A stretch of DNA of 64,000 nt from Ruminococcaceae bacterium UBA1730 (lineage in GTDB: Bacteria > Bacillota > Clostridia > Oscillospirales > Acutalibacteraceae), in NCBI GenBank assembly GCA_002315935.1, contig DCII01000017.1:10999-74998 (forward strand), written 5' to 3'. Both the position numbers and the translations under genes were made by a program. Of this stretch, positions 1 to 64,000 are shown in pieces; within the stretch, counting starts at the first letter, position 1, and every line of letters begins with the position of its first letter. The notes under the pieces were generated by a model. That model was not told the origin of the DNA and searched no databases. It saw only the letters and a list, made by a program, of their open reading frames with translations.

Positions 1-1171
1 GATAAGAACAGCACTCCTTGCAATATTTTTCGGCGGATTTCATAAGCTCCTCCGAGGAAAGAGCACGGGGAACATCCGCCCTTGTCGCTATGAAAATTGA
101 GGCTTTTGAAGCAACTCTGCAAAGATATGATTCATAGTCCTTATCAGCCATCATCGAGGAAACCATAATTATTCTTTTGCCGTTAAAATACTTATTTATA
201 TATGCTTCCACGGCTTTTGCACAGCCTTCGTTATGACCTCCGTCAAGAATGGTTATGGGTTTTCTGCTGACAAGCTCAAGCCTTGCCGGCATGGATGAAT
301 CGGCTATCCCACTGATTATTTCTTCATCGGAAATATTAATATTATACACAGACAAGGCTCTGACAGCTTCAATTGCAGTGCAGGCATTATAAACCATATG
401 TTTACCTGCAAGAGGAATTTTAAACCTTATTTCGTCATAAACTGCCGTTGTGCCGTCAAATTCTTCCGCTTCAAAAACAATTTTCGATATATCCGGAACG
501 ATAAGCCTGTTATTCATTTCGGAGCATTTTGAGTCAATAACCTCCGAAGCTTCTTTTAATTGGAGCGGATAAGAAACGGTAACGGAATTCCTCTTGATTA
601 TTCCGCATTTTTCGAACGCAATTTTTTCGATTGTGTCTCCGAGAATTGCGGTATGGTCAAGAGAAATACTGACTATTGCACTGACAAGCGGTTTTTCAAT
701 AATGTTCGTTGCATCAAATCTTCCGCCGAGACCGACTTCAAGCACGACGAAATCGCAGTTGACTGCTTCGTAATAAACAAATGCCGTTGCCGTCAGAGCT
801 TCAAATTCGGTTGGCTGAATTCCCTGCGGAAGAAGAACATTATCTATTGCCGACTTAACCCTTTCAACGGCTTTCGCAAGCTCTTCCCTTTCAATCATTC
901 TGCCGTTAAGCTGAATTCTTTCTCTGAAATCCGAAACATAGGGAGAAATATAAAGCCCGACATTATATCCCGATGCAATGAGAATATTGGAAATCATGGT
1001 TGAGGTTGAGCCTTTGCCGTTTGTGCCGGCAACATGAATAACCTTCAGATTTTTCTGCGGATTTCCGAGTGCTTCGCACAAAGCACCGATTTTCTCAAGA
1101 CCGGGCTGAATGCCGAATTTTTCAAGAGAATGGATATAATTTATTGCTTCCTCGCAATTCACAAAAATCAT
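1..1171 (-). CDS. folC: Bifunctional folylpolyglutamate synthase/dihydrofolate synthase; 3' end runs off the window
   Basis: Not in the ORF track because there is no stop in the window. Manual translation of the reverse strand gives MIFVNCEEAINYIHSLEKFGIQPGLEKI...VIHVAGTNGKGSTSTM...LEVGLGGRFDATN...ISLDHTAILG. Start is ATG 1171 or GTG 1162. Classic position downstream of valS. Confidence 0.93.
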   Translation of the reverse strand, partial: MIFVNCEEAINYIHSLEKFGIQPGLEKIGALCEALGNPQKNLKVIHVAGTNGKGSTSTMISNILIASGYNVGLYISPYVSDFRERIQLNGRMIEREELAKAVERVKSAIDNVLLPQGIQPTEFEALTATAFVYYEAVNCDFVVLEVGLGGRFDATNIIEKPLVSAIVSISLDHTAILGDTIEKIAFEKCGIIKRNSVTVSYPLQLKEASEVIDSKCSEMNNRLIVPDISKIVFEAEEFDGTTAVYDEIRFKIPLAGKHMVYNACTAIEAVRALSVYNINISDEEIISGIADSSMPARLELVSRKPITILDGGHNEGCAKAVEAYINKYFNGKRIIMVSSMMADKDYESYLCRVASKASIFIATRADVPRALSSEELMKSAEKYCKECCSY

Positions 1172-1180
1172 CGCCTTTAT

Positions 1181-1206
1181 TAAAAGCCCGAAGAAACCTT
1201 CGGGCT
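1181..1206 (-). terminator. Intrinsic terminator between valS and folC
   Basis: 9-bp perfect stem agcccgaag/cttcgggct with a 4-nt loop, followed by TTTTA on the minus strand. Confidence 0.65.
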
Positions 1207-1213
1207 CATAGTT

Positions 1214-3904
1214 TTAACCTAATTTTGCGATGCTTTCATTGAGCATTGCAATTTTTTCTTCATACTTTGCCTTTGCTTCCTTCTGTGCTTCAACAACGGC
1301 GGCAGGAGCTCTTGAAACAAAGTTTTCGTTTGAAAGTTTATTGTTGACGAAATCAAGGTCCTTCTGAACTGCGGCAAGCTCCTTTGCAAGCCTTGCCTTT
1401 TCAGCTTCAAAATCAACAAGCTCACCCATCGGAATATAAATCTTTGCATCGGCAGTAACGATGCTTACCGCACCCTCGATTTCAAATGAATCGGCAATTT
1501 CAACCTCGGAAGCGGAAGCAAGTCTCTGCATGAAAACTCCGCCCTTTTCAAAGGTATTTTTATATGCGGTTGCAATATAAACCTTTGCCTTCTTTGAGGG
1601 AGCAACATTCATTTCCGTTCTGCGATTTCTGATTGCACGGACTGCAACCATGATTCTTTCCATTTCGGCTTCTTCGGCTTCAAAGGTAAATTCTTCTTTG
1701 TATTCTGGCCAGTTGGAAATCATGATTGATTCGCCTTCGTGAGGAAGAGTCTGCCAGATTTCTTCCGTGATAAACGGCATAAACGGATGAAGAAGCTTAA
1801 GTGTGTTGCTCATTACCCAAACAAGCACCTGCTTTGCGGCTCTTGCGTTTTCGTCATTATTCTGAAGTCTGATTTTTGCAATTTCGATATACCAATCGCA
1901 GAAAACATCCCAGATGAAATCATAAAGCTTTGCAACCGCCATACCAAGCTCAAACTTTTCAAGGTTATCGGTAACCTCCTTAACAAGAGTGTTATAAAGG
2001 CTGATTACCCATTTATCCTCAAGAGCAAGCTTTTCGGGAAGCTCGCATGGAATATCTTCATCGCCGATATTCATGAGAATAAATCTTGAAGCGTTCCAGA
2101 TTTTATTTGCAAAGTTACGGCTTGCGTTGACCTTTTCATCGGAAAATCTCATATCGTTTCCGGGGCTGTTACCGGTTGCAAGAGTAAATCTCAGAGCATC
2201 AGCACCATATTGGTCAATAATTTCAAGAGGGTCAATACCGTTGCCGAGTGACTTTGACATCTTTCTGCCCTGTGCATCTCTGACAAGTCCGTGAATGAGA
2301 ACCGTGTCAAACGGAGCTTTATCGGTATATTTGAGAGCGGAGAATATCATTCTGCTTACCCAGAAGCCGATAATGTCATAGCCTGTAACAAGAGTATTGG
2401 TCGGATAATAATGCTTAAGCTCGGGAGTATCGTCAGGCCAACCGAGGGTTGAGAATGGCCAGAGAGCTGATGAGAACCAGGTATCAAGAGTATCTGAATC
2501 CTGCTCAATCTTACCGCCGCAATGGGGGCACTTATCAATATCAGTTTTTGAAACGGTCATTTTGCCGCAATCCTGGCAATACCATGCAGGAATACGGTGA
2601 CCCCACCAGAGCTGACGGGAGATACACCAGTCACGGGTTCCTCTCATCCAGTTCATATAGTTCTTTGTAAATCTTTCGGGGATAAACTTTGTTTCGCCCT
2701 TTTCAACAGATTCAATTGCAGGACCTGCAAGAGGATCCATGCGAACAAACCACTGCTTTGAAACCATAGGCTCAATGCTTGTGTGGCAACGGTAGCAGGT
2801 TCCGACCTCGTGCTTGAGAGGTTCGATATATTTGATATATCCGCCTGCTTCAAGGTCTGCAAGAATAGCTTTTCTTGCTTCCATTGTTGTCATTCCCGCA
2901 TATTTGCCGCAATCAAGAACCTCGGGTTCATCTGCTGATGCCTTGCCGCTTGCGATATATTCATCAGCCTCAGCCTTATCAGCCGCACCCGTAAGGTGAC
3001 CGTCATAGGTGAAGGTTCTTACAACGGGGAGATTATGACGCTTTCCGACCTCAAAGTCGTTGGGGTCATGGGCAGGTGTAATCTTAACAACACCCGTTCC
3101 CTTGGTCATATCGGCGTGTTCATCACAGACGATGGGAATTTCCTTATTAAGAAGAGGAAGGATAACATGGCATCCGTGAAGATGCTTATATCTTTCGTCT
3201 TCGCCGTTGATTGCAACTGCTGTATCACCGAGCATTGTTTCGGGTCTTGTTGTTGCAAGCTCAAGCTGTTCGCCTGTTTCTTTAACAGTATAAAGAAGAT
3301 GCCAGAAATTGCTGTCCTTTTCTTCGTATTCAACCTCTGCATCCGAAATTGAAGTGTTGCAGCAGGGGCACCAGTTAACCATACGGTTGCCTCTGTAAAT
3401 GAGATCTTCTTCATAAAGGCGGCAGAAAACTTCTCTGACTGCTTTGCTGCATCCTTCATCAAGAGTGAATCTTGTTCTGTCCCAGTCGCAGGAGGAACCG
3501 AGCTTTTTAAGCTGTTCAATGATTCTTCCGCCGTACTGTTCCTTCCATTCCCACGCTCTCTTGAGGAAGCCTTCTCTGCCGAGGTCTTCCTTTGAAATAC
3601 CTTCTTCTCTCATTGTTGCAACGATTTTTGCTTCTGTTGCAATTGAAGCATGGTCCGTTCCGGGAAGCCAGAGAGTGTCAAAACCCTGCATTCTTCTCCA
3701 ACGGATAAGAATATCCTGAAGAGTATTATCAAGAGCATGACCCATATGAAGCTGACCGGTTATATTCGGAGGGGGAATAACAATCGTATAGGGCTTTTTG
3801 TCGTTTTCGACCTTGGCATGAAAATATCTGCCCTTAAGCCATGATTCATAGATACGGTCTTCAACATTTTTCGGATCGTACTGTTTAGCAAGTTCTTTTG
3901 CCAT
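1214..3904 (-). CDS. valS: Valine--tRNA ligase
   Basis: PPPNITGQLHMGH (HIGH), KMSKS, DTWFSS and a C-terminal coiled coil. True start is MAKELAKQYDP at 3904 (RBS AAGGAAG); the ORF-track extension to 4081 is spurious. Confidence 0.98.
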   Translation of the reverse strand: MAKELAKQYDPKNVEDRIYESWLKGRYFHAKVENDKKPYTIVIPPPNITGQLHMGHALDNTLQDILIRWRRMQGFDTLWLPGTDHASIATEAKIVATMREEGISKEDLGREGFLKRAWEWKEQYGGRIIEQLKKLGSSCDWDRTRFTLDEGCSKAVREVFCRLYEEDLIYRGNRMVNWCPCCNTSISDAEVEYEEKDSNFWHLLYTVKETGEQLELATTRPETMLGDTAVAINGEDERYKHLHGCHVILPLLNKEIPIVCDEHADMTKGTGVVKITPAHDPNDFEVGKRHNLPVVRTFTYDGHLTGAADKAEADEYIASGKASADEPEVLDCGKYAGMTTMEARKAILADLEAGGYIKYIEPLKHEVGTCYRCHTSIEPMVSKQWFVRMDPLAGPAIESVEKGETKFIPERFTKNYMNWMRGTRDWCISRQLWWGHRIPAWYCQDCGKMTVSKTDIDKCPHCGGKIEQDSDTLDTWFSSALWPFSTLGWPDDTPELKHYYPTNTLVTGYDIIGFWVSRMIFSALKYTDKAPFDTVLIHGLVRDAQGRKMSKSLGNGIDPLEIIDQYGADALRFTLATGNSPGNDMRFSDEKVNASRNFANKIWNASRFILMNIGDEDIPCELPEKLALEDKWVISLYNTLVKEVTDNLEKFELGMAVAKLYDFIWDVFCDWYIEIAKIRLQNNDENARAAKQVLVWVMSNTLKLLHPFMPFITEEIWQTLPHEGESIMISNWPEYKEEFTFEAEEAEMERIMVAVRAIRNRRTEMNVAPSKKAKVYIATAYKNTFEKGGVFMQRLASASEVEIADSFEIEGAVSIVTADAKIYIPMGELVDFEAEKARLAKELAAVQKDLDFVNNKLSNENFVSRAPAAVVEAQKEAKAKYEEKIAMLNESIAKLG

Positions 3905-3938
3905 GTTGAATCTTCCTTTATTATATAAAATTGTTATG

Positions 3939-3967
3939 ATTTTAGCATATTGAACAATTATTGTCAA
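3939..3967 (-). promoter_or_regulatory. sigma-A promoter of valS
   Basis: Minus strand TTGACA-17 nt-TAAAAT, about 35 nt upstream of the start codon. Confidence 0.7.
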
Positions 3968-4004
3968 TATAATTTTAACCATATAAACATAAAGTGGTGA
4001 TAAT

Positions 4005-5375
4005 TTGAGTTCACTTGCAAAAAACACAGCAATAATGACAGTTGTAAATTTTCTGATGAGAATTATTTCCGTCAGCTTCAACGCATATCTTACATCGGTT
4101 ATCGGCTCTTCCGGGATGGGTCTTTTTCAGCTAATCATGACCGTTTACGGTCTTGCGGTTACATTTTCATGTGCAGGAATAAGACTTTCGGCAACAAGAG
4201 TTATTACGGAAGCATCGTTCGGAAATAAATATGACTCCAACAAAACATTCAACAAATGTATAGAATATGTTATTTTTTTCGGAATTCTCGCTTCGTTGAT
4301 ACTGTATTTTCTTTCGGAATTCATCAGCAAAAGATTTATCGGAGACATTAGTTGCACTTCATCGCTGAAAATTCTTTCAATCAGTCTGCCGTTTGTTGCC
4401 GTCAACGCGGCATTCAGCGGTTATTTTACGGCAAAGGAACAGATACCGCAATATTCGGTTATTCTGCTGACCGAACAGATTTCAAGAATAATAATCATTG
4501 TTGCAATTCTGAAAAAAAATCCCGAGATAAATGACTATCCTGTTGTTATTGTTATCGGAATGACTACCGCAGAAATAATATCATTTATTCTTGCAAAAGC
4601 CTTCAAATCCTGTGTTTCCTCAAAGACTTCATCACTGCCGTCAATAAATATGAAGGAAATAATCAGAATTGCTTTTCCCGATGCTTCGGGCACTCTTTTC
4701 AGAAGCCTGCTTCTGACTGTTGAGCATCTGATGATTCCGAAGGGATTTGAAAAATCGGGCAAAAACCTTGAAAATTCACTTTCGGCATACGGAAATATTC
4801 ACGGAATTGCATTGCCGATTATCCTTTTTCCCTGTGCAGTTCTCAATTCTCTTTCCGCACTTATTATTCCGGAGCTTGCAAAAATGAAGGAATTCAACAG
4901 CAGAGAGCTTATAAACAAAACGGTTAAACGCAATCTGAAGCTTACATTATTCTACTCCCTCGCCTGCTTCGCAATCTGTTTTCTCGGAGCACCGTTATTA
5001 TCAAATATCATCTATAAAACAGACGAAGCAGTGCAGTATATCAGAATACTTGCACCGCTTATTCCCGTAATGTATATGGATACCGTGACTGACGGAATGC
5101 TTAAAGGGCTTGATAAACAATTCAGTTCCATGATTTATAACATTATAGATTCATTGATTTGCGTAATTCTCGTTTATTTTCTTCTGCCGCTTTATTCCGT
5201 CAAGGGTTATATTTTCATTCTGTATATCAGTGAAATTATCAATTTCACTTTGAGCTTTTCAAAGCTTGCCGAAACCTGCGAAATCAGATTTCAGAAAGAA
5301 TTTTCAAAAGGAAGCTCCATGTCCGCTGAACGGAAGCGATATTCAGCCTTTCGCAGGGAGTATGAATATCAATAA
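4005..5375 (+). CDS. SpoVB/MurJ-like (MOP superfamily) polysaccharide/lipid II flippase
   Basis: TTG start; MSSLAKNTAIMTVVNFLMRIISVSFNAYLTSVIGSSGMGLFQL N-terminus typical of the SpoVB family; about 12 hydrophobic segments; YMDTVTDGMLKGL motif. Confidence 0.8.
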   Translation: MSSLAKNTAIMTVVNFLMRIISVSFNAYLTSVIGSSGMGLFQLIMTVYGLAVTFSCAGIRLSATRVITEASFGNKYDSNKTFNKCIEYVIFFGILASLILYFLSEFISKRFIGDISCTSSLKILSISLPFVAVNAAFSGYFTAKEQIPQYSVILLTEQISRIIIIVAILKKNPEINDYPVVIVIGMTTAEIISFILAKAFKSCVSSKTSSLPSINMKEIIRIAFPDASGTLFRSLLLTVEHLMIPKGFEKSGKNLENSLSAYGNIHGIALPIILFPCAVLNSLSALIIPELAKMKEFNSRELINKTVKRNLKLTLFYSLACFAICFLGAPLLSNIIYKTDEAVQYIRILAPLIPVMYMDTVTDGMLKGLDKQFSSMIYNIIDSLICVILVYFLLPLYSVKGYIFILYISEIINFTLSFSKLAETCEIRFQKEFSKGSSMSAERKRYSAFRREYEYQ

Positions 5376-6690
5376 TATCGGGACCAACAGAAACCGCATC
5401 AAGCCCCTTGATTTTTTCGCAGAATAATCCGCATTCAAGACCTGCATGGATAACTGAAACATTCAGTTCCTTTCTGAACATTTTTTTATAAATCGAGACA
5501 ATCTTATCTCTGAAATCGGAATTCCTTCTGAATTCCCATGCAGGATACCTGCCGTAATCGCTGAATTTTGCGTTGTAATTCTTTGCGATATTTTTCAGCT
5601 CGTCAATCAGAGCTTCTTTCTTATCATTAACAGAGCTTCTGACGGAAAATGTTAATCTGATGCAATCCTCCTTTGATTTGATAATGCCGAGATTCAGCGA
5701 GGTTTCAACAAGCCCGTCAATATCCTCGCTCATGGAAATAACACCGTTCGGAAGCTCATTTATCATAGAAATTATTTTTTGTGAATCTTCTTTCGAATAA
5801 TGAAATTCGGATAAACATTCTTCAACAGAAAAATCAACGAAGGGTTCTTTGAATTTATATTCATTCAAAATATTGTTCACATCTTTGATTTCATCTGCAA
5901 TAATAACGGCAGTGCAGCTTCTTGTTATGGCGTTATCCATAGTACCGCCGTTGATGCTGACCAATTCAACACTATCCGAAATTTCCGAAAGAATTCTGCC
6001 CATAACCTTGTTGGCATTGGCATATCCCATATGGATTTCAGCACCCGAATGACCACCGTGAAGACCCTTTAACGAAAGTCTGTAAGCGGACCTTTTTTCA
6101 AAAACCTTTTCGCAGGAAACTTTAATTTCAGCTCTTGCACCACCTGCACAGCCTGCAAGAAGCGTTCCCTCCTCTTCGGAATCAAGATTAATCAATCTTC
6201 TGCTGTAAAGCTTTGAAGCGTCAAGCTCATACGCTCCCGTCATGCCGACCTCTTCGTCAACAGTAAAAAGAACCTCAAGCGGAGGATGGATAATATCATC
6301 ATCCTCAAGCAATGCAAGACCCATTGCAACAGCTATTCCGTCATCGCCGCCGAGAGTAGTTCCTTCTGCAAAGATAAATTCCTCATCATGCTTGAGCCTC
6401 AGACCTTCGTTTTCAAAATCAATATCGCAATCGGAGGTCTTCTCCCAGACCATATCAAGATGACCCTGAATTATAACAGGCTCAAGAGATTTACAGCCTG
6501 CACTTGCTTCCTTTTTTATAATGATATTGCCGCATTTTTCACGGATATATTCAAGCTCATGAGCAACTGCAAATTTTTCGCAGTAATCTGTTATGGCTTC
6601 GGTATTATTTGAACCTCTCGGAATTGACGAAATTTCTTCAAAAAAATGAAAAACTCTTTCAGGCTCAATGTTTTTGAGAATCTCTGACAT
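5284..6690 (-). CDS. pepD: Aminoacyl-histidine dipeptidase (M20 family)
   Basis: QGHLDMV, TTLGGDDGIAV, DEEVGM, NLDSEEEG, HAGLECG and DIHTP metal-binding motifs. Confidence 0.93.
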   Translation of the reverse strand: MSEILKNIEPERVFHFFEEISSIPRGSNNTEAITDYCEKFAVAHELEYIREKCGNIIIKKEASAGCKSLEPVIIQGHLDMVWEKTSDCDIDFENEGLRLKHDEEFIFAEGTTLGGDDGIAVAMGLALLEDDDIIHPPLEVLFTVDEEVGMTGAYELDASKLYSRRLINLDSEEEGTLLAGCAGGARAEIKVSCEKVFEKRSAYRLSLKGLHGGHSGAEIHMGYANANKVMGRILSEISDSVELVSINGGTMDNAITRSCTAVIIADEIKDVNNILNEYKFKEPFVDFSVEECLSEFHYSKEDSQKIISMINELPNGVISMSEDIDGLVETSLNLGIIKSKEDCIRLTFSVRSSVNDKKEALIDELKNIAKNYNAKFSDYGRYPAWEFRRNSDFRDKIVSIYKKMFRKELNVSVIHAGLECGLFCEKIKGLDAVSVGPDIIDIHTPCERLNIASVQRTWSFLLKILSEI

Positions 6691-6876
6691 TCTATCATCC
6701 CCTTATGCATTTCATTTTAGCATAAATCCGAAAAAAAGCAATTACTAATTTTTCATCTGTATAATTATAACAGTATATGCAATTTTTACATTTTGTGAAA
6801 TGTTACAAGAATAATTAACATCAACGCCGCTGATTTGTAAAACTAAAAAAAATTAAAAAATATCGTAAAAAAATAT

Positions 6877-6905
6877 TTGACACAAAAAAAACACGGTGAT
6901 ATAAT
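6877..6905 (+). promoter_or_regulatory. Consensus sigma-A promoter of gdhA
   Basis: TTGACA (6877-6882), 17 nt, TATAAT (6900-6905), with an extended -10 TGn. Confidence 0.8.
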
Positions 6906-6978
6906 GAAAAATCATAAAAAACAAGATTTGATGAGTCTGTTTTTTAATGCAATTTAATTGCGGAAGGATGTAATATCA

Positions 6979-8325
6979 ATGAATTATGTTGACAGCGTAT
7001 TGGAACAGTTGAAGACAAAATATGCAACTCAACCTGAATTTATTCAGACAGTTGAAGAAGTTCTCAACTCAATCAGACCCCTTATTGACAAGAACGAAAA
7101 GGTTTACAGAGAGAATGCAATTCTCGAAAGAATTACCGAACCCGACAGACAGATTTCTTTCAGAGTTACATGGGCTGATGATGAAGGCAATTATCATGTA
7201 AACACCGGTTACAGAGTTCAGTTCAACAATGCTATCGGTCCTTACAAGGGCGGCCTTCGTTTCCATCCCTCAGTTTATATCGGCATCATGAAGTTCCTCG
7301 GCTTCGAGCAGATTTTCAAGAACAGCCTTACCGGTCTTCCCATCGGCGGTGCAAAGGGCGGTTCAGACTTCGATCCCAGAGGCAAGAGCGATGCTGAAAT
7401 CATGAGATTCTGCCAGGCTTTCATGACAGAGCTTTACAGACACATCGGTCCTGATGTTGACGTTCCCGCAGGTGACATCGGCGTTGGCGGAAGAGAAATC
7501 GGCTATCTTTACGGTCAGTATAAGAGAATCAAGGGTGCATTCGAAAACGGTGTTCTTACCGGCAAGGGTATGCCCTACGGCGGTTCACTTATCAGACCCG
7601 AAGCAACAGGCTTCGGTGCAACATACTATGCAGCAGAAGTTCTCAAGCATTTCGGCGAAAGCATCGAAGGCAAGACCTTTGCTGTTTCAGGCTTCGGCAA
7701 TGTTGCATGGGGTGCAGTTTCAAAGATTACTGAGCTCGGCGGCAAGGTTGTTACAATTTCAGGTCCTGACGGATATGTTTATGATAAAGACGGCATCAAC
7801 ACTCCCGAAAAGATTGCTTTTATGCTTGAAATGAGATCATCAGGCAGAGACAAGGTTCAGGATTACGCTGATAAATTCGGCTGTGAATTCTTTGCAGGTC
7901 AGAAGCCCTGGGGCGTTAAGGTTGATGTTGTTATGCCTTGTGCAACTCAGAATGAAGTTAACATGGAAGAAGCAAAGAAGATTGTTGCTAACGGCGTTCC
8001 TTATTACATTGAGGTTTCAAATATGCCCACAACAAATGATGCTCTTGCTTTCCTCAAGGAAAACTGCAAGGTTGTTGCTCCTTCAAAGGCAGTTAACGCA
8101 GGCGGCGTTTCGGTTTCAGCTCTTGAAATGAGCCAGAACTCAATGAGATATTCATGGACAGCAGAAGAAGTTGACGCTAAGCTTAAGCAGATCATGAAGG
8201 ATATTCATGACAACTCCGCTGCCGCATCAGAGAAATACGGCCTTGGTTATGACCTTGTTGCAGGTGCAAACATCGCCGGCTTCGAAAAGGTTGCCAATGC
8301 AATGATTGCTCAGGGTATTTCATAA
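6979..8325 (+). CDS. gdhA: NADP-specific glutamate dehydrogenase
   Basis: GPYKGGLRFHP, GGAKGGSDF, DVPAGDIGVG, RPEATG, GFGNVA. Start ATG 6979 after GGAAGG. Confidence 0.97.
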   Translation: MNYVDSVLEQLKTKYATQPEFIQTVEEVLNSIRPLIDKNEKVYRENAILERITEPDRQISFRVTWADDEGNYHVNTGYRVQFNNAIGPYKGGLRFHPSVYIGIMKFLGFEQIFKNSLTGLPIGGAKGGSDFDPRGKSDAEIMRFCQAFMTELYRHIGPDVDVPAGDIGVGGREIGYLYGQYKRIKGAFENGVLTGKGMPYGGSLIRPEATGFGATYYAAEVLKHFGESIEGKTFAVSGFGNVAWGAVSKITELGGKVVTISGPDGYVYDKDGINTPEKIAFMLEMRSSGRDKVQDYADKFGCEFFAGQKPWGVKVDVVMPCATQNEVNMEEAKKIVANGVPYYIEVSNMPTTNDALAFLKENCKVVAPSKAVNAGGVSVSALEMSQNSMRYSWTAEEVDAKLKQIMKDIHDNSAAASEKYGLGYDLVAGANIAGFEKVANAMIAQGIS

Positions 8326-8342
8326 TAGAAGCATAAAAATTC

Positions 8343-8376
8343 GGACTGTTCACAAATTCGTGAGCAGTCCTTTTTT
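8343..8376 (+). terminator. Intrinsic terminator after gdhA
   Basis: ggactgttcac/gtgagcagtcc stem followed by T6. Confidence 0.8.
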
Positions 8377-9416
8377 CATACGCAATATAAGTTCATATCC
8401 CAGCAGGGAATATACGGATGACGCCTGATATGTATTTTATAATCGGGATTAATTGATTTTATCAGAAGCGGAAGTCTGAAAACATCCTTGCTTCTGTGAT
8501 AAAGAGCGATATTCAGCTTCGGTTTAAAACTCCTAAGAACATTCTTTCCGCCGATTATTGCCTCATATTCAGCTCCCTCAACATCCATTTTGATATACGA
8601 AAACGGTTTGTTTAAATCGTCAACGGTAATTGATTCAACCTCTTTTCCTTTATCGGAAATAGTTGATTGCCTTCCTGCGGCAGAATCAAAATGAATTACG
8701 CCGGATTGCGAATAGATTGCTTTATTGATATTTTCGCAATTCAAAAGACCTTCGTTATGAATGCAAAGCTTTTTGAAGGTTTTATTATCGGGTTCAACAG
8801 CGGTTATCGAATTGTATCTTCCGTTTGAATAATGAAGAAGCTCGTCAACTGTGTCACCTTTATAAGCTCCCAAATCAAGATAATTTTCACTTTCATTCAG
8901 CTTGAATATTCCATTGAAAATTTCGTCTTTATCGCTCGTGACTGATTTGAGAGCTCCAAGATTTCCGCCAAACATGAAGTCAAGACAGCCGGCATAAATA
9001 CACTTTGACTCATCTTCAATTGCTTCATATGCTTTTTCAATTTCTTCTGAATATTTTTCGATGAATTCACGGTTAAAAATCTCATCGCCGAAAACAGGAA
9101 CAACAGGAACAATAACATTATATTCTTCCGAAAGAGAATAAATATGATTCATAACCTCGGGAATTGATGAAGCAAATGCAACTGCAATTATGAACTCACC
9201 TTCAAATTCAGAAAGCTTTTTGACCTTGAAGCCTCTGAAAATCTGACCTCTGATGAAAGCATCACTTGCGGTCACACCCTTGATTTCAATTCCGAGACGG
9301 TTGAATTCATCAATAACCTTATCTGCACCATTGCCCATTCCGTAGATAACAACAGGCAGATTGCTGCTTTTTATCTTTTCCCATGAGGATTCTTTTTCTC
9401 TCATAAAATCAAGCAT
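8376..9416 (-). CDS. FkbM-family SAM-dependent methyltransferase with N-terminal Rossmann-like segment
   Basis: YLDLGAYKGD, AVEPD, YIKMDVEGAE motifs; N-terminal IYGMGNG. Confidence 0.85.
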   Translation of the reverse strand: MLDFMREKESSWEKIKSSNLPVVIYGMGNGADKVIDEFNRLGIEIKGVTASDAFIRGQIFRGFKVKKLSEFEGEFIIAVAFASSIPEVMNHIYSLSEEYNVIVPVVPVFGDEIFNREFIEKYSEEIEKAYEAIEDESKCIYAGCLDFMFGGNLGALKSVTSDKDEIFNGIFKLNESENYLDLGAYKGDTVDELLHYSNGRYNSITAVEPDNKTFKKLCIHNEGLLNCENINKAIYSQSGVIHFDSAAGRQSTISDKGKEVESITVDDLNKPFSYIKMDVEGAEYEAIIGGKNVLRSFKPKLNIALYHRSKDVFRLPLLIKSINPDYKIHIRRHPYIPCWDMNLYCV

Positions 9417-9464
9417 AATTACTCCCGAAAAGAAGCTCTGCCAAAAATGACAGAGCTTGAATTT

Positions 9465-10901
9465 TTATCCGAGACGGCTTGCAACCTTTGCAAAAGCGTC
9501 TGCAATTGTTTTCTGAGTTGCGAGACCCATTGAATTTGTTTCGTGATAATGATTAAGACCGTTCTTATCCTTAACGCCGTTAAGATACGGCTGTGTGGGA
9601 TTGAGAATGAAATCATTGGGAGGAACAACATAACCGGTCATATCGTTTGAAACTCCGAAAACAACAATTGACTTGTCCCCTGCTATTTCAGCAAGCGGAG
9701 TAGGATTGATTTCGGGTCCTTTTCCTGTGGGAGCAACATCGGCAGGCATATATGAACCGTAAACAGTTGAAACAAAGTTTTCGCCGGGAAGAAGAAGAAT
9801 CTTCTGACCGCCGAAGGACATATATGTCATTTCTGTTTCCATAGCAATATGAGTATCGCTTTCCTCGCAGGGATATGCTTTAAAGCTCATGGTGTGGCGA
9901 AGAGCAAGAAGAGTCAGAACATAGTTTCCGACGGGAAGATAGAACGGCTGCTGAATGAAGCTGATTTCAGGCTTGAGCTCTTCATCGTTTGAAATAGTCT
10001 TAACACCGTCTGCAAGCATCTTTGCCTGAAGCTTGATACAATTCACTTTGTCGTTTTCATCATAATCGGCAACATCCATAGCTCCGATGGGACCGATACC
10101 GAAAAGAACATCTGCACCGCATTCCTCTTTAATCTGCTCTCTCATGAAATAAGGATATTCGCCGCTGAGCATTCTGTTGTTGCCGCCGAGCGAATTTGCG
10201 TGGCCGCCGAAATTCATTATCCATGTTTCATTGCTTCCGTCAGCGGGAACAAAGCGAAGTCTTGAGAGAACCTCATGCTTATCAATAAATCCTCTTCTTG
10301 TTGAAAGAGAATCGGCAAGATTTACATTGCCTTTGAAAAGCTTACCGCTCTTTCTTGCAAGATAGGCTTCCTCCGCAACCTTAACGCACTTTTCGAAGAC
10401 CATATTCATATAGTCCCAATCCTTGCCGTCTGAGGGAATATTGACAGCATTGGGTTTGCCCCAGTAGCCGAGAGTATCAATTCCGGAATGGCTGTGGGTT
10501 GCACTGAAGTTGATGAGCTTACAGCCTTTGATAACCTTTGATTCAAGAATCATTGAACGGATTTTATTGATTTCAATTCTTGTCATGCCGATAACATCGC
10601 CGCCGAGCCAGAGCATACCTTCATCGTTTCCGCAGTCAATCCAGACTGCCGAAACATAAACAGGCGAAAGAATGCCTTCCATCTTATGACCTGAACCGTG
10701 ACCTGCAATCCAGTAGGTTTTATCCTTTGTGAGGTCGGGCATGATTTCAGCTCTTGAAAAACCGAGTCTGTATGTATTTCCGCTTAATGTTGTTTTCTTA
10801 ACATCCTTGATTTCGGGAGCCGGACCTGCCTTGCAGACCTTCTTACCGTAGTTTCTTGTGATGGCAATAATGCCCTTCATTGCGAGATCGAGAATATCCA
10901 T
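9465..10901 (-). CDS. Neutral/alkaline ceramidase-like Zn amidohydrolase of unknown substrate
   Basis: SATHSHSG and NFGGHAN His motifs, C-terminal LPGE and HYHETNS, matching the ceramidase N-terminal-domain family. Start at 10901 after AAGGAGG; no signal peptide from that start. Confidence 0.6.
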   Translation of the reverse strand: MDILDLAMKGIIAITRNYGKKVCKAGPAPEIKDVKKTTLSGNTYRLGFSRAEIMPDLTKDKTYWIAGHGSGHKMEGILSPVYVSAVWIDCGNDEGMLWLGGDVIGMTRIEINKIRSMILESKVIKGCKLINFSATHSHSGIDTLGYWGKPNAVNIPSDGKDWDYMNMVFEKCVKVAEEAYLARKSGKLFKGNVNLADSLSTRRGFIDKHEVLSRLRFVPADGSNETWIMNFGGHANSLGGNNRMLSGEYPYFMREQIKEECGADVLFGIGPIGAMDVADYDENDKVNCIKLQAKMLADGVKTISNDEELKPEISFIQQPFYLPVGNYVLTLLALRHTMSFKAYPCEESDTHIAMETEMTYMSFGGQKILLLPGENFVSTVYGSYMPADVAPTGKGPEINPTPLAEIAGDKSIVVFGVSNDMTGYVVPPNDFILNPTQPYLNGVKDKNGLNHYHETNSMGLATQKTIADAFAKVASRLG

Positions 10902-11017
10902 TTTATTTTCCTCCTTAGGCAAAAAGGAATCGAACCAAATATGGTTATTACGCCATCTTTTTGCCAATATTTCTTTAAAATTGCTCTGAATACATCAAGT
11001 ATACCTGTGTTTTTCAC

Positions 11018-11404
11018 CTAATTATTTCCGAATCTGTAAATATTCTGTGATTCAATGTCAAACGGCGGAAGCATAACCGGCGGAACACCTGCGGCAGTTG
11101 TTACCGTTGCAACAATTGACTTTGCAAAAGGAAAAAGCTCCTTGAAGGATTCAACATGAATTTTTTCCTTTTCAACATCGCTCTTGAATTCAAAAACACC
11201 TCTGACAATAATATTGATATGGAATTTATCGGGATTTTCCGTATCAAACATATCGGCTGTTATTTCACCGATGCAGACATTATTGTTGGAATATTTTACG
11301 CTGTATCCGTATCTGTTTGTAAACTGAATTTTTGCACCGCCCTCAAGGCTGTTGACAAAATCTATTTTTGCGGCATTGTAGCTTTTTAATGCAACATTGT
11401 TCAT
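11018..11404 (-). CDS. SecB-like chaperone
   Basis: 128 aa with beta-rich N-terminal part and ELFPFAKSIVATVTTAAGVPPVMLPPFD, resembling the SecB LFPYxRxxIxxxTxxxGxPPxxLP signature; ATGA overlap with the upstream gene. Confidence 0.7.
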   Translation of the reverse strand: MNNVALKSYNAAKIDFVNSLEGGAKIQFTNRYGYSVKYSNNNVCIGEITADMFDTENPDKFHINIIVRGVFEFKSDVEKEKIHVESFKELFPFAKSIVATVTTAAGVPPVMLPPFDIESQNIYRFGNN

Positions 11405-12069
11405 CCGATAACCTCCGCTTTTGCAATAACAATCGGAGTTAACGGAGTTGCTTTTTCGCCGCTTGAATTATAGGCTCTTTCAACATTCAGAAAATCATCA
11501 ACCGTTTCCATGCCTTCAAAAACATAGCCAAATGCGGCATAACCGCCGTCAAGGAAGGTGCTGTCTTCATAGCATATGAAGAACTGCGAGGTTGCGGAAT
11601 CATTGGGATATGACCTTCTTGCCATTGAAACAACTCCACGCTTATGAGAAATTGTATTCTGCACAAATCCGTTCTGAGCAAATTCGACTTTTATTGTTGC
11701 AGAATCAGATTCTCCATCTTTCGGCATTCCACCCTGAGCCATAAAGCCGTCAACAACTCTATGGAAATTCGAGCCGTCATAAAATCCGCTTGAAACAAGA
11801 TTAACAAAGTTTTCAACCGTTTCGGGAGCGTACTCGGGATAAAGCTTCATAGAAAAGGTTTTGCCGTTTTCCATTGTGAATTTAACAATAGGATGATTGA
11901 CCGAAGGGTCTTCCTGAATGTCGGCATAATAAGCATTTGCAGATGCGGACTGATTTTCGTTATTTACGGCAGTTGAAGAAGCTGTGTTATCCTCGGTTTT
12001 GCTTCCGCAGGCAGAAAAAACAAGAACAAGGCAAAGCAAAAGAGAAGCAATTCTTATCATATTTTTCAT
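11401..12069 (-). CDS. Cyclophilin-type peptidyl-prolyl isomerase, lipoprotein
   Basis: Lipobox LVFSA-C; APETVENF, FHRVVDGFMAQGG, SMAR, SQFFI, YAAFG. Confidence 0.92.
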   Translation of the reverse strand: MKNMIRIASLLLCLVLVFSACGSKTEDNTASSTAVNNENQSASANAYYADIQEDPSVNHPIVKFTMENGKTFSMKLYPEYAPETVENFVNLVSSGFYDGSNFHRVVDGFMAQGGMPKDGESDSATIKVEFAQNGFVQNTISHKRGVVSMARRSYPNDSATSQFFICYEDSTFLDGGYAAFGYVFEGMETVDDFLNVERAYNSSGEKATPLTPIVIAKAEVIG

Positions 12070-12080
12070 TTCAATTCACC

Positions 12081-13097
12081 TCAGGCAAAGCATTCAGCAA
12101 TTTTGGCAGTTCCTTTGATTATAAACTTATCGGCGGCACTGAACGGAACAAAGAAATAATCGCCTTTTTTGATTTCTCTTTCATAGCCGTCTCCGACTAT
12201 TTTTGCTTCTCCGTCAAGAACAACATAAATCGCAACACCCTTGGAAAGTCTGAATTCGCCGTTATTGAGAGTTATAGTTCTTACATTGAAGCTCTCGGTA
12301 ATGTTTTTGCCGATAATTGATTCATAAATAAATCCTTCCGCTTTTTCGATAACCTCAGGTTTAAGCGGAGCGGGATACCTCTTGCCTATATCAAAGCATT
12401 CAAGAGCATTTTTTCTTGAAAGCCCGATATACATTTCGTTATCGGAAAGCCTGTAATTTCCGCAAAATCTTTCGGGCTGAATTGTGAAATCAGTCGGTTC
12501 CTGAACCTCAAGAAGAAGGCAACCATATCCGATTGCATGAACCATCTTTGCCGGAATATAAATTACATCGCCGACCTTGACATCAATTGAGCTGAGAAGC
12601 TCCTCCATTGCATTTGAGCCATTGTCGCTTTCGTCAATTGCTTTTTCAAAATCTTCAAGAGTTACTCCGTCTTTAAAGCCATAATAAATCTTTGCTCCGG
12701 GACGAGTTGCAAGAATAATCCAGCTTTCTTCCTTTCCGTATTTCGAATTGAAATATTTTGCTGAAAAGGCTTTATCCGGATGAGCCTGAACGGGAAGACG
12801 GATTGCAGAATCGAGAATCTTTGTCAGAATTCCGATGTCCTGCCGGTCACCGAGCATTTCCTTCTTATATTCATTTATGGCATTATTCAGATAAATATCC
12901 GTTCCTTCGATTTTTGAAATTCCTTCATATTCATCAGTGCTTCCCTCGTTGAGAGCATGAACTGTTGAAACAACCCATTCCTCGGGGAAGAATCCATCCT
13001 CGGAATCATCGCCGAAAAATTCGGAAAAAAGCTTTCCACCGGTATAAACTCTTGCAACACGGTTTTTTTCAAAAAATATCGGTCTGTCATAAAACAT
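12081..13097 (-). CDS. Class I mannose-6-phosphate isomerase-like cupin
   Basis: LTKILDSAIRLPVQAHPD, KEESW, VHAIG, LEVQEP metal-ligand motifs. Confidence 0.8.
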   Translation of the reverse strand: MFYDRPIFFEKNRVARVYTGGKLFSEFFGDDSEDGFFPEEWVVSTVHALNEGSTDEYEGISKIEGTDIYLNNAINEYKKEMLGDRQDIGILTKILDSAIRLPVQAHPDKAFSAKYFNSKYGKEESWIILATRPGAKIYYGFKDGVTLEDFEKAIDESDNGSNAMEELLSSIDVKVGDVIYIPAKMVHAIGYGCLLLEVQEPTDFTIQPERFCGNYRLSDNEMYIGLSRKNALECFDIGKRYPAPLKPEVIEKAEGFIYESIIGKNITESFNVRTITLNNGEFRLSKGVAIYVVLDGEAKIVGDGYEREIKKGDYFFVPFSAADKFIIKGTAKIAECFA

Positions 13098-13099
13098 TT

Positions 13100-14392
13100 T
13101 TAGTCACCTCTGTATTTTATAATCGAACAGGCTTCGTCAATGGAACCGAATTCGCCTACAGCAACCGCAGCGGAAAGAGCTGCACCGAATGCGGCTTCCT
13201 CCTCGTAGCAGGGAAGCTTGATTTCAGCCTTGAACATATTTTCAACTATTCTGCAAAGAACGGGATTTTTTCTTATTCCGTTGCCTGAGCAGACAACTGC
13301 ATTCTTCGTGACGCCGGAAGCTTTATAAAATCCGAAAAGCTCATCGGCAATGCCTTCGAGAGTTGCAAATGCAAATTCCGCAACATTGAAATTATTTTCG
13401 GTTATTCCGAAATATCCGCCTTTAACAGCAGGGTCTTTTCTTGTTCCGCAAAATCTGCAATCAGCCTTTATTTCCGATTCGGATTTATTTTCAAGAATCT
13501 TATCGAGAACGGGATAGAAATTATCAATATCAGCTCCCGAAAGAGAAGCGATTTCTTTACAGAATTTTTCAAACATTGCGAAGGCTCTTCCGCCGCAGAG
13601 CGAACAGCCTGCACAAAGAAATCTCTTACCGTCAAACGGTCTTAATTCAACTCCCTCAATCTCGGCAAAATCATCAATCAGAAATGAAATCTGCGAACCG
13701 GTTCCGACATTGACAAGAGCATAGTCGGCACATCTGACTGAGCCGATAAAGCTTGCCTGATTATCGCCGAGAGCAACGGCAACGGGAACGCCTCTGTATT
13801 CGCCTGCAACCTTAAACTCTGTTGTAACTTCGGGAAGACGAGCATTATCAATTCTGAATTTATTGTTCTTAACATCAAAAGCTCCGAGACTTGCGGCGTT
13901 TGTTATATGAACAACGGGAGTATCAAGCTCGCAAAGACGCATAACAATCCAATCGGCAATTGTGCAGAGAAATGCTGCATCCTCGGGAATAAGTCCGTTT
14001 GCTTCGTTATACAGGTCGGTGGCAAGTCCGTAACCCGGAAAACATCCGAGATATTCAGCAAAGGTTTTTCCGTCTTTGTATTCCTTTGCACCTCTCTGGT
14101 CCTGCCAGATATAAAGCGGACTCAACGCCTTGCCTGTTTCATTTGTATACAGAATTCCGTGCATCTGACCGGAAAATCCTATTGCAGAAACATCTTCATC
14201 AAAAAGCTCATCAATTATGCCGAAAACAATATCGAATATTGAATCGGCATCCTGAATTCTTTCAAATTCATTATCGGAGGAAATGAAGGAAGCGTTTTTT
14301 CGGGTTAAGCTTCTGAGCATTTCTCCGCTTTCGGTATCGGTTATAACTCCGCATATGCCGGTAGTTCCGATGTCTATTCCTAAAATTTTCAA
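13100..14392 (-). CDS. FGGY-family carbohydrate kinase, sedoheptulokinase-like
   Basis: LGIDIGTT, GFSGQMHG, YIWQDQRG, TNAASLG, LGDNQAS, NVGTGSQIS, CGGRAF, SGNGIRKN. Confidence 0.85.
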   Translation of the reverse strand: MKILGIDIGTTGICGVITDTESGEMLRSLTRKNASFISSDNEFERIQDADSIFDIVFGIIDELFDEDVSAIGFSGQMHGILYTNETGKALSPLYIWQDQRGAKEYKDGKTFAEYLGCFPGYGLATDLYNEANGLIPEDAAFLCTIADWIVMRLCELDTPVVHITNAASLGAFDVKNNKFRIDNARLPEVTTEFKVAGEYRGVPVAVALGDNQASFIGSVRCADYALVNVGTGSQISFLIDDFAEIEGVELRPFDGKRFLCAGCSLCGGRAFAMFEKFCKEIASLSGADIDNFYPVLDKILENKSESEIKADCRFCGTRKDPAVKGGYFGITENNFNVAEFAFATLEGIADELFGFYKASGVTKNAVVCSGNGIRKNPVLCRIVENMFKAEIKLPCYEEEAAFGAALSAAVAVGEFGSIDEACSIIKYRGD

Positions 14393-14404
14393 TTCATTAC
14401 CTCT

Positions 14405-16729
14405 TTAGCAGAATGTTGTTGAAGCCGGGTCAAGTCTTGTGATTATATCCTGCTGAATTGCAGGAGAAAGGTCAAGGAAATTAACGAATGTGCCGTGAAT
14501 TCTCATAATGTAAACTCCGCTCGGAGCATATTTCTTTGGATTTGCAAGAACCTTTCGAAGAATTTCTGCTGTTGTGACATTGACATAAAGATAGAAGGGA
14601 GAAACGCCTTCCTTGAGCGGATTGAAGAAGAGAGGAGCAATAACCTTATCCCTGAATTCAACGCCCTTTTCCTCATAGGATTCACCTCTGAAATATTTCG
14701 GGTCAATGCCGAGATGCGAAGCATAACCGCCGTTGAACTTTTCAAACGGCATTTTCATATTCGAAAGCATACGGAATCCGAGACCGTTTTCTGCACTTCC
14801 GTAAAGCGGGTCAACACCGTAGCCGAGCATATCTCTTGATTTTCTGCCGTCGGGAGTTGCACCGACCCAGTAGCCGTAGAGAAGATGGGTTGAGGGCGAG
14901 CTGAAATCGGGTCTGAAGGGATTTCCGAGATAATTCTTTTGCGAAGCAACTATATCGGAAACCTTTGAAGCAATTTCCCCTGCTTCATTATCAACCTTTT
15001 CGATATTGTTGCCGAACTTATCGGCAGAAAGAAGGAATGCACGAAGGTCCTCATAGCCTTTGAAATCAGCCTTGAGAGCATCAACAAGCTTATCTGCATC
15101 CTCAGGTCTTTCGGAAAGAAGCTTATCAATTGCGGAGAATGAATCTGCAATAACCGAAACGCCGTGGATAAGACAACCGCTTCCGTTATATTTTGTTCCC
15201 TGCTTATGAATATCTCTTGCATCAATGCCGTTCTCAAGGCATCCCATTATGCAGGAAAGGAAGGGAACTCTCTGGGTTGAAAGAGCTTCGGAAGCACCGT
15301 TTGCACATTTGCACATTGCTTCAACAAACTTTTCAACATTCTTATAGAATACTTCTCTGATATTTTCAAGACTTGCCTTTTCACACTCAACAAGCTTTTC
15401 GCCTGTGATAGTGGAAACACCGCCCGTTAAAGTCATTTCAAGAATCTTGGGAAGATTCAGCCAACTATTGGTTGTGTTGCCTGTATCCTTGCCCATAATA
15501 AGAGGCTCCTGACATCCTGCAATTGAAATATCGGCAAGGTCTTCCTTGTCAACTCCCTTTGAACCGAGAACCTCGAAAAGAGAATCATCATTGAAGAATG
15601 AGGGAGTAAGCACTCCGGGGCTGAAAAGAAATCTGCCCATTTCCTCATATAACTTTGCAGGGGTATTCTTATGAAGCTTAACGGAAAGAATAGGCTGAGG
15701 AAGATTCATGTCATAATAGGCATCCATGAGAGCATAGGTTGAAGGATTGGTTAAATCGTTGCCGTCAGCATCTCTGCCGCTGATTATGATATTCTGCGAA
15801 ATTGCCCAGCTTCTGTCCGCAACATTGAAATAAACAAGAAAATGCTTGAAATATGCGGCTTCGGTTTCTCTGTCCATTCCGTTTCTGTACGGTTCAAAAA
15901 TTCTGTCAGCATTGCCGACTGAAAAAGCAAAGGGATTCGGAGTCTGTTCAAGGCACATAACCTGCCAGAGAAGCTGGAATGCCTGAATAGCTTCCTCAAG
16001 ATTTTCGCATCCGTTTTCGGGAACCTTACGGAGATTCTTAACCATCTGCTCAAGCTGAAGCTTTCTTTCTGCCGAAGCTGTTTTCATCTGTTCTTCGGCA
16101 ATATCGGCATATCTGTTTGCAAGAATAATTACGCTGTCGAGAACAATTCTGAATGCTTCGAAGCCCTTGCCTTCCTTTCCTTCGATTTTTGAAATCATAT
16201 TTTTAACGCCGTATTTGATTGCATATCTCATATCGGGAATGAGATGACCCGTTACCTGCTCGAAGAAGAAAATAACCTCTTTTGTGTAGCATTCGGCAGG
16301 ACCGTATACCTTGCCGAGCTTTGTTGCATATTCGGATTTGCCGAATTCCGCTCTCGCACTGTCAATTCTTTCCTGCGTGAATTCTTCGTTTGCATCAATG
16401 TCGCCGAAAACAGCCGTTGGGTCGCAATAACCGCTGAATTCTTCAACCTTGAAGGTGGGATTTATAAGTGCATAGCTTCTTGCAAAGCCGTCATCCTGCG
16501 TACCTGCAAAAAGCTGATAATCGCTGATTGAAAGAGGAATTGTTCTGATTATTTCTCTCAAAATGAGAGCTTTTTTAACCTCTTCATTTTCGTTTGCGTA
16601 TGTTTTTTCAAGCTCAAGCTCTTTTTCTTTCGCAATGAACCATCCGTCAAGCCTGTTGCCTGCTCTCTTTTCTTTGAAAAGTGCCTTTGCCATTTCGGTA
16701 ATCTTCGATGCGTTAAGTAACTTATCCAT
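14405..16729 (-). CDS. Glycyl radical enzyme (PFL superfamily) of unknown reaction
   Basis: 774 aa; Cys loop SIAGCQEP (Cys codon 15512-15514); C-terminal Gly loop MRIHGTF (Gly codon 14492-14494); VGATPDGR, FGNN and QQDIITR motifs; adjacent activase. Confidence 0.88.
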   Translation of the reverse strand: MDKLLNASKITEMAKALFKEKRAGNRLDGWFIAKEKELELEKTYANENEEVKKALILREIIRTIPLSISDYQLFAGTQDDGFARSYALINPTFKVEEFSGYCDPTAVFGDIDANEEFTQERIDSARAEFGKSEYATKLGKVYGPAECYTKEVIFFFEQVTGHLIPDMRYAIKYGVKNMISKIEGKEGKGFEAFRIVLDSVIILANRYADIAEEQMKTASAERKLQLEQMVKNLRKVPENGCENLEEAIQAFQLLWQVMCLEQTPNPFAFSVGNADRIFEPYRNGMDRETEAAYFKHFLVYFNVADRSWAISQNIIISGRDADGNDLTNPSTYALMDAYYDMNLPQPILSVKLHKNTPAKLYEEMGRFLFSPGVLTPSFFNDDSLFEVLGSKGVDKEDLADISIAGCQEPLIMGKDTGNTTNSWLNLPKILEMTLTGGVSTITGEKLVECEKASLENIREVFYKNVEKFVEAMCKCANGASEALSTQRVPFLSCIMGCLENGIDARDIHKQGTKYNGSGCLIHGVSVIADSFSAIDKLLSERPEDADKLVDALKADFKGYEDLRAFLLSADKFGNNIEKVDNEAGEIASKVSDIVASQKNYLGNPFRPDFSSPSTHLLYGYWVGATPDGRKSRDMLGYGVDPLYGSAENGLGFRMLSNMKMPFEKFNGGYASHLGIDPKYFRGESYEEKGVEFRDKVIAPLFFNPLKEGVSPFYLYVNVTTAEILRKVLANPKKYAPSGVYIMRIHGTFVNFLDLSPAIQQDIITRLDPASTTFC

Positions 16730-16741
16730 TTCGTTCTCTCC

Positions 16742-17446
16742 TTATGAAGTAACGGTTTTAAAGCCGTAATTTCTGAATACTTCGGTAAACTCTCTGATTT
16801 TTTCAGGCGAAACAAACCCGTTTTCAATCTGATATTTACCCTTCCATTTATCTTTTCCGAATTCATGATAAGCAAGAAATTCAAAATCAGCGTTTGAACA
16901 ATCAAACCTTGAAAAAAACTCCGCAAATCCTTGAGGATTATCGTTAATTCCGTTGATAACGGGAATTCTGATATGAATTTCTCTGCCCGAATTCAGAAAA
17001 TATGCAATGTTCTTCTTTGTAATTTCGTTTGGGGAGCCGGTCCATTTTATGTGAATTTCTCCATCATAATGCTTCAAATCAATAATCAGAAAATCAACAT
17101 ATTGTGAAATCTCGGGAAGCTTTTCGGATGAACCGTTTGTTTCAATGCAGGTGTTTATTGAATTTTCTTTAAGCTTCTTCAGAAGAATAATAAGCTCGTT
17201 CGACTGTAGGGTACATTCGCCGCCGGTAAAGGTCACTCCCCCTCCGTCAAAAAACATCATCCTGCTTCGCATTATCTCATTAAACAGTTCATCAACCGAA
17301 TATTCCTTTGCTTTTGAATTCTGCTTTGGAATAGAATCTGCATTTGAACACCATTTGCAGGCAAAATTACAGCCCTGAAGATGATAAACAAGCCTGTTGC
17401 CGGGACCATCCTGCGAATAATTGAAGCCTTTCTGAAGAATCAACAA
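16742..17446 (-). CDS. Glycyl-radical enzyme activating enzyme (radical SAM)
   Basis: DGPG motif, GCNFACKWC (CxxxCxxC), GVTFTGGE, IETNG; no ferredoxin insert; TTG start. Confidence 0.92.
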   Translation of the reverse strand: MLILQKGFNYSQDGPGNRLVYHLQGCNFACKWCSNADSIPKQNSKAKEYSVDELFNEIMRSRMMFFDGGGVTFTGGECTLQSNELIILLKKLKENSINTCIETNGSSEKLPEISQYVDFLIIDLKHYDGEIHIKWTGSPNEITKKNIAYFLNSGREIHIRIPVINGINDNPQGFAEFFSRFDCSNADFEFLAYHEFGKDKWKGKYQIENGFVSPEKIREFTEVFRNYGFKTVTS

Positions 17447-17477
17447 AACATAATCACCCGATTTTATTATTTATTTT

Positions 17478-17506
17478 ATAATAATGTTTTTGCAGATAAA
17501 TGTCAA
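17478..17506 (-). promoter_or_regulatory. sigma-A promoter of the GRE operon
   Basis: Minus strand TTGACA-17 nt-TATTAT. Confidence 0.6.
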
Positions 17507-17521
17507 TATCTAACAAAATTA

Positions 17522-17550
17522 TTGACAAGAAATTTTTAATACAATATAAT
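17522..17550 (+). promoter_or_regulatory. Perfect consensus sigma-A promoter of birA, back-to-back with the GRE operon promoter
   Basis: TTGACA (17522-17527), 17 nt, TATAAT (17545-17550). Confidence 0.8.
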
Positions 17551-17557
17551 ATCCTCG

Positions 17558-18259
17558 GTGATAAAATTGTATTTTAACGAATACCATTTCAATTCAATCA
17601 GCTCAACAAGCGATTACGCTTCCGAAAATACCGATAAAATTAAAACTCCGGCAATTATTTCGGCGGATGAACAAACACAAGGCAGAGGCAGAAAAGGGCG
17701 AAGCTTCTATTCCCCTGCTCATAGTGGTTTATATTTCACAATTCTGATTAAAACGGAAAATCCTCCCGATAACATTACACCTGCGGCAGCCGTTGCAGTT
17801 TGCAGAGCAATTGAAAATCTTTCGGATTTAAAGCCGAAAATCAAGTGGGTCAACGATGTTTTTCTGAATAACAAAAAAGTCTGCGGCATTCTCTGCGAAG
17901 CTTATATCAGAAATAACGAAGGATATGTTTCAATCGGAATAGGAATAAACCTTACCACAAAGGATTTTCCGGAAAATCTTTCGCAGGCAGGAAGCATCGG
18001 AAGCATTGATAAGAATAGCCTTATTGCTGAAATATCAGACTTTATCGGCTCTTATTTCGAATATCCATGCAAATTTGATATTGTTTCGGAATACAACAAA
18101 CGCTTATTCATCAAAGGAATGAACATAACATATACGCTTGACAACGAAGAAAATCAGGCAACAGTAATCGGAATAAATGAAAACTGCAATCTTTTGGTCA
18201 GAAATTCTGACGGAAAAGAAATAATTTTATCTTCGGGTGAAATATCAATTCATATATAA
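17558..18259 (+). CDS. birA: Biotin--[acetyl-CoA-carboxylase] ligase, group I (no HTH)
   Basis: STSDY, EQTQGRGRKGRSFYSP, IKWVNDV, KKVCGIL, GIGINL, SGEI; 233 aa with no N-terminal DNA-binding domain. Confidence 0.93.
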   Translation: MIKLYFNEYHFNSISSTSDYASENTDKIKTPAIISADEQTQGRGRKGRSFYSPAHSGLYFTILIKTENPPDNITPAAAVAVCRAIENLSDLKPKIKWVNDVFLNNKKVCGILCEAYIRNNEGYVSIGIGINLTTKDFPENLSQAGSIGSIDKNSLIAEISDFIGSYFEYPCKFDIVSEYNKRLFIKGMNITYTLDNEENQATVIGINENCNLLVRNSDGKEIILSSGEISIHI

Positions 18260-18275
18260 CTGAAAGGAAAATCAC

Positions 18276-20387
18276 ATGAAAAGAAACAGCTGTTACAAAC
18301 TCGGAAAGGCTCCGCAGAGATTTTGCGAATTCATTTCAACGGCAAACGGTCTTATTTCCGACAAAGCATTATGCCTCGGAGCAGGAGCAGACGGAACAGT
18401 CTATATCGGAACTGACTGCGGTCTGAATTACACAAAAGCAGACGGAAGCTTCGGAAGCTTTCCCTGCGGAGAAATAAGCAATATTTTTGCTTCAAAAGAC
18501 GGTAAGGTTTATTTCACAAGTGCAAATATTCTTTATTGCGTTGAAAACGGAAAAATTGCAGAGCTTCAGCAGTTTGAAGAAGAAATAACAGGTATCAGCG
18601 GCGAAGAGAGAACATTCCTTGTTACTGCTTCAACTATTTATGAGCTTGTTGACGGCAAATTCGAAGAATTCTTCGGAACTGAAATGCCCGCTCAGGGTCT
18701 TACCTGTGCCTGTGGAAGAATAGTTTCGTATTCAGGCAGATGCCTTATGATTTTTGCAGGAAAAAGAAAGAACTGGAGATGCCTTTTCCCCGAGCATACC
18801 CCGATGCCCGAATTTAAAATAAACTGCGTTTCGTTTGATAAAAAGTTAGGTTTCCTCTGGATGGGAACCGATAAGGGTGCTTATATTTACGATAACCATT
18901 GCAACTGGTACGGTCATAAAGAAATAAACGCTCTTCCCGAGGAAGAGATATTCAGCATTAATTTTGCAGATGACGGAAGAGTAATTCTCGGCTCCGATGC
19001 AGGTCTTATCATCATGAACAAGGGCAAGGCTAAATATCTGCCTGCAACAAGATGGGTCTGCGAGGAAAAGGTTAATGATGCAATCACTGTCGGAGACACA
19101 ATCTGGACTGCAACCGATTCAGGCGTTTCAAAGATAACCGAAAAAGAAATGTCTCTCAGGGAAAAAGCAGATTACTGCTATGAGCTGACCGAAAAGCTCT
19201 ATCTTCGCAGAGACGGTTTTCTCTGCTATCTTGAAGATGTTAAAAACTGCGATATAACCACAGGTGTACCCGGAATCAGCGACAATGACGGACTCTGGAC
19301 TCACACCTACCTCGGTGCACTCTGCTATTGCTATGCAGTTACAAAGGATGAAAAAATTCTCGAAAGTGCAAGAAGATGTATGTACGCAATGGCAAAGCTC
19401 ACAAAGGTTACGGGCATAAAAGGCTTTACCGCAAGAGCCGTCAGATATGAGGGAGACAAGAATTACGGCAAAAAGCTTGATATGCAGATTGACGGCGGAG
19501 AATGGCATAAAGCTCCGGACGGCTCCTGCGAATGGCTCGGCGAAACCTCAAGCGATGAAATGACAGGTCACTTCTTCGGATTTTCTCTTTATTATGATTT
19601 CTGTGCCGATGAAAAGGAAAAGGAATTCATCAGAGAAATTATCTGCGACATTGTTGACCACATTCTTGAAAACAAATACAGGCTTCATGACATTGACGGT
19701 CTTCCGACAACATGGGCTTGCTGGGACCCCGATGAGCTTAACAGAAACTGTATGTGGCAATGGGAAAAATGCATAAATTCCCTTGAAATTCTTACATTCC
19801 TAAAGGTTGCATACCACATGAGCGGAAACGAAAAATATCAGAAAGAGTATCTCCATCTCGGTCTTGATGAGCATTATTTTCTCAATATCGCTCAGCATAA
19901 AAAAGAAGACGGTCATGTTACTCACATTGACGATAATCTCGGATTTCTCTGCGAGCAGACATTGCTTCGTCTTGAAGATGATGATGCAACGAGGACCTAC
20001 ATTCTCATGGGTCTTCGCCATCATTGGAATTATGAGAGAATCGAAAGAAACGCAATGTTCAATTTTGTTTACGGAGCATTCACCGATGATGTTTGTGATA
20101 TTGATGCTTCCGTTGAACAGCTCCGCAACACTCCTCTTGATTTTGTAAGAAGACCTATCTATAACAGAAACAGAAAGAATCTTGTTTTCGACACGCAGAT
20201 AGAGCAGTGGGGCGGAGAGCTTCAGCTTGTTGCACCGCTCGATATTGACGAAAGGTCAATCGGAAACAGCGATTCGAATTTCTTCCATGCAGACAGCGGA
20301 AAATCGCATAAAGCTGAGTGTCCGAGTCTTTATCTTCTCCCCTATTGGCTTGGAAGATACTTCGGACTTATCGGCGAAGAAGAATAA
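18276..20387 (+). CDS. Uncharacterised protein: N-terminal beta-propeller-like repeats plus C-terminal helical (six-hairpin-like) domain; paralog of 48656-50869
   Basis: Repeated LWMGTDKG/IWTATDSG/VYIGTDCG two-component-regulator-propeller-type motifs; helical C-half with SDNDGLWT, WLGETSSDEMTGH, HIDDN; no signal peptide. Confidence 0.7.
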   Translation: MKRNSCYKLGKAPQRFCEFISTANGLISDKALCLGAGADGTVYIGTDCGLNYTKADGSFGSFPCGEISNIFASKDGKVYFTSANILYCVENGKIAELQQFEEEITGISGEERTFLVTASTIYELVDGKFEEFFGTEMPAQGLTCACGRIVSYSGRCLMIFAGKRKNWRCLFPEHTPMPEFKINCVSFDKKLGFLWMGTDKGAYIYDNHCNWYGHKEINALPEEEIFSINFADDGRVILGSDAGLIIMNKGKAKYLPATRWVCEEKVNDAITVGDTIWTATDSGVSKITEKEMSLREKADYCYELTEKLYLRRDGFLCYLEDVKNCDITTGVPGISDNDGLWTHTYLGALCYCYAVTKDEKILESARRCMYAMAKLTKVTGIKGFTARAVRYEGDKNYGKKLDMQIDGGEWHKAPDGSCEWLGETSSDEMTGHFFGFSLYYDFCADEKEKEFIREIICDIVDHILENKYRLHDIDGLPTTWACWDPDELNRNCMWQWEKCINSLEILTFLKVAYHMSGNEKYQKEYLHLGLDEHYFLNIAQHKKEDGHVTHIDDNLGFLCEQTLLRLEDDDATRTYILMGLRHHWNYERIERNAMFNFVYGAFTDDVCDIDASVEQLRNTPLDFVRRPIYNRNRKNLVFDTQIEQWGGELQLVAPLDIDERSIGNSDSNFFHADSGKSHKAECPSLYLLPYWLGRYFGLIGEEE

Positions 20388-20391
20388 AATT

Positions 20392-20424
20392 ACGGGTAAA
20401 GGCTTGGTTCCTTTACCCGTTTTC
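20392..20424. terminator. Bidirectional terminator between convergent genes
   Basis: 11-bp perfect stem acgggtaaagg/cctttacccgt flanked by A and T tracts. Confidence 0.75.
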
Positions 20425-21063
20425 TTTATCAAGATATTCGGTTATCGCATTCGCAATGGCTTTTGCATATTCATCAATATTCCTGTCAAACAGTTCATTA
20501 TCTTTTTCGTTATTGATAAATCCGAGTTCAACAAGGCAACTGCTCATTTTTGTATGTTTGTTGATAAAATAATCTCCGTCACCCTGAGCATATCCATTCT
20601 TGACACCCCTGTCAAGAGAAATTCCCACTTTCGAAAGTGCATTCAATATCTTTTTGGCAAGCTCCGTTTCTTCATCGTCTGCTTTGCTTGAAATCCAGAT
20701 TTCAACGCCTTTGGCATTGTCTGCACTGTTTCTGTGAATTGAAACAAATATTTTTGCTTTTCTGAAATTTGCAATTCTGCATCTTTTTTCGAGAGAAATA
20801 AATTTATCCTTATCCCTTGTCATTGCAACGGTTATTCCGTTTTTTTCAAGCAATTCCGAAACCTTCAATGAAATATTCAGATTATCGTCTTTTTCATATC
20901 GTCCGTTATATTCCGCTCCTACATCTTTTCCGCCGTGTCCCGGGTCAATTATTACATCAACGGGACTGTACGCATAATCTAACAGCAGAAGCACACCGGC
21001 GATAGCCAAAACAACCGAAACAAAAATAATTGTCATTTTCTTCTGATTTATATTTTTTCTCAT
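20413..21063 (-). CDS. N-acetylmuramoyl-L-alanine amidase (Amidase_3) with N-terminal membrane anchor
   Basis: IIDPGHGGKD, EKDDNL, FVSIHRNS, CLVELGFINN. Confidence 0.92.
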   Translation of the reverse strand: MRKNINQKKMTIIFVSVVLAIAGVLLLLDYAYSPVDVIIDPGHGGKDVGAEYNGRYEKDDNLNISLKVSELLEKNGITVAMTRDKDKFISLEKRCRIANFRKAKIFVSIHRNSADNAKGVEIWISSKADDEETELAKKILNALSKVGISLDRGVKNGYAQGDGDYFINKHTKMSSCLVELGFINNEKDNELFDRNIDEYAKAIANAITEYLDKENG

Positions 21064-21165
21064 TTCCCGATAATCTCCCCTTTCTTAATATAATTATAGT
21101 CACTATTATGTATTTGATTACAAAAAATTAAAATATAAAGCCGCATCATACGACACGGCTTGAAA

Positions 21166-22071
21166 TTATAAACAATCAATATATCTGCAAGCGGCAAGAG
21201 CTGAAACGGAGCCGTCTGCACAGGCGGTAGTAATCTGCCTTATCGACTTGCTTCTGCAATCGCCGGCAACAAATACTCCGGGAGTTTTCGTTATGCAGGA
21301 TTCATCGGAGTCGATGTAACCCCATTCATTAAGACCTGCAATTTCTTCAAAGGCTTTGTTATTCGGAACAAGTCCGATTGCAACAAAAAGTCCGTCAACA
21401 GTAAGCTCCGAAACAGCTCCGTCTGAATTCTGAAGCTTAAGACCCTTAAGCGAATCATCTCCGATAAGCTCGGTAATAACCGTGCTGACGACAAACTCTA
21501 CATTATCCTTTGCTTGGAGCTTTTCAACAAGCTTTGCTTCGCCGGTCATATAGTCAAGATTCTGAATAACATAGACCTTTTTGCTTGTATCCGAAAGAAG
21601 AACAGCTTCCTGCAAAGCAGAGTTTCCGCCCCCGAGAACGGCAACGATCTGATTTTTGAAAAATGCACCGTCACAAACTGCACAATATGAAATGCCGTTT
21701 CCGACAAGCTCATTTTCCTTCGGCAAACCAATCTGCCTGTGTTTAACGCCGGTTGCAATGATAACTGCTTTTCCTTCATATTCGCCGTCTTCGGTAACAA
21801 CTGTTTTGGTTGCACCGTTGTCTCGGATTGAAATAACGGTTTCCATTTCAATATCCGCACCCTGAGAAAGAACCTGGTCAACAAGCTTATCGGCAAATTC
21901 GATGCCGCTCATTTCGATGAATCCGGGATAATTCTCAATCTGCGGAGAATAAGTTATCTGACCGCCGAATGTGCCTTTTTCAAGCACAAGAACGGATTTA
22001 TCGGCTCTCAGAGCATAGAGTGCCGCAGTCAGACCTGCGGGACCCGCTCCGATAATAATTATATCGTACAT
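21166..22071 (-). CDS. trxB: Thioredoxin reductase
   Basis: GAGPAG, GISYCAVCDG (CxxC), GGGNSA, AGD, RQITTA. Confidence 0.93.
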   Translation of the reverse strand: MYDIIIIGAGPAGLTAALYALRADKSVLVLEKGTFGGQITYSPQIENYPGFIEMSGIEFADKLVDQVLSQGADIEMETVISIRDNGATKTVVTEDGEYEGKAVIIATGVKHRQIGLPKENELVGNGISYCAVCDGAFFKNQIVAVLGGGNSALQEAVLLSDTSKKVYVIQNLDYMTGEAKLVEKLQAKDNVEFVVSTVITELIGDDSLKGLKLQNSDGAVSELTVDGLFVAIGLVPNNKAFEEIAGLNEWGYIDSDESCITKTPGVFVAGDCRSKSIRQITTACADGSVSALAACRYIDCL

Positions 22072-22075
22072 AAAA

Positions 22076-24439
22076 TCAGCCTTCGATGAATTTGATTATT
22101 TCAGAAACACCTGCATATTTTTTGACTTCTTCTCCCTTGATTTCAACAAGAGTAGGAGCCTGTCTTACGCCGAGAGCAATTGCAAGGTCTTCGTTCTCAT
22201 AAGCAAGAACTTCATTGACAACTATTCCCGCTTTATTGAGCTTTGCAAGAGCAATTTTGCAGTTGGGGCAGGTTGCAGTCTTGAAAAGATAAAGACCGTC
22301 AGCAAGCTGAACGCTTGAGTCTGCGTGGTCATCAGCTCCGCAGCAGCAGTTATGCTCATGAGCCTCAAACCTTGAACCTGCGATATTATAAACCTTGCGG
22401 TCTTTATATTCCTGAGTTTTGCCGTCATTCCAGTTCTGAACAGGACGATAATAGCCTGTGATACGGCTGTAAACCTCAGCAGGTTCGCCGCATTCGGGGC
22501 ACTTGAACCGTTCACCGGCAAAATAACCGTGATTCTTGCATACGGAATAAGTCGGCGAAAGAGTATAATAAGGAAGTTTATAATTTCTTGCAATCTTTCT
22601 TACAAGCTCTGCGGCTGCCTTCCAATCGGGAAGCTTTTCGCCGAGAAATGCGTGGAAAACAGTTCCGGAAGTATAGAGAGTCTGAAGCTCATCCTGAACA
22701 TCAAGAGCCTCAAAAATATCTTCCGTGTAACCAACAGGAAGATGAGAACTGTTGGTATAATAAGGAGTTTCGCCTGAAGCGGTAACAATATCGGGATACC
22801 TCTTGAGGTCATGCTTGGCGAGACGATAAGAAGTTGATTCCGCAGGAGTAGCTTCAAGGTTATAGAGATCGCCGTATTCCTCCTGATAATCGGAAAGGCG
22901 TTCACGCATATGATTAAGAACATCCTTTGCAAATTCCTGGGTTTTCTTATCTGTCATATCAGCTTTGAGCCATTTTGCGTTAAGACCGACCTCATTCATG
23001 CCGACAAGACCGATAGTAGAGAAATGATTGTTAAATGTGCCGAGATAACGCTTTGTGTAGGGATAAAGACCTTCATCAAGAAGCTTTGTGATGATTGTTC
23101 TCTTTATCTTGAGAGAACGTGCGGCAATATCCATCATCTTATCAAGGCGGGCATAGAATTCTTTTTCATCAGCCGCAAGATAAGCAATTCTGGGAAGATT
23201 GATTGTAACAACGCCGACTGAGCCTGTTGATTCACCGCTTCCGAAGAAACCGCCGCTCTTTTTGCGAAGCTCACGAAGGTCAAGACGAAGACGGCAGCAC
23301 ATTGAACGGACATCGCTCGGCTCCATATCGCTGTTGACATAGTTTGAAAAATAAGGAGTTCCGTATTTTGAAGTCATTTCAAACAGAAGCTTGTTGTTTT
23401 CCGTTTCGCTCCAGTCGAAATCGCTTGTGATTGAATAAGTCGGAATGGGATACTGGAAGCCTCTGCCGTTGGCATCACCTTCAATCATAATCTCGATGAA
23501 GGCTTTGTTGACCATATCCATTTCTTTCTTACAGTCTTTATACTTGAAATCCGCCTCTTTGCCGCCGATGATGCAGTTCTGCTCTGCAAGGTCGGCAGGA
23601 ACAGTCCAGTCAAGGGTGATGTTTGAGAACGGAGCCTGAGTACCCCAACGGCTGGGAGTATTTACGCCGTAAATGAATGATTCAATGCACTTCTTGGTTG
23701 CGTCATAGGAGAGATTATCAACCTTAACGAAGGGAGCAAGATATGTATCAAAGGATGAGAATGCCTGAGCACCTGCCCATTCATTCTGCATGATTCCGAG
23801 GAAGTTAACCATCTGATTGCAGAGAGTTGCAAGATGCTTTGCAGGAGCAGATGTGATTTTACCCGACACTCCGCCGAGACCCTCCTGAATAAGCTGCTTA
23901 AGAGACCAACCTGCACAATAACCGGTGAGCATGGAAAGATCATGAAGGTGAATATCGGCGTTTCTGTGAGCATTTGCAATTTCATCATCATATATTTCTG
24001 AAAGCCAATAATTAGCGGTTATTGCACCGGAGTTCGAAAGAATAAGACCGCCAACCGAATATGTAACGGTAGAATTCTCTTTGACACGCCAGTCTGTAAC
24101 ATTAACATAGCTGTTAACGAGGTCCTTATAGTCAAGAATTGTTGACTTAAGGTTACGGAGCTTTTCTCTTTGTCTTCTGTAAAGAATATAGCACTTGGCA
24201 ACATCGGCATAGCCTGCCTGAATAAGAACGTGCTCAACGCTGTCCTGAATATCCTCAACTGCAATAAGTGAATTTTCGATTTTCGGCTCAAAATCGGCAG
24301 TTACCTTGAGAGCGAGGAAATCAATAGTTGAATCAACATACTGCTTTTCCTGAGCTTCAAAAGCCTTTCTTATAGCCTCTGCAATTTTTGCTACATTGAA
24401 GTCCGCTACGCTACCGTCTCTTTTTACAACCTGATACAT
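22076..24439 (-). CDS. nrdD: Class III (anaerobic) ribonucleoside-triphosphate reductase with N-terminal ATP-cone and C-terminal glutaredoxin-like domain
   Basis: ATP-cone (VVKRDGSVADFNVAKI), RSMCCRL finger loop, EATPAES, Zn ribbon CKNH..CPEC, YSRITGYYRP Gly loop, then TATCPNC...APTL redoxin domain. Confidence 0.95.
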   Translation of the reverse strand: MYQVVKRDGSVADFNVAKIAEAIRKAFEAQEKQYVDSTIDFLALKVTADFEPKIENSLIAVEDIQDSVEHVLIQAGYADVAKCYILYRRQREKLRNLKSTILDYKDLVNSYVNVTDWRVKENSTVTYSVGGLILSNSGAITANYWLSEIYDDEIANAHRNADIHLHDLSMLTGYCAGWSLKQLIQEGLGGVSGKITSAPAKHLATLCNQMVNFLGIMQNEWAGAQAFSSFDTYLAPFVKVDNLSYDATKKCIESFIYGVNTPSRWGTQAPFSNITLDWTVPADLAEQNCIIGGKEADFKYKDCKKEMDMVNKAFIEIMIEGDANGRGFQYPIPTYSITSDFDWSETENNKLLFEMTSKYGTPYFSNYVNSDMEPSDVRSMCCRLRLDLRELRKKSGGFFGSGESTGSVGVVTINLPRIAYLAADEKEFYARLDKMMDIAARSLKIKRTIITKLLDEGLYPYTKRYLGTFNNHFSTIGLVGMNEVGLNAKWLKADMTDKKTQEFAKDVLNHMRERLSDYQEEYGDLYNLEATPAESTSYRLAKHDLKRYPDIVTASGETPYYTNSSHLPVGYTEDIFEALDVQDELQTLYTSGTVFHAFLGEKLPDWKAAAELVRKIARNYKLPYYTLSPTYSVCKNHGYFAGERFKCPECGEPAEVYSRITGYYRPVQNWNDGKTQEYKDRKVYNIAGSRFEAHEHNCCCGADDHADSSVQLADGLYLFKTATCPNCKIALAKLNKAGIVVNEVLAYENEDLAIALGVRQAPTLVEIKGEEVKKYAGVSEIIKFIEG

Positions 24440-24535
24440 AATTACTCAATCTTTCCTTTCTGAATCAGCCAAACGGCTGATGATGCTCAACGAATATGAT
24501 ATTATCACACTTAATTATAGCTTGTCAATAGGTTT

Positions 24536-24551
24536 ATACAATATATTGTGT
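24536..24551 (-). promoter_or_regulatory. NrdR box upstream of nrdD
   Basis: Minus strand acacaatatattgtat matches the NrdR consensus acaCwAtATaTwGtgt at 15/16. Confidence 0.7.
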
Positions 24552-24598
24552 TTAAAAACGGAATAAATACTACTCAGCACAAAATGTGACAAATTGTA

Positions 24599-25291
24599 TC
24601 ATATTCCACGAAGCTCGCATTCATCAACATACTGAAGCATTATCTCTCTGAAACGAAGCATTTTTTCCTTTGTGACGGCAGTCAGACCGAAGCCGATAAG
24701 CTCTCCGGAATCCTTGAACGCCTGGATATAATGTCTTTTTGCACCTTTAATCCATCTTCCAAGCTCCTGAATGCTTTCATCATCATGGAATTCATTCACA
24801 ACAGTTGTCCGAAATTCATAATCAACATGATTTTCAAGGAGAAAACGGATGCTCTCGTCAACCTTTGAAGTATCGTATCCGCCGATTCCGACAGCAGGAG
24901 GATAATTCTTTTTTGACGCCTTGACATCCATTGCAACATAGTCAACAAGACCTGCACCGACTATTCTCTTCAGTTTATCGGGAAAAGTACCGTTGGTATC
25001 AAGCTTGATTTTATAACCTTTATCTCTGACCTTCTGAATGAATTCAAAAATATCGGGCTGCATCAGCGGCTCGCCGCCCGTAAACGCAACGCCTTCAAGA
25101 ATACCGATTCTTTTATCAAGAAATGAAAGAATTTCTTCTTCTGAATATTCGGTTTCTTTCGGAGGATGAATAACCAATCTCGAATTATGGCAGAACGGAC
25201 AGCGAAGGTCACAGCCGGCAGTGAACAAGGTGCAAGCCATCTTGCCCGGAAAATCAAGCAGAGTAAGCTTCTGAAGCCCCTGAATATTCAA
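24599..25291 (-). CDS. nrdG: Anaerobic RNR activating protein (radical SAM)
   Basis: GCDLRCPFCHN, GVAFTGGEP, KLDTNG, YEFRTTV; next to nrdD. Confidence 0.92.
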   Translation of the reverse strand: MNIQGLQKLTLLDFPGKMACTLFTAGCDLRCPFCHNSRLVIHPPKETEYSEEEILSFLDKRIGILEGVAFTGGEPLMQPDIFEFIQKVRDKGYKIKLDTNGTFPDKLKRIVGAGLVDYVAMDVKASKKNYPPAVGIGGYDTSKVDESIRFLLENHVDYEFRTTVVNEFHDDESIQELGRWIKGAKRHYIQAFKDSGELIGFGLTAVTKEKMLRFREIMLQYVDECELRGI

Positions 25292-25330
25292 AATATCACT
25301 TCTTTCATTTTAATGTGCACGGAAATAATA

Positions 25331-25389
25331 ACACAATATATAGTGCTTGTCAACAAGAAATAAGGCTTTTATTACACAATATTTTGCAA
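25331..25389. promoter_or_regulatory. Two NrdR boxes overlapping the nrdG sigma-A promoter
   Basis: acacaatatatagtgc (25331-25346, 15/16) lies in the spacer of minus-strand TTGACA-17-TATTAT; a weaker acacaatattttgcaa is at 25374-25389. Confidence 0.7.
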
Positions 25390-25464
25390 AAATAAAAAGT
25401 CGCCTTCAAAGACGACTTTGTTTAAAAATTAATCTTTTACTCAGATTTTTACAATTAAGTTTCT

Positions 25465-25890
25465 TTATAACCGTTCCTTAGTATTCAATATCTTTTTTCC
25501 AAAACTTAAAGGAAGAATTTCGGAAAGTTTATATTCTCTGAATTCATTTTGATTTTTGGCAATTATAACAATAAAATCCTCGTTGCAGAATTCATTCATA
25601 ACCTGCCTGCAAACTCCGCACGGAGTGCAGAATTCGGAAGGTTCCGAATCGCCTTTTCCACCGACAATAACAATTCTGTCAAATTCTTTTTCGCCCTCTG
25701 AAACAGCTTTGAAAAATGCAGTTCTTTCGGCACAGCAGGTCGGTGAAAAAGAAGCGTTTTCAATATTACAGCCCGTGAAAGCCCTGCCGTTTTTGCAGAG
25801 CAATGCCGCTCCGACCTTAAAGCCCGAATACGGCGAATATGAATTCTTCCTTGCTTCAAGAGCAAGCTCAATCAATTCTTTGTTTTCCAT
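25465..25890 (-). CDS. cdd: Cytidine deaminase
   Basis: YSPYSGFKVGAA, GCNIENAS, CAERTA, PCGVCRQ; start MENKEL at 25890. Confidence 0.96.
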   Translation of the reverse strand: MENKELIELALEARKNSYSPYSGFKVGAALLCKNGRAFTGCNIENASFSPTCCAERTAFFKAVSEGEKEFDRIVIVGGKGDSEPSEFCTPCGVCRQVMNEFCNEDFIVIIAKNQNEFREYKLSEILPLSFGKKILNTKERL

Positions 25891-25891
25891 A

Positions 25892-26566
25892 TCAATAACC
25901 CGAAGCTTCCTGATTCTTAACAAGCTTAACAATGGAGCTTGTGCCGAGTCTTTCGCAGCCGAGAGCAAGAAAATCCTCCGCATCCTGCATTGAGCGAATT
26001 CCGCCTGCGGCTTTCATTTTTACATTCTCTCCGATATTTTCCGAAAAGAGCATTATATCTTCTCTTGTTGCACCTGCTTTTGAAAAGCCAGTTGAGGTTT
26101 TGATAAAATCAGCTCCCGATTCGGTTACTACTCTGCACATCTCCTTCTTTTCCTCTTCGGAAAGAAGACAGGTTTCTATAATAACCTTAAGAAGCTTTCC
26201 TTTGCAGGCTTTTTTAACTTCTTTTATTTCATTCAGAATATCGTCAAATCTGCCTTCCTTCGCCCAACCGACATTGATAACCATATCAATCTCGTCTGCT
26301 CCGTTTTCAACAGCATCGGAAGCTTCAAAAGCTTTGACGGCGGTTGTTGAATATCCGTTCGGGAAGCCGATAACGGTGCATATTGCAAGCTTATCGCCGA
26401 CATATTCCTTTGCCCATTTAACATAAGAAGCCGGAATGCAGACACTTGCCGTTTTATATTTCATTCCGTCATCACAAATCTGTTTAATCTGTTCGGTTGT
26501 TGCATCAACTGCAAGAAGAGTATGGTCGCAATGCGAAAGAATTTCAGAAATATTCATATATATCAC
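25892..26566 (-). CDS. deoC: Deoxyribose-phosphate aldolase
   Basis: [44 protein letters not shown]. Confidence 0.97.
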
Positions 26567-26655
26567 CTTTCGGATTTTAGGGAATGCTGAATAAATGCGT
26601 TCCCTTAGTTATAAACAAAGTATATCACCATCCGTAATTTTTAGCAAGAATTTAT

Positions 26656-26684
26656 TTGACATACGGTTGATGATAAATTATAAT
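26656..26684 (+). promoter_or_regulatory. Consensus sigma-A promoter of the PHP gene
   Basis: TTGACA-17 nt-TATAAT. Confidence 0.75.
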
Positions 26685-26712
26685 GTAAAAAAATAATGAA
26701 AAGAGAAAGATT

Positions 26713-27465
26713 ATGTTTGTTACCGAAAGAACCTATGATTTCAAAGAGCTTCTCAAATGCAATATGCACACCCATTCAACAAATTCACTTTGTTCAAAGC
26801 CTGAAATGGTTTTTGAGGATATGGTCAGAGAAGCAGAAAAAATCGGTCTTGAAACGCTCGCAATAACCGACCACTCCGATTTGGGAAGCGGAATTGATGT
26901 TGTTGCAAATGCAGATAATTTAAGAGAAAGGCTCAAAGCTCTCAGTTCCCCCGTCAGAGTTCTTGTCGGAGCGGAGCTTTCCGCATACGGAATCGGCAAA
27001 TATGCCGAAACAAGAGAAAGGGACAAGGCACTTGATTTTGCGAGCTACTCCCATGTTCATTATCACCTTGATTATTGGGAGCAACCTGAAGACAGAAGTC
27101 CGAGAGGCTACGCAAAGCATATGCTTGCAGTTCTTGATGAATTATTCAACACCGACAGAGCAGATTGCATTGCTCATCCGTTTTCACCCGGTAAAATGAA
27201 GTTTTTCAACGAGGAAGAAAAGGCGTTAACTCTTGCATCCATAACGGATAACGAGCTTGGCGACATTCTTGAAAAAGGCGAAAGAGCCGAATGTGCATGG
27301 GAAATCCACACTCCGACTTTTCTTACATTTACCGATTTTTCAAAAAGACTTTTCAACATCGGCAAGGAGGCGAATGTTCATTTCGTAATCGGAACCGATG
27401 CTCACAGGCTTGAAGGGCTGAATACATTCCGCTATCTTGAAGCTCTCGAAAATGTTATAAGATAA
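26713..27465 (+). CDS. Stand-alone PHP-domain phosphoesterase
   Basis: MHTHS, AITDH, GAE, IAHP, GTDAH metal ligands. Confidence 0.85.
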   Translation: MFVTERTYDFKELLKCNMHTHSTNSLCSKPEMVFEDMVREAEKIGLETLAITDHSDLGSGIDVVANADNLRERLKALSSPVRVLVGAELSAYGIGKYAETRERDKALDFASYSHVHYHLDYWEQPEDRSPRGYAKHMLAVLDELFNTDRADCIAHPFSPGKMKFFNEEEKALTLASITDNELGDILEKGERAECAWEIHTPTFLTFTDFSKRLFNIGKEANVHFVIGTDAHRLEGLNTFRYLEALENVIR

Positions 27466-27470
27466 ATTTT

Positions 27471-27497
27471 AACCGTGTGTTCAATTGCGACACACGG

Positions 27498-27499
<2 letters not shown>
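27471..27499. terminator. Bidirectional hairpin between the PHP gene and atpC
   Basis: 10-bp perfect stem aaccgtgtgt/acacacggtt. Confidence 0.7.
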
Positions 27500-29314
<1,815 letters not shown>

Positions 29315-29317
29315 TCA

Positions 29318-30205
29318 TTAAACCTCCTTGGATTTTTTCAGGCTTTTTGCACCTGCAGAAATTTCGGTTATCTCCTGAGTGACCGCACTCTGACGGAGAT
29401 GATTATATTTTTTTAAAAGCTCATCAATTAACGCCTGAGCGTTGTCATTCGCCGAATCCATCGCATTCATTCTTGCACTCTGTTCACAGCAGAAGCTTTC
29501 AACAAGAGCGGAATAAATAAATCCGGTGATATAGCTCGGCATAACATTTTCGAGAACCTTCAGTTCATTCGGATAAAATTCAAAGTCCTCAAATTTTTCT
29601 TCATCATTCTTAACAAAGCTGTCTCTATGAAACGGAAGAAGCCTCGAAGCCTCAACCTTGGTGTTAATTCCGTTTCCGTAATCGGTGTAGATTACAAAAA
29701 GCTTTCTGAATTCGCCGGAAAGAAAAGCTTCAAGAAGAGTTGAGCTGATTTTTCTTGCATTGTGCATGGTCGGATTCTGTGCAGAATAAAGGAAGCTTTT
29801 TTCAATCTTAATGCTTCGGGATTCAAAATAATGTCTTCCGAATTCGCCGACCACATAAATTTTATCTCTGTCGGGATTTTCAATAAGCCTTTCAGCTTCT
29901 TTGATTACATTATGATTATATGCACCTGCAAGACCCTTATCGGCAGTTATTATCAGATAAGCATATGCACCGGGCAGAACATGATCGCCGTTCATAGGAT
30001 AAAAATACGGACTTTCAATATCGGGAGCAGTTCTGAAAACACGCTTTATTTCTTTCTTTACGGAATCGAAATAAGGCTTTGTTGAATCAAGATTCTGCTT
30101 TGCCTTTCGCATTTTTGCCGAAGCTATAAGATACATGGCGTTGGTAATCTTCTGCGTATCCTTAACCGAATTTATTCTGTTTTTAATTTCTTTAAGATTT
30201 GCCAT
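29318..30205 (-). CDS. atpG: ATP synthase F1 gamma
   Basis: ITNAMYLIASAK, ITADKGLAGAYN, EQSARMNAM, RQSAVTQEITEI. Confidence 0.96.
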   Translation of the reverse strand: MANLKEIKNRINSVKDTQKITNAMYLIASAKMRKAKQNLDSTKPYFDSVKKEIKRVFRTAPDIESPYFYPMNGDHVLPGAYAYLIITADKGLAGAYNHNVIKEAERLIENPDRDKIYVVGEFGRHYFESRSIKIEKSFLYSAQNPTMHNARKISSTLLEAFLSGEFRKLFVIYTDYGNGINTKVEASRLLPFHRDSFVKNDEEKFEDFEFYPNELKVLENVMPSYITGFIYSALVESFCCEQSARMNAMDSANDNAQALIDELLKKYNHLRQSAVTQEITEISAGAKSLKKSKEV

Positions 30206-30219
30206 GCTGTCACATCATT

Positions 30220-31941
30220 TCATCGAAGCGTTATGAAATCCTTTGCAAGCGAAACGATTGATTTTTTATCTTCATCCGAAAGAATTCCGCTCTGTTCGAT
30301 TCTATCTGTTATATCGGAATGATTAGCTTCAAACCATTCATTCATTTCATTTATTCTGCCGTTCAGCCTGTCAAGCGGAACATCATTGAAAACCTTTGAA
30401 AGAACGGCAATCAATGTAATAACCTGCCTGTGAACGGGCATCGGTTTATACTGCGGCTGACGGAGCATATATGTCAGAACCTGACCGTATTTCAGCTGCT
30501 CAAGTGTTGCATCATCAAGGTCACTTGAAAACTGAGTGAAAACTTCCATTTCCTTATATTGCGAAAGGTCAAGCTTTATCGTTCCCGAAGCCTTTTTCAT
30601 CGCCTTTGTCTGTGCAGCTCCGCCGACACGGGAAACGGAAAGACCGACATTGACCGCAGGTCTCTGACCGTCAAAGAAAAGCTCGCTTTCAAGAAAAATC
30701 TGACCGTCTGTTATGGAAATAATATTTGTGGGGATATATGCAGAAACATCGCCCGATTGTGTTTCAACAATCGGAAGAGCGGTCATGCTTCCACCGCCCT
30801 TTTCATCGCTGAGATTTGCAGAGCGTTCAAGAAGCCTTGAATGAAGGTAGAAAACATCTCCGGGATAAGCTTCTCTGCCGGGTGACCTTTCAAGAAGAAG
30901 GCTTAGGGTTCTGTATGCGGCGGCGTGCTTTGATAAATCATCATAAACGATAAGAACATCCTTGCCCTTATTCATGAAATATTCTCCGAGAGAGCATCCC
31001 GAATAAGGAGCAATATATTGAAGAGGAGCAGAGTCGGAAGCAGAAGCATTGACAACAATCGTATAATCCATTGCTCCGAATTTTCTGAGCTTTGTAACAA
31101 GAGAAGCAACCGAGCTTGATTTCTGACCGATTGCAACATAGATGCAGATAACATCCTTGCCCTTCTGATTGATTATCGCATCAACCGCAATTGCGGTTTT
31201 TCCGGTCTGACGGTCTCCGATAATAAGCTCACGCTGACCCTTACCAACAGGAAACATGGAATCAATCACAAGAAGTCCCGTCTGAATTGGGCTGTCAACA
31301 GGCTTTCTGTCAACAATTCCGGGGGCAGGACCTTCAATCGGATAATAGTCAGCTTCCTTGATTTCACCTGCTCCGTCAATCGGCTTTCCGAGAGAATCAA
31401 CTACCCTGCCGATAAAGCCTTCACCAACGGGAATGCCTGCCGTTTTGCCTGTCCTTCTGACAAGACTACCTTCGGAAACGGACTCATCTTCGTCAAAAAG
31501 AATACAGCCGACTTCATTTTCACGAAGCTCCTGAACCATTCCACGAACGCCAGATTCAAAAATAAGAATTTCTCCGAAGGTTGCATTTTCAAGCCCGTCA
31601 ACATAGGCAATGCCGTCACCGACAGATAAAACTCTTCCTATTTCTTCGGCAACTGCTTCGGGAACAAATTTCTCAAGCTTATCCTTCAGAAGAGGAATAA
31701 CATTTTCTTTTGATGAAACTGATTTTATTGCAGAATTAAGCTGACGAAGCATCCCTTCGCCGCTCCAGTCAAAAACATCAGATTCAATTTCAAGCCTGAA
31801 GCCTTTTTTGATTGAGGCATCATGCTTCCATATCAGCTTATAATCAGCATGATACTTTTCACGGAAGAATTCGATAAATCTTTTTTCCTGAACGCTGTTC
31901 GGAGCAACATCCGAAAAAAGAACGGCAATTTTATTATTCAT
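30220..31941 (-). CDS. atpA: ATP synthase F1 alpha with N-terminally fused delta (OSCP) C-terminal domain
   Basis: GDRQTGKT, PGREAYPGD; about 95-aa N-terminal extension. Probable start MNNKIA at 31941 overlaps the atpF stop. Confidence 0.95.
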   Translation of the reverse strand: MNNKIAVLFSDVAPNSVQEKRFIEFFREKYHADYKLIWKHDASIKKGFRLEIESDVFDWSGEGMLRQLNSAIKSVSSKENVIPLLKDKLEKFVPEAVAEEIGRVLSVGDGIAYVDGLENATFGEILIFESGVRGMVQELRENEVGCILFDEDESVSEGSLVRRTGKTAGIPVGEGFIGRVVDSLGKPIDGAGEIKEADYYPIEGPAPGIVDRKPVDSPIQTGLLVIDSMFPVGKGQRELIIGDRQTGKTAIAVDAIINQKGKDVICIYVAIGQKSSSVASLVTKLRKFGAMDYTIVVNASASDSAPLQYIAPYSGCSLGEYFMNKGKDVLIVYDDLSKHAAAYRTLSLLLERSPGREAYPGDVFYLHSRLLERSANLSDEKGGGSMTALPIVETQSGDVSAYIPTNIISITDGQIFLESELFFDGQRPAVNVGLSVSRVGGAAQTKAMKKASGTIKLDLSQYKEMEVFTQFSSDLDDATLEQLKYGQVLTYMLRQPQYKPMPVHRQVITLIAVLSKVFNDVPLDRLNGRINEMNEWFEANHSDITDRIEQSGILSDEDKKSIVSLAKDFITLR

Positions 31942-32425
31942 CCTTGCCACTTCCTTCGGCGTTATCAAGGAATTTATCGAAAGCCTCCGAGGTGTCGGAG
32001 AAAACTATTTTTTCTGCGGCAGACGAAACCATATCCGTAATTTCGGAATTCGCCTGTGAAAAAATCGAATCTCTTTCGATTTTTGCCTGAGCTACTGCCT
32101 TGGCAACAATGCCGTCAGCCTGCTCCCTTGCCTTTTCTATTCTTGCAGAATTTTCTGCTTCAAGAATTTTATTCGCCTCAGCCTTTTTTAATTCTATCTC
32201 TTTATCGACCGAAGAAAGCTTTTCGTTATATTCTTTCAGAAGCCTGTCCGCATCAGAAAGCTTTTCATTTGCCTTATCGTCCATTTCTTTATAAAAATCT
32301 TCTCTTTTATCAATAAATGATTTTACGGGCTTGTAAAGAAGAAAATAAAGAATTACAAACAGAAGAAAAGAATTGAAAATGTGAAGCAGAACCTGCTGAA
32401 AATCTATGTTAAGCGGTAAATTCAC
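31934..32425 (-). CDS. atpF: ATP synthase Fo subunit b
   Basis: One TM helix, LYKPVKSFIDKR, then a charged coiled coil. Confidence 0.93.
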   Translation of the reverse strand: MNLPLNIDFQQVLLHIFNSFLLFVILYFLLYKPVKSFIDKREDFYKEMDDKANEKLSDADRLLKEYNEKLSSVDKEIELKKAEANKILEAENSARIEKAREQADGIVAKAVAQAKIERDSIFSQANSEITDMVSSAAEKIVFSDTSEAFDKFLDNAEGSGKDE

Positions 32426-32444
32426 TTAAATCAATCCTTCCGGT

Positions 32445-32822
32445 TTATAATACAAAGATAATTAGAATCGCAACAATAAGTGCATAAATTATAGCCGTTT
32501 CAATGAAGACAAGACCGAGCATAAGGCTTGTTCTGATATTGCCTGCGGCTTCAGGCTGGCGGGCAATACCGTCTGATGATTTTGAAATAGCTATCGCCAT
32601 TCCGATTGCACCGGCCGCCGCAACAACGGCAATGCAGATTCCTGCGGCAATGGCTTTGGTTGATATTGTCTTTTCCTTCGCAACCTCAACCGCATCATCA
32701 GTTTGTTCTGCGGCTGTTGCTTCGGCGGAAGCTGCTTCGTCGGCAAACGCAGGAGCGGCTACCGAAAAGACAACAAGTGACATAATAAGAACTGCTAATA
32801 AAATTTTAACTGTATTTTTCAT
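32445..32822 (-). CDS. atpE: ATP synthase Fo subunit c with predicted N-terminal signal peptide
   Basis: RQPEA loop and FIET carboxylate; about 50-aa N-terminal extension MKNTVKILLAVL...APAFA|DEAA. Confidence 0.93.
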   Translation of the reverse strand: MKNTVKILLAVLIMSLVVFSVAAPAFADEAASAEATAAEQTDDAVEVAKEKTISTKAIAAGICIAVVAAAGAIGMAIAISKSSDGIARQPEAAGNIRTSLMLGLVFIETAIIYALIVAILIIFVL

Positions 32823-32843
32823 TTTGAATACCTCCGAAAATTT

Positions 32844-33668
32844 TTAATTTTTCTTTTTTGACGGTTCCGACACTTCGCCGTAGAAAAGAGCTGTGAGCAT
32901 CGTCAAAACATAAGCCTGAATAAGTGCATGAAGAAGAGTGAACATTACTCCGACAAAAACCGGAAGAACAAAGCTTAAGGATAAATAATAATATACAAGC
33001 TCCGTAACAAGTGCACCGCTGAGCAAGGCACCGAAAAGACGGAAGCTCATTGAAATCGGCAGGGAAAAATCCTTGAGGGTGTTTCCCAGTCCCTTGAAGC
33101 CGTTTCCGACTATGCCGCCCGAAAGAATTATCGTGTAGGACAAAACGCCGAGACCTATTGCTCCGTTTATATCCGAAAGCGGAGCAGGAAGAGTGACCGA
33201 TGCTCCTTCTGTTGTTACTGCCTGAAAACCGAGCATTTCAAACATCGTGCTCATAAATATATATGCTCCGGCTGTGAAAACATATGCTCCGAGAAACCCG
33301 TTCCTGTGAGGACTGTTTGACCTTGCAAGTCCGTCAAATAAACCGACACCCTGTTCAAGAAGAAGCTGAAATCTGCCCGGTATGATTGTGAATTTCGGAA
33401 TAACAAAAATTCTTACAATCAACGCAAAAACAAAAAGAATTGCCGTTACGCAGAATGCGGAAACAAGTCCCGGATTTACCTCGACAACGCCGAAAAGGTT
33501 AATCTTCGCCGATTCATGAAGAACAGCATCAAGCATTATCTCCTGAATTGTTTCTTCCTTTTGATACATTCCGTCAGTCAGAATTATTCCGGCAAGAAGC
33601 ATTGCCCCGATAACGGAGAAAATAATAATACTTCTTGTTCTTTTCTTTCTACTCATTGTGCCGATCAT
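32844..33668 (-). CDS. atpB: ATP synthase Fo subunit a
   Basis: PGRFQLLLE, SMSFRLFG (essential Arg), LIQAYVLTMLT. Confidence 0.93.
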   Translation of the reverse strand: MIGTMSRKKRTRSIIIFSVIGAMLLAGIILTDGMYQKEETIQEIMLDAVLHESAKINLFGVVEVNPGLVSAFCVTAILFVFALIVRIFVIPKFTIIPGRFQLLLEQGVGLFDGLARSNSPHRNGFLGAYVFTAGAYIFMSTMFEMLGFQAVTTEGASVTLPAPLSDINGAIGLGVLSYTIILSGGIVGNGFKGLGNTLKDFSLPISMSFRLFGALLSGALVTELVYYYLSLSFVLPVFVGVMFTLLHALIQAYVLTMLTALFYGEVSEPSKKKN

Positions 33669-33770
33669 CTCCCTTCAAAATAAAGATAACCATGTAAACG
33701 AATGTATATTATACTCAAAAAAACGAAAAATTCAATACTTAACAAAAAAATTTTTTGTGTCAAATCAGAA

Positions 33771-33801
33771 TAATATCCCCACCTGTTAAGCGGGGATATT
33801 A
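33771..33801 (-). terminator. Terminator after cotJC
   Basis: taatatcccc/ggggatatta inverted repeat. Confidence 0.6.
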
Positions 33802-33812
33802 TTGCGGTTACT

Positions 33813-34421
33813 TTATTTATTACATTTAATATCAAATGCCGGATTGAAAGCGTAAAAATTCTGAGAATCAAGTCTGTCGGTTGCAAGGCGTAAGCCCTCG
33901 CCGAAACGCTGAAAATGAACTATTTCTCTTTCACGCAGGAATTTTATAGGCTCTCTGACATCGGGGTCATCAACAAGGCGAAGAATATTATCGTAGGTTG
34001 TTCTTGCTTTCTGTTCAGCGGCAAGGTTTTCGGTAAGGTCGGTTATAACATCGCCCTTGCTCTGAAGATATGCCGCAGTAAACGGAACGCCCGAAGCGGC
34101 GGAAGGATAAACACCCGTTGTATGGTCAACAAAATAAGCGTCAAAGCCCGACTTCTTTATTTCGTCTTCTGTGAGATTTCTTGTCAGCTGATAAACAATC
34201 GCTCCAATCATTTCAAGGTGACCCAGCTCTTCCGTTCCGATGTCAGTCAAAAGACCCTTAAGCTCGTTATACGGCATCGAAAATCTCTGGCTTAAATATC
34301 TCAGCGAAGCTCCGAGCTCGCCATCCGGACCGCCATATTGAGAAATAATAATTTTTGCGTAAACGGGATTTGGATTTTTTATTCTTACGGGATACTGTAA
34401 TTTCTTTTCATAACTAAACAT
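33813..34421 (-). CDS. cotJC: Spore coat protein CotJC (manganese catalase family)
   Basis: QYGGPDGELGASLRYL, DIGTEELGHLE, AAEQKAR, REREIVHFQRF; start MFSYEK at 34421. Confidence 0.95.
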   Translation of the reverse strand: MFSYEKKLQYPVRIKNPNPVYAKIIISQYGGPDGELGASLRYLSQRFSMPYNELKGLLTDIGTEELGHLEMIGAIVYQLTRNLTEDEIKKSGFDAYFVDHTTGVYPSAASGVPFTAAYLQSKGDVITDLTENLAAEQKARTTYDNILRLVDDPDVREPIKFLREREIVHFQRFGEGLRLATDRLDSQNFYAFNPAFDIKCNK

Positions 34422-34684
34422 CAGCAGCCACACTCCTCGTTCTCCCAGGGCCACGGTCCCTTGAGCCATTCAACGCCTTCGGCAGTCTCCGGCGAGAGAT
34501 AATAATATTTATCTTCAAAATCATTTTTCATAACCGAATATTTCATTCTGCATTTGTTATATTTTTCAACCATCCTCAGGTCATCCGGGTGAGTGTCAAG
34601 ATACAGGTGCATTTCCCACAAAACAAATTCCTGTGCACTCAGGTTCTTCAATGCGTTGTTTCTGTTATTCATATTCATCTGCAT
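34421..34684 (-). CDS. cotJB: Spore coat protein CotJB
   Basis: LYLDTHPDD and WLKGPWPWE. Confidence 0.92.
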   Translation of the reverse strand: MQMNMNNRNNALKNLSAQEFVLWEMHLYLDTHPDDLRMVEKYNKCRMKYSVMKNDFEDKYYYLSPETAEGVEWLKGPWPWENEECGC

Positions 34685-34890
34685 CTCTTCCCAAGAAAAG
34701 GCTTATCGAGTGACGGAAAAAGGGTTCCGCTTTCGAGAGCTTTCATTTCGTCATAGCAATTTGTATCTGTCTGCCACGGCACATAAAGCATTGCAGGAAC
34801 CGAATCCGGCGGAAGAATTGCGTTATTCTGTTTCTTCTGCTCCGGCACTGTTCGCCTCTGATTATATCTGTAATCTTGCAGAATAATCAT
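34675..34890 (-). CDS. cotJA: Spore coat-associated protein CotJA
   Basis: AMLYVPWQ, ALESGTLFPSLDKPF; start at 34890 after AAAGGA. Confidence 0.9.
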   Translation of the reverse strand: MIILQDYRYNQRRTVPEQKKQNNAILPPDSVPAMLYVPWQTDTNCYDEMKALESGTLFPSLDKPFLGKRCR

Positions 34891-34924
34891 TCCTTTCGTT
34901 GAATTTGAGGTTATCCTCTTTGAC

Positions 34925-34951
34925 ATTTTATGCCAAAATGAAGAAATCTGT
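34925..34951 (-). promoter_or_regulatory. Putative mother-cell (sigma-K/sigma-E-type) promoter of cotJABC
   Basis: Minus strand ACA-16 nt-CATAAAAT; short consensus, so weak. Confidence 0.4.
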
Positions 34952-35034
34952 TAATTCTTTTATGCAATACTATTGACATATAAATTATTTGGTATAAAAT
35001 ATAAAAGTTAATAATTTAAAGAAAGGAAATAGAT

Positions 35035-36777
35035 ATGATTAAAAGGCTTTCAAAAAGCGTAAGAGAATACAAAAAGCCTGCCATAATCACCTTGTTGCTG
35101 ATAATCGGTGAAGCGGTAATTGAAACAATTATTCCATATATCACCGCCGAGCTTGTTAACAGAATCAAGGATGGCATTGATATGAATTACATAATCCGAA
35201 CGGGAATAATTCTTATCGTTATGGCTTGCCTTTCCCTTATGTGCGGCGGATTTGCAGGCTTTACCTGTGCAAACGCTTCCGCCGGTTTTGCAAAAAACTT
35301 AAGGAAGGATATTTTCGGAAAAATTCAGGGATTCACATTTCAGAATATTGATAAATTTTCTTCCGCATCCCTTGTCACAAGAATGACTACCGATGTCAAC
35401 AATGTTCAGATGTCCTTCATGATGCTTATCCGAATTGCCATCAGAAGTCCGCTCATGCTCATTTTCTCGGTTGTTATGGCATTCATTATGGGCGGTAAGC
35501 TCGCCGCAACCTTCGTTGTTATCATCCCCGTTCTGACCTTCGGACTCATTATGATTGCAAAAAAAGCAATGCCTGCATTCAGAAGCGTTTTCAGAAAATA
35601 CGATAAGCTCAATGAATCCATTGAAGAAAATGTCAGAGCAATGAGAGTTGTCAAGGGCTTCTCAAGAGAAAACTACGAAAAGAAAAAGTTCAGGGATGCC
35701 TCCGACAACATCTGCGTTGACTTCACAAAGGCTGAAAAGATTGTTGCTCTCAACAGACCTATTATGCAGTTCTGCGTCAACTTCAACCTTGTTTTCATTC
35801 TTTATGTCGGCTCAAAAATGATTATCACGGGTGACGGTGCAAACATTGATGTCGGTCAGCTTTCGGCTATGCTCACCTACGGTTTTCAGGTGCTCATGTC
35901 ATTGATGATGCTTTCGATGATTTATGTTATGCTTACTCTTTCTGCCGAATCGGCAAAAAGAATCTGCGAGGTTCTTTCCGAAGAGCCTGCACTCACCAAT
36001 CCCGAAAATCCGATTTATGAAATCAAAGACGGTTCAATTGATTTTGACGGTGTTAGCTTCAAATATTTCAAGCACGCAAAGCTCAGTGCACTGCTCAACA
36101 TCGACCTTCATATTGAATCCGGAATGACAGTCGGCATTCTCGGCGGAACGGGTTCAAGCAAATCATCAATGGTTCAGCTCATTCCGAGACTTTATGACAC
36201 AACGGAAGGCGTTGTCAAAGTCGGCGGAGTTGATGTAAAAGATTATGATATTGAATCACTCAGAAGCTCGGTTGCAATGGTTCTTCAGAAAAATCTTCTT
36301 TTCTCGGGAACGATTAAAGAAAATCTGCGTTGGGGTAATGAAGATGCAACTGACGAAGAGCTGATTGAAGCCTGCAAGCTTGCACAGGCTGATGATTTCA
36401 TTCAGGCTTTCCCTGATAAATATGACACCTTTATTGAGCAGGGCGGCTCAAATGTTTCAGGCGGTCAGAAGCAGAGAATCTGCATTGCAAGAGCGTTGCT
36501 CAAAAAGCCGAAAATTCTTATTCTTGACGATTCAACAAGTGCAGTTGATATGAAAACCGATGCAAAAATCAGAGAAGGCTTCAGAAAATTCATTCCGGAA
36601 ACAACAAAGCTTATTATTGCACAGAGAATTGCATCAATTCAGGATGCCGATCTGATTATTGTTATGGATAACGGAAAGATTGTTGCAACCGGCAAGCACG
36701 ATGACCTTCTTGCATCCTGCGGAATTTATCAGGAGGTTTATGCACAGCAGACAAACGGAGGTGATTCCGATGAATGA
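35035..36777 (+). CDS. ABC exporter, fused permease/ATPase (degenerate half of a heterodimer)
   Basis: TM domain plus GGTGSSKS (degenerate Walker A), VSGGQKQR, ILDDSTS (E to D in Walker B), AQR (H to Q switch). Confidence 0.93.
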   Translation: MIKRLSKSVREYKKPAIITLLLIIGEAVIETIIPYITAELVNRIKDGIDMNYIIRTGIILIVMACLSLMCGGFAGFTCANASAGFAKNLRKDIFGKIQGFTFQNIDKFSSASLVTRMTTDVNNVQMSFMMLIRIAIRSPLMLIFSVVMAFIMGGKLAATFVVIIPVLTFGLIMIAKKAMPAFRSVFRKYDKLNESIEENVRAMRVVKGFSRENYEKKKFRDASDNICVDFTKAEKIVALNRPIMQFCVNFNLVFILYVGSKMIITGDGANIDVGQLSAMLTYGFQVLMSLMMLSMIYVMLTLSAESAKRICEVLSEEPALTNPENPIYEIKDGSIDFDGVSFKYFKHAKLSALLNIDLHIESGMTVGILGGTGSSKSSMVQLIPRLYDTTEGVVKVGGVDVKDYDIESLRSSVAMVLQKNLLFSGTIKENLRWGNEDATDEELIEACKLAQADDFIQAFPDKYDTFIEQGGSNVSGGQKQRICIARALLKKPKILILDDSTSAVDMKTDAKIREGFRKFIPETTKLIIAQRIASIQDADLIIVMDNGKIVATGKHDDLLASCGIYQEVYAQQTNGGDSDE

Positions 36778-38671
36778 AAAAAAACCTGCGTTTGACGCAA
36801 AAGCACTCAAAAGAATCATAAAACTTCTGTTTGAGTTTTATCCCGTTATGTTCCCTGCCACAATTGTCTGCATTATTTTCTCCGCAGTAACTGCTTCAAT
36901 CCCTGCTCTTTTCATCCAGAAGGTTATTGCCGTTATCGAAAAATGGGTTGAAACCCGTGACTGGATTGCCGCAAAGGCGGAAATAGTTCCGATGCTTCTT
37001 ATTCTTTGCGTTCTCTATGTTCTTTCGATTTTATCGGTCTTTATCTACACAAGACTGATGGCAGTTATAACACAGGGTTACCTCTCAAAGCTTCGTTGCA
37101 AGATGTTTGACAGTATGCAGAATCTGCCGATTAAATATTTTGACACAAACAAGCACGGCGACATAATGAGCCATTACACAAATGATATTGATGCCATCAG
37201 AGAGCTTATTTCCCAGTCAATCCCCGCTCTTATCAATTCGCTGACTATCGTTCTTGCGGTTCTCGCAATTATGCTTTATTTCAGCGTTTGGCTCACCGTT
37301 ATCGTTCTTGTCGGCGTCTTCTTCATGCTTCTTGTTTCAAAGAAGGTCGGCGGCGGCTCGGCAAAATATTTTGTTAAAAATCAGATTTCCATGGGCAAAG
37401 CAGAAGGCTTTGTTCAGGAAATGATGAACGGTCAGAAGGTTATCAAGGTTTTCTGCCACGAAAAAGAATGCATGGATGAATTTGACAATGTCAACGAAGC
37501 TCTCTGCAACGATTGCAGAAAAGCACACGCCTATGCAAATGTTCTCGGACCGATTATTCAGAATATCGGCAACGTTCTTTATGTTATTATGGCAATGATC
37601 GGCGGACTTTTCATCATTCTCAAAGTTAAAAATCTAAGCTTTATGGGATACGCAACTCTTGAAATCAGCGTTCTTGTTCCGTTTCTCAATATGGTAAAGC
37701 AGTTCACAGGCAATGTTAATCAGCTTTCACAGCAGATAAATCTTATCGTTATGGCTGCGGCAGGCGGAAGCAGAATTTTCTCTCTCATGGATGAAGAACC
37801 CGAATCTGATGACGGTTATGTTACGCTCGTCAATGCCGAAATTGATGAAAACGGAAATGTTAAAGAAACCGATAAGAGAACGGGAAAATGGGCATGGAAG
37901 CATCCTCACGGTGACGGAACAACAACCTATACTCCCCTTCGTGGCGATGTCAGAATGGTTAATGTTGACTTCTCATATAAGGCGGATAAACAGATTCTTT
38001 ATGATGTTTCTGTTTACGCAGAACCCGGTCAGAAGGTTGCTTTTGTCGGTGCAACAGGTGCAGGAAAAACAACAATCACCAATCTGATTAACAGATTTTA
38101 TGACATTGAAGACGGAAAAATCCGTTATGACGGAATCAATATCAACAAAATCAGAAAATCAGATTTAAGGCGTTCCCTCGGTATAGTTCTTCAGGATACC
38201 AACCTTTTCACGGGAACGGTTATTGACAACATCCGTTACGGCAGACTCGATGCAACCGATATTGAATGCATGAAGGCCGCAGAGCTTGCAGGAGCTGATG
38301 ACTTCATAACAAGACTTCCCAACGGATACAACACGGAGCTTACCAACAACGGTTCAAATCTTTCGCAGGGTCAGCGTCAGCTCATTGCGATTGCAAGAGC
38401 GGCTGTTGCAGACCCTCCTGTTATGATTCTTGACGAAGCAACATCTTCAATTGACACAAGAACAGAAGCTATCGTTCAGCGTGGCATGGATAAGCTGATG
38501 GAAGGAAGAACGGTTTTTGTTATCGCTCACAGACTTTCAACGGTTATGAATTCCGATATAATTATGGTTCTTGACCACGGCAGAATAATCGAAAAAGGAA
38601 GCCATCAGAAGCTTATTGAAGAAAAAGGAACATATTATCAGCTGTATACCGGTGCATTTGAGCTTGAATAA
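36770..38671 (+). CDS. ABC exporter, fused permease/ATPase (consensus half)
   Basis: GATGAGKT, LSQGQRQ, ILDEATS, AHRL; start MNEKK at 36770 after GGAGG, overlapping the partner's stop. Confidence 0.93.
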   Translation: MNEKKPAFDAKALKRIIKLLFEFYPVMFPATIVCIIFSAVTASIPALFIQKVIAVIEKWVETRDWIAAKAEIVPMLLILCVLYVLSILSVFIYTRLMAVITQGYLSKLRCKMFDSMQNLPIKYFDTNKHGDIMSHYTNDIDAIRELISQSIPALINSLTIVLAVLAIMLYFSVWLTVIVLVGVFFMLLVSKKVGGGSAKYFVKNQISMGKAEGFVQEMMNGQKVIKVFCHEKECMDEFDNVNEALCNDCRKAHAYANVLGPIIQNIGNVLYVIMAMIGGLFIILKVKNLSFMGYATLEISVLVPFLNMVKQFTGNVNQLSQQINLIVMAAAGGSRIFSLMDEEPESDDGYVTLVNAEIDENGNVKETDKRTGKWAWKHPHGDGTTTYTPLRGDVRMVNVDFSYKADKQILYDVSVYAEPGQKVAFVGATGAGKTTITNLINRFYDIEDGKIRYDGININKIRKSDLRRSLGIVLQDTNLFTGTVIDNIRYGRLDATDIECMKAAELAGADDFITRLPNGYNTELTNNGSNLSQGQRQLIAIARAAVADPPVMILDEATSSIDTRTEAIVQRGMDKLMEGRTVFVIAHRLSTVMNSDIIMVLDHGRIIEKGSHQKLIEEKGTYYQLYTGAFELE

Positions 38672-38691
38672 AAACAGGCATAAAAATAGCA

Positions 38692-38726
38692 GGGGCTGTC
38701 GCATTTAGATGTGACAGCCCCATTTT
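38692..38726. terminator. Bidirectional terminator
   Basis: ggggctgtcgcat/atgtgacagcccc stem followed by TTTTT. Confidence 0.8.
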
Positions 38727-38731
38727 TGCAA

Positions 38732-39562
38732 TTATTCAATTGAAAACTCTGCATTTGCGTTTCCGCAAACAAGCTTATAATCGCCTGATTCGAGCTTTCC
38801 GAAAGCATTAAGGTCAAACTGAACCGAAACAGACGAGCTTGCAGGAACAGCAAATTCCGAAATTTCAGAGGGAGAAACAGCTTCAAGCAAAACCCATTCA
38901 TCATCAACATTTCTGAACAACTCAAATGAAGTTGAAAAGCTTCTATCCGTTGAATCGTTATTGGCTATTTCCGCATCGAGATAGCCATTATTAAGATTAT
39001 AGATGTTCAGACCGTCTTCGTTGAAAACATCCTTGATAATAACGCCTGTATTGTCGTTCTTTTCATAAGACTCAATGAGCGAAAACAATTCCGAAAGAGA
39101 GCTGTTTCTGCTCGGGATTTTTGAAGAGCTGAATGATGTTTCGTCTTTTCCGAAGGTAAAAACAAGATTATAACCGACAGAATCGGATGAAGAATATTTT
39201 CTGTTTTCATTCTTATCCCATTCAATCATTCCGTTCTGATAAAACATTTCTTCAAGCTTGTTAAGCAATTCCGATGAAGCAATATAGCTCTGTATCTTTT
39301 CTGGATTACCGCTTTTTTCGCAAAGAACGGATGTTATAACTGCATTCTCATCGTTTCTGATTACGGCTATTTTTGAATATCCGCCGTTAATATCTCCCGA
39401 TGATTCTATGCTGAAAGCCGAAATCGGGGAATCATATTTCGGAAGCTTATCGGGGTCAATAGGTTTGTGATTGAATTTAACAAAAAACATAACTACTCCT
39501 ATCGCAACAAAAAACATCACTACCGGCAAAAATTTTATCAATATTCTTTTATCAGGTTTCAT
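38732..39562 (-). CDS. Hypothetical membrane-anchored extracellular protein with C-terminal Ig-like domain
   Basis: One N-terminal TM helix; C-terminal beta-rich segment (FELFRNVDDEW...LESGDYKLV); start at 39562 after AAGGAG. Confidence 0.6.
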   Translation of the reverse strand: MKPDKRILIKFLPVVMFFVAIGVVMFFVKFNHKPIDPDKLPKYDSPISAFSIESSGDINGGYSKIAVIRNDENAVITSVLCEKSGNPEKIQSYIASSELLNKLEEMFYQNGMIEWDKNENRKYSSSDSVGYNLVFTFGKDETSFSSSKIPSRNSSLSELFSLIESYEKNDNTGVIIKDVFNEDGLNIYNLNNGYLDAEIANNDSTDRSFSTSFELFRNVDDEWVLLEAVSPSEISEFAVPASSSVSVQFDLNAFGKLESGDYKLVCGNANAEFSIE

Positions 39563-39596
39563 TTTAAAGCTCCTTAAACAAAAAAGAAAACAAAGC

Positions 39597-40457
39597 TCAG
39601 TCCTTATATTTTCTTGCAAAATCCTTGACTATGCCTGTATCTCCGCCAAAGGACTGCATTGCAACAGCTCTTCCGCTTGAGGGAATAACCATAAGGCTCT
39701 GACCGTGCATACCGCCCTTCTGATAAAGAATATGCTCTTCATCATCCCAGTCAAGAGCAAATCCCTTTTCTACGGCAAGTCTGCACCATTCCTCCGAAAG
39801 AATTCTTTTTCCATTATAAATACCATTGTTAAGATAAACCGCTCCGAGCTTTACCATATCAGAGGAATGAATGTAAAGACCCGTTCCCCCCATTGCATGA
39901 CCTTTCGGGCAATGGCTCCATGCAGCTTCCTGAAAATCAAGCTTAAGAAAAAGCTCCTTCCAAAGAAATGTATCAAGGCAGATTCCCGTTATTTTTTCAA
40001 CGATACAGGAAATCAGATAAAACGCTCCGTCAGAGTAACAATAAACCTCACCCGGAGCACATTCAAGCGGGTATCTGAACAGATAATCAAGATAATTATC
40101 TGTAAAATCCGATGATTTATTGCAGTCAATATCAAGAAAGCCTTCCGGCAAACCGAGCTTATGGGTCAGTGCATTTTCAATAGTTGCGTTTTTCCATCTT
40201 TCATCCATTCCGTTTTCGGGAATTTCGTCTGAAAGAATTTCGCAGATTTTTTCATCGACCTTAACAAGACCTTTATCATATAAAATTCCGATTGCCGTCA
40301 TTGCAAAGGTTTTTGCAACCGAATAAACATTTCGGCAGAAATTGGTTTCTTCAAATTCAACCGTTTCAATTCTTCCGTCCTTATATTCTGAAATTCTTAT
40401 TATCGGCATTTTTATTTCTTTTAAATATGCTGATAAACCTTCAAGAAATCTGCTCAT
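39597..40457 (-). CDS. Serine hydrolase, beta-lactamase/class C-like family, cytoplasmic
   Basis: YSVAK (SxxK), LLTHK-like ALTHKLG, YCYSDG, GGTGL, KGGMHGQ. Confidence 0.85.
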   Translation of the reverse strand: MSRFLEGLSAYLKEIKMPIIRISEYKDGRIETVEFEETNFCRNVYSVAKTFAMTAIGILYDKGLVKVDEKICEILSDEIPENGMDERWKNATIENALTHKLGLPEGFLDIDCNKSSDFTDNYLDYLFRYPLECAPGEVYCYSDGAFYLISCIVEKITGICLDTFLWKELFLKLDFQEAAWSHCPKGHAMGGTGLYIHSSDMVKLGAVYLNNGIYNGKRILSEEWCRLAVEKGFALDWDDEEHILYQKGGMHGQSLMVIPSSGRAVAMQSFGGDTGIVKDFARKYKD

Positions 40458-40560
40458 TAAATATCCTCCGAAACAATTATAACGTTATCAAAAAGAATAT
40501 CAATAAAATGTGGAATATTTGTTAATTCTATGTTATAATTAATTAAATTTACAGAACGAG

Positions 40561-41937
40561 ATGATAAAATTGAAAAATTCAGGTCTTTCAGCTGAATTGC
40601 AGTATGAAAAAATGACAAAAACTCCTGTTGCAAGGCTGATTTCTTCGCTTGCCGTGCCGACCGTTATCAGCATGATGGTAACAATGATTTATAATGCGGC
40701 AGATACATATTTTGTTTCAAAAATAAGCATACCTGCAAGCGGAGCAACGGGAATAGTTTTCACTCTGATGGGAATTATTCAGGCTTGCGGATTCACCTTC
40801 GGCCACGGTGCAGGAAGCATAATCAGCCGTCTGCTCGGGCAGAAGGACATTGAATCAGCAAAAAAATATTGCTCAACCGCATTCTTTTCTGCATTGGTTG
40901 TCGGAATAATGATTTCCGTTTTCGGTCTTATTTTTCTGACACCCTTCATGAGATTTATCGGAAGCACGGAAACAATTCTTCCGTATTCAAAAATATACGG
41001 AAAATATATTCTTTTTGCATCCCCTGCTTTTGTCACCTCATGTGTTATGAATAACATTCTTCGTTATGAGGGAATGGCGAAGCTTGCAATGATTGGTCTG
41101 ACCTCGGGCGGAATTCTGAATATGATTCTTGACCCGATTTTGATTTTCGTTTTTGATATGGGCATTGCAGGAGCAGGAATTGCAACCGCAGTTTCTCAAT
41201 ATATCAGCATGGCAATTCTTCTTTCCGTTTTCATCATGAAGAAAACGCAGAGCAGAATATCAATCAGATATGCTTCTCTCAATCCGAAAATAATATGGCT
41301 GATTGTTTCAACAGGTGCTCCGAGCTTTGCAAGGCAATCGCTCAATTCGCTTTCAACAATGGTTCTGAACAGGACAATAGTTCCTTACGGAGATGCATGC
41401 ATTGCCGCAATGAGTATTGTTTCGAAATGCTCAATGGCAATTTTCAGCATAGGCGTAGGAATTGGTCAAGGTTATCAGCCTGTTTCTTCATTCAACTACG
41501 GAGCAAAAGAATACGGCAGAGTCAGAAAGAGTATGTGGTTCACATGGAAATTCGGCACAGGCGTTGTCGGTTCTCTTTCGGCATTGATGTTTGCTTTCGC
41601 GCCGAAAATCATTTCTCTTTTCAGACCCGAAACCGAAATCAACGAAATCGGCACTGCCGCTCTGAGATACCTTTGCGTTGCCATGATTCTTTTGCCGACA
41701 ATAATGGTTGCAAACATGACCTTCCAGAGTGTCGGCAAAACAGGAAGAGCATTGTTCCTTGCCTGCTCGCAGAACGGACTGTTTTACATTCCGTTGATTG
41801 TTATTATGAATAACCTATTTCAGCTTAAAGGAATTGAGCTTGCTCAACCTATTGCATACACAATTGCGGCTTTTGTTTCAGCACCTTTCCTTTTAGCCTT
41901 TTCAAAGAGTCTTAAAGAAAACGAATTTTTTAAATAA
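40561..41937 (+). CDS. MATE-family efflux transporter
   Basis: LAVPTVISMMVTMIYNAADTYFV, NMILDPILIF, GYQPVSSFNYGAK. Confidence 0.92.
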   Translation: MIKLKNSGLSAELQYEKMTKTPVARLISSLAVPTVISMMVTMIYNAADTYFVSKISIPASGATGIVFTLMGIIQACGFTFGHGAGSIISRLLGQKDIESAKKYCSTAFFSALVVGIMISVFGLIFLTPFMRFIGSTETILPYSKIYGKYILFASPAFVTSCVMNNILRYEGMAKLAMIGLTSGGILNMILDPILIFVFDMGIAGAGIATAVSQYISMAILLSVFIMKKTQSRISIRYASLNPKIIWLIVSTGAPSFARQSLNSLSTMVLNRTIVPYGDACIAAMSIVSKCSMAIFSIGVGIGQGYQPVSSFNYGAKEYGRVRKSMWFTWKFGTGVVGSLSALMFAFAPKIISLFRPETEINEIGTAALRYLCVAMILLPTIMVANMTFQSVGKTGRALFLACSQNGLFYIPLIVIMNNLFQLKGIELAQPIAYTIAAFVSAPFLLAFSKSLKENEFFK

Positions 41938-41952
41938 CGGAGTGACTTACAA

Positions 41953-44625
41953 TTGAAAAACGAAATTTATCATGTAATCTCTAACACACATTGGGACAGA
42001 GAATGGTATCAATCTCACGAAAAATATCTTGTCCGCCTTGTTGAGCTTATGGACAGACTTCTCGACATTATGGAAGAACACAGGGATTATCGTTTTGTTA
42101 CCGACGGTCAGTATGCACTTGTGGAGGATTATATTGCGTCAAAGCCCGAAAACTACGGCAGAATAAAAGCTCTTGTTTCGGACGGAAGACTGCTTATCGG
42201 TCCGTGGTACACACAGCCGCTTGAAAATATTGTCGGCGGAGAAGCACTTATCCGCAATCTTCAGAAGGGAATCAAGGAATCCGAAAAGCTCGGAAATGCA
42301 ATGAGATTTTCTTATGAAATTGATGAATTCGGCCACACCTCACAGCTTCCTCAAATTCTTGCCGGCTTCGGAATAAACGGAGTTATGGCGTGGAGAGGTG
42401 TTCCGAAAAATTGCAGAAGCCTTTTCAGATGGCATGGTGCTGACGGAACAACGGCAAACTTTTTTAATTCAAACGAGGGCTACGGAGAAGCAACCTCCCT
42501 GCCTGATTCAACCGAAGATTTTGATGAAGTAATTGACGGGATAAATCATCACCGAGAAGGTCTTAAAACTCATGTTGAGAGAATAAGAGAGCTTCGCATG
42601 AAGGTTTCTGACAGCAAAAATATGGTATGGCTCAACGGCATTGACCATTCATGGGCACAGGCTGATGTTCTTGAAATATGCAGAAGAATTGAAGAATTAT
42701 TCCCAGAGCTTGAGGTTAAGCAAAGCACTCCGGAGGAATATGCAAACGCTGTTATTGATGACCTCAATGAAAGAAATATCGTTCCTCCCGAACACAGTGG
42801 AGAGCTTCTCTACACATATGAGCCTGTTCTTGAGTCAACAAATGCACTTCATCCGAGACAGAAGAGAAGACATTTTGAAACAGAAAAAATGCTTGTCGGT
42901 AAATCGGAGCCGTTAACCGAATTCGCTTCTCTTCTTGGCTTCAAATATCCCGAATGGGCAATCGAAAGAGAATGGAAATATGTTCTTGAAAATCATGCTC
43001 ATGATTCTCTCGGATGCTGTTCGGTTGATGAAGTTTTCGAACAGGTTATGGCAAGATACGGTGCATCACTTTCAATCGGCGAACAGATTTGCGAGGATTC
43101 ATTAAGAAAGATTATGAGCTGTTCTGTTGAAGAGCCTTCAATCTGGATTTTCAATCTGAGCGAGAAAAATATTCAAGGCTCTGTTAAAGTGTCATTTGAT
43201 GTTCCCGTTGGCTTTGGCGGAGAAAAATTCACGCTCTCCGATTCAGAGGGAAATGAAACAAGAATGTGCATTATATCATCGCAGAAAAACGGCGATGTCA
43301 GATATAATCCGAGGCTCGGCCATCCGACATGGGGCGAGGTTGTTCACTACGAAGCAATAATTGATGCTCCTGCTGTTCCTGCATTCGGTGCAACAAGATT
43401 AAAAATAAACAAAGCCGAAAATGCAGATTTGCCGACAAACAGACAGCATTATTATTTCGCTGATGCACAGGGAATTCTCGAAAACAAAAATTTCAGAATT
43501 ACATTCAATAATAACGGTTCATTCAATCTCTATGATAAGAGAACCGACACGGAATATAAAAATCAGTTGCTCTTTACCGATGACGGTGAAGCTGCTCATT
43601 GCTATATCCATGTTGAGCCGCAGAATGACATGAGAAGATTCTCCTCGGCAGGCTGCAGTGCAGATATAAATATCCTTTATGATAATGCTCTCGGCGGTGC
43701 ATTTGAAGTTAAGCTCACAATGCTTATTCCGAAAGGCATTGAGAAAGACAGAAAATCAAGAACCTCTGAAACGGAAAAGCTTGAAATTTCTTATGTTATT
43801 GCTCTTGAAGAAAATTCTGAAGCAATCAACATTGACATAAAAATCAACAATAAGAGCAGAAATCACAGATTAAGAGCTATATTTCCGACAAACATTGACT
43901 CGGAAATAAGCTTTTCCGACCAGGCATTTGACGAGGTTGAAAGAGCTATAAAGGTTGAAGAAGAAAAAAATCTTTTTGAAATGCCGTATATGACCCATCC
44001 CATGCTTTCATACTGCGGAATCAAAGACGGCAAAAAGGGTCTTTCCGTTGCCACAAGAGGAATTTATGAATATGAATGCACAGATGATGCTTCACATTCT
44101 CTTGCAATAACGCTCCTTCGTTCAATTGAAGTTATTGACAATGACACCTTCGAAACAACGCCGTCTTACTTCATGGAGGAAGCACAGAATATCTGCGAAA
44201 TAAACCATTCCATTTCTCTTATTCCGTTTACTGATTCCGAAGCTCTTCACAAAGAGGTTTCTGCGTTTATCAGAAAGCCCCTTGCACTTGCAAACAGAAC
44301 ACCTGAAGAAAGTGTTATGCCGGACTATAAAAAGCATAATTCGGTTATTTCTGATTCATTCAGAGCAATTGAGCTTTCCGGAAGAAATCTGACTGTTACG
44401 ACTTTTAAAAAGGCTTCAAAGAATGATAATCTTATAATCAGAATTCTCAACAGAGGAAATGATAATTCAACCGGAAGGCTGAAGCTGAATATTCCCGGTG
44501 TTGAATTCAGCCAAATATATATGACCGATTTTGAAGAAAACAGAATTGAAAAAATCGGAAGCGGAAATGAAATTGAATTTAAACTCTCCTCTAAAAAGCT
44601 GATAACGCTTGAATTTACATTATGA
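41953..44625 (+). CDS. GH38 alpha-mannosidase-like glycoside hydrolase
   Basis: SNTHWDREWY, TDGQ, IGPWY, IDEFGH (nucleophile), GIDH, NHAHDSLGCCS; TTG start; no signal peptide. Confidence 0.9.
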   Translation: MKNEIYHVISNTHWDREWYQSHEKYLVRLVELMDRLLDIMEEHRDYRFVTDGQYALVEDYIASKPENYGRIKALVSDGRLLIGPWYTQPLENIVGGEALIRNLQKGIKESEKLGNAMRFSYEIDEFGHTSQLPQILAGFGINGVMAWRGVPKNCRSLFRWHGADGTTANFFNSNEGYGEATSLPDSTEDFDEVIDGINHHREGLKTHVERIRELRMKVSDSKNMVWLNGIDHSWAQADVLEICRRIEELFPELEVKQSTPEEYANAVIDDLNERNIVPPEHSGELLYTYEPVLESTNALHPRQKRRHFETEKMLVGKSEPLTEFASLLGFKYPEWAIEREWKYVLENHAHDSLGCCSVDEVFEQVMARYGASLSIGEQICEDSLRKIMSCSVEEPSIWIFNLSEKNIQGSVKVSFDVPVGFGGEKFTLSDSEGNETRMCIISSQKNGDVRYNPRLGHPTWGEVVHYEAIIDAPAVPAFGATRLKINKAENADLPTNRQHYYFADAQGILENKNFRITFNNNGSFNLYDKRTDTEYKNQLLFTDDGEAAHCYIHVEPQNDMRRFSSAGCSADINILYDNALGGAFEVKLTMLIPKGIEKDRKSRTSETEKLEISYVIALEENSEAINIDIKINNKSRNHRLRAIFPTNIDSEISFSDQAFDEVERAIKVEEEKNLFEMPYMTHPMLSYCGIKDGKKGLSVATRGIYEYECTDDASHSLAITLLRSIEVIDNDTFETTPSYFMEEAQNICEINHSISLIPFTDSEALHKEVSAFIRKPLALANRTPEESVMPDYKKHNSVISDSFRAIELSGRNLTVTTFKKASKNDNLIIRILNRGNDNSTGRLKLNIPGVEFSQIYMTDFEENRIEKIGSGNEIEFKLSSKKLITLEFTL

Positions 44626-44663
44626 AAAAAGGTTCTGAAACGCAAAAGTTTCAGAACCTTTTT
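44626..44663. terminator. Bidirectional terminator
   Basis: 16-bp perfect stem aaaaaggttctgaaac/gtttcagaaccttttt. Confidence 0.8.
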
Positions 44664-44712
44664 CATCACTATAAACCCATTATCCGAAAAACAAATATTG
44701 GGTTTGATTAAA

Positions 44713-45360
44713 TTAATAATTCTCTGCGTGAATTTCAAAATATGCCTGCGGATGAGCACATACGGGGCATACCTCCGGAGCTTTTGCTCCGACTACGATA
44801 TGACCGCAGTTGCGGCATTCCCAGACCTTGATTTCGCTCTTTGCGAAGACCTCCTGCATTTCAACATTCTTGAGAAGTGCACGGTATCTTTCTTCATGAT
44901 GCTTTTCAATGGCACCTACTGCACGGAATTTAGCGGCAAGCTCAACAAAGCCTTCTGCTTCTGCGGTTACGGCAAAGCCTTCATACATATCGGTCCATTC
45001 ATAGTTTTCGCCGTCAGCGGCTGCGGAAAGGTTTTCAGCGGTATTTCCTATTCCGTTAAGCTCCTTGAACCACATCTTTGCGTGTTCCTTTTCGTTATCG
45101 GCAGTCTTGAGAAAAAGAGCGGCAATCTGCTCATAGCCTTCCTTCTTTGCCTTTGAAGCAAAGTAAGTATACTTATTTCTTGCCTGCGATTCGCCTGCGA
45201 AAGCAGCTTCAAGATTCTTTTCAGTCTGTGTTCCTGCATATGGATTAGCCTTGATTTCTTCAAGCTTATCCCCTTTTTGCTTGCACTTAGGGCAAACAGG
45301 TTCTTCGCCGTCTGCAACTGTGAATACATAGCCGCAAACCTTGCACTTATAAGTTTTCAT
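44713..45360 (-). CDS. rbr: Rubrerythrin with rubredoxin-like domains at both ends
   Basis: N-terminal CKVCGY..CPKC; [25 protein letters not shown] di-iron ligands; C-terminal CRNCGH..CPVCAH. Confidence 0.92.
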
Positions 45361-45417
45361 AGTAAATTACCTCTTTCATATATATTTCGGAACATTTTGC
45401 TGTTCTGATTTTATTAT

Positions 45418-47409
45418 TTATTCTGCAATTCCAACCGTTTCGCCGGCGGAAGTCTGAACGGAAATTTTCTTTCCAGTAAACGGATTAATGTATGTCAGGT
45501 TGCTTCCCTTTTCGGAATATACCGTAATTTTACCTATTTTACCGTTTTTAATTGAAGAAGACACAAGGAAAGCACCTTCCGCTCGAAGATTATTATATTC
45601 ACAGTCTATTGATTTATCCCAAACAGGGAAAAATCTGAGAACTCCGTGATTGCTCTGCAACGCCATTTCATTGATTACATTCGGAATAAGCGAGCAATTT
45701 TCGAGGCATCCGCCGAACCGTTTGAAAAGCATATTCGGAAGAAGAAATTTATCAATGTTAAGCTTAAGCTTTTCTATTATGAATTCGGCAGGAAAGCCAA
45801 CTCTTATTGCGGCAGGAAAAAGCGAATTTGTTCCGTTATCGTCTTCCCATCTGTAGGTTGAATTGATTGAATTTTTTGCAATTTCAATCATTTTCTTATC
45901 GGAATTCAGGTCAACACAGCCGCACGGATAGATATGCTGAAGACCGACTGTATTATCGGGATGCCACCTCTGACCCTTTTCCGTATATCTGAAAACTCTT
46001 TTGAATTTTCTTACACAGGTCGGGAACGGAGCAAGGTCATCAAGAAGCTTCTGCCATTCCTTCTGTTTATCCTCGTCAATTTCAAGAGCCTTCGCCATGT
46101 CAATTGCCGATTCCAATCCCAAACGCAAAAGACCGAGAGTGACAACATTATTTTTATCATTTATAACCTTACGATATTTGAAATCAGAATAATCATTTCT
46201 GTACATCGGCACTTCATGAGCTGAATCCTTTTCGACATTGAATATTCCATTTTCATAGTATCCGAAATCCTCATAGAATTCAAGACACTTTTTCAGATAT
46301 GAATAAGCATGATTACGGGCATATTCAATATCTCTTGTTGATTTCCATCTGAAAATCATTATATCCGCAGGATGGAGTGCATTGCTTTTCTGCCCGAGAA
46401 AAAGACGAAGAAAAGGATTATATGCCTTTGACTGATATTCCGAAATAAAACCGAGTGGCTGAATTCCGACAGGAAAAATTATTCCTCGGCATCCGAAAAC
46501 CTTTGCATATTTCTCCCCTGTTTCAACAAATTCTTCAAGCGGAGTATGGTAACAATCAGTCAGCTCAACATGATTTGAACTGCAAGCCGAATAGAAAGGT
46601 GCCTGATAGTTATAATTAAGGTGATAATCGCTTTTCCAGTTAGGTCTTTCTATGGTGATAAAATTACCGAATAAGCCCGGAGCAAAACGCTTATTGCCGG
46701 TGCAGACTGCAAGAAGATAGAGCGACTGATACCATCCGTTTTCAAGAGCTTCCTCGGAAAGCTTAACCGAGGACTTTGACCAGAATTTCCGCCACTCCTT
46801 CGAATGAAGCTTTTGGAGTTTATCAATATCCGCCGATTTTATTCTTTCAACCGCATCCTCAAGCGGATTTTCAGTATCATGATTTGTTGAAACGGTTATA
46901 AGATATTTTTCCTCCGAAGCTTTTTTGAATGCCGCATATGCTTCTGTTTTGGGGAATTTTTCTTTTTTGCCCAATTTGCGGAAGATATATTCAACAGAAT
47001 TATGAGTTGACCTTCCCGCTTCTCCGTCATAATCGCCTTCAACGCATTTCAGAACGGGATTTATTCCGTTACCTTCGATAAGAATTGTATTTTCGGATTT
47101 GAAAACGACAATTCTGAATTCCGTTTCTTTAAATCTGCATCTGATGCAGGCTTCATCGGCATCCTGCTCAACATAGTAATCATCATAGCAGGGAATATCT
47201 ATATCAATGCTTCCGAGCGGTCTTATTCCTCCGACTGAGTGCATTTCATCAATCATCCATAAATCGCATTTGGCTATATAAATTCTCATTCCGTTTTCGG
47301 AATTTCCGAGAATGACCGCCAAATCTCCGTTGCCTGCAATTGCACCATCGGGAATGCTGTTTTTTCCGCTTAATTCGGGTTTTTGAGTTATAATCGCAAT
47401 ATGCTTCAT
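45418..47409 (-). CDS. Divergent GH95-like glycoside hydrolase
   Basis: GAIAGNGDL N-terminus, YQSLYLLA, PGLFG...WKSDYHLNYNYQAPF (cf. GH95 GLQG...WxSKYTxNINxEMNYW), LQHIYP, GLRAxGAF-like NLRAEGAF. Confidence 0.7.
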   Translation of the reverse strand: MKHIAIITQKPELSGKNSIPDGAIAGNGDLAVILGNSENGMRIYIAKCDLWMIDEMHSVGGIRPLGSIDIDIPCYDDYYVEQDADEACIRCRFKETEFRIVVFKSENTILIEGNGINPVLKCVEGDYDGEAGRSTHNSVEYIFRKLGKKEKFPKTEAYAAFKKASEEKYLITVSTNHDTENPLEDAVERIKSADIDKLQKLHSKEWRKFWSKSSVKLSEEALENGWYQSLYLLAVCTGNKRFAPGLFGNFITIERPNWKSDYHLNYNYQAPFYSACSSNHVELTDCYHTPLEEFVETGEKYAKVFGCRGIIFPVGIQPLGFISEYQSKAYNPFLRLFLGQKSNALHPADIMIFRWKSTRDIEYARNHAYSYLKKCLEFYEDFGYYENGIFNVEKDSAHEVPMYRNDYSDFKYRKVINDKNNVVTLGLLRLGLESAIDMAKALEIDEDKQKEWQKLLDDLAPFPTCVRKFKRVFRYTEKGQRWHPDNTVGLQHIYPCGCVDLNSDKKMIEIAKNSINSTYRWEDDNGTNSLFPAAIRVGFPAEFIIEKLKLNIDKFLLPNMLFKRFGGCLENCSLIPNVINEMALQSNHGVLRFFPVWDKSIDCEYNNLRAEGAFLVSSSIKNGKIGKITVYSEKGSNLTYINPFTGKKISVQTSAGETVGIAE

Positions 47410-47526
47410 TAAATCACATCAATTCAACTTTAATATAATGATTATATCACACTAAAAATTATTATCAATCTTGTTTTGGAAAAATCTTTATGATATAATG
47501 TTAAAAAATTCAAGGAGCGGATAAAA

Positions 47527-48645
47527 ATGTCTGAATACGATATAGCGGCAATAATCTGGCCCTCTTACACGGGTGATGAAATAAGAAGCAGAATTTTCTG
47601 GCCGGAGGGATACGGCGAATGGGAATCAGTTAAAAGAATGACAAACAAAGGCTATGAGGGTTGCAGATGGCCGAGAAAACCTTTGTGGGGTTATGTCAAC
47701 GAAGCAGACCCCGATGTTATGGAGATGCAGATAAATGCGGCAATCCGTCACGGTGTAAATACATTTATATATGACTGGTATTGGTTTGACAACAGACCCT
47801 TCCTCGAAAACTGCCTTAATGACGGTTTTCTCAAAGCACCTAACAACACTAAAATGAAATTCTATCTTATGTGGGCAAACCATGATGCAACTCACCTTTG
47901 GGATATAAGAAATTCACATCTTGATAATGTTATCTGGAAGGGTTCCGTAACAGAAAAGATTTTTGATGAAATCTGCGACAGAACAATCGAAAAATATTTC
48001 AGCAAAAAAAATTATTATTGCATTGACGGATGCCCTGTTTACATGATTTTTGACCTTCAGAATTTTGTCGAAAGCTTTAATTCAGTTGAAAAATGCAGAG
48101 AAGGAGTCAAGCGTTTCAGAGAAAAAACAATCAAAGCAGGCTTCAAGGGTCTTAATTTCCAGCTTGCATATTTCAGCGACTATAAATCAAGATTTAAAAA
48201 AGAAGGTTCTGATGAATATTATTCCATGAAGGAGCTGATGGAAGCGGTTGGATTTGACAGCTTCACAAACTATAACTGGGCGTGCGTCAACATAAATGTT
48301 GACACAGATTACGAAGAAGTAACCGATTCATACATGAAAAGATGTGAAGAATTCAGCAAATTTTCATCGGATTTCTACCCCAACATAACCATAGGATGGG
48401 ATAACAACATCCGTTTCAAGGAATTCATTAAGGGAGTTATGAAGAATAACACTCCCGAAAACTTTGAAAAAGCCTGCATAAAAATCAAGGAATATACAGA
48501 TAAAGCTCTGCAAGACGGCAAAATGAAGGCTCCTCTCATAACGATAAACAGCTGGAACGAATGGACTGAAACAAGCTATCTTGAGCCTGATGATTTATAC
48601 GGCTACGGCTATCTTGACGCAATAAAAAGAGTATTCGGCGAATAA
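47527..48645 (+). CDS. GH99-like (WbsX-type) glycoside hydrolase domain protein
   Basis: PLWGY, FIYDWYW, LMWANHD, IGWDNN, INSWNEWTETSYLEPD; no signal peptide. Confidence 0.8.
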   Translation: MSEYDIAAIIWPSYTGDEIRSRIFWPEGYGEWESVKRMTNKGYEGCRWPRKPLWGYVNEADPDVMEMQINAAIRHGVNTFIYDWYWFDNRPFLENCLNDGFLKAPNNTKMKFYLMWANHDATHLWDIRNSHLDNVIWKGSVTEKIFDEICDRTIEKYFSKKNYYCIDGCPVYMIFDLQNFVESFNSVEKCREGVKRFREKTIKAGFKGLNFQLAYFSDYKSRFKKEGSDEYYSMKELMEAVGFDSFTNYNWACVNINVDTDYEEVTDSYMKRCEEFSKFSSDFYPNITIGWDNNIRFKEFIKGVMKNNTPENFEKACIKIKEYTDKALQDGKMKAPLITINSWNEWTETSYLEPDDLYGYGYLDAIKRVFGE

Positions 48646-48655
48646 GGAGTAAAAT

Positions 48656-50869
48656 ATGTCAGCAAGAAAAATCACTTATAAAATCGGAAGCTTTGAGCAG
48701 AAAACGAGAAAGGTTTTCACAACGGCAGACGGTCTGAAATCAGACAATATCACTTCAATGTGCTTCAGCAAGGACGGAACCTTGTTTGTTGCAACAGATA
48801 AGGGACTTTCTTATCTCAAGGACGGAAAATTCAATGAATTTGAAACAGGAATAAAAAATGCTTCCGTATCGTTCGTTTCCTTCTGCGAAAAAACTCTCTA
48901 CGCAGGAGTCGGCGACAGGTTAATTGCATTCAACGGCAAAAAGAAGATTCTCAACGAGAAATTTTCATCCCCGGTTGTTGATGTTAAAATTGACGGAGAC
49001 GGAAACACATTTATTCTTACTAAAACGGTTTTTTATAAAAAAAATGCAGGTGAAGAAGCTTACAGCATTAAAATGGGTGTTCCCGGTTGCGGAAGCTGCA
49101 TGACAATTTTCAGAAACAACCGTGTTTATATCGGAACGAAAAACAACGGAATTCACGCTCTTGTAGGCAAGCGTTGGCATTGGTCAAGCCTTGATGCGGA
49201 TTCAACAAATCTTCTTTCAGACAATATCAACTGCCTTTATTCCGACCCCGCCGGTAACCTGTGGATAGGAACAGACAAGGGTGTCTGCGTTTATGACGAC
49301 AACAGCTACTGGCTTGACCACGGCAAGATTGAAAACCTTCCCGATGCGGAAATAACCGGCATTGCGGTTGCCGATAACGGAGATAAATATTTTTCAACCG
49401 GCACTGGTCTTATCCATATGCACAACGGCAATCTTTCATATTACGGATATAAGAGATGGCTGCCGAGCCCGAACGCTACCGGCGTTGCAGTTTCGAATGA
49501 CGGCACAATCTGCGTTTCAACCGACAAAGGTCTGAGCCTTATTGAAACAAAAATGATGACCCTCGAAGAAAAAGCAAAATACCTTCGTGAAATAACTGAA
49601 ACATATAATGTCAGAAAAGACGGCTATGTTCTTGACAGAGAGCTTGACAATGAGGGAGTTGTTTCTCTTGACGAGGGATTTATTCCGAACACCGACAATG
49701 ACGGACACAGAACGGGCAACTATCTCGCCGACCTCGCTCTTGAATACGGCTGCACAAAGGATAAGGAAGCAAAGAAAAGAGCAAGAAGAAGTCTTCTTGC
49801 GATGATAAAGCTGACTGAAATCACGGGAATTGACGGCTTTGTTGCAAGAGCGGTCAGATACCCTGATGAAAGAGAATACGGCACGGGAGTTCGCCACGAA
49901 TGGCACTTCACCAAGGATGAAAACGGAAACGACATTGAATGGCTCGGCGAAACCTCCTCTGATGAAATAGTCGGTCATTTCTTCGGCTATGCTTATTATT
50001 ATGACCTTGTTGCCGATGAAAAGGATAAGGAGCTTATCAGAAAAACCGTTTCAAAGATTCTTGACCATATTCTTGACCACAATTTCAGACTTGTTGACAC
50101 AGATGGAATTCCCACAACCTGGGCAAACTGGAATCCCGAGCTTCTCAATAACGATAATAAATGGGCGGAGGAAAAGGGAACTAATTCGCTTCAGATGCTC
50201 ACCTATCTTACCTGCGGCTATCATATGACGAAGAACGAAAGATACAAAGAAGCTTATGATATGCTCGCAACGGATAAGCATTTTGTTATGAACCTGATGA
50301 AATACAGAATTCCCGACGGACACCTTTGCCACATTGACGATAATCATGATTTTCTTATGATTTCTCTTCTGATGAAATATACGGATGACCCTGCTCTGAA
50401 ATCAATCTACGCAATGGGACTTACCAACCATTGGAATGATGCCAAGGCAGAAAAGAATTCAATGTATAACTTCATCTACGGTGCAATGACGGGAGAATTC
50501 TTCAACGCAGATGACTGCATTGACGAGCTGACCGATTACCCGATGGATTTAGTCTGCTGGTCACTTTATAACAGCCACAGAACGGACCTTGAATGGAACA
50601 TGACGCCGTGTGAAATGGGAATGGAGCCTCAGCTTGAAACGCCGCTTTCAGCTCACGAAAGAAGAATTGTCACAAATGACCTCAACAGATTCATCTGCGA
50701 CAGCGGAGCAGAGGATGTTGCAAAGCCGATATTCCGAAAGAGCGATGACCCGACTGCTTTTAACGTTCTTCCGCCGACAGGAAACGACAAGGGAATGCTT
50801 CTTCGTACCTGCAACAATTTCACTCTCCCCTATTGGTACGGCAGATATTACGGATTAATTGAAGATTAA
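48656..50869 (+). CDS. Uncharacterised propeller plus helical-barrel protein; paralog of 18276-20387
   Basis: LFVATDKG/LWIGTDKG/VSTDKG repeats; TDNDGHRT, WLGETSSDEIVGH, HIDDN; 10 bp downstream of the GH99-like gene. Confidence 0.7.
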   Translation: MSARKITYKIGSFEQKTRKVFTTADGLKSDNITSMCFSKDGTLFVATDKGLSYLKDGKFNEFETGIKNASVSFVSFCEKTLYAGVGDRLIAFNGKKKILNEKFSSPVVDVKIDGDGNTFILTKTVFYKKNAGEEAYSIKMGVPGCGSCMTIFRNNRVYIGTKNNGIHALVGKRWHWSSLDADSTNLLSDNINCLYSDPAGNLWIGTDKGVCVYDDNSYWLDHGKIENLPDAEITGIAVADNGDKYFSTGTGLIHMHNGNLSYYGYKRWLPSPNATGVAVSNDGTICVSTDKGLSLIETKMMTLEEKAKYLREITETYNVRKDGYVLDRELDNEGVVSLDEGFIPNTDNDGHRTGNYLADLALEYGCTKDKEAKKRARRSLLAMIKLTEITGIDGFVARAVRYPDEREYGTGVRHEWHFTKDENGNDIEWLGETSSDEIVGHFFGYAYYYDLVADEKDKELIRKTVSKILDHILDHNFRLVDTDGIPTTWANWNPELLNNDNKWAEEKGTNSLQMLTYLTCGYHMTKNERYKEAYDMLATDKHFVMNLMKYRIPDGHLCHIDDNHDFLMISLLMKYTDDPALKSIYAMGLTNHWNDAKAEKNSMYNFIYGAMTGEFFNADDCIDELTDYPMDLVCWSLYNSHRTDLEWNMTPCEMGMEPQLETPLSAHERRIVTNDLNRFICDSGAEDVAKPIFRKSDDPTAFNVLPPTGNDKGMLLRTCNNFTLPYWYGRYYGLIED

Positions 50870-50874
50870 GTCAC

Positions 50875-50908
50875 AAAACGGGCTACGCTGAATGCGAAAG
50901 CCCGTTTT
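50875..50908. terminator. Bidirectional terminator-like hairpin
   Basis: aaaacgggct/agcccgtttt arms. Confidence 0.65.
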
Positions 50909-50910
50909 CT

Positions 50911-50975
50911 TAAGAAAATGCTGAATAAATGCGTCATCGCATCTTTTCGGCCTGTTTTGGCGTGAAATGCGTTGC
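50911..50975 (+). repeat. 65-bp dispersed repeat, copy A
   Basis: Reverse complement of 59990-60054 with 57/65 identity and no gaps (manual alignment). Confidence 0.85.
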
Positions 50976-51035
50976 AAAACCTTGAAATACACAAAGTATA
51001 TCTGCTGTTTTGTGCTTTTTTCACGCCGAAAACAT
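50953..51035 (+). ncRNA. Putative structured RNA / palindromic element
   Basis: Nested stems: tgttttggcgtgaaa with tttcacgccgaaaaca, gcaaaac with gttttgt, atac with gtat; family unconfirmed. Confidence 0.4.
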
Positions 51036-51073
51036 AATTGAAAATCTTGCTTGCCGATTTAATCAGTGTTTCC

Positions 51074-54000
51074 TTAGAAAAGAAATCCGAAAATAACATC
51101 GAAAATCTTTGCGAAAATATAAGCAATCTTTTCAAGGAAGGTAAGCTTGTATGTTTCGTTCTTAACCTGTCCGCAATTCTGACATACGCTTGTCTTAACA
51201 CCGTTTGTGAAGACTCCGGCTTCCTTGGTAACCTTAGCCTCGCTCCAATTATGACCTGTTGCCTCAAGAACATTCTGCTGTTCAAAAACAGTGTTGCAAT
51301 ATGCACAATGTGAGCCTTCTGAAAGTCCTGCTTCTTCGCAGGTCGGAGCAACTGCTTCATCAATAACGGTTCTGTGGTTCGTTGCAGGAATAACCTGCTG
51401 AGCTGAAAGAATCTTCTTACATACCGAGCAATGTGTACCTGCTGTCAGACCTGATGTTGTGCAGGTTGCAACTACTGCGGAATCCTCAACAACGATATGG
51501 TTCTTAACGGGAATGATTTCCTGTTCGATTTCAACATATCCGCATCTGTCGCAATGCTTGCCTTCGGTAAGACCTGTTGTTTCGCAGGAGGAAGCCTTCT
51601 CGGCATCAATCATCCAAAGATGTCCGAGAGCACTACCGTTTGCACCGACATTTGTCTTCTTTTCGTTGCCGCACTTCTTGCATATCTGCTGAGTATATGA
51701 ATCAAACAGGCAGGTTGCGGCGATTTCCTTTGAATCTGTTCCGTAGTTATGACCTTCGTGAGGAACAACGGTATCTTTATATTCGTATTTACATACCGAG
51801 CAGGTATGAATTGAATAGCCGTCTGTTGTGCAGGTTGCTTCAACAACCTTGTTAACAAGCTTGTGTCCGAGTCTGTCAACCTCATCACTCTTGTAGCCAC
51901 TGCCGCAGACCTTGCAGGTGTGCTGAACATAGCCGTCCTCGGTGCAGGTCGGAGCAATTGTTTCAAGCAGATAGTTATGAGCCTTGAGTATTACAGGTTC
52001 ATATGAATTCTTATCAACACTTCCGCAGTTTGAGCAAATCTTAGCCTGAAGACCTGTCTTCGTGCAGGTGGAATCCTTGATTATCTGTGTTTCCCACTTG
52101 TGTCCGATTGAAGGAAGATAGTTATAAGTCTTGCAGTATGTGCAGTATTCGCACGACTGCTCAGTATAACCCTGCTCTGTGCAGGTGGGAGCATAAACTG
52201 TAACTATGTAGCCATGAGTTCCCTTAGCAACCTTTGTTGCATTGATTTCCAGGCAGATGGGACACTGCTTAACGAGTGTTCCGCCGACATTACAGTCAAC
52301 ATCGGTTATAATTTTATGCTTTTCCGTGTCAACGGGGTCCTTCTCTGTGTCGGGTACGGGAGCGTAAACCGGGTTACCTGTCTTTTTGTCCTTGACGATT
52401 TCGCCATCCTTGTCTCTGACGAGAACATAACGGAGAACGGGATAATATACGCCGCCGACCTCTGTAACGGTTGTATAAACCGATTCGCCTGCAACGATTT
52501 CTTCATAATAGCTTGCAACCTGATATGAATGACCGTTTGCTGCGATAACCTCCTGATCGAGGGTCATGTGCTTGATGAGCTTAATGTCATCCTCTGTTGC
52601 GTGGCTGACTGCTTCCTTAATCCATTCATCGCCGATAGCCTTGAATGCGGCATTGATATAAGAATTGATTGATTTTACGGTGTTATCAACACTTGCATCC
52701 TTAACGATACCTGCGGTTTCGCCTTTGCCTTCAACTGCAGCCTTGATTATGTCATAGGCAAGTGTCTTGTCCGCTTCAGTCGGCCATACAATACTCTTTG
52801 TCTTGAAGTTTGCATCAAACAAAGCTTCTATTTCCGCTGCATCGGGATTCTTGAGCTGATAATAGCTGTTAAGAATTGAATCATTAATCTTTTCAACAAG
52901 AGCTTCATCAACTGTTGTCAGAATAGTCTTTGTAACGGTCTCGTCGCTTGCCTTGTCAATGGCGGCGGTAACTGCCTTGCCTGTTTCTGTTCCCGAATCC
53001 GAATGATACGGGCAGGTGGGAACAGTACACTTCTTGACCTTGAGACCTGTCTCCGTGCAAGTAGGCTCAATAACGGTTACCCATCTTGAAGCGGTGTGGC
53101 TGTTGGGAAGCTTGTCAATCTTGCGTGTAATATTCTGGCCGTCTTCATCCGTTACATCCTTGCCGCAGAAATTACACTTGAAATACATATAACCGTCGTT
53201 AACGCAGGTAGGCTCCTGAGCAACATACCATTTGCCTTCTCTCAATTCTTCCGAATGAAGAGTTTCAACCTCTGCGGTTTCCTTGACATCGTTACATCTT
53301 GAGCATCTAAGCTCCTTGATTCCCTTTGCCGTGCAGGTGGGATCCTTTGTTATTACCCATACCGAATAATCGTGATTGAGAGCGGGATCCTTAACATACT
53401 CGCAGATTTCCTTACATCTTGAGCAACGGTAGCCGTGTCCGCCGGACTCGGTGCAGGTTGCAGGATTGTTGAACGGAATTGTTGCATCATGGTCAAGAGG
53501 ATCTGTATAATCCTTGACTACATTATATCTACAATATTTACAAGTAACAGTTGTGTAACCTTTCTGTGTGCAGGTCGGGTCAGTAACTTGATAAAGGTAG
53601 CTGTGGTCTGTGATTTCCTTCTGTTCAGTATAATCGCAATACTTACAGGTATATTTAACCTTACCGGATTTGGAGCAATCCTCAATCTTGTTCTCCTCAA
53701 GAAGCTCAAGCTCATGCAAGCCTGTTGCAACTATTTCAGCTGTGTCATCTGCCTTCCATGCTCCGCAGATTATGCACTGATAAGCTTTAACGCCTTTATC
53801 CTTACAGGTAGGTTCAATCTGAACAAGACGGTCTGATGACCATATATGCTTTGTGTTATCGTTCAGAGTTGCCGAACCGAGCTTGATAAGCGAATGGCAG
53901 ACCTTACAATATGTGTCACCTGAATAACCGTTGTTTTTGCAATCGGGAGCAACGGAGTTCTTGACTTCGCCCGTTGAATGAGTATGAGTAACTATACGGA

Positions 54001-54478
54001 TGCCTTCGCCCTGATATTCAAAATTCCACTTGTCTATCGGAGCACCGAAATAAATTGTTTCAAGTGAATTGAAGTTTTCGAAGGCATCGGTTTTGATTTC
54101 GTTAACGCAACCGGGAACATAGATGGTCTTAACCTTATATTCTCCGCTGCCGATTCCGTCAAACGCAAGTGAACCGATGGACTTAACACCCGGCTCTGAA
54201 GGATTTTCGCCCTCATCTGCAAGAGAAACCAACTTAATCTGGCCGATATAATCCTTCCACGGTGCCTGATTTTCCTTTGAAAAACTGGGAATATCACCAT
54301 AGATAACGAGCTCGCCGTCATCATAGAAGGTCCAGTATGAACCCGACTTAACAACGGTTCTGCCCGCAGCACTTGATGTGACCGTGAAGCCGACATTTCC
54401 GAACAATCCTGCAAATGAACCGAATGTCATAACAATTGCAAGAACAACGGAAAGCACTGCCTTAAAAGTTTTTTTCAT
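51074..54478 (-). CDS. Large secreted protein: signal peptide, short BspA/LRR_5-like segment, about 17 His/Cys-rich repeats, hydrophobic C-terminal tail
   Basis: MKKTFKAVLSVVLAIVMTF signal; VKSIGSLAF..VNEIKTDAFENF LRR; repeats of H..(P/A)TC-x9-10-C-x2-C; start at 54478. Confidence 0.8.
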   Translation of the reverse strand: MKKTFKAVLSVVLAIVMTFGSFAGLFGNVGFTVTSSAAGRTVVKSGSYWTFYDDGELVIYGDIPSFSKENQAPWKDYIGQIKLVSLADEGENPSEPGVKSIGSLAFDGIGSGEYKVKTIYVPGCVNEIKTDAFENFNSLETIYFGAPIDKWNFEYQGEGIRIVTHTHSTGEVKNSVAPDCKNNGYSGDTYCKVCHSLIKLGSATLNDNTKHIWSSDRLVQIEPTCKDKGVKAYQCIICGAWKADDTAEIVATGLHELELLEENKIEDCSKSGKVKYTCKYCDYTEQKEITDHSYLYQVTDPTCTQKGYTTVTCKYCRYNVVKDYTDPLDHDATIPFNNPATCTESGGHGYRCSRCKEICEYVKDPALNHDYSVWVITKDPTCTAKGIKELRCSRCNDVKETAEVETLHSEELREGKWYVAQEPTCVNDGYMYFKCNFCGKDVTDEDGQNITRKIDKLPNSHTASRWVTVIEPTCTETGLKVKKCTVPTCPYHSDSGTETGKAVTAAIDKASDETVTKTILTTVDEALVEKINDSILNSYYQLKNPDAAEIEALFDANFKTKSIVWPTEADKTLAYDIIKAAVEGKGETAGIVKDASVDNTVKSINSYINAAFKAIGDEWIKEAVSHATEDDIKLIKHMTLDQEVIAANGHSYQVASYYEEIVAGESVYTTVTEVGGVYYPVLRYVLVRDKDGEIVKDKKTGNPVYAPVPDTEKDPVDTEKHKIITDVDCNVGGTLVKQCPICLEINATKVAKGTHGYIVTVYAPTCTEQGYTEQSCEYCTYCKTYNYLPSIGHKWETQIIKDSTCTKTGLQAKICSNCGSVDKNSYEPVILKAHNYLLETIAPTCTEDGYVQHTCKVCGSGYKSDEVDRLGHKLVNKVVEATCTTDGYSIHTCSVCKYEYKDTVVPHEGHNYGTDSKEIAATCLFDSYTQQICKKCGNEKKTNVGANGSALGHLWMIDAEKASSCETTGLTEGKHCDRCGYVEIEQEIIPVKNHIVVEDSAVVATCTTSGLTAGTHCSVCKKILSAQQVIPATNHRTVIDEAVAPTCEEAGLSEGSHCAYCNTVFEQQNVLEATGHNWSEAKVTKEAGVFTNGVKTSVCQNCGQVKNETYKLTFLEKIAYIFAKIFDVIFGFLF

Positions 54479-55085
54479 TTGTCTAAACCCCTTTCGTTTT
54501 ATCCGCATATTCATAAAAAAGCGTAAATATGCGATGACCCGTTTTAGCGTGCAACCATAATATTACTTTATGAAATAATTGTCAAGCATTTTGAATCAGC
54601 CGAAAACGCTTCAATTTCAGCAAAATCGCAAAAAATTCTTTTGATTTGTAAAGCATTTTCGCTTTACAATCATTTATTCCGGTTTTTTTCAGAAAATAGT
54701 TATATGGATAATTTTTCCGTTTTTTTGTAATCCGATACTATATGTGGTGCATATTTTTTTATTGAAAAAAAGACTGATTTTTTCATTGCAATTCCTGATG
54801 TAAATATTTTTTCGTTATTTTCAACAAAAAACTTTTGAATTTTTCTACACCTGCAAAATTTCAAAACCAATCATATTCGCCACTTTGTGTTCAGTTTTTT
54901 AAGTGTCACTCATTACAATAAGCAAGCGGGCAACACCTGTTACCCACTCCTAAGCTTATCCTCTATATAATAAAGGAAGTATTATAAACATTATGAACAA
55001 CAGAAATTAAGAAATCGGGCTGTAAGCTAAAAAACAGCGGTGCTCATTTCTGAACACCGCCTGAATTAAACTTAGGAAACCACTC

Positions 55086-56456
55086 TTATTTGAGAGCATC
55101 AATAATCATTTTGAAGAGAACAACAATACGCAGAGAACCGAGCTTCCATTTGATGTTTTCGATTTTTGCTTCTTTGGAATTATCAACAACATATGTTTTC
55201 GGAGCCGTACCGTCATCAATTACGAATGCCTGTGTGCAGTTGATTCCGCCGTCACCGATAAGCTGGCTTCTGATATAGAGGAAATCCTCTGAACCTTCGA
55301 TCTCGTCAAGGTCAAGAGTATATTCATATTCGTTATCGCTCTGTGCAATATTCTGGCTTGCGATAACATTTCCGTTTGCAACCCACTGAATATTTGTGCA
55401 GTTCTTCGCCTTGATTGTTACCTTGTGACCGTCAACCTTAATATCGGTATAGGTCGGAACGGGAGTCGGGTCGTCAATATAGCGAATGTCCTTTTCCGGA
55501 CCTAACTTTTCATTTGCACGAAGGCAACGGGTGATGCAGAAGAATGCACCGTTCATCATTGTTTCCTTGATGCTTTCAACGGTGTTTTCCTTCATCATAA
55601 ATATGCTGTAACTTGCATCAATATGCTCATGCCAATGGGAATCACCATTTGAATATGCAATAACATTCTTGCCGTATGGAAGGCACTCCATAAGCACATT
55701 ATCCCAGAGAATTCTGTCATATCCTGTCGGGCCGTTACGCTCGTTGAAGATTTCCATTCCGTAGCAGGATTTATACTTGAGAAGAATATTTGAAAAATAG
55801 TGAACCGATTCCGGGTCATTGACTATATCGGGATTTGAATTGGAATTCAGCCAGTCACCGGGATGATTGATGAATGAAATTCCGCCTGCTTCCTCGGTCA
55901 GCTTAACTGCTCCCTCGTGGTCATTTTCGTAGCCAAGGTAATTATCGCCGACACCTTCGGGAAGAAACATTCCGTTTACATGGCATTTTGTGAAGGTAAG
56001 ACCGTTAAGCTCGTTACCGCCGGTGACGCAGGTCATTCCGTAGCCTCTGGGCTGTCCGTTTACGGGCCATGTTCCGGTTGTTACACCTTTAAATTCTTCA
56101 TCGGTAAGCTTTTTGGGCTTAAGACCGATAATCCATTGATAAAGATAAAGCGGAAGCTGAGTAGGAGTTTCGTTCCATGCCTTACCTGTTACGGCGTGTT
56201 CGGTCATTGCAAGAAAATCAAAGCCCTGTTCATAGTAATCCATAACCATATCATTCAGGTTTGTGCTTGCATCGCTGATTGACGAATGGGTATGAAGGTT
56301 GCCCTTGTATGCCTTCCAGGCATTGTCGCCTGTCCAGACAACATCGGCGTAGGGATTGACAATTGTGTATTCCTTTTCAGCCGCAAACGCCTGCAACGGC
56401 ACAAGCATCATTGCAACGAGTGCGAGAGAAAGAACACGGATAAGTTTTTTCTTCAT
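55086..56456 (-). CDS. Secreted PHP-domain metallohydrolase
   Basis: Signal peptide ending AFA|A; GNLHTHS, AMTEH, GNE, CHVN, INHPG, NGDSH. Confidence 0.8.
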   Translation of the reverse strand: MKKKLIRVLSLALVAMMLVPLQAFAAEKEYTIVNPYADVVWTGDNAWKAYKGNLHTHSSISDASTNLNDMVMDYYEQGFDFLAMTEHAVTGKAWNETPTQLPLYLYQWIIGLKPKKLTDEEFKGVTTGTWPVNGQPRGYGMTCVTGGNELNGLTFTKCHVNGMFLPEGVGDNYLGYENDHEGAVKLTEEAGGISFINHPGDWLNSNSNPDIVNDPESVHYFSNILLKYKSCYGMEIFNERNGPTGYDRILWDNVLMECLPYGKNVIAYSNGDSHWHEHIDASYSIFMMKENTVESIKETMMNGAFFCITRCLRANEKLGPEKDIRYIDDPTPVPTYTDIKVDGHKVTIKAKNCTNIQWVANGNVIASQNIAQSDNEYEYTLDLDEIEGSEDFLYIRSQLIGDGGINCTQAFVIDDGTAPKTYVVDNSKEAKIENIKWKLGSLRIVVLFKMIIDALK

Positions 56457-56538
56457 CTTTTTATCTCCTAACCTTTTTTCTTCATATTATCACAAACCTT
56501 GATGCAAGTCAACGAAATAAATATTTATAAATCAGAAC

Positions 56539-56575
56539 AACGGCACCGATTGAAAAACTCAACCGATGCCGTTTT
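56539..56575 (-). terminator. Imperfect hairpin after the S8 protease gene
   Basis: aacggcaccgattg/caaccgatgccgtt arms. Confidence 0.5.
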
Positions 56576-56586
56576 GAGATTATTTA

Positions 56587-59430
56587 TTAATATCCGACTT
56601 CCGAGGGCTCTGATTCATAATCCATAGTGTTGTAATTTGTGATGATGCCGTTTTCATCCATTGAGAATACCTTCCAGACAGTACCCTTTCTGTTGACGGG
56701 AACGCTGTAAGACCTGATAAGCTCCGTTCCTCTGTAAACATCAACTGTTGCACCTGAATCCGAAAGATTGAAGGCTCCGTCATCTTCACTGCCGTCTTCT
56801 TTATCCGAATAATTATGAACAAGATAAGTAAACGACTTAACCTTCGACATATCAACAACAGTTATCGTTTCGGGTCCGTATGATGAAATATCGTCAACAT
56901 CGAGCCAAACAACGCAGTTTTCATCTTCATAATATCTGTCATTGCAATACAGAACATGGAAATCGTTCATGGATGTTGTTTTGCCGACAATATGTGAATC
57001 GAGGTCACTGGGATTTTCGCCCCATGAAAGGACAATTCTGAGCTGGTTATCGCCAAGAGATTTGCTCAATGCAATATCTCCCAAATAAGCTGTATCATTG
57101 GGAACAACGATAACAGTGAGATATTTCTTTACATAATTACCGGAGCCGGAAATTTCAAGAACATATCTTCCGCCCGGTGCATCAAATGTGAAATATCCGT
57201 TTGAGAATGAATGAGTTGAGCCGAAAGCTTCTCCCGTTGCTGTTTCCTTATGAATAATATATGTTCCGGATGCAATTGCTTCTGATGTTGCTGCGTCAAC
57301 AAATCTGCCGTTTAAAGTTCCGAGAGCATCAGCCAATTCAAACGCTCTGTTAACTGCAAGACCTGCATTGAGCATTCTGTATGCCTTGCCGTGAATGTAA
57401 TCATATGCCTGCGTTGTGTAATCCTCATCGCAGAGAATTTCCTTGATTTCCGTCATGGACAGAGTATTGTTTGCCGACCACATAAGACCTGCAACTGCGG
57501 TAACATGAGGAGCTGCCATTGAAGTTCCGCTCATATAGTCTGTTCCGTTGAAATAACAGCTGTAAATGTCTCCGCCGGGAGCCGCAATATCTACTCTGTT
57601 GCCGTAATTTGAAAAATCAGAGAATGAATATCCGTTATTTCTCTTATCATTATCAACGGATGCAACAACTATTGTATGGTCAATAAGGTCCTGAGCTGAA
57701 TATCTCGATGTTGCAAACGAAACATCTGTGTCTGCCGTTATTGAGCAGAACCAACCGTTCTTTGTTGCATCAACTGTATCGTTTCCTGCCGCCTGAACAA
57801 AGAGAAAATCGAAGCCTTTATCAAGAAGCTTTGTTTCAATAATAACTGCATGGTCCATGCATTCGCCGGCTCTGTTGCCTGCACTGAAATTAACAACCTT
57901 TGCTCCGCAGATAACGGCTTTTGTGAGATTATCAACTATCAGATCCCTGCTTAATCCTCTGCTGCTTATTGCGGCTGAACCGAAATAAAGATTTCCGTTC
58001 CAGACAATACCTGTTACGCCTGTTCCGTTATCCGGAGATGCCGCCATTATACCCGAAACATGAGAACCGTGGTCGGATGAATAATTCTGATTGTTATTCA
58101 TCATGATAACATTTATGTTATCGCTTGTGTTTGCAAATTCCGAATGTGCCGTGTTGAGGGTTGAATCTACACAACCGATTCTTGTAGGCTGCCGGCTGAG
58201 TCTGCTGTCATTTGCCCAGACTGATTTCATATCAATAGCTTCAAGTCCCCAGTTACTGCCGTCAACATCATTATCGTTCCAGTCTGTATTGTCAACATCA
58301 GAATTCCACGGGTCATTTATTGAAATACTTGCTTCTTCAACGCAGCTTACATCTGCTGCTTTTACACCTGCAAGAGTTTTAAAATAATCTGCCTTCTGCT
58401 TAAGAGCCGTGTAGCCATCTATATCAAATTTTGCCTGATAGAAATTAAGAAAATAGTTCTGACCGATAACTCTTCCGCCGTTTGTAACAATAATGTTATT
58501 TGCAACATCTTCGGTTATATTATCATCAAAATAAATTACGAGAACGCCTTTTCTGTAGGTAATATTCTGCTCGGTAGCATAGTCGCTTGCATTTCCGGCT
58601 GAAATAGAGCCTATATTGTAATTAACCGTTATCGTTTTTGTTGCCGTTAATCCGTTTGAGGTTTTTGCATTAACCGTAACAGCATTCTTTCCCGGCTTAA
58701 GAGTAAGATCGAAATACCAGTTATTTCCGTCAAGGAATATATCTCCTCTATACGAAAGATTACCTGCATCAACCTCTGCATAGGATTTATATTCAATAGT
58801 ATCAATGCCCGTTGTTGTTGTTACCGTACCTGTGATTCTTGCATTGATTTCTTTTGTTTCAAAATCACTCCGGTCAATGCTCAATTCAATGCTGTCTTCA
58901 ACAGGCAATTCGGGGTCAACCTGAGAAGAGCCTACTTCGCCGTTTTTGATTGAAAAAACAAGCTGATAATTAACCATTCCGATTTTGACATAAAATCTTG
59001 TTGTTTCGCTGTCAGAACCGATAACAGCTCTTTGGAAAAGTCTCCAGAAACGGATGAAATATAAGAATATTCTTGCAAAAATTGACCTGTTGGCATAGTT
59101 TATATCAATTTCAACATCCTTTGATTCACCCGCTCTCAATGAACCGACAGCAATTTCAGAGCCTTGTCTGCAATCAAGTCTGGTTTCATTATAAGCCATT
59201 TCAACGCTGATATTTTCATAATTTGTGCTTGATTTGTTTGTTACGGTCATGATAATCGGAACAAGCTCATCATTTGAATAACTGTCCTTTTCAGTCTTGA
59301 TTTCAATATATATATCGTTTCTTAAGGATTTAATATTGTCGTCAGCCGCAAAGGACTGAACGAGAGTCAACGAACTGAATGCGATGACAAATGCAAGGAT
59401 AAGACTGATTAGCTTTTTTACCTTCTTCAT
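56587..59430 (-). CDS. Secreted multidomain S8 (subtilisin-like) serine peptidase with Ig-like and C-terminal YfaP/DUF2135-like domains
   Basis: Signal peptide; triad IGCVDS, HGSHVSG, GTSMAAPHV; oxyanion AAGND; C-terminal LSWGENPSDLDSH...DVDDISSYGPETI. Confidence 0.88.
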   Translation of the reverse strand: MKKVKKLISLILAFVIAFSSLTLVQSFAADDNIKSLRNDIYIEIKTEKDSYSNDELVPIIMTVTNKSSTNYENISVEMAYNETRLDCRQGSEIAVGSLRAGESKDVEIDINYANRSIFARIFLYFIRFWRLFQRAVIGSDSETTRFYVKIGMVNYQLVFSIKNGEVGSSQVDPELPVEDSIELSIDRSDFETKEINARITGTVTTTTGIDTIEYKSYAEVDAGNLSYRGDIFLDGNNWYFDLTLKPGKNAVTVNAKTSNGLTATKTITVNYNIGSISAGNASDYATEQNITYRKGVLVIYFDDNITEDVANNIIVTNGGRVIGQNYFLNFYQAKFDIDGYTALKQKADYFKTLAGVKAADVSCVEEASISINDPWNSDVDNTDWNDNDVDGSNWGLEAIDMKSVWANDSRLSRQPTRIGCVDSTLNTAHSEFANTSDNINVIMMNNNQNYSSDHGSHVSGIMAASPDNGTGVTGIVWNGNLYFGSAAISSRGLSRDLIVDNLTKAVICGAKVVNFSAGNRAGECMDHAVIIETKLLDKGFDFLFVQAAGNDTVDATKNGWFCSITADTDVSFATSRYSAQDLIDHTIVVASVDNDKRNNGYSFSDFSNYGNRVDIAAPGGDIYSCYFNGTDYMSGTSMAAPHVTAVAGLMWSANNTLSMTEIKEILCDEDYTTQAYDYIHGKAYRMLNAGLAVNRAFELADALGTLNGRFVDAATSEAIASGTYIIHKETATGEAFGSTHSFSNGYFTFDAPGGRYVLEISGSGNYVKKYLTVIVVPNDTAYLGDIALSKSLGDNQLRIVLSWGENPSDLDSHIVGKTTSMNDFHVLYCNDRYYEDENCVVWLDVDDISSYGPETITVVDMSKVKSFTYLVHNYSDKEDGSEDDGAFNLSDSGATVDVYRGTELIRSYSVPVNRKGTVWKVFSMDENGIITNYNTMDYESEPSEVGY

Positions 59431-59590
59431 ATAGTATTTCCTCCGTTTTTAATCTGATGCCTTTTCCTTTTTCGAATTCAACATCTGATTAATAATTTAT
59501 TCATGTTTTATCTGCATTTTAATACACTGCTCTCTGAATTTCAATACCCTTAATCTGAAATTAATTAAATATTAATGGAATATTAAGATT

Positions 59591-59968
59591 TTAAAAAAGC
59601 ATATTAAAGAGCGTTGCGGCAGGTGCGGCAGGAAACATAAACGGTACAAGCCATATACTTCCATCGGGAAAAATTCTGCTGATTACGAATTCCATTCCGA
59701 GAGAAGCGAACGGAATTACAGTCATAACGGCAGTGGTTATTGCAAACGCTTTTTTCTTATTAACCGCCGATACTACTATTGCGGCAACAACCGCACACAC
59801 GAAGAAATAAGGATAGACGGATGAAAGAATATTCCTTGCACTTTCTGCTATTACATTAATTTCAACCGAATCCGCAAGAATAAACTCTCCTGAGCAAAGC
59901 GATCCGAGGCTCCATAAAACAATCATAAAAATAATTGCGAAGACTATCTGTTTTGTTTTGCTTTTCAT
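59591..59968 (-). CDS. Small hypothetical membrane protein, possibly C-terminally truncated
   Basis: 3-4 hydrophobic segments; ends abruptly in a hydrophobic stretch at an AT-rich spacer; start 59968 or 59974. Confidence 0.55.
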   Translation of the reverse strand: MKSKTKQIVFAIIFMIVLWSLGSLCSGEFILADSVEINVIAESARNILSSVYPYFFVCAVVAAIVVSAVNKKKAFAITTAVMTVIPFASLGMEFVISRIFPDGSIWLVPFMFPAAPAATLFNMLF

Positions 59969-59989
59969 ATACATACTTCTTTCTGATTT

Positions 59990-60054
59990 GTAACACATTT
60001 CACGCCAAAACAGACCGAAAAGATGCGACGATACATTTATTCAGCGTTTCCTTA
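59990..60054 (-). repeat. 65-bp dispersed repeat, copy B (inverted relative to copy A)
   Basis: See 50911-50975. Confidence 0.85.
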
Positions 60055-60110
60055 GGGAAGGTTGGGGAGTGAAATAATATAAGCATAAATAAAGGAAATA
60101 AATAAAGCTC

Positions 60111-60170
60111 TGTCATTGCGAGCGAAGCGTGGCAATCCGTTTCTTCTCGAAGAGTGTTACGGATTACCAC
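60111..60170 (+). repeat. REP-like palindromic element of the CGTC/TGTC-tagged type
   Basis: TGTCATTGCGAGCGAAGCGTGGCAATCC head; gtggcaatccgt (60129-60140) pairs with acggattaccac (60159-60170). Confidence 0.6.
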
Positions 60171-60190
60171 ACCTGTCCCTGTTTTCAGCC

Positions 60191-62701
60191 TCAACCCTTT
60201 GGAAGGGTAACAACCGCTTTAAAGAGGTCTCCGTCAATAATAATCTCAAGATTTCCGCCCTGCAAACGGCAGAAATTGCTTGCAATTGAAAGACCGAGAC
60301 CGCTTCCCTCGCCGTTTCTTGAGGCATCACCACGAACAAATCTTGCAGTAAGCTCTTCGGCGGGAATATTAAGCTCGTATTTGGAAATATTCTTGAATTC
60401 GATAATTCCGTTTTTCTCCGAATTCCTGACCTCAATATATGCTCTTGTGTTTTCAAGGGCATATTTCTTTATATTAGTAAGCAGGTTTTCAATTATTCTG
60501 CCCGTCTTCTGTGCATCGGCAAAAACCGTAACAGGTTCTTTGGGCGTTTTCAGGATAATTTCAATTCCCTTTGCCTTGAGCTCGTCCTCGTTTTCGCCCG
60601 AAACCTGAGTTGCGAATTCGCAGAGATTGAGGCTGACGGGATACATTTCAACCGCTCCCGAGGAAGCCTTTGACGCTTCAACAAGGTCTTCAATGAGCTT
60701 TTTCATTCTCTGAGATTTCTCATCAAGAATATTAAGATATTTCTTCGCATCCTCATTTTCGATTTCGCATCTCTTGAGCAGGTCAACATAGTTGACTATT
60801 GAAGTGAGCGGAGTTTTGAGGTCATGGGAAACATTTGTAATAAGCTCCGCCTTCATTCTCTGGTCCCTGACCGCACCTTCAACCGCATTCTGCAAGCCGT
60901 CGCCGATTGAATTGATGTCCTCGGCATGGTCCTTGAAAAACGGAAGCATTTTTTCCGTTGAAACCGTTTTTTCAAGCTGACCCTCTCTGATTTCCCTTGT
61001 TGCCTGGGCAATTCTGCTGTAGGAATTGATTATCATAATTGCAAAAACGAGAACAGCAATATTAAAGAGCAAAACAAGGAAGAAAAGGAAATCACTTGAA
61101 GGAGCAACTGCGATAAGGCAGAAATCAGCAACCGCAAAAACGCAGGTGCAGAGAATTGCAATTCTCTTTTTCCTTTTGCCGTCTGCATTGGCATAGCTTG
61201 TTTCAAGAATACACTTCAGCTTCCTTGAAATTATTCTGACAGGCAGAAAAATCCACCTGCAAAGCGTATGCCTCCAAAAGGTTTTTGCTCTGATATTTCT
61301 TACAATGCTGTTGAGCTGAATTGAAATTGCTCCGAAAAACAATGCAAAAAGAATTCCCCAGATTATGTCAAATTTTTTGCCTAAAGTGCTGACTATTCCG
61401 AGCGGAACACTTCCAATATCGGTATAATATTCGCAGGCAAGCCCTCCGCAGCAGCAGATAACCGCAGCTGACGCAATTCCACCGTAAAATACAAGATTGA
61501 TTGCAAGCGGAACCTTATCCGTAAAGAGAAGTCTGATGCTTCCGTCAGCGGTCTTTCCTGCTGTGACGAGCAGGAGAATGCAGATTGCAGCCGCAAGAAT
61601 AAAGAACACCGCAAGCATTGCAACGCTCATTCCCGAGGATGCTCTGCCGCCAACCGAATTGCTGAATGTGCCGTAAATATCATTGAAAACAGTTAATAAA
61701 TCCGCTTCATCAGTGAATGAACCTGCATAGGCGAAAACCGCACTCTGAATTCCGCAGTTTTCCGTTGGGTTGATAACCCGATAGCTTTCTGCCGCCGTGC
61801 AGATTTCTCTGTTAATCTGTGCCGTCACGCTGTTCGACTGCTCAAACCTTGTTTCGGTTGTCTGATAATATTTTCCGTCACGGAATTCTTCAAGAAAAAC
61901 CGCTCCGTTGCCGAGCTTCTCGGCGGCAGTTTTCTGCGTATCGGCCTTTGTAATTCCGCAGTTTGAAACAACATTGCCGTTGGTGAGAAAAACCGCATAT
62001 TTAACGCTCTTGATATTATCTCTGAAAACAGAATATCCATTACTCGAATTTTCATAGGCTTCTGAAATATACCTCTGATATTCCTGCTCTGCTCTTTTGA
62101 GAACAATATCTCTTGTTGTTTCGCCGTAATTTGTGTCGCTTCCGAGATTATAAAGGTATCCGAGTGCATTGCTGATTTTCTGAATATCCTCCTTAACCTC
62201 GGTAAAGGTTGTTGATTCAATTTCTTCTGCATCTTCACCAACATCATAGAATTCAATGCTTTCAAAGGTTTGCTTATTGATTATTGAACCGTCATAGCCG
62301 AAATAATAAACAACATTTCCGTTGGGAAGCCTGTATCTGAAAACATTATCCTCGCTGTGGAAAACCTGAATTTTTGAATTATCGAGCAGGTCGAATGCTT
62401 CATTTATTTTTTTGACTTTGGTTTCATAATCCGCTGTGATTTCCTTACCGTTTGTGGTGTTTTTGAATTCCTCAGCCGATTTGACGGACTTTGATTCTGC
62501 ACTGAACATAACCGAAGCTTCATAGGTATAAATCATTCTGCGGAAAACATCGGTATTCTCAAATCCCCTGTTTTCATAGGTATTATAATTGACAAAGCTT
62601 CTGACGAATGCGGAGGAAAAATATCCCGAAACCGCAAAGAAAAGAATTGCAAGAATGAATGCAATTACCCGTATTTTAATATTTTTCAATTTTGTAACCA
62701 A
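60191..62701 (-). CDS. Sensor histidine kinase with large extracellular domain
   Basis: N-terminal TM, about 330-aa extracytoplasmic region, several TMs, ITNVSHDLKTPLTSI H-box, ENLLTNIKKY N-box, GSGLGLSIA G2 box. Confidence 0.93.
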   Translation of the reverse strand: MVTKLKNIKIRVIAFILAILFFAVSGYFSSAFVRSFVNYNTYENRGFENTDVFRRMIYTYEASVMFSAESKSVKSAEEFKNTTNGKEITADYETKVKKINEAFDLLDNSKIQVFHSEDNVFRYRLPNGNVVYYFGYDGSIINKQTFESIEFYDVGEDAEEIESTTFTEVKEDIQKISNALGYLYNLGSDTNYGETTRDIVLKRAEQEYQRYISEAYENSSNGYSVFRDNIKSVKYAVFLTNGNVVSNCGITKADTQKTAAEKLGNGAVFLEEFRDGKYYQTTETRFEQSNSVTAQINREICTAAESYRVINPTENCGIQSAVFAYAGSFTDEADLLTVFNDIYGTFSNSVGGRASSGMSVAMLAVFFILAAAICILLLVTAGKTADGSIRLLFTDKVPLAINLVFYGGIASAAVICCCGGLACEYYTDIGSVPLGIVSTLGKKFDIIWGILFALFFGAISIQLNSIVRNIRAKTFWRHTLCRWIFLPVRIISRKLKCILETSYANADGKRKKRIAILCTCVFAVADFCLIAVAPSSDFLFFLVLLFNIAVLVFAIMIINSYSRIAQATREIREGQLEKTVSTEKMLPFFKDHAEDINSIGDGLQNAVEGAVRDQRMKAELITNVSHDLKTPLTSIVNYVDLLKRCEIENEDAKKYLNILDEKSQRMKKLIEDLVEASKASSGAVEMYPVSLNLCEFATQVSGENEDELKAKGIEIILKTPKEPVTVFADAQKTGRIIENLLTNIKKYALENTRAYIEVRNSEKNGIIEFKNISKYELNIPAEELTARFVRGDASRNGEGSGLGLSIASNFCRLQGGNLEIIIDGDLFKAVVTLPKG

Positions 62702-63368
62702 TGCCCCATACCACCTTTAAATATTTAGGTTCCTTCGGGTCGATTTCGATTTTCTCTCTTATTCTTCTGATATGCACCGTGACCGTTTTTTCAGAGAAGC
62801 ACACAGGCTCATTCCAAACCGCTTCATAAATCTGACCCGTTGAAAGCACTCTGCCGAGGTTTTCCATAAGCACATTGATTATGCCGTATTCCGTTGCGGT
62901 CAGCTTTATAGGTTCGCCGTCAAGAGTTAGCTCCTTTGCAAGAGTGTCAAGCGAAAGTCCTCCTGTTGAAATCATTCCCTCTTTCACTTCCATTGAACCG
63001 AGCGAAGTGTATCTTCTTATCTGCGATTTGACTCTCGCCATAAGTTCAAGTGGGTTGAACGGTTTTGTCACATAGTCATCTGCTCCGAACGAAAGACCCG
63101 TTATTTTATCGGTGTCTTCGCTCTTTGCCGAAAGCAGAATAATCGGAAAATTATGCTTTTCTCTCATCTGCAAAGTTGCCTGCAATCCGTCAAGACCCGG
63201 CATCATAATGTCAAGAATAACGCAGTGCACTTCGTTATTTCTGACCTGCTCAAGAGCATCTCTTCCGTTTTCAGCACGGAGAACATTATAACCCTCAAGC
63301 TTGAGATAGATTTCAACTGAATCGAGAATTGCGATATCGTCATCGCAAACAAGCACGGTAAACATCAT
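62676..63368 (-). CDS. OmpR/PhoB-family response regulator
   Basis: VCDDD, ILDIMMPGLDG, LSAKSED, DDYVTKPF, TVTVHIRRIREKI, VWGIGYK. Confidence 0.95.
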   Translation of the reverse strand: MMFTVLVCDDDIAILDSVEIYLKLEGYNVLRAENGRDALEQVRNNEVHCVILDIMMPGLDGLQATLQMREKHNFPIILLSAKSEDTDKITGLSFGADDYVTKPFNPLELMARVKSQIRRYTSLGSMEVKEGMISTGGLSLDTLAKELTLDGEPIKLTATEYGIINVLMENLGRVLSTGQIYEAVWNEPVCFSEKTVTVHIRRIREKIEIDPKEPKYLKVVWGIGYKIEKY

Positions 63369-63536
63369 TTCACCTCATAAAAGAACCTTGACTAAAGATT
63401 AAAATATCAGAATTACAAACAGGGAATGAAAAAGTTACAAGTTTATTAAGATTAAGTATACCATTTTTACTCTCTCTGTTCAAGTTCAGAAAATCGCAAA
63501 AAATCCGAAGCACATAAAAATGCTCCGGATAATTTT

Positions 63537-63989
63537 TTATAAACTGCCAAAAAAGCTGCTTATTGTAGTATATATTCGAATCAGAACTTCTCGATTATAA
63601 AACACTAAATAAAACAGGGCACATACCCATTCAATAGTCATAATTCCAGATAGGACTACTGCAAAATTAAGTGCGTTGGTTTTGTTGTCTTTCTTCGCTT
63701 TTTTTACAAATATTAAAATCAAAAATATTATAGGTTCAACCACACCAGATAGGTATAAACCGGTAAAAATCAATATGTAACGAAATAGCTTTTCAAATAG
63801 CGACAATCCATTAACTAAATCATCGCTTGTGATGTTAGAAATATCTATAGGCTCATACAATTGTTCCGAATCGGAACTTGAGGAATTTTCGTTTGAACTA
63901 TATCCTGTTTGTTCTGAAAATCTTAAGGAGCTATGTGGTTCTCTCCATATACCTTCACCGTCAACAAATCCACTTCCGAAAGTCCTCAT
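63537..63989 (-). CDS. Hypothetical membrane protein, probably 5'-partial at the window edge
   Basis: The frame stays open from 63989 to the window end; two C-terminal hydrophobic helices; AT-richer composition than neighbouring genes. Confidence 0.5.
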   Translation of the reverse strand: MRTFGSGFVDGEGIWREPHSSLRFSEQTGYSSNENSSSSDSEQLYEPIDISNITSDDLVNGLSLFEKLFRYILIFTGLYLSGVVEPIIFLILIFVKKAKKDNKTNALNFAVVLSGIMTIEWVCALFYLVFYNREVLIRIYTTISSFFGSL

Positions 63990-64000
63990 GAACCCTGACT

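Follow-up and report, generated by a model that had tools for sequence, protein, structure and literature searches.

Results and Discussion

Two paralogous genes and their neighbourhoods

The window, by which we mean the whole analysed stretch of 64,000 nucleotides from contig DCII01000017.1 of Ruminococcaceae bacterium UBA1730, carries two related genes:

18276..20387, + strand: copy 1, 703 aa, a predicted cytoplasmic protein with a propeller and an (alpha/alpha)6 barrel
48656..50869, + strand: copy 2, 737 aa, a paralog of copy 1

The first-pass annotation of this DNA had described the two proteins as collinear and intracellular and had quoted a series of motifs shared by both. BLASTP indeed aligns them collinearly over their full length with 37% identity and 53% positives (E 1e-153), and each of the quoted motifs is present in both copies. 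Neither protein has a signal peptide, a membrane segment or a hydrophobic N-terminal stretch, and with maximal Kyte-Doolittle means over 19 residues as low as 1.13 (copy 1) and 1.24 (copy 2) both are predicted to be cytoplasmic. A third paralog of 592/601 aa is encoded elsewhere in the same genome and belongs to a 592-aa subfamily.

Copy 1 is framed by the following features:

17522..17550, + strand: sigma-70-type consensus promoter TTGACA-17-TATAAT, a 12/12 pattern match before the birA-like gene
17558..18259, + strand: biotin-protein ligase (BirA-like) gene with Pfam BPL_LplA_LipB and BPL_C, 16 bp upstream of copy 1
20392..20420, no strand assigned: bidirectional intrinsic-terminator-like hairpin with an 11-bp stem, a pattern match directly after the stop codon of copy 1

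Judged by its match to the consensus, the first element is likely the promoter of a bicistron formed by the birA-like gene and copy 1, and the synteny of these two genes is kept in the copy-1 clade (14 loci). The neighbours of copy 1 (birA, an amidase gene and trxB) do not encode CAZymes; a divergent glycyl-radical sugar operon lies nearby.

Copy 2 is found near GH38 and GH95-like genes and directly adjoins a WbsX-like gene:

41953..44625, + strand: GH38 alpha-mannosidase gene (Pfam Glyco_hydro_38N/mid/C), 4 kb upstream of copy 2
47527..48645, + strand: WbsX-like gene (PF14307, Pfam 1.5e-44), adjoining copy 2

In the sequence the ribosome-binding site of copy 2 and the stop codon of the WbsX-like gene overlap, so that the two genes form a translationally coupled operon. 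The WbsX-like and GH95-like genes were considered as conserved partners of the family and rejected, since their homologues occur in none of about 100 other loci. The PDB contains no relative of the WbsX-like protein.

A large family without an assigned function

Both copies belong to a family of at least 1,780 clusters at 50% identity, the members of which are publicly named only 'hypothetical protein' or 'two-component regulator propeller domain-containing protein'. The C-terminal 415 aa match no Pfam or NCBIfam model, and the barrel has no match among the PDB sequences even at E 10, neither by phmmer with each of the proteins nor by hmmsearch with a barrel profile of 18 sequences, so that the proteins are as unannotated as initially proposed. 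Sub-threshold Pfam matches among 60 members are to C5-epim_C (14/60), GH127_cat (10/60) and GH76 (1/60), and also to GH88. The expectation that no family match would be obtained holds at curated thresholds but not for profile-profile comparison, where hhalign relates the barrel remotely to the catalytic domain of GH127 (DUF1680), with a probability of 91.5% and E 8.5e-7 across helices 1-6, albeit without the GH127 catalytic residues. A search of the full-text literature returned no paper describing the combination of propeller and barrel.

The family is patchily distributed and has expanded to as many as 6 paralogs per genome, as catabolic CAZymes typically do. Proteins of the 592-aa subfamily have a reduced propeller and some members lack one altogether, but the barrel motifs are retained in these proteins. 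In one member a BNR_2 sialidase-like domain is fused to the protein.

Domain architecture and predicted fold

Copy 1 is divided as follows:

18276..19151, + strand: N-terminal seven-bladed beta-propeller of the Reg_prop type, residues 1-292, 28 strands in the AF2 secondary structure
19149..19202, + strand: linker helix M-S/T-L-x-E-K-A that joins propeller and barrel, with K297 96% conserved family-wide
19203..20384, + strand: (alpha/alpha)6 six-hairpin barrel, residues 310-703, the putative catalytic domain

The full-length AF2 model of copy 1 (pLDDT 92.4, pTM 0.91) shows the N-terminal propeller that had been suspected from the sequence, and the other methods agree: Reg_prop (PF07494) scores 21.0 bits in copy 1 and 44.5 bits in copy 2 at a cut-off of 20.4, phmmer finds the sensor propeller 3v9f with 2.8e-15 and Foldseek matches the propellers of the hybrid two-component system (HTCS) sensors 4a2m/3v9f with E about 3e-11 (4a2m 2.8e-11). 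Because these propeller matches filled the Foldseek list of the full-length query, the barrel was folded again on its own. The resulting model (pLDDT 91.8, pTM 0.93) contains 11-12 paired helices, and almost all of its best 50 Foldseek matches in the PDB are six-hairpin proteins, the list being led by the cellobiose 2-epimerase 7d5g (E 4e-5) and continuing with AGE, GH146, GH9, GH88, GH76 and GH127. The helical barrel proposed earlier is thereby recovered. According to this model the C-terminal domain is of the (alpha/alpha)6 six-hairpin fold class, with a weak structural similarity to known enzymes (TM 0.44-0.51, rmsd 8-10 A). The polypeptide of copy 1 ends with the barrel and nothing follows C-terminally according to AF2 and Pfam.

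Conserved residues

Conservation was scored over 138 diverged sequences, each representing a cluster at 50% identity. The shared motifs are located in copy 1 as follows, with the residues of copy 2 in brackets:

19281..19292, + strand: DNDG, residues 336-339 (347-350), 98-99% conserved, N-terminus of barrel helix 1
19431..19448, + strand: ARAVRY, residues 386-391 (397-402), R387 96% conserved
19533..19580, + strand: WLGETSSDExxGHFFG, residues 420-435 (429-444), N-terminus of barrel helix 3
19695..19724, + strand: DGxPTTWAxW, residues 474-483 (483-492), a beta-hairpin loop
19764..19784, + strand: EKxxNSL, residues 497-503 (506-512), N-terminus of barrel helix 5, N501 88%
19923..19937, + strand: HIDDN, residues 550-554 (559-563), N-terminus of barrel helix 7
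20340..20372, + strand: PYWxGRYxGLI, residues 689-699 (725-735), last barrel helix, Y690 99% and W691 91%

Within the third motif S425 and E428 are conserved to 100%, D427 to 99% and H432 to 96%, and in the hairpin loop T478 reaches 100%, G475 98% and D474 and W480 88% each. D552 of HIDDN is conserved to 87% family-wide and invariant in both local clades. As the key residues (DNDG, S425, D427, E428, H432, T478, R633 and Y690) show 96-100% conservation across the representatives, the motifs are not a chance likeness of the two copies. The near-invariant set of the family comprises D336-N-D338-G, R387, W410, W420, S425-x-D427-E428, H432, D472/D474, T478, W480, R633 and Y690-W691. The family alignment contains no invariant Cys, and H432 is its only near-invariant His, H550 being conserved locally only.

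DNDG, TSSDE, EKxxNSL and HIDDN precede barrel helices 1, 3, 5 and 7, respectively, and further conserved residues are located in the last helix. Judging from the helix topology of the model, the conserved acidic and aromatic residues would thus be placed at the N-termini of alternate (inner) barrel helices and in the loops leading into them, on the face with which six-hairpin enzymes bind and cleave sugars, and D427/E428 of the SSDE motif appear to be the best candidates for a catalytic acid pair.

The two copies had been suggested to differ in specificity because of DNDGLWT in one and DNDGHRT in the other. This argument turned out to be weak, as the H-R variant is present in only 8-11 of the 33 members of the copy-2 clade. 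From the alignment, the copy-1 clade differs more clearly from the others in having relaxed D635 and E659, both near-invariant elsewhere in the family, which suggests an altered subsite.

Genomic context and co-occurrence

In the 592-aa subfamily the gene is located directly upstream of a GH38 gene in 16 of 19 loci from different genera. Independent metagenome contigs show the same pair in 3/3 cases, and in one of these GH2, GH20 and DUF4838 genes lie on the flanks. For the 700-aa subfamily a GH38-like gene lies within 8 kb in only 10/80 loci. GH2 is encoded directly upstream both in a subgroup of the Acutalibacteraceae and in a distant Planctomycete-like contig, and at one locus three tandem copies of the family are inserted between GH109/GH4 and a DHDPS-like gene.

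In a sample of 201 genomes from the same bacterial family, with statistics that are not corrected for phylogeny, GH38 is present in all 26 family-positive genomes and in 68 of the 175 negative ones (p 3e-10, kinship ignored). Likewise ignoring kinship, GH130 is found in 65% of the positive and 25% of the negative genomes, and the control GH43 in 62% and 41%. GH125, a classic partner of GH38 in Firmicutes, occurs in 8/26 (31%) of the positive and 13/175 (7%) of the negative genomes (kinship again ignored). A role of the family as a substitute for GH125 or GH130 in genomes without them was therefore rejected, as both co-occur positively with it. Taken together, genomic context and GH38 co-occurrence link the family to carbohydrate catabolism, in line with the carbohydrate-active role assumed at first, and this tie to GH38 makes it a promising candidate for a new family of enzymes that cleave sugars.

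Proposed function

The function most likely for the family is that of a putative cytoplasmic glycoside hydrolase taking part in the breakdown of mannosides or N-glycans, and a phosphorylase is less likely. For copies 1 and 2 and the third paralog we give an even chance to a model in which they are soluble cytoplasmic enzymes, the pocket of which binds an imported oligosaccharide that is cleaved by acid/base catalysis, with mannoside/N-glycan catabolism as the pathway of the family. In this model the propeller would pack against the (alpha/alpha)6 barrel and may form an additional binding wall or a lid of the pocket. The barrel pocket, placed here from the topology, would take up the oligosaccharide and the glycosidic bond would be cleaved with D427/E428 and D336/D338 as the best candidate acids. 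At the level of the family this step would act in the catabolism of mannosides or N-glycans alongside the GH38 alpha-mannosidase. What counts against a hydrolase is that the best Foldseek matches are epimerases and not hydrolases, that the structural similarity to known enzymes is weak, that the neighbours of copy 1 are not CAZyme genes and that few loci of the 700-aa subfamily have a GH38-like gene nearby.

Genes for proteins handling phosphate esters recur beside family members, namely Metallophos, GDPD and His_Phos_1 (after a glg operon) as well as PHO4. Together with the two near-invariant Arg and the T-S-S loop these neighbours would also fit an enzyme handling phosphate or a carboxylate. 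They might accordingly be read as a sign of a cytoplasmic glycoside phosphorylase in which D427 or E428 is the general acid and the attack on the anomeric carbon comes from inorganic phosphate bound to R387/R633, T424-S425-S426 and H432, in the manner of the (alpha/alpha)6 families GH65 and GH94. The strictly cytoplasmic nature of the protein, the near-invariance of Arg387, Arg633, the T-S-S loop and His432 and the co-occurrence with GH130 mannoside phosphorylases, with no sign of exclusion, would suit such an enzyme. We nevertheless regard it as unlikely, as no GH65, GH94 or other phosphorylase is among the top Foldseek or Pfam matches, the at least four conserved carboxylates are more than it would need and no phosphoesterase neighbour is kept from one subfamily to the next.

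Slightly less probable still is a six-hairpin sugar epimerase, isomerase or lyase (compare cellobiose 2-epimerase, mannose isomerase and uronate C5-epimerase/lyase) that converts the GH38 product, mannose or a mannosyl-disaccharide, without any glycosidic cleavage. The top Foldseek matches, which are cellobiose 2-epimerases, AGE and D-mannose isomerase (E 4e-5 to 7e-3), would be explained in this way, and so would C5-epim_C as the commonest weak Pfam match and the PMI-like cupin and PfkB kinase/ribulose-phosphate epimerase genes that recur beside family members. The C5-epim_C matches are however all below the Pfam cut-off (no C5-epim_C members for a profile comparison were found in 101 genomes) and hhalign to AGE gives only 0.5%. 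Furthermore, AGE/CE chemistry uses two catalytic His where the family has a single near-invariant one (H432), and the many conserved Trp and the added propeller suggest a site of oligosaccharide size.

A non-catalytic glycan-binding or sensing protein, with the Reg_prop propeller and a degenerate barrel regulating or escorting a partner such as GH38, is improbable: such propellers are mostly familiar as the ligand sensors of Bacteroides hybrid two-component systems and the pairing of the 592-aa subfamily with GH38 might also reflect the role of a subunit or chaperone, but copies 1 and 2 have no output, DNA-binding or kinase domain, paired acids with near-100% conservation over at least 1,780 clusters are typical of catalysis and the barrel motifs are kept where the propeller is reduced (592-aa subfamily) or absent.

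Returning to the glycoside hydrolase (or, less likely, phosphorylase), the family might even represent a new CAZy family, a claim that we hold somewhat more doubtful than even. It would be defined by a unique DNDG and S-x-D-E centre on a DUF1680-like barrel without Cys/Zn, by a Reg_prop propeller recruited from sensor-only use to the substrate site and by a cytoplasmic mannoside/N-glycan step beside GH38 in gut Clostridia. The apparent novelty of the barrel family is derived from comparisons with Pfam, NCBIfam, PDB sequences and profiles and from Foldseek.

If this is true, a role could be assigned to no fewer than 1,780 clusters that now carry the label 'hypothetical', the glycoside hydrolases or phosphorylases would be extended by a family with a catalytic motif of its own and the Reg_prop propeller would have its first enzymatic use. 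The close pairing with GH38 suggests that a step is missing from the present picture of how imported mannose-containing glycans are handled by gut Clostridia (Acutalibacteraceae and relatives), yeast mannan and host or dietary N-glycans being candidate sources of these glycans. This would bear on glycan metabolism in the gut and on the discovery of enzymes for analysing glycans. Even if the proteins were inactive, the conserved GH38 pairing would still need explaining.

Comparison with known systems

The N-terminal domain shares the seven-bladed Reg_prop propeller type with the Bacteroides HTCS sensors (BT4663, BT3049; PDB 4a2l/4a2m, 3v9f). There the propeller is present as a tandem pair, whereas here it is single, predicted to be cytoplasmic and fused to a barrel, and the Y_Y_Y, transmembrane, kinase, receiver and AraC domains of the sensors are all missing from copies 1 and 2 as judged by Pfam, NCBIfam and hydropathy.

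For the barrel, a comparison with the GH76 alpha-1,6-mannanases and the GH125 exo-alpha-1,6-mannosidases suggests itself, since their six-hairpin barrels act on alpha-mannosides. GH76 works with a pair of neighbouring carboxylates, and the family described here has the adjacent pairs D427-E428 and D552-D553; GH76 structures also match the barrel in Foldseek with E 1e-2 to 1e-1. Membership was rejected in both cases, for GH76 with 1.0% in hhalign and a weak Pfam match in a single one of the 60 members and for GH125 with 0.2% in hhalign and no match to PF06824.

The best structural matches of the barrel come from the AGE superfamily of cellobiose 2-epimerase, N-acylglucosamine 2-epimerase and mannose isomerase (PDB 7d5g, 3vw5, 5zig, 1fp3, 5x32; E 4e-5 to 7e-3, TM 0.44-0.51), with which it would share the cytoplasmic location, mannose-configured substrates and a similar barrel size. 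With 9-14% identity, an rmsd of 8-10 A, an hhalign probability of 0.5% and no Pfam match to GlcNAc_2-epim (PF07221), membership among AGE or the cellobiose 2-epimerases was rejected as well. AGE moreover has no propeller, and the conserved set of our family is dominated by Asp/Glu and not by paired His.

The beta-L-arabinofuranosidases of GH127/GH146 (such as HypBA1; PDB 4qjy, 5opj, 8qf8) likewise have an (alpha/alpha)6 catalytic barrel and match the barrel in Foldseek with E 4e-3 to 4e-2. GH127 is the sole family tested that showed profile-profile homology, and the His of its conserved 'GH' aligns with H432. PF07944 reaches only 15.6 bits in copy 2, below the cut-off of 24.9, and does not match copy 1. 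GH127 has a Glu/Cys3 zinc site, a Cys nucleophile and an acid/base Glu, counterparts of which are absent from our family, and none of the GH127 invariants E330, E346-x-C348 and C414-C415 (in L121 locus numbering) is paired with a conserved residue of our family in a relaxed hhalign alignment. Membership in GH127/GH146 was rejected on these grounds, the sub-threshold Pfam score and the unmatched catalytic Cys/Glu-Zn residues. According to Pfam and AF2 the middle and C-terminal beta-sandwich domains of GH127 are absent and an N-terminal propeller is present instead. From the profile comparison the barrel thus appears to be related, if very distantly, to the catalytic domain of GH127/GH146 (DUF1680) and to have lost, or never had, the Cys-Zn centre.

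Results and Discussion

Two paralogues in one window

As proposed in the first-pass annotation, two paralogous open reading frames (copy 1 and copy 2) are present that can be aligned from end to end (37% identity, 53% positives, E 1e-153), and the motifs DNDG, ARAVRY, WLGETSSDExxGHFFG, DGxPTTWAxW, EKxxNSL, HIDDN and PYWxGRYxGLI were all found in both copies at collinear positions. The claim that neither protein carries a signal peptide was also borne out and extends to membrane segments, as a hydropathy scan revealed no hydrophobic N-terminal stretch in either copy (19-residue hydropathy peaking at 1.13 in copy 1 and at 1.24 in copy 2). Cysteines number 28 (4%) in copy 1 and 15 in copy 2, none being conserved family-wide.

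Features of the window around copies 1 and 2
12081–17446, minus strand, operon of glycyl-radical enzyme, activase, FGGY kinase and PMI-like cupin
17522–17550, promoter TTGACA-17-TATAAT (perfect match) ahead of the birA-like gene
17558–18259, birA-like gene
18276–20387, plus strand, copy 1 (703 aa)
20392–20420, hairpin with 11-bp stem after the copy 1 stop codon
45418–47409, minus strand, GH95-like gene (662-aa product)
47527–48645, WbsX-like gene (PF14307), product without signal peptide
48656–50869, plus strand, copy 2 (737 aa)

Domain architecture and fold

Pfam recognised only Reg_prop repeats within the N-terminal 290 residues (21.0 bits for copy 1 and 44.5 bits for copy 2, cut-off 20.4 bits), and an NCBIfam scan of both copies gave no match above threshold. 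In the AlphaFold2 model of full-length copy 1 (60-sequence alignment, pLDDT 92.4, pTM 0.91) residues 7–292 form 28 β-strands, consistent with seven four-stranded blades, followed by a helix (294–309) and a predicted all-helical domain with short β-hairpin excursions. As a Foldseek search with this model returned propellers only, with sensor domains of Bacteroides hybrid two-component systems (HTCS) on top (4a2m, E 2.8e-11), residues 289–703 were folded separately (pLDDT 91.8, pTM 0.93) and the search was repeated. Almost all matches were now (α/α)6 six-hairpin proteins, so the helical-barrel fold class predicted from the sequence is right. They include cellobiose 2-epimerases (7d5g, E 4e-5; 3vw5, 5zig, 5zhb), N-acylglucosamine 2-epimerase, mannose isomerase, GH146/GH127, GH9, GH88 and GH76, all being distant (TM 0.44–0.51, rmsd 8–10 Å, identity 9–14%), and no close structural relative of the barrel was found among solved structures.

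Family size and conserved residues

Word-index searches with the two copies identified 871 and 1,205 homologues, and an exhaustive profile search with both barrel domains yielded 1,780 clusters at 50% identity (E ≤ 1e-3), 425 of them at E ≤ 1e-30. A typical member has about 700 aa with the barrel as the C-terminal 400 residues, and the public names are restricted to ‘hypothetical protein’ or ‘two-component regulator propeller domain-containing protein’. Two proteins are of unusual build: the member P0354 (1,012 aa, locus L148 2862–5900) has a sialidase-like BNR_2 domain fused ahead of propeller and barrel, and in the giant protein P0304 (3,111 aa) 11 separate stretches match barrel-profile positions ~130–253, the TSSDE-to-helix-6 segment, as if a fragment of the barrel were oddly repeated.

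Among 138 representatives of the 50%-identity clusters (copy 1 numbering), S425, E428 and T478 are invariant (100%), followed by G383, D427, R633 and Y690 (99%), D336, N337, D338 and G339 (98–99%), G475 (98%), R387, W410, W420, G431 and H432 (96%), D635 (95%), T342 (94%), E659 (93%) and W691 (91%). According to the model secondary structure, DNDG, TSSDE, EKxxNSL and HIDDN lie at the N-termini of barrel helices 1, 3, 5 and 7, respectively, and the long loops entering these helices hold the R387/W410/W420 and D472/D474/T478/W480 groups. Since the face at these helix N-termini is the sugar pocket in six-hairpin enzymes, the helix topology indicates that the conserved residues very probably line a single pocket.

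The difference between DNDGLWT and DNDGHRT, suggested earlier as a sign of different specificities, turned out to be a poor marker, being variable within the copy-2 clade (H in 11/33, R in 8/33). Positions 635 and 659 appear better suited: the copy-1 clade (27 sequences) retains the core residues with relaxed positions 635 (N, D, G or K; N in copy 1 itself) and 659 (E, A, S or Q), whereas D635 and E659 are mostly retained in the copy-2 clade.

Genomic context and distribution

Copy 1 starts 16 bp after the birA-like gene, and this pair together with the divergent glycyl-radical operon upstream is syntenic in 14–16 loci of the same clade. These neighbours are uninformative on the substrate. A PMI-like gene is again found beside family members, in a different arrangement, in loci L036, L037, L042, L051 and L107. 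Copy 2 is translationally coupled to the WbsX-like gene, whose stop codon is overlapped by the RBS AAGGAG; this pairing was not seen in ~100 other loci, and no PDB sequence relative of the WbsX-like protein was found. Also near copy 2 are a GH38 α-mannosidase gene and the gene for the 662-aa protein, judged from its weak GH95 catalytic-domain match (2.1e-18) and distant PDB relative 2rdy (BH0842) to be a divergent GH95-like enzyme.

A third paralogue on another contig of the genome (L003 598–2403; a 601-aa ORF that databases call at 592 aa) is left with only some two blades of the propeller, and a GH38 α-mannosidase gene (from 2419) follows directly downstream. In this 592-aa subfamily 16 of 19 loci, taken from different genera within the same family of bacteria, show an immediately downstream, co-directional GH38-domain gene, 13 being full-length (~830 aa) and three being a 343-aa N-domain form. 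In some loci (L097 5006–6034, L107 3943–4992, L036 120–1172) the product of the following gene has 343–351 aa and matches the GH38 N-terminal domain only; it could be a truncated or stand-alone GH38N protein. The pairing also occurs on three independent metagenome contigs, one with GH2, GH20 and DUF4838 genes alongside. In the 700-aa subfamily only 10 of 80 loci show a GH38-like gene at a distance of up to 8 kb, and the neighbours vary (GH2 and Metallophos genes, GDPD, a glgBCDA-His_Phos operon, NamZ, an MFS sugar transporter, PfkB with ribulose-phosphate epimerase). A triple tandem of this subfamily in another genome (L113 5116–11658) lies between GH109-like/GH4 genes and a DHDPS/NanA-like gene, suggesting a host-glycan utilisation cluster, and a distant 1,103-aa member on a Planctomycete-like contig directly follows a GH2 gene.

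None of 400 genomes sampled evenly across the phylum has a member of the family, which is present in 26 of 201 Acutalibacteraceae genomes with one to six copies each. In Fisher tests on these 201 genomes, which ignore phylogeny, co-occurrence was specific for mannoside-related families: GH38 (26/26, 100%, of positive against 68/175, 39%, of negative genomes, p 3e-10), GH130 (17/26, 65%, against 44/175, 25%, p 1e-4) and GH125 (8/26, 31%, against 13/175, 7%, p 0.002), with GH43 as control (16/26, 62%, against 71/175, 41%, p 0.056). The family as a substitute for GH125 or GH130 was rejected, both being commoner in family-positive genomes.

Proposed function and relation to known families

The earlier expectation that no known family would be matched held for database scans: no barrel match above threshold was obtained with Pfam or NCBIfam, the PDB sequence set gave none even at E 10 when searched with a profile built from 18 diverse barrels, and when 60 and 18 members were scanned with Pfam, six-hairpin families appeared below threshold only (C5-epim_C 14/60, GH127_cat 10/60, GH76 and GH88 once each). 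It did not hold in hhalign comparisons of the 138-sequence family profile with members of four candidate families gathered from genomes, in which the catalytic domain of GH127 (DUF1680, GH127/GH146) reached 91.5% (E 8.5e-7, 148 columns, barrel helices 1–6), and GH76, the N-acylglucosamine 2-epimerase/cellobiose 2-epimerase superfamily (AGE) and GH125 only 1.0%, 0.5% and 0.2%.

We regard predicted cytoplasmic carbohydrate-active enzymes as the best-supported reading of the family. D427/E428 and D336/D338 would be the prime candidates for catalytic residues, the propeller would add to substrate binding, and at the family level the proteins would act as partners of GH38 in breaking down mannose-containing oligosaccharides after import. 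The reaction is most likely a hydrolysis, with phosphorolysis as a serious rival that is favoured by the cytoplasmic location, the two invariant Arg residues, the T-S-S loop and the phosphoesterase neighbours. The top fold matches point to epimerisation or isomerisation, which gains no backing from the profile comparison, and the conservation pattern makes a non-catalytic role unlikely.

Among the four families compared by hhalign, GH127 is the nearest. Its conserved ‘GH’ histidine aligns with H432 and the TSSDE loop is an insertion. In GH127 the acid/base, zinc site and nucleophile are an invariant Glu, Glu-x-Cys and Cys-Cys. These have no counterpart in the family, in which no Cys is conserved among the 138 representatives, and GH127 membership was therefore rejected. 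Thus, the barrel is a remote evolutionary relative of DUF1680/GH127 outside that family, and the catalytic domain would be a new six-hairpin barrel, related to DUF1680, with an acid/base constellation of its own. A literature search found no paper describing the propeller plus barrel architecture. The fold classes are already known, the propeller of the copy 1 model matching that of the HTCS sensors of Bacteroides; the propeller-barrel fusion and the catalytic motif are new as far as the literature found, and we put the family forward as a well-defined candidate new CAZy family.

Follow-up and report, generated by a model that had tools for sequence, protein, structure and literature searches.

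A class III ribonucleotide reductase fused to a thioredoxin-fold domain and genomically coupled to a thioredoxin-reductase-type gene in Clostridia

The window, a 64,000-nucleotide stretch of contig DCII01000017.1 of Ruminococcaceae bacterium UBA1730, carries a gene cluster nrdG / nrdD-trxB in which the class III ribonucleoside-triphosphate reductase NrdD is extended at its C-terminus by a small redoxin domain. We regard this cluster as probably constituting the organism's only ribonucleotide reductase (RNR) together with a tethered reductant chain. The host genome is 96% complete and encodes the window NrdD as its only RNR; neither a class I or class II RNR nor a second NrdD was found in it. 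The motifs SMCCRL and EATPAES, the C-terminal CPNC domain and the trxB gene 4 nt downstream, all noted in a preliminary description of this DNA, are present.

The nrdG / nrdD-trxB cluster and the NrdD active site

The cluster comprises the following elements.

24599-25291, minus strand: nrdG, radical-SAM activase of NrdD (230 aa; CxxxCxxC at 25190-25213)
25325-25353, minus strand: nrdG promoter, sigma-70-like (TTGACA-17-TATTAT, TG-extended)
25331-25346, minus strand: NrdR-box-like site within the nrdG promoter (1 mismatch to the consensus assumed here)
24501-24551, minus strand: nrdD-trxB promoter (TTGACA at 24523-24528, 16 nt, GATAAT, TG-extended)
24536-24551, minus strand: NrdR-box-like site just upstream of the nrdD-trxB -35 element
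22076-24439, minus strand: nrdD, encoding a 787-aa class III ribonucleoside-triphosphate reductase with a fused redoxin
21166-22071, minus strand: trxB, low-Mr thioredoxin-reductase-type flavoprotein (301 aa)
21138-21161, minus strand: intrinsic-terminator-like hairpin ending the nrdD-trxB unit (10-bp stem, T-rich tail)

The nrdG gene lies 160 nt upstream of nrdD, and its product scored 210.7 bits with TIGR02495 (NrdG2; cut-off 131) and matched Pfam Radical_SAM. The nrdD stop codon (22076-22078) and the trxB ATG (22069-22071) are separated by 4 nt, and the terminator-like hairpin begins 5 nt past the trxB stop. Regulatory sites were scored with ACACWATATATWGTGT, which we take to be the NrdR-box consensus. 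Within the 64 kb, the two NrdR-box-like sites listed above, both at promoters of the cluster, were the only ones with up to three mismatches, and the genome has an NrdR gene (215 bits). Since no partner box was found at 15-16 bp from either strong box (best candidate, 7 mismatches), control of the cluster by NrdR is only suggested.

The NrdD protein scored 1137 bits with NF006126 (cut-off 548) and 639.5 bits with Pfam NRDD (PF13597; cut-off 26.2; residues 121-684). Its sequence identifies it as a class III RNR: it has an ATP-cone, a finger loop, Glu529 and a glycyl-radical motif.

24164-24433, minus strand: ATP-cone (residues 3-92; PF03477, 75.6 bits)
23915-23917, minus strand: Cys175, beta-A active-site cysteine
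23288-23305, minus strand: finger loop SMCCRL with Met380, Cys381 and Cys382 (residues 379-384; aligned with Thermotoga maritima SCCR 328-331)
22853-22855, minus strand: Glu529, candidate active-site base
22490-22540, minus strand: putative Zn-ribbon ligands C634, H637, C647 and C650
22448-22465, minus strand: glycyl-radical motif RITGYY with Gly662, invariant among homologues

Alignment with the T. maritima NrdD matched Cys175 to C125, Cys381 and Cys382 to C329 and C330, and Glu529 to E495. In the alignment of NrdD homologues (A1), the Cys175 column and the columns of the four putative Zn-ribbon ligands are invariant; a zinc-binding role of these ligands may be assumed by analogy with the class III Zn site of the literature. 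The finger loop SMCCRL was unchanged in 29 of 29 fused homologues and in those members of the unfused clade whose NrdD frame was recovered. The preliminary description had the right motif, but its position (23294-23299) covers the Cys pair alone. EATPAES occupies residues 529-535 (22835-22855), and LEATPAEST is conserved among the fused homologues.

The C-terminal redoxin domain and its flavoprotein partner

The last hundred or so residues of NrdD divide into a linker and a folded domain.

22301-22384, minus strand: disordered linker (residues 686-713, about 28 residues)
22340-22348, minus strand: Cys698-Cys699-Cys700 (CCC) of the linker
22079-22300, minus strand: minimal thioredoxin-fold domain (residues 714-787, 74 aa)
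22259-22270, minus strand: CPNC (residues 724-727)
22151-22159, minus strand: cis-Pro motif APT of the redoxin domain

An AlphaFold model of the domain alone (pLDDT 86.5 overall, block means 92-98 over the folded part) revealed a beta-alpha-beta-alpha-beta-beta-alpha topology of four strands and three helices, in which CPNC lies at the N-terminal end of helix 1 and strand 3 is preceded by the cis-Pro. The 50 PDB matches listed by Foldseek were thioredoxin-fold proteins, each with a probability of 1.00, mostly thioredoxins and PDI domains, together with fold-switched KaiB. No variation in CPNC or APT was seen in homologous tails from different genera, 30/30 in one set and 80/80 in the other (110 tails in all). 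Because of this invariance, the confident fold model and the Foldseek matches, the tail cannot be regarded as a chance extension. The linker, by comparison, is without sequence conservation across the homologous tails, although 15/30 and 26/68 linkers contain a recurrent C-x0-2-C cluster. In the full-length AlphaFold model residues 662-709 have pLDDT values below 50; this model rests on only 24 aligned sequences, a shallow set of 72-93% identity, and, with a pLDDT of 63 and a pTM of 0.50, it is uninformative on the docking of the domain.

Assignment of the domain to a redoxin family was less straightforward, as Pfam made no call: it scored 18.3 bits with Thioredoxin (PF00085; gathering score 23.5) and 18.1 bits with Glutaredoxin (PF00462; gathering score 22.9). 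The term glutaredoxin used in the preliminary description is not supported, given the sub-threshold PF00462 score, CPNC in place of CP(Y/F/W)C such as CPYC, structure matches that are mostly thioredoxins and PDI domains, and the lack of a GshA match (PF04262) in the 96%-complete genome, a search confined to GshA among the glutathione routes. Nor is the domain a thioredoxin in the sense of PF00085 or TIGR01068, as WCGPC and, in the model, the N-terminal beta1-alpha1 unit are missing. An NrdH-redoxin was also rejected: the active site is CPNC instead of C(V/M/I)QC, the gene does not lie in an nrdHIEF operon, and no class I RNR was found in the genome. TIGR02194 was absent from the tail's own NCBIfam matches, and relatives reached about 26 bits (cut-off 85.75). 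The NCBIfam models nearest to the tail relatives were YruB and NrdH, all NCBIfam scores lying far below the cut-offs, and the best PDB sequence match was the NrdH of Corynebacterium ammoniagenes (1R7H, E 0.02). We conclude that the tail is, by fold prediction and motif content, a minimal thioredoxin-fold redoxin resembling the NrdH/Cp9 type. Redoxins of this type are reduced by thioredoxin-reductase-type flavoproteins.

NrdH-, Cp9- and YruB-type redoxins, among them those of the Clostridium pasteurianum cp34-cp9-cp20 operon and B. cereus BC3987, are described as thioredoxin folds of 75-85 residues with glutaredoxin-like sequence and thioredoxin-like function (PMC3720550). The parallels are that NrdH serves an RNR and that cp9 adjoins the thioredoxin-reductase-like gene cp34. 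Unlike these proteins, the window domain has CPNC rather than C(V/M/I)QC or CP(Y/W)C, is fused rather than free, and would serve a class III instead of a class Ib enzyme. Short library relatives of the domain do pass PF00462 (up to 39 bits), but they may be gene fragments: a species-genome search with one of them (P0173) returned NrdD fusions at 79 of the 80 best loci, the remaining one being cut by a contig end. We therefore make no claim for a free-standing redoxin family.

TrxB scored 328.2 bits with TIGR01292 (cut-off 343.45), and its best PDB matches were all thioredoxin reductases (E 4e-72). Its motifs are as follows.

Present in trxB, minus strand: GAGPAG (FAD motif, GxGxxG)
21673-21684, minus strand: CAVC, the CxxC motif
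21616-21633, minus strand: GGGNSA, pyrophosphate-binding motif (GxGxxA)
21544-21564, minus strand: QNLDYMT at the place of HRRxxxR (motif alignment)

The HRRxxxR motif for the 2'-phosphate of NADPH, absent here, has been used as a criterion of NADPH dependence (PMC10880999, PMC5627308). As TrxB keeps GGGNSA but lacks HRRxxxR, NADPH, which had been named in the preliminary description, is a less likely electron source than NADH or some other donor. The same replacement occurs in the Thermosipho africanus thioredoxin reductase 7JYP (QNLPYLT), and the T. maritima thioredoxin reductase (TR), without HRR, is reported to prefer NADH (PMC5627308 citing Yang and Ma 2010). For the donor specificity of the Thermosipho enzyme and of Cp34, nothing usable was found in the literature. 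Classification of TrxB as a ferredoxin-dependent flavin thioredoxin reductase (FFTR) was rejected, since the clostridial-type FFTR 6GNA matched with E 5e-37 against 4e-72 for thioredoxin reductases resembling the NADPH-dependent type (NTR), and GGGNSA is kept. A TrxB variant with GDANTA...TLFDKF, seen beside some fused NrdDs, was not nearer to FFTR structures than to thioredoxin reductases of the ordinary kind.

TrxB is the only TrxB-like gene product of the genome, which also encodes a free thioredoxin. The reductant system is thus not private, and on this gene content TrxB must serve the free thioredoxin too, so that the preliminary term self-contained is not supported.

Distribution of the fusion and comparison with known systems

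Of 300 genomes sampled from the class Clostridia, 52 carry the NrdD-redoxin fusion, with fusion and gene order kept across many families, and a relative of the redoxin domain is encoded in at least 476 species genomes. The fused frame is uninterrupted in 3553 protein clusters and in 79/80 further loci from named species genomes. The fusion is real, under selection and genomically coupled to trxB, which directly follows the fused nrdD in 24/29 and 65/76 loci; the fused NrdDs of Lachnospiraceae are mostly without trxB downstream. The clade defined by the fusion has identities of 66% and above. An unfused sister clade (46-54% identity) has an NrdD of about 700 aa with nrdG downstream, and neither trxB nor a redoxin was found within 3 kb of its loci. 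The only member of the fused clade found without the tail, genome G110, has no trxB either. To judge from these genomes, the fusion marks a whole clade, and the design is real and common in gut anaerobes. SMCCRL and NLEATPAE also occur in the sister clade, where no operonic redoxin accompanies them, so the motifs alone do not predict a tethered reductant.

One of the nearest known systems is the thioredoxin-dependent class III RNR termed NrdD2, described for Neisseria bacilliformis NrdD with TrxA, TrxB and NADPH and for T. maritima NrdD (PDB 4COI/4U3E; Wei et al. 2014 via PMC9669993, PMC4390871 and PMC5627308). Shared features are the glycyl-radical core, the beta-A Cys, the vicinal Cys pair of the finger loop and the active-site Glu, as well as a proposed reductant consisting of a thiol redoxin and a thioredoxin-reductase-type flavoprotein. 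The window system differs in the covalent fusion of the redoxin behind the glycyl-radical domain, the location of trxB in the operon, a finger loop with MCCR instead of SCCR, and a TrxB without the NADPH motif. In sequence, the window NrdD resembles its T. maritima counterpart only distantly (E 4.5e-40); N. bacilliformis E438 is the counterpart Glu by description, the window alignment having been made to T. maritima E495. Thermotogae offer further similarities, in the NADH-preferring TR of T. maritima, which goes with a glutaredoxin-like protein, and in the T. africanus reductase 7JYP with the 89-aa Trx1 (6MOS). In 7JYP, Q-N-L-x-Y takes the place of H-R-R-D-x; the partner is a short thioredoxin-fold protein, the fold matches of the tail include 6MOS, and the same organisms carry an NrdD of the double-Cys, Glu type. 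There, however, the proteins are separate and encoded outside the nrdD operon.

The preliminary statement that redoxin fusions are better known for class I and II enzymes agrees with the literature, in which the survey of Rozman Grinberg et al. 2018 (PMC6187632) lists one 'Glutaredoxin:NrdD', from Lachnospiraceae bacterium TWA4 (subclass NrdDd). The same report describes the N-terminal glutaredoxin domain of Facklamia ignava NrdB as the reductant of the RNR. Both this protein and the window NrdD have a small thioredoxin-superfamily redoxin fused to an RNR component, but the F. ignava fusion is N-terminal, glutathione-dependent and on the radical-generating subunit of a class I enzyme, whereas the window fusion is C-terminal, on the catalytic subunit of a class III enzyme, and paired with a thioredoxin-reductase-type gene in a genome in which no GshA was found. 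As the window domain lies below the Pfam glutaredoxin cut-off, the method of that survey would miss the window fusion.

Proposed electron transfer and alternative explanations

For the tethered reductant chain we infer the following steps. NrdG would install the glycyl radical on Gly662. Nucleotide reduction, with Glu529 as the base, would then oxidise Cys175 and either Cys381 or Cys382 of the finger loop to a disulfide, a scheme proposed for the thioredoxin-dependent class III enzymes. The CPNC domain, held on its disordered linker behind the glycyl-radical domain, may re-reduce this disulfide directly or via the CCC cluster of the linker, and the translationally coupled TrxB flavoprotein would recharge the CPNC domain. 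In class I and II RNRs, electrons of an external redoxin reach the buried active-site disulfide by way of a Cys pair on a flexible C-terminal extension. One can speculate that the fused redoxin and the recurrent Cys cluster of the linker are the class III counterpart of this swinging tail, the CPNC domain being charged by a non-NADPH (NADH- or ferredoxin-linked) TrxB and the linker Cys carrying the electrons into the barrel. We consider this relay doubtful; the window linker does carry CCC, but a Cys cluster is found in only 38-50% of the fused NrdDs, and its redox role is putative.

Whether turnover dispenses with formate is a separate question. No true pyruvate formate-lyase (PFL) was found in the host genome, where TIGR01255 scored at most 90 bits (cut-off 994) and the two remaining glycyl-radical enzymes belong to the PFL2/3 type. 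PFL loss, an argument used for NrdD2, does not extend to the fused clade: a true PFL is encoded in 33 of its 52 genomes (63%) and in 145 of 249 others, showing no depletion in what is a plain count over related genomes rather than a statistical test. The finger loop retains Met380 (MCCR), whereas the two studied thioredoxin-dependent enzymes have SCCR. According to Burnim et al. 2022, 83% of double-Cys class III enzymes are of the MCCR type and retain parts for the formate and the thioredoxin routes alike. With Met kept, the same active site in the unfused sister clade and PFL in many of the fused-clade genomes, the formate independence claimed in the preliminary description is unproven.

The same observations bear on an alternative that is possible, if not very likely, namely that the redoxin maintains or activates NrdD by keeping C-terminal Cys close to the glycyl-radical domain reduced for radical (re)installation by NrdG, formate being the reductant where available. 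Thioredoxin has been reported to activate the formate-dependent class III RNR of E. coli (Padovani et al. 2001, ref 60 in PMC4390871), the domain is tethered straight behind the glycyl-radical/Zn-ribbon region, and both the retained Met380 and the frequency of PFL in the clade are in agreement with such a role. On the other hand, the host depends on a single RNR and yet has no PFL, Glu529 and the vicinal Cys pair are as in the thiol-dependent type, and a stoichiometric attached carrier with a co-transcribed reductase would seem excessive for occasional repair. We find it rather improbable that the enzyme is bimodal and draws, according to metabolic supply, either on formate (Met380 and Cys175) or on the tethered redoxin (Cys175 and Cys381/382). 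The prevalence of Met among double-Cys enzymes and the presence of PFL in many, not all, genomes of the clade would fit; however, no class III enzyme using both routes was found in the literature consulted, and the host is without PFL. Very improbable is an incidental fusion of a housekeeping redoxin with TrxB as a general reductase and no special role in nucleotide reduction: TrxB, as the sole such gene, must indeed also supply free thioredoxin, but many families have retained both the fusion and the gene order, tail and trxB are jointly absent in G110, CPNC is invariant, and a promoter of its own, bearing an NrdR-box-like site, precedes the unit. That two separate genes were joined artificially, through misassembly or a frameshift, is a reading for which no supporting point was found, and it is refuted by the same frame in 3553 protein clusters, 52/300 genomes and 79/80 further loci.

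For the host, and probably for many strict gut anaerobes, DNA precursors come from class III RNR alone. In the literature, class III enzymes with 'MCCR plus Glu' form a large group that could use formate or thioredoxin. An attached reductant with a co-transcribed recharging enzyme offers a clean experimental handle on this reductant question, as one protein and one partner gene would suffice to probe thiol-dependent turnover, the path into the active site and the identity of the donor (NADH, NADPH or ferredoxin). Surveys based on Pfam thresholds have undercounted redoxin fusions of RNRs, with one reported NrdD case against the hundreds of species found here. If the Cys relay were true, a large share of gut Clostridia would make their dNTPs independently of formate, by a relay undescribed for any glycyl-radical enzyme.

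The nrdD–trxB cluster and its possible control

The coordinates bear out the preliminary description in that trxB begins 4 nt past the stop of nrdD, and a GAAGG Shine-Dalgarno-like sequence for trxB sits within the nrdD 3′ end. The cluster comprises the following features, with a separate amidase gene after the last hairpin in minus-strand order.

Features of the nrdD–trxB region, in window coordinates
25892–26566, minus strand: deoC
25465–25983, minus strand: cdd, followed by a terminator-like hairpin before nrdG
24599–25291, minus strand: nrdG, matching TIGR02495
22076–24439, minus strand: nrdD, 787 aa
NrdD aa 3–92: ATP-cone
NrdD aa 121–684: NRDD core (NF006126, 1137 bits)
22340–22348, minus strand: Cys698–700 (CCC) in the linker of NrdD
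21166–22071, minus strand: trxB (TIGR01292, 328 bits, slightly below the cut-off of 343)
21138–21161, minus strand: second terminator-like hairpin, past trxB

The three motifs named in the preliminary description were all found in NrdD, namely the SMCCRL finger loop at aa 379–384 (23288–23305), EATPAES at aa 529–535 (22835–22855) and CPNC at aa 724–727 (22259–22270), the last within the fused C-terminal domain (aa 714–787), here called the tail. Alignment to PDB 4COI placed C175, C381/C382 and E529 at C125, C329/C330 and E495 of T. maritima NrdD, whose SCCR finger-loop residues are numbered in Burnim et al. 2022. Relatives show no variation in the glycyl-radical motif RITGYY or in the ligands C634, H637, C647 and C650.

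NrdR is encoded in the host genome. A search of the 64 kb window with the 16-bp consensus of the NrdR box revealed only two sites with up to 3 mismatches, each having 1 mismatch:

24536–24551, minus strand: NrdR-box-like site directly upstream of the −35 of the TG-extended nrdD promoter
25331–25346, minus strand: NrdR-box-like site within the nrdG promoter

NrdR boxes are described in the literature as pairs 15–16 bp apart, and no partner box at this distance was found for either site. Because the partner is missing, control of nrdD–trxB by NrdR is only suggested.

The redoxin tail and the linker preceding it

In the whole-protein scan the last 100 residues of NrdD gave no Pfam call. Scanned alone, the tail fell below the cut-offs of both Thioredoxin (18.3 bits) and Glutaredoxin (18.1 bits), and its closest solved relative by sequence was the C. 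ammoniagenes NrdH-redoxin with a marginal E of 0.02. Domain-only structure prediction with 66 input sequences yielded a model with a pLDDT of 86.5 overall and block means of 92–98 across the folded part. The predicted topology is βαβαββα; CPNC opens helix 1, and an invariant Ala-Pro-Thr lies directly ahead of strand 3. The 50 matches listed by Foldseek against the PDB were all of thioredoxin fold, with a probability of 1.00 each; thioredoxins and a-type domains of PDI made up most of them, fold-switched KaiB was also present, and the 89-residue Trx1 of Thermosipho africanus was among them. Structure prediction settles the assignment of the modelled tail to the thioredoxin fold. As full thioredoxins begin with a strand-helix unit that the tail lacks, the tail is a minimal thioredoxin fold of the NrdH/Cp9/MJ0307 size class.

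The tail had at first been named a glutaredoxin. It contains neither WCGPC nor CP(Y/W)C nor C(V/M/I)QC, so that the defining motif of every named family is absent, and no GshA was found in the host genome; with the family motifs failing and no GshA found, ‘glutaredoxin’ can serve only as a loose label. The data support a thioredoxin-fold redoxin, which is probably reduced by a TrxR-type enzyme.

Residues 662–709 of NrdD are predicted to be disordered. Among homologues the linker that joins the glycyl-radical domain to the redoxin measures 30–162 residues, conserved in neither sequence nor length. A C-x0-2-C cluster in the form of CC, CxC, CCC or CCCC was found in 15 of 30 linkers (loci L013–L042) and in 26 of 68 of a second set (L077–L156), the rest containing 0–1 Cys. 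Such clusters are clearly enriched in the linkers, though not universal, and might shuttle electrons or bind a metal.

Occurrence of the fused NrdD

At 90% identity, 3553 protein clusters match the tail region, and human-gut ‘Clostridium sp.’ assemblies contribute many of them; one tail-bearing cluster occurs on 561 contigs. Of 300 species genomes sampled evenly from the class of the host, 52 carry the tail, in 37 of the 178 genera represented; it nearly always closes an open frame of 785–870 residues. Relatives of the tail domain are encoded in at least 476 of the species-representative genomes scanned. The best 80 of these comprised 79 NrdD fusions and one cut by a contig end, and belonged to Acutalibacteraceae, Oscillospiraceae, Lachnospiraceae, Ruminococcus, Faecalibacterium, Christensenellaceae, Erysipelotrichaceae and Dysosmobacter.

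A search of the 300 genomes with whole NrdD revealed two groups. Clade A shows at least 66% identity to the window NrdD with coverage through the last residue, and has nrdG upstream and trxB downstream of nrdD. Clade B shows 46–54% identity with coverage to about residue 687 in frames of about 700 residues; in the 8 clade B loci fetched, nrdG lies downstream of nrdD, and neither trxB nor a small redoxin was found within 3 kb. The finger loop SMCCRL and the Glu motif NLEATPAE were seen in 4 of these 8 loci, those whose NrdD frame was recovered by motif search; since these clade B members also have both, the active-site signature alone does not predict the fusion. At locus L071 (G110:C14), a clade A NrdD of 74% identity stops right behind the glycyl-radical domain and is followed by a terminator; the redoxin tail and a nearby trxB are absent together.

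The gene next after fused nrdD was trxB at 24 of 29 loci and, in a second set with enough downstream sequence, at 65 of 76; the loci where it does not follow are mostly from Lachnospiraceae. Eight fused loci (L081, L090, L094, L098, L130, L138, L139 and L144), from Butyrivibrio, Frisingicoccus, Blautia, other Lachnospiraceae and Clostridium sp. chh4-2, have no trxB within 1.3 kb downstream; either a reductase gene at another site or a different enzyme must serve them.

Further arrangements of the domain were observed. The unannotated record MT835493.1 of an uncultured phage from human faeces carries a relative of the tail at 47428–47769 (39.5% identity, 98% query coverage). In P0136, a 255-aa protein of the 50% representative library, a CPNC redoxin domain directly follows the N-terminal two thirds of a QNL-type TrxB, which reflects either a true deletion or fusion or a chimeric assembly. 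The partial protein P0128 (309 aa) contains two CPNC redoxin domains separated by proline/alanine-rich repeated linkers with a repeated ‘DACDGTRILGTAKAEP’ unit.

The survey of Rozman Grinberg et al. 2018 (PMC6187632) holds one ‘Glutaredoxin:NrdD’ entry, from Lachnospiraceae bacterium TWA4, and we found no other mention of an NrdD-redoxin fusion in the literature. That survey relied on Pfam cut-offs, which the tail domain of the window fails.

Electron supply to the fused NrdD

The best solved relatives of the window TrxB are all low-Mr thioredoxin reductases, and the motifs GAGPAG (FAD), CAVC (redox-active) and GGGNSA (pyrophosphate) are present. At the place of HRRxxxR in NADPH-dependent enzymes it has QNLDYMT, where the solved Thermosipho africanus TrxR reads QNLPYLT. 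Loss of HRR is treated as a marker of TrxBs that are not NADPH-dependent (PMC10880999, PMC5627308), and PMC5627308, citing Yang and Ma 2010, describes T. maritima TR as lacking HRR and preferring NADH. Among TrxBs beside fused nrdD, HRR occurs in just 3 of 25 and 1 of 65; most have QNL(D)x(L)TGE and four have GDANTA...TLFDKF. These four (L034–L037, from genomes G113, G300, G009 and G168) carry GDANTA for GxGxxA and TLFDKFFGD for HRRxxxR, and in two of them nrdD and trxB overlap by 4 nt. The four are no closer to FFTR structures than to ordinary TrxRs. The window TrxB itself matches ordinary TrxRs with an E of 4e-72 versus 5e-37 for the clostridial ferredoxin-dependent FFTR. Our reading of these motifs places NADH first as the putative donor, with another donor possible and NADPH, the source originally proposed, least supported.

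The host genome (2.13 Mb, 96% complete) encodes one NrdD and one TrxB-like protein, the latter from the trxB of the window, and no class I or II RNR was found in it. It also encodes one free thioredoxin, which passes TIGR01068 and has a CSPC site, unusual compared with WCGPC; the gene lies about 10 kb before the window (443–763 of locus L007, contig C10 of host genome G000). As the sole TrxB-like gene coexists with a free thioredoxin, TrxB is not reserved for the RNR, and the idea of a self-contained, private system had to be abandoned.

No true pyruvate formate-lyase (PFL) was found in the host genome, where the highest score against TIGR01255 was 90 bits and the cut-off is 994. Apart from NrdD the genome has two glycyl-radical enzymes, each of PFL2/3 type. 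A four-gene operon of the window (12081–17446) encodes such an enzyme (774 aa), which is not a pyruvate formate-lyase, together with its activase and a sugar kinase. The absence of PFL favours a thiol route in this organism. By counts, PFL above cut-off is present in 33 of 52 genomes with the tail versus 145 of 249 without it, which rules out PFL absence as a clade-wide trait of tail genomes. Because PFL is common in these genomes and Met380 is kept in NrdD, formate independence, which the preliminary description had asserted, is unsupported by sequence and is treated here as hypothetical.

Thioredoxin-dependent class III RNRs are nearest in working, and the window NrdD has the Cys/Cys/Glu set in common with them. 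It differs from them in four respects: the Met is kept, the redoxin is covalently attached, the reductase is operonic and the NADPH motif is missing. Two specifics of the preliminary description need correction. The NrdD::redoxin architecture is real and widespread, and a mechanism in which the tail would re-reduce the active-site disulfide of NrdD and TrxB would recharge the tail is plausible and, in our estimation, somewhat probable.
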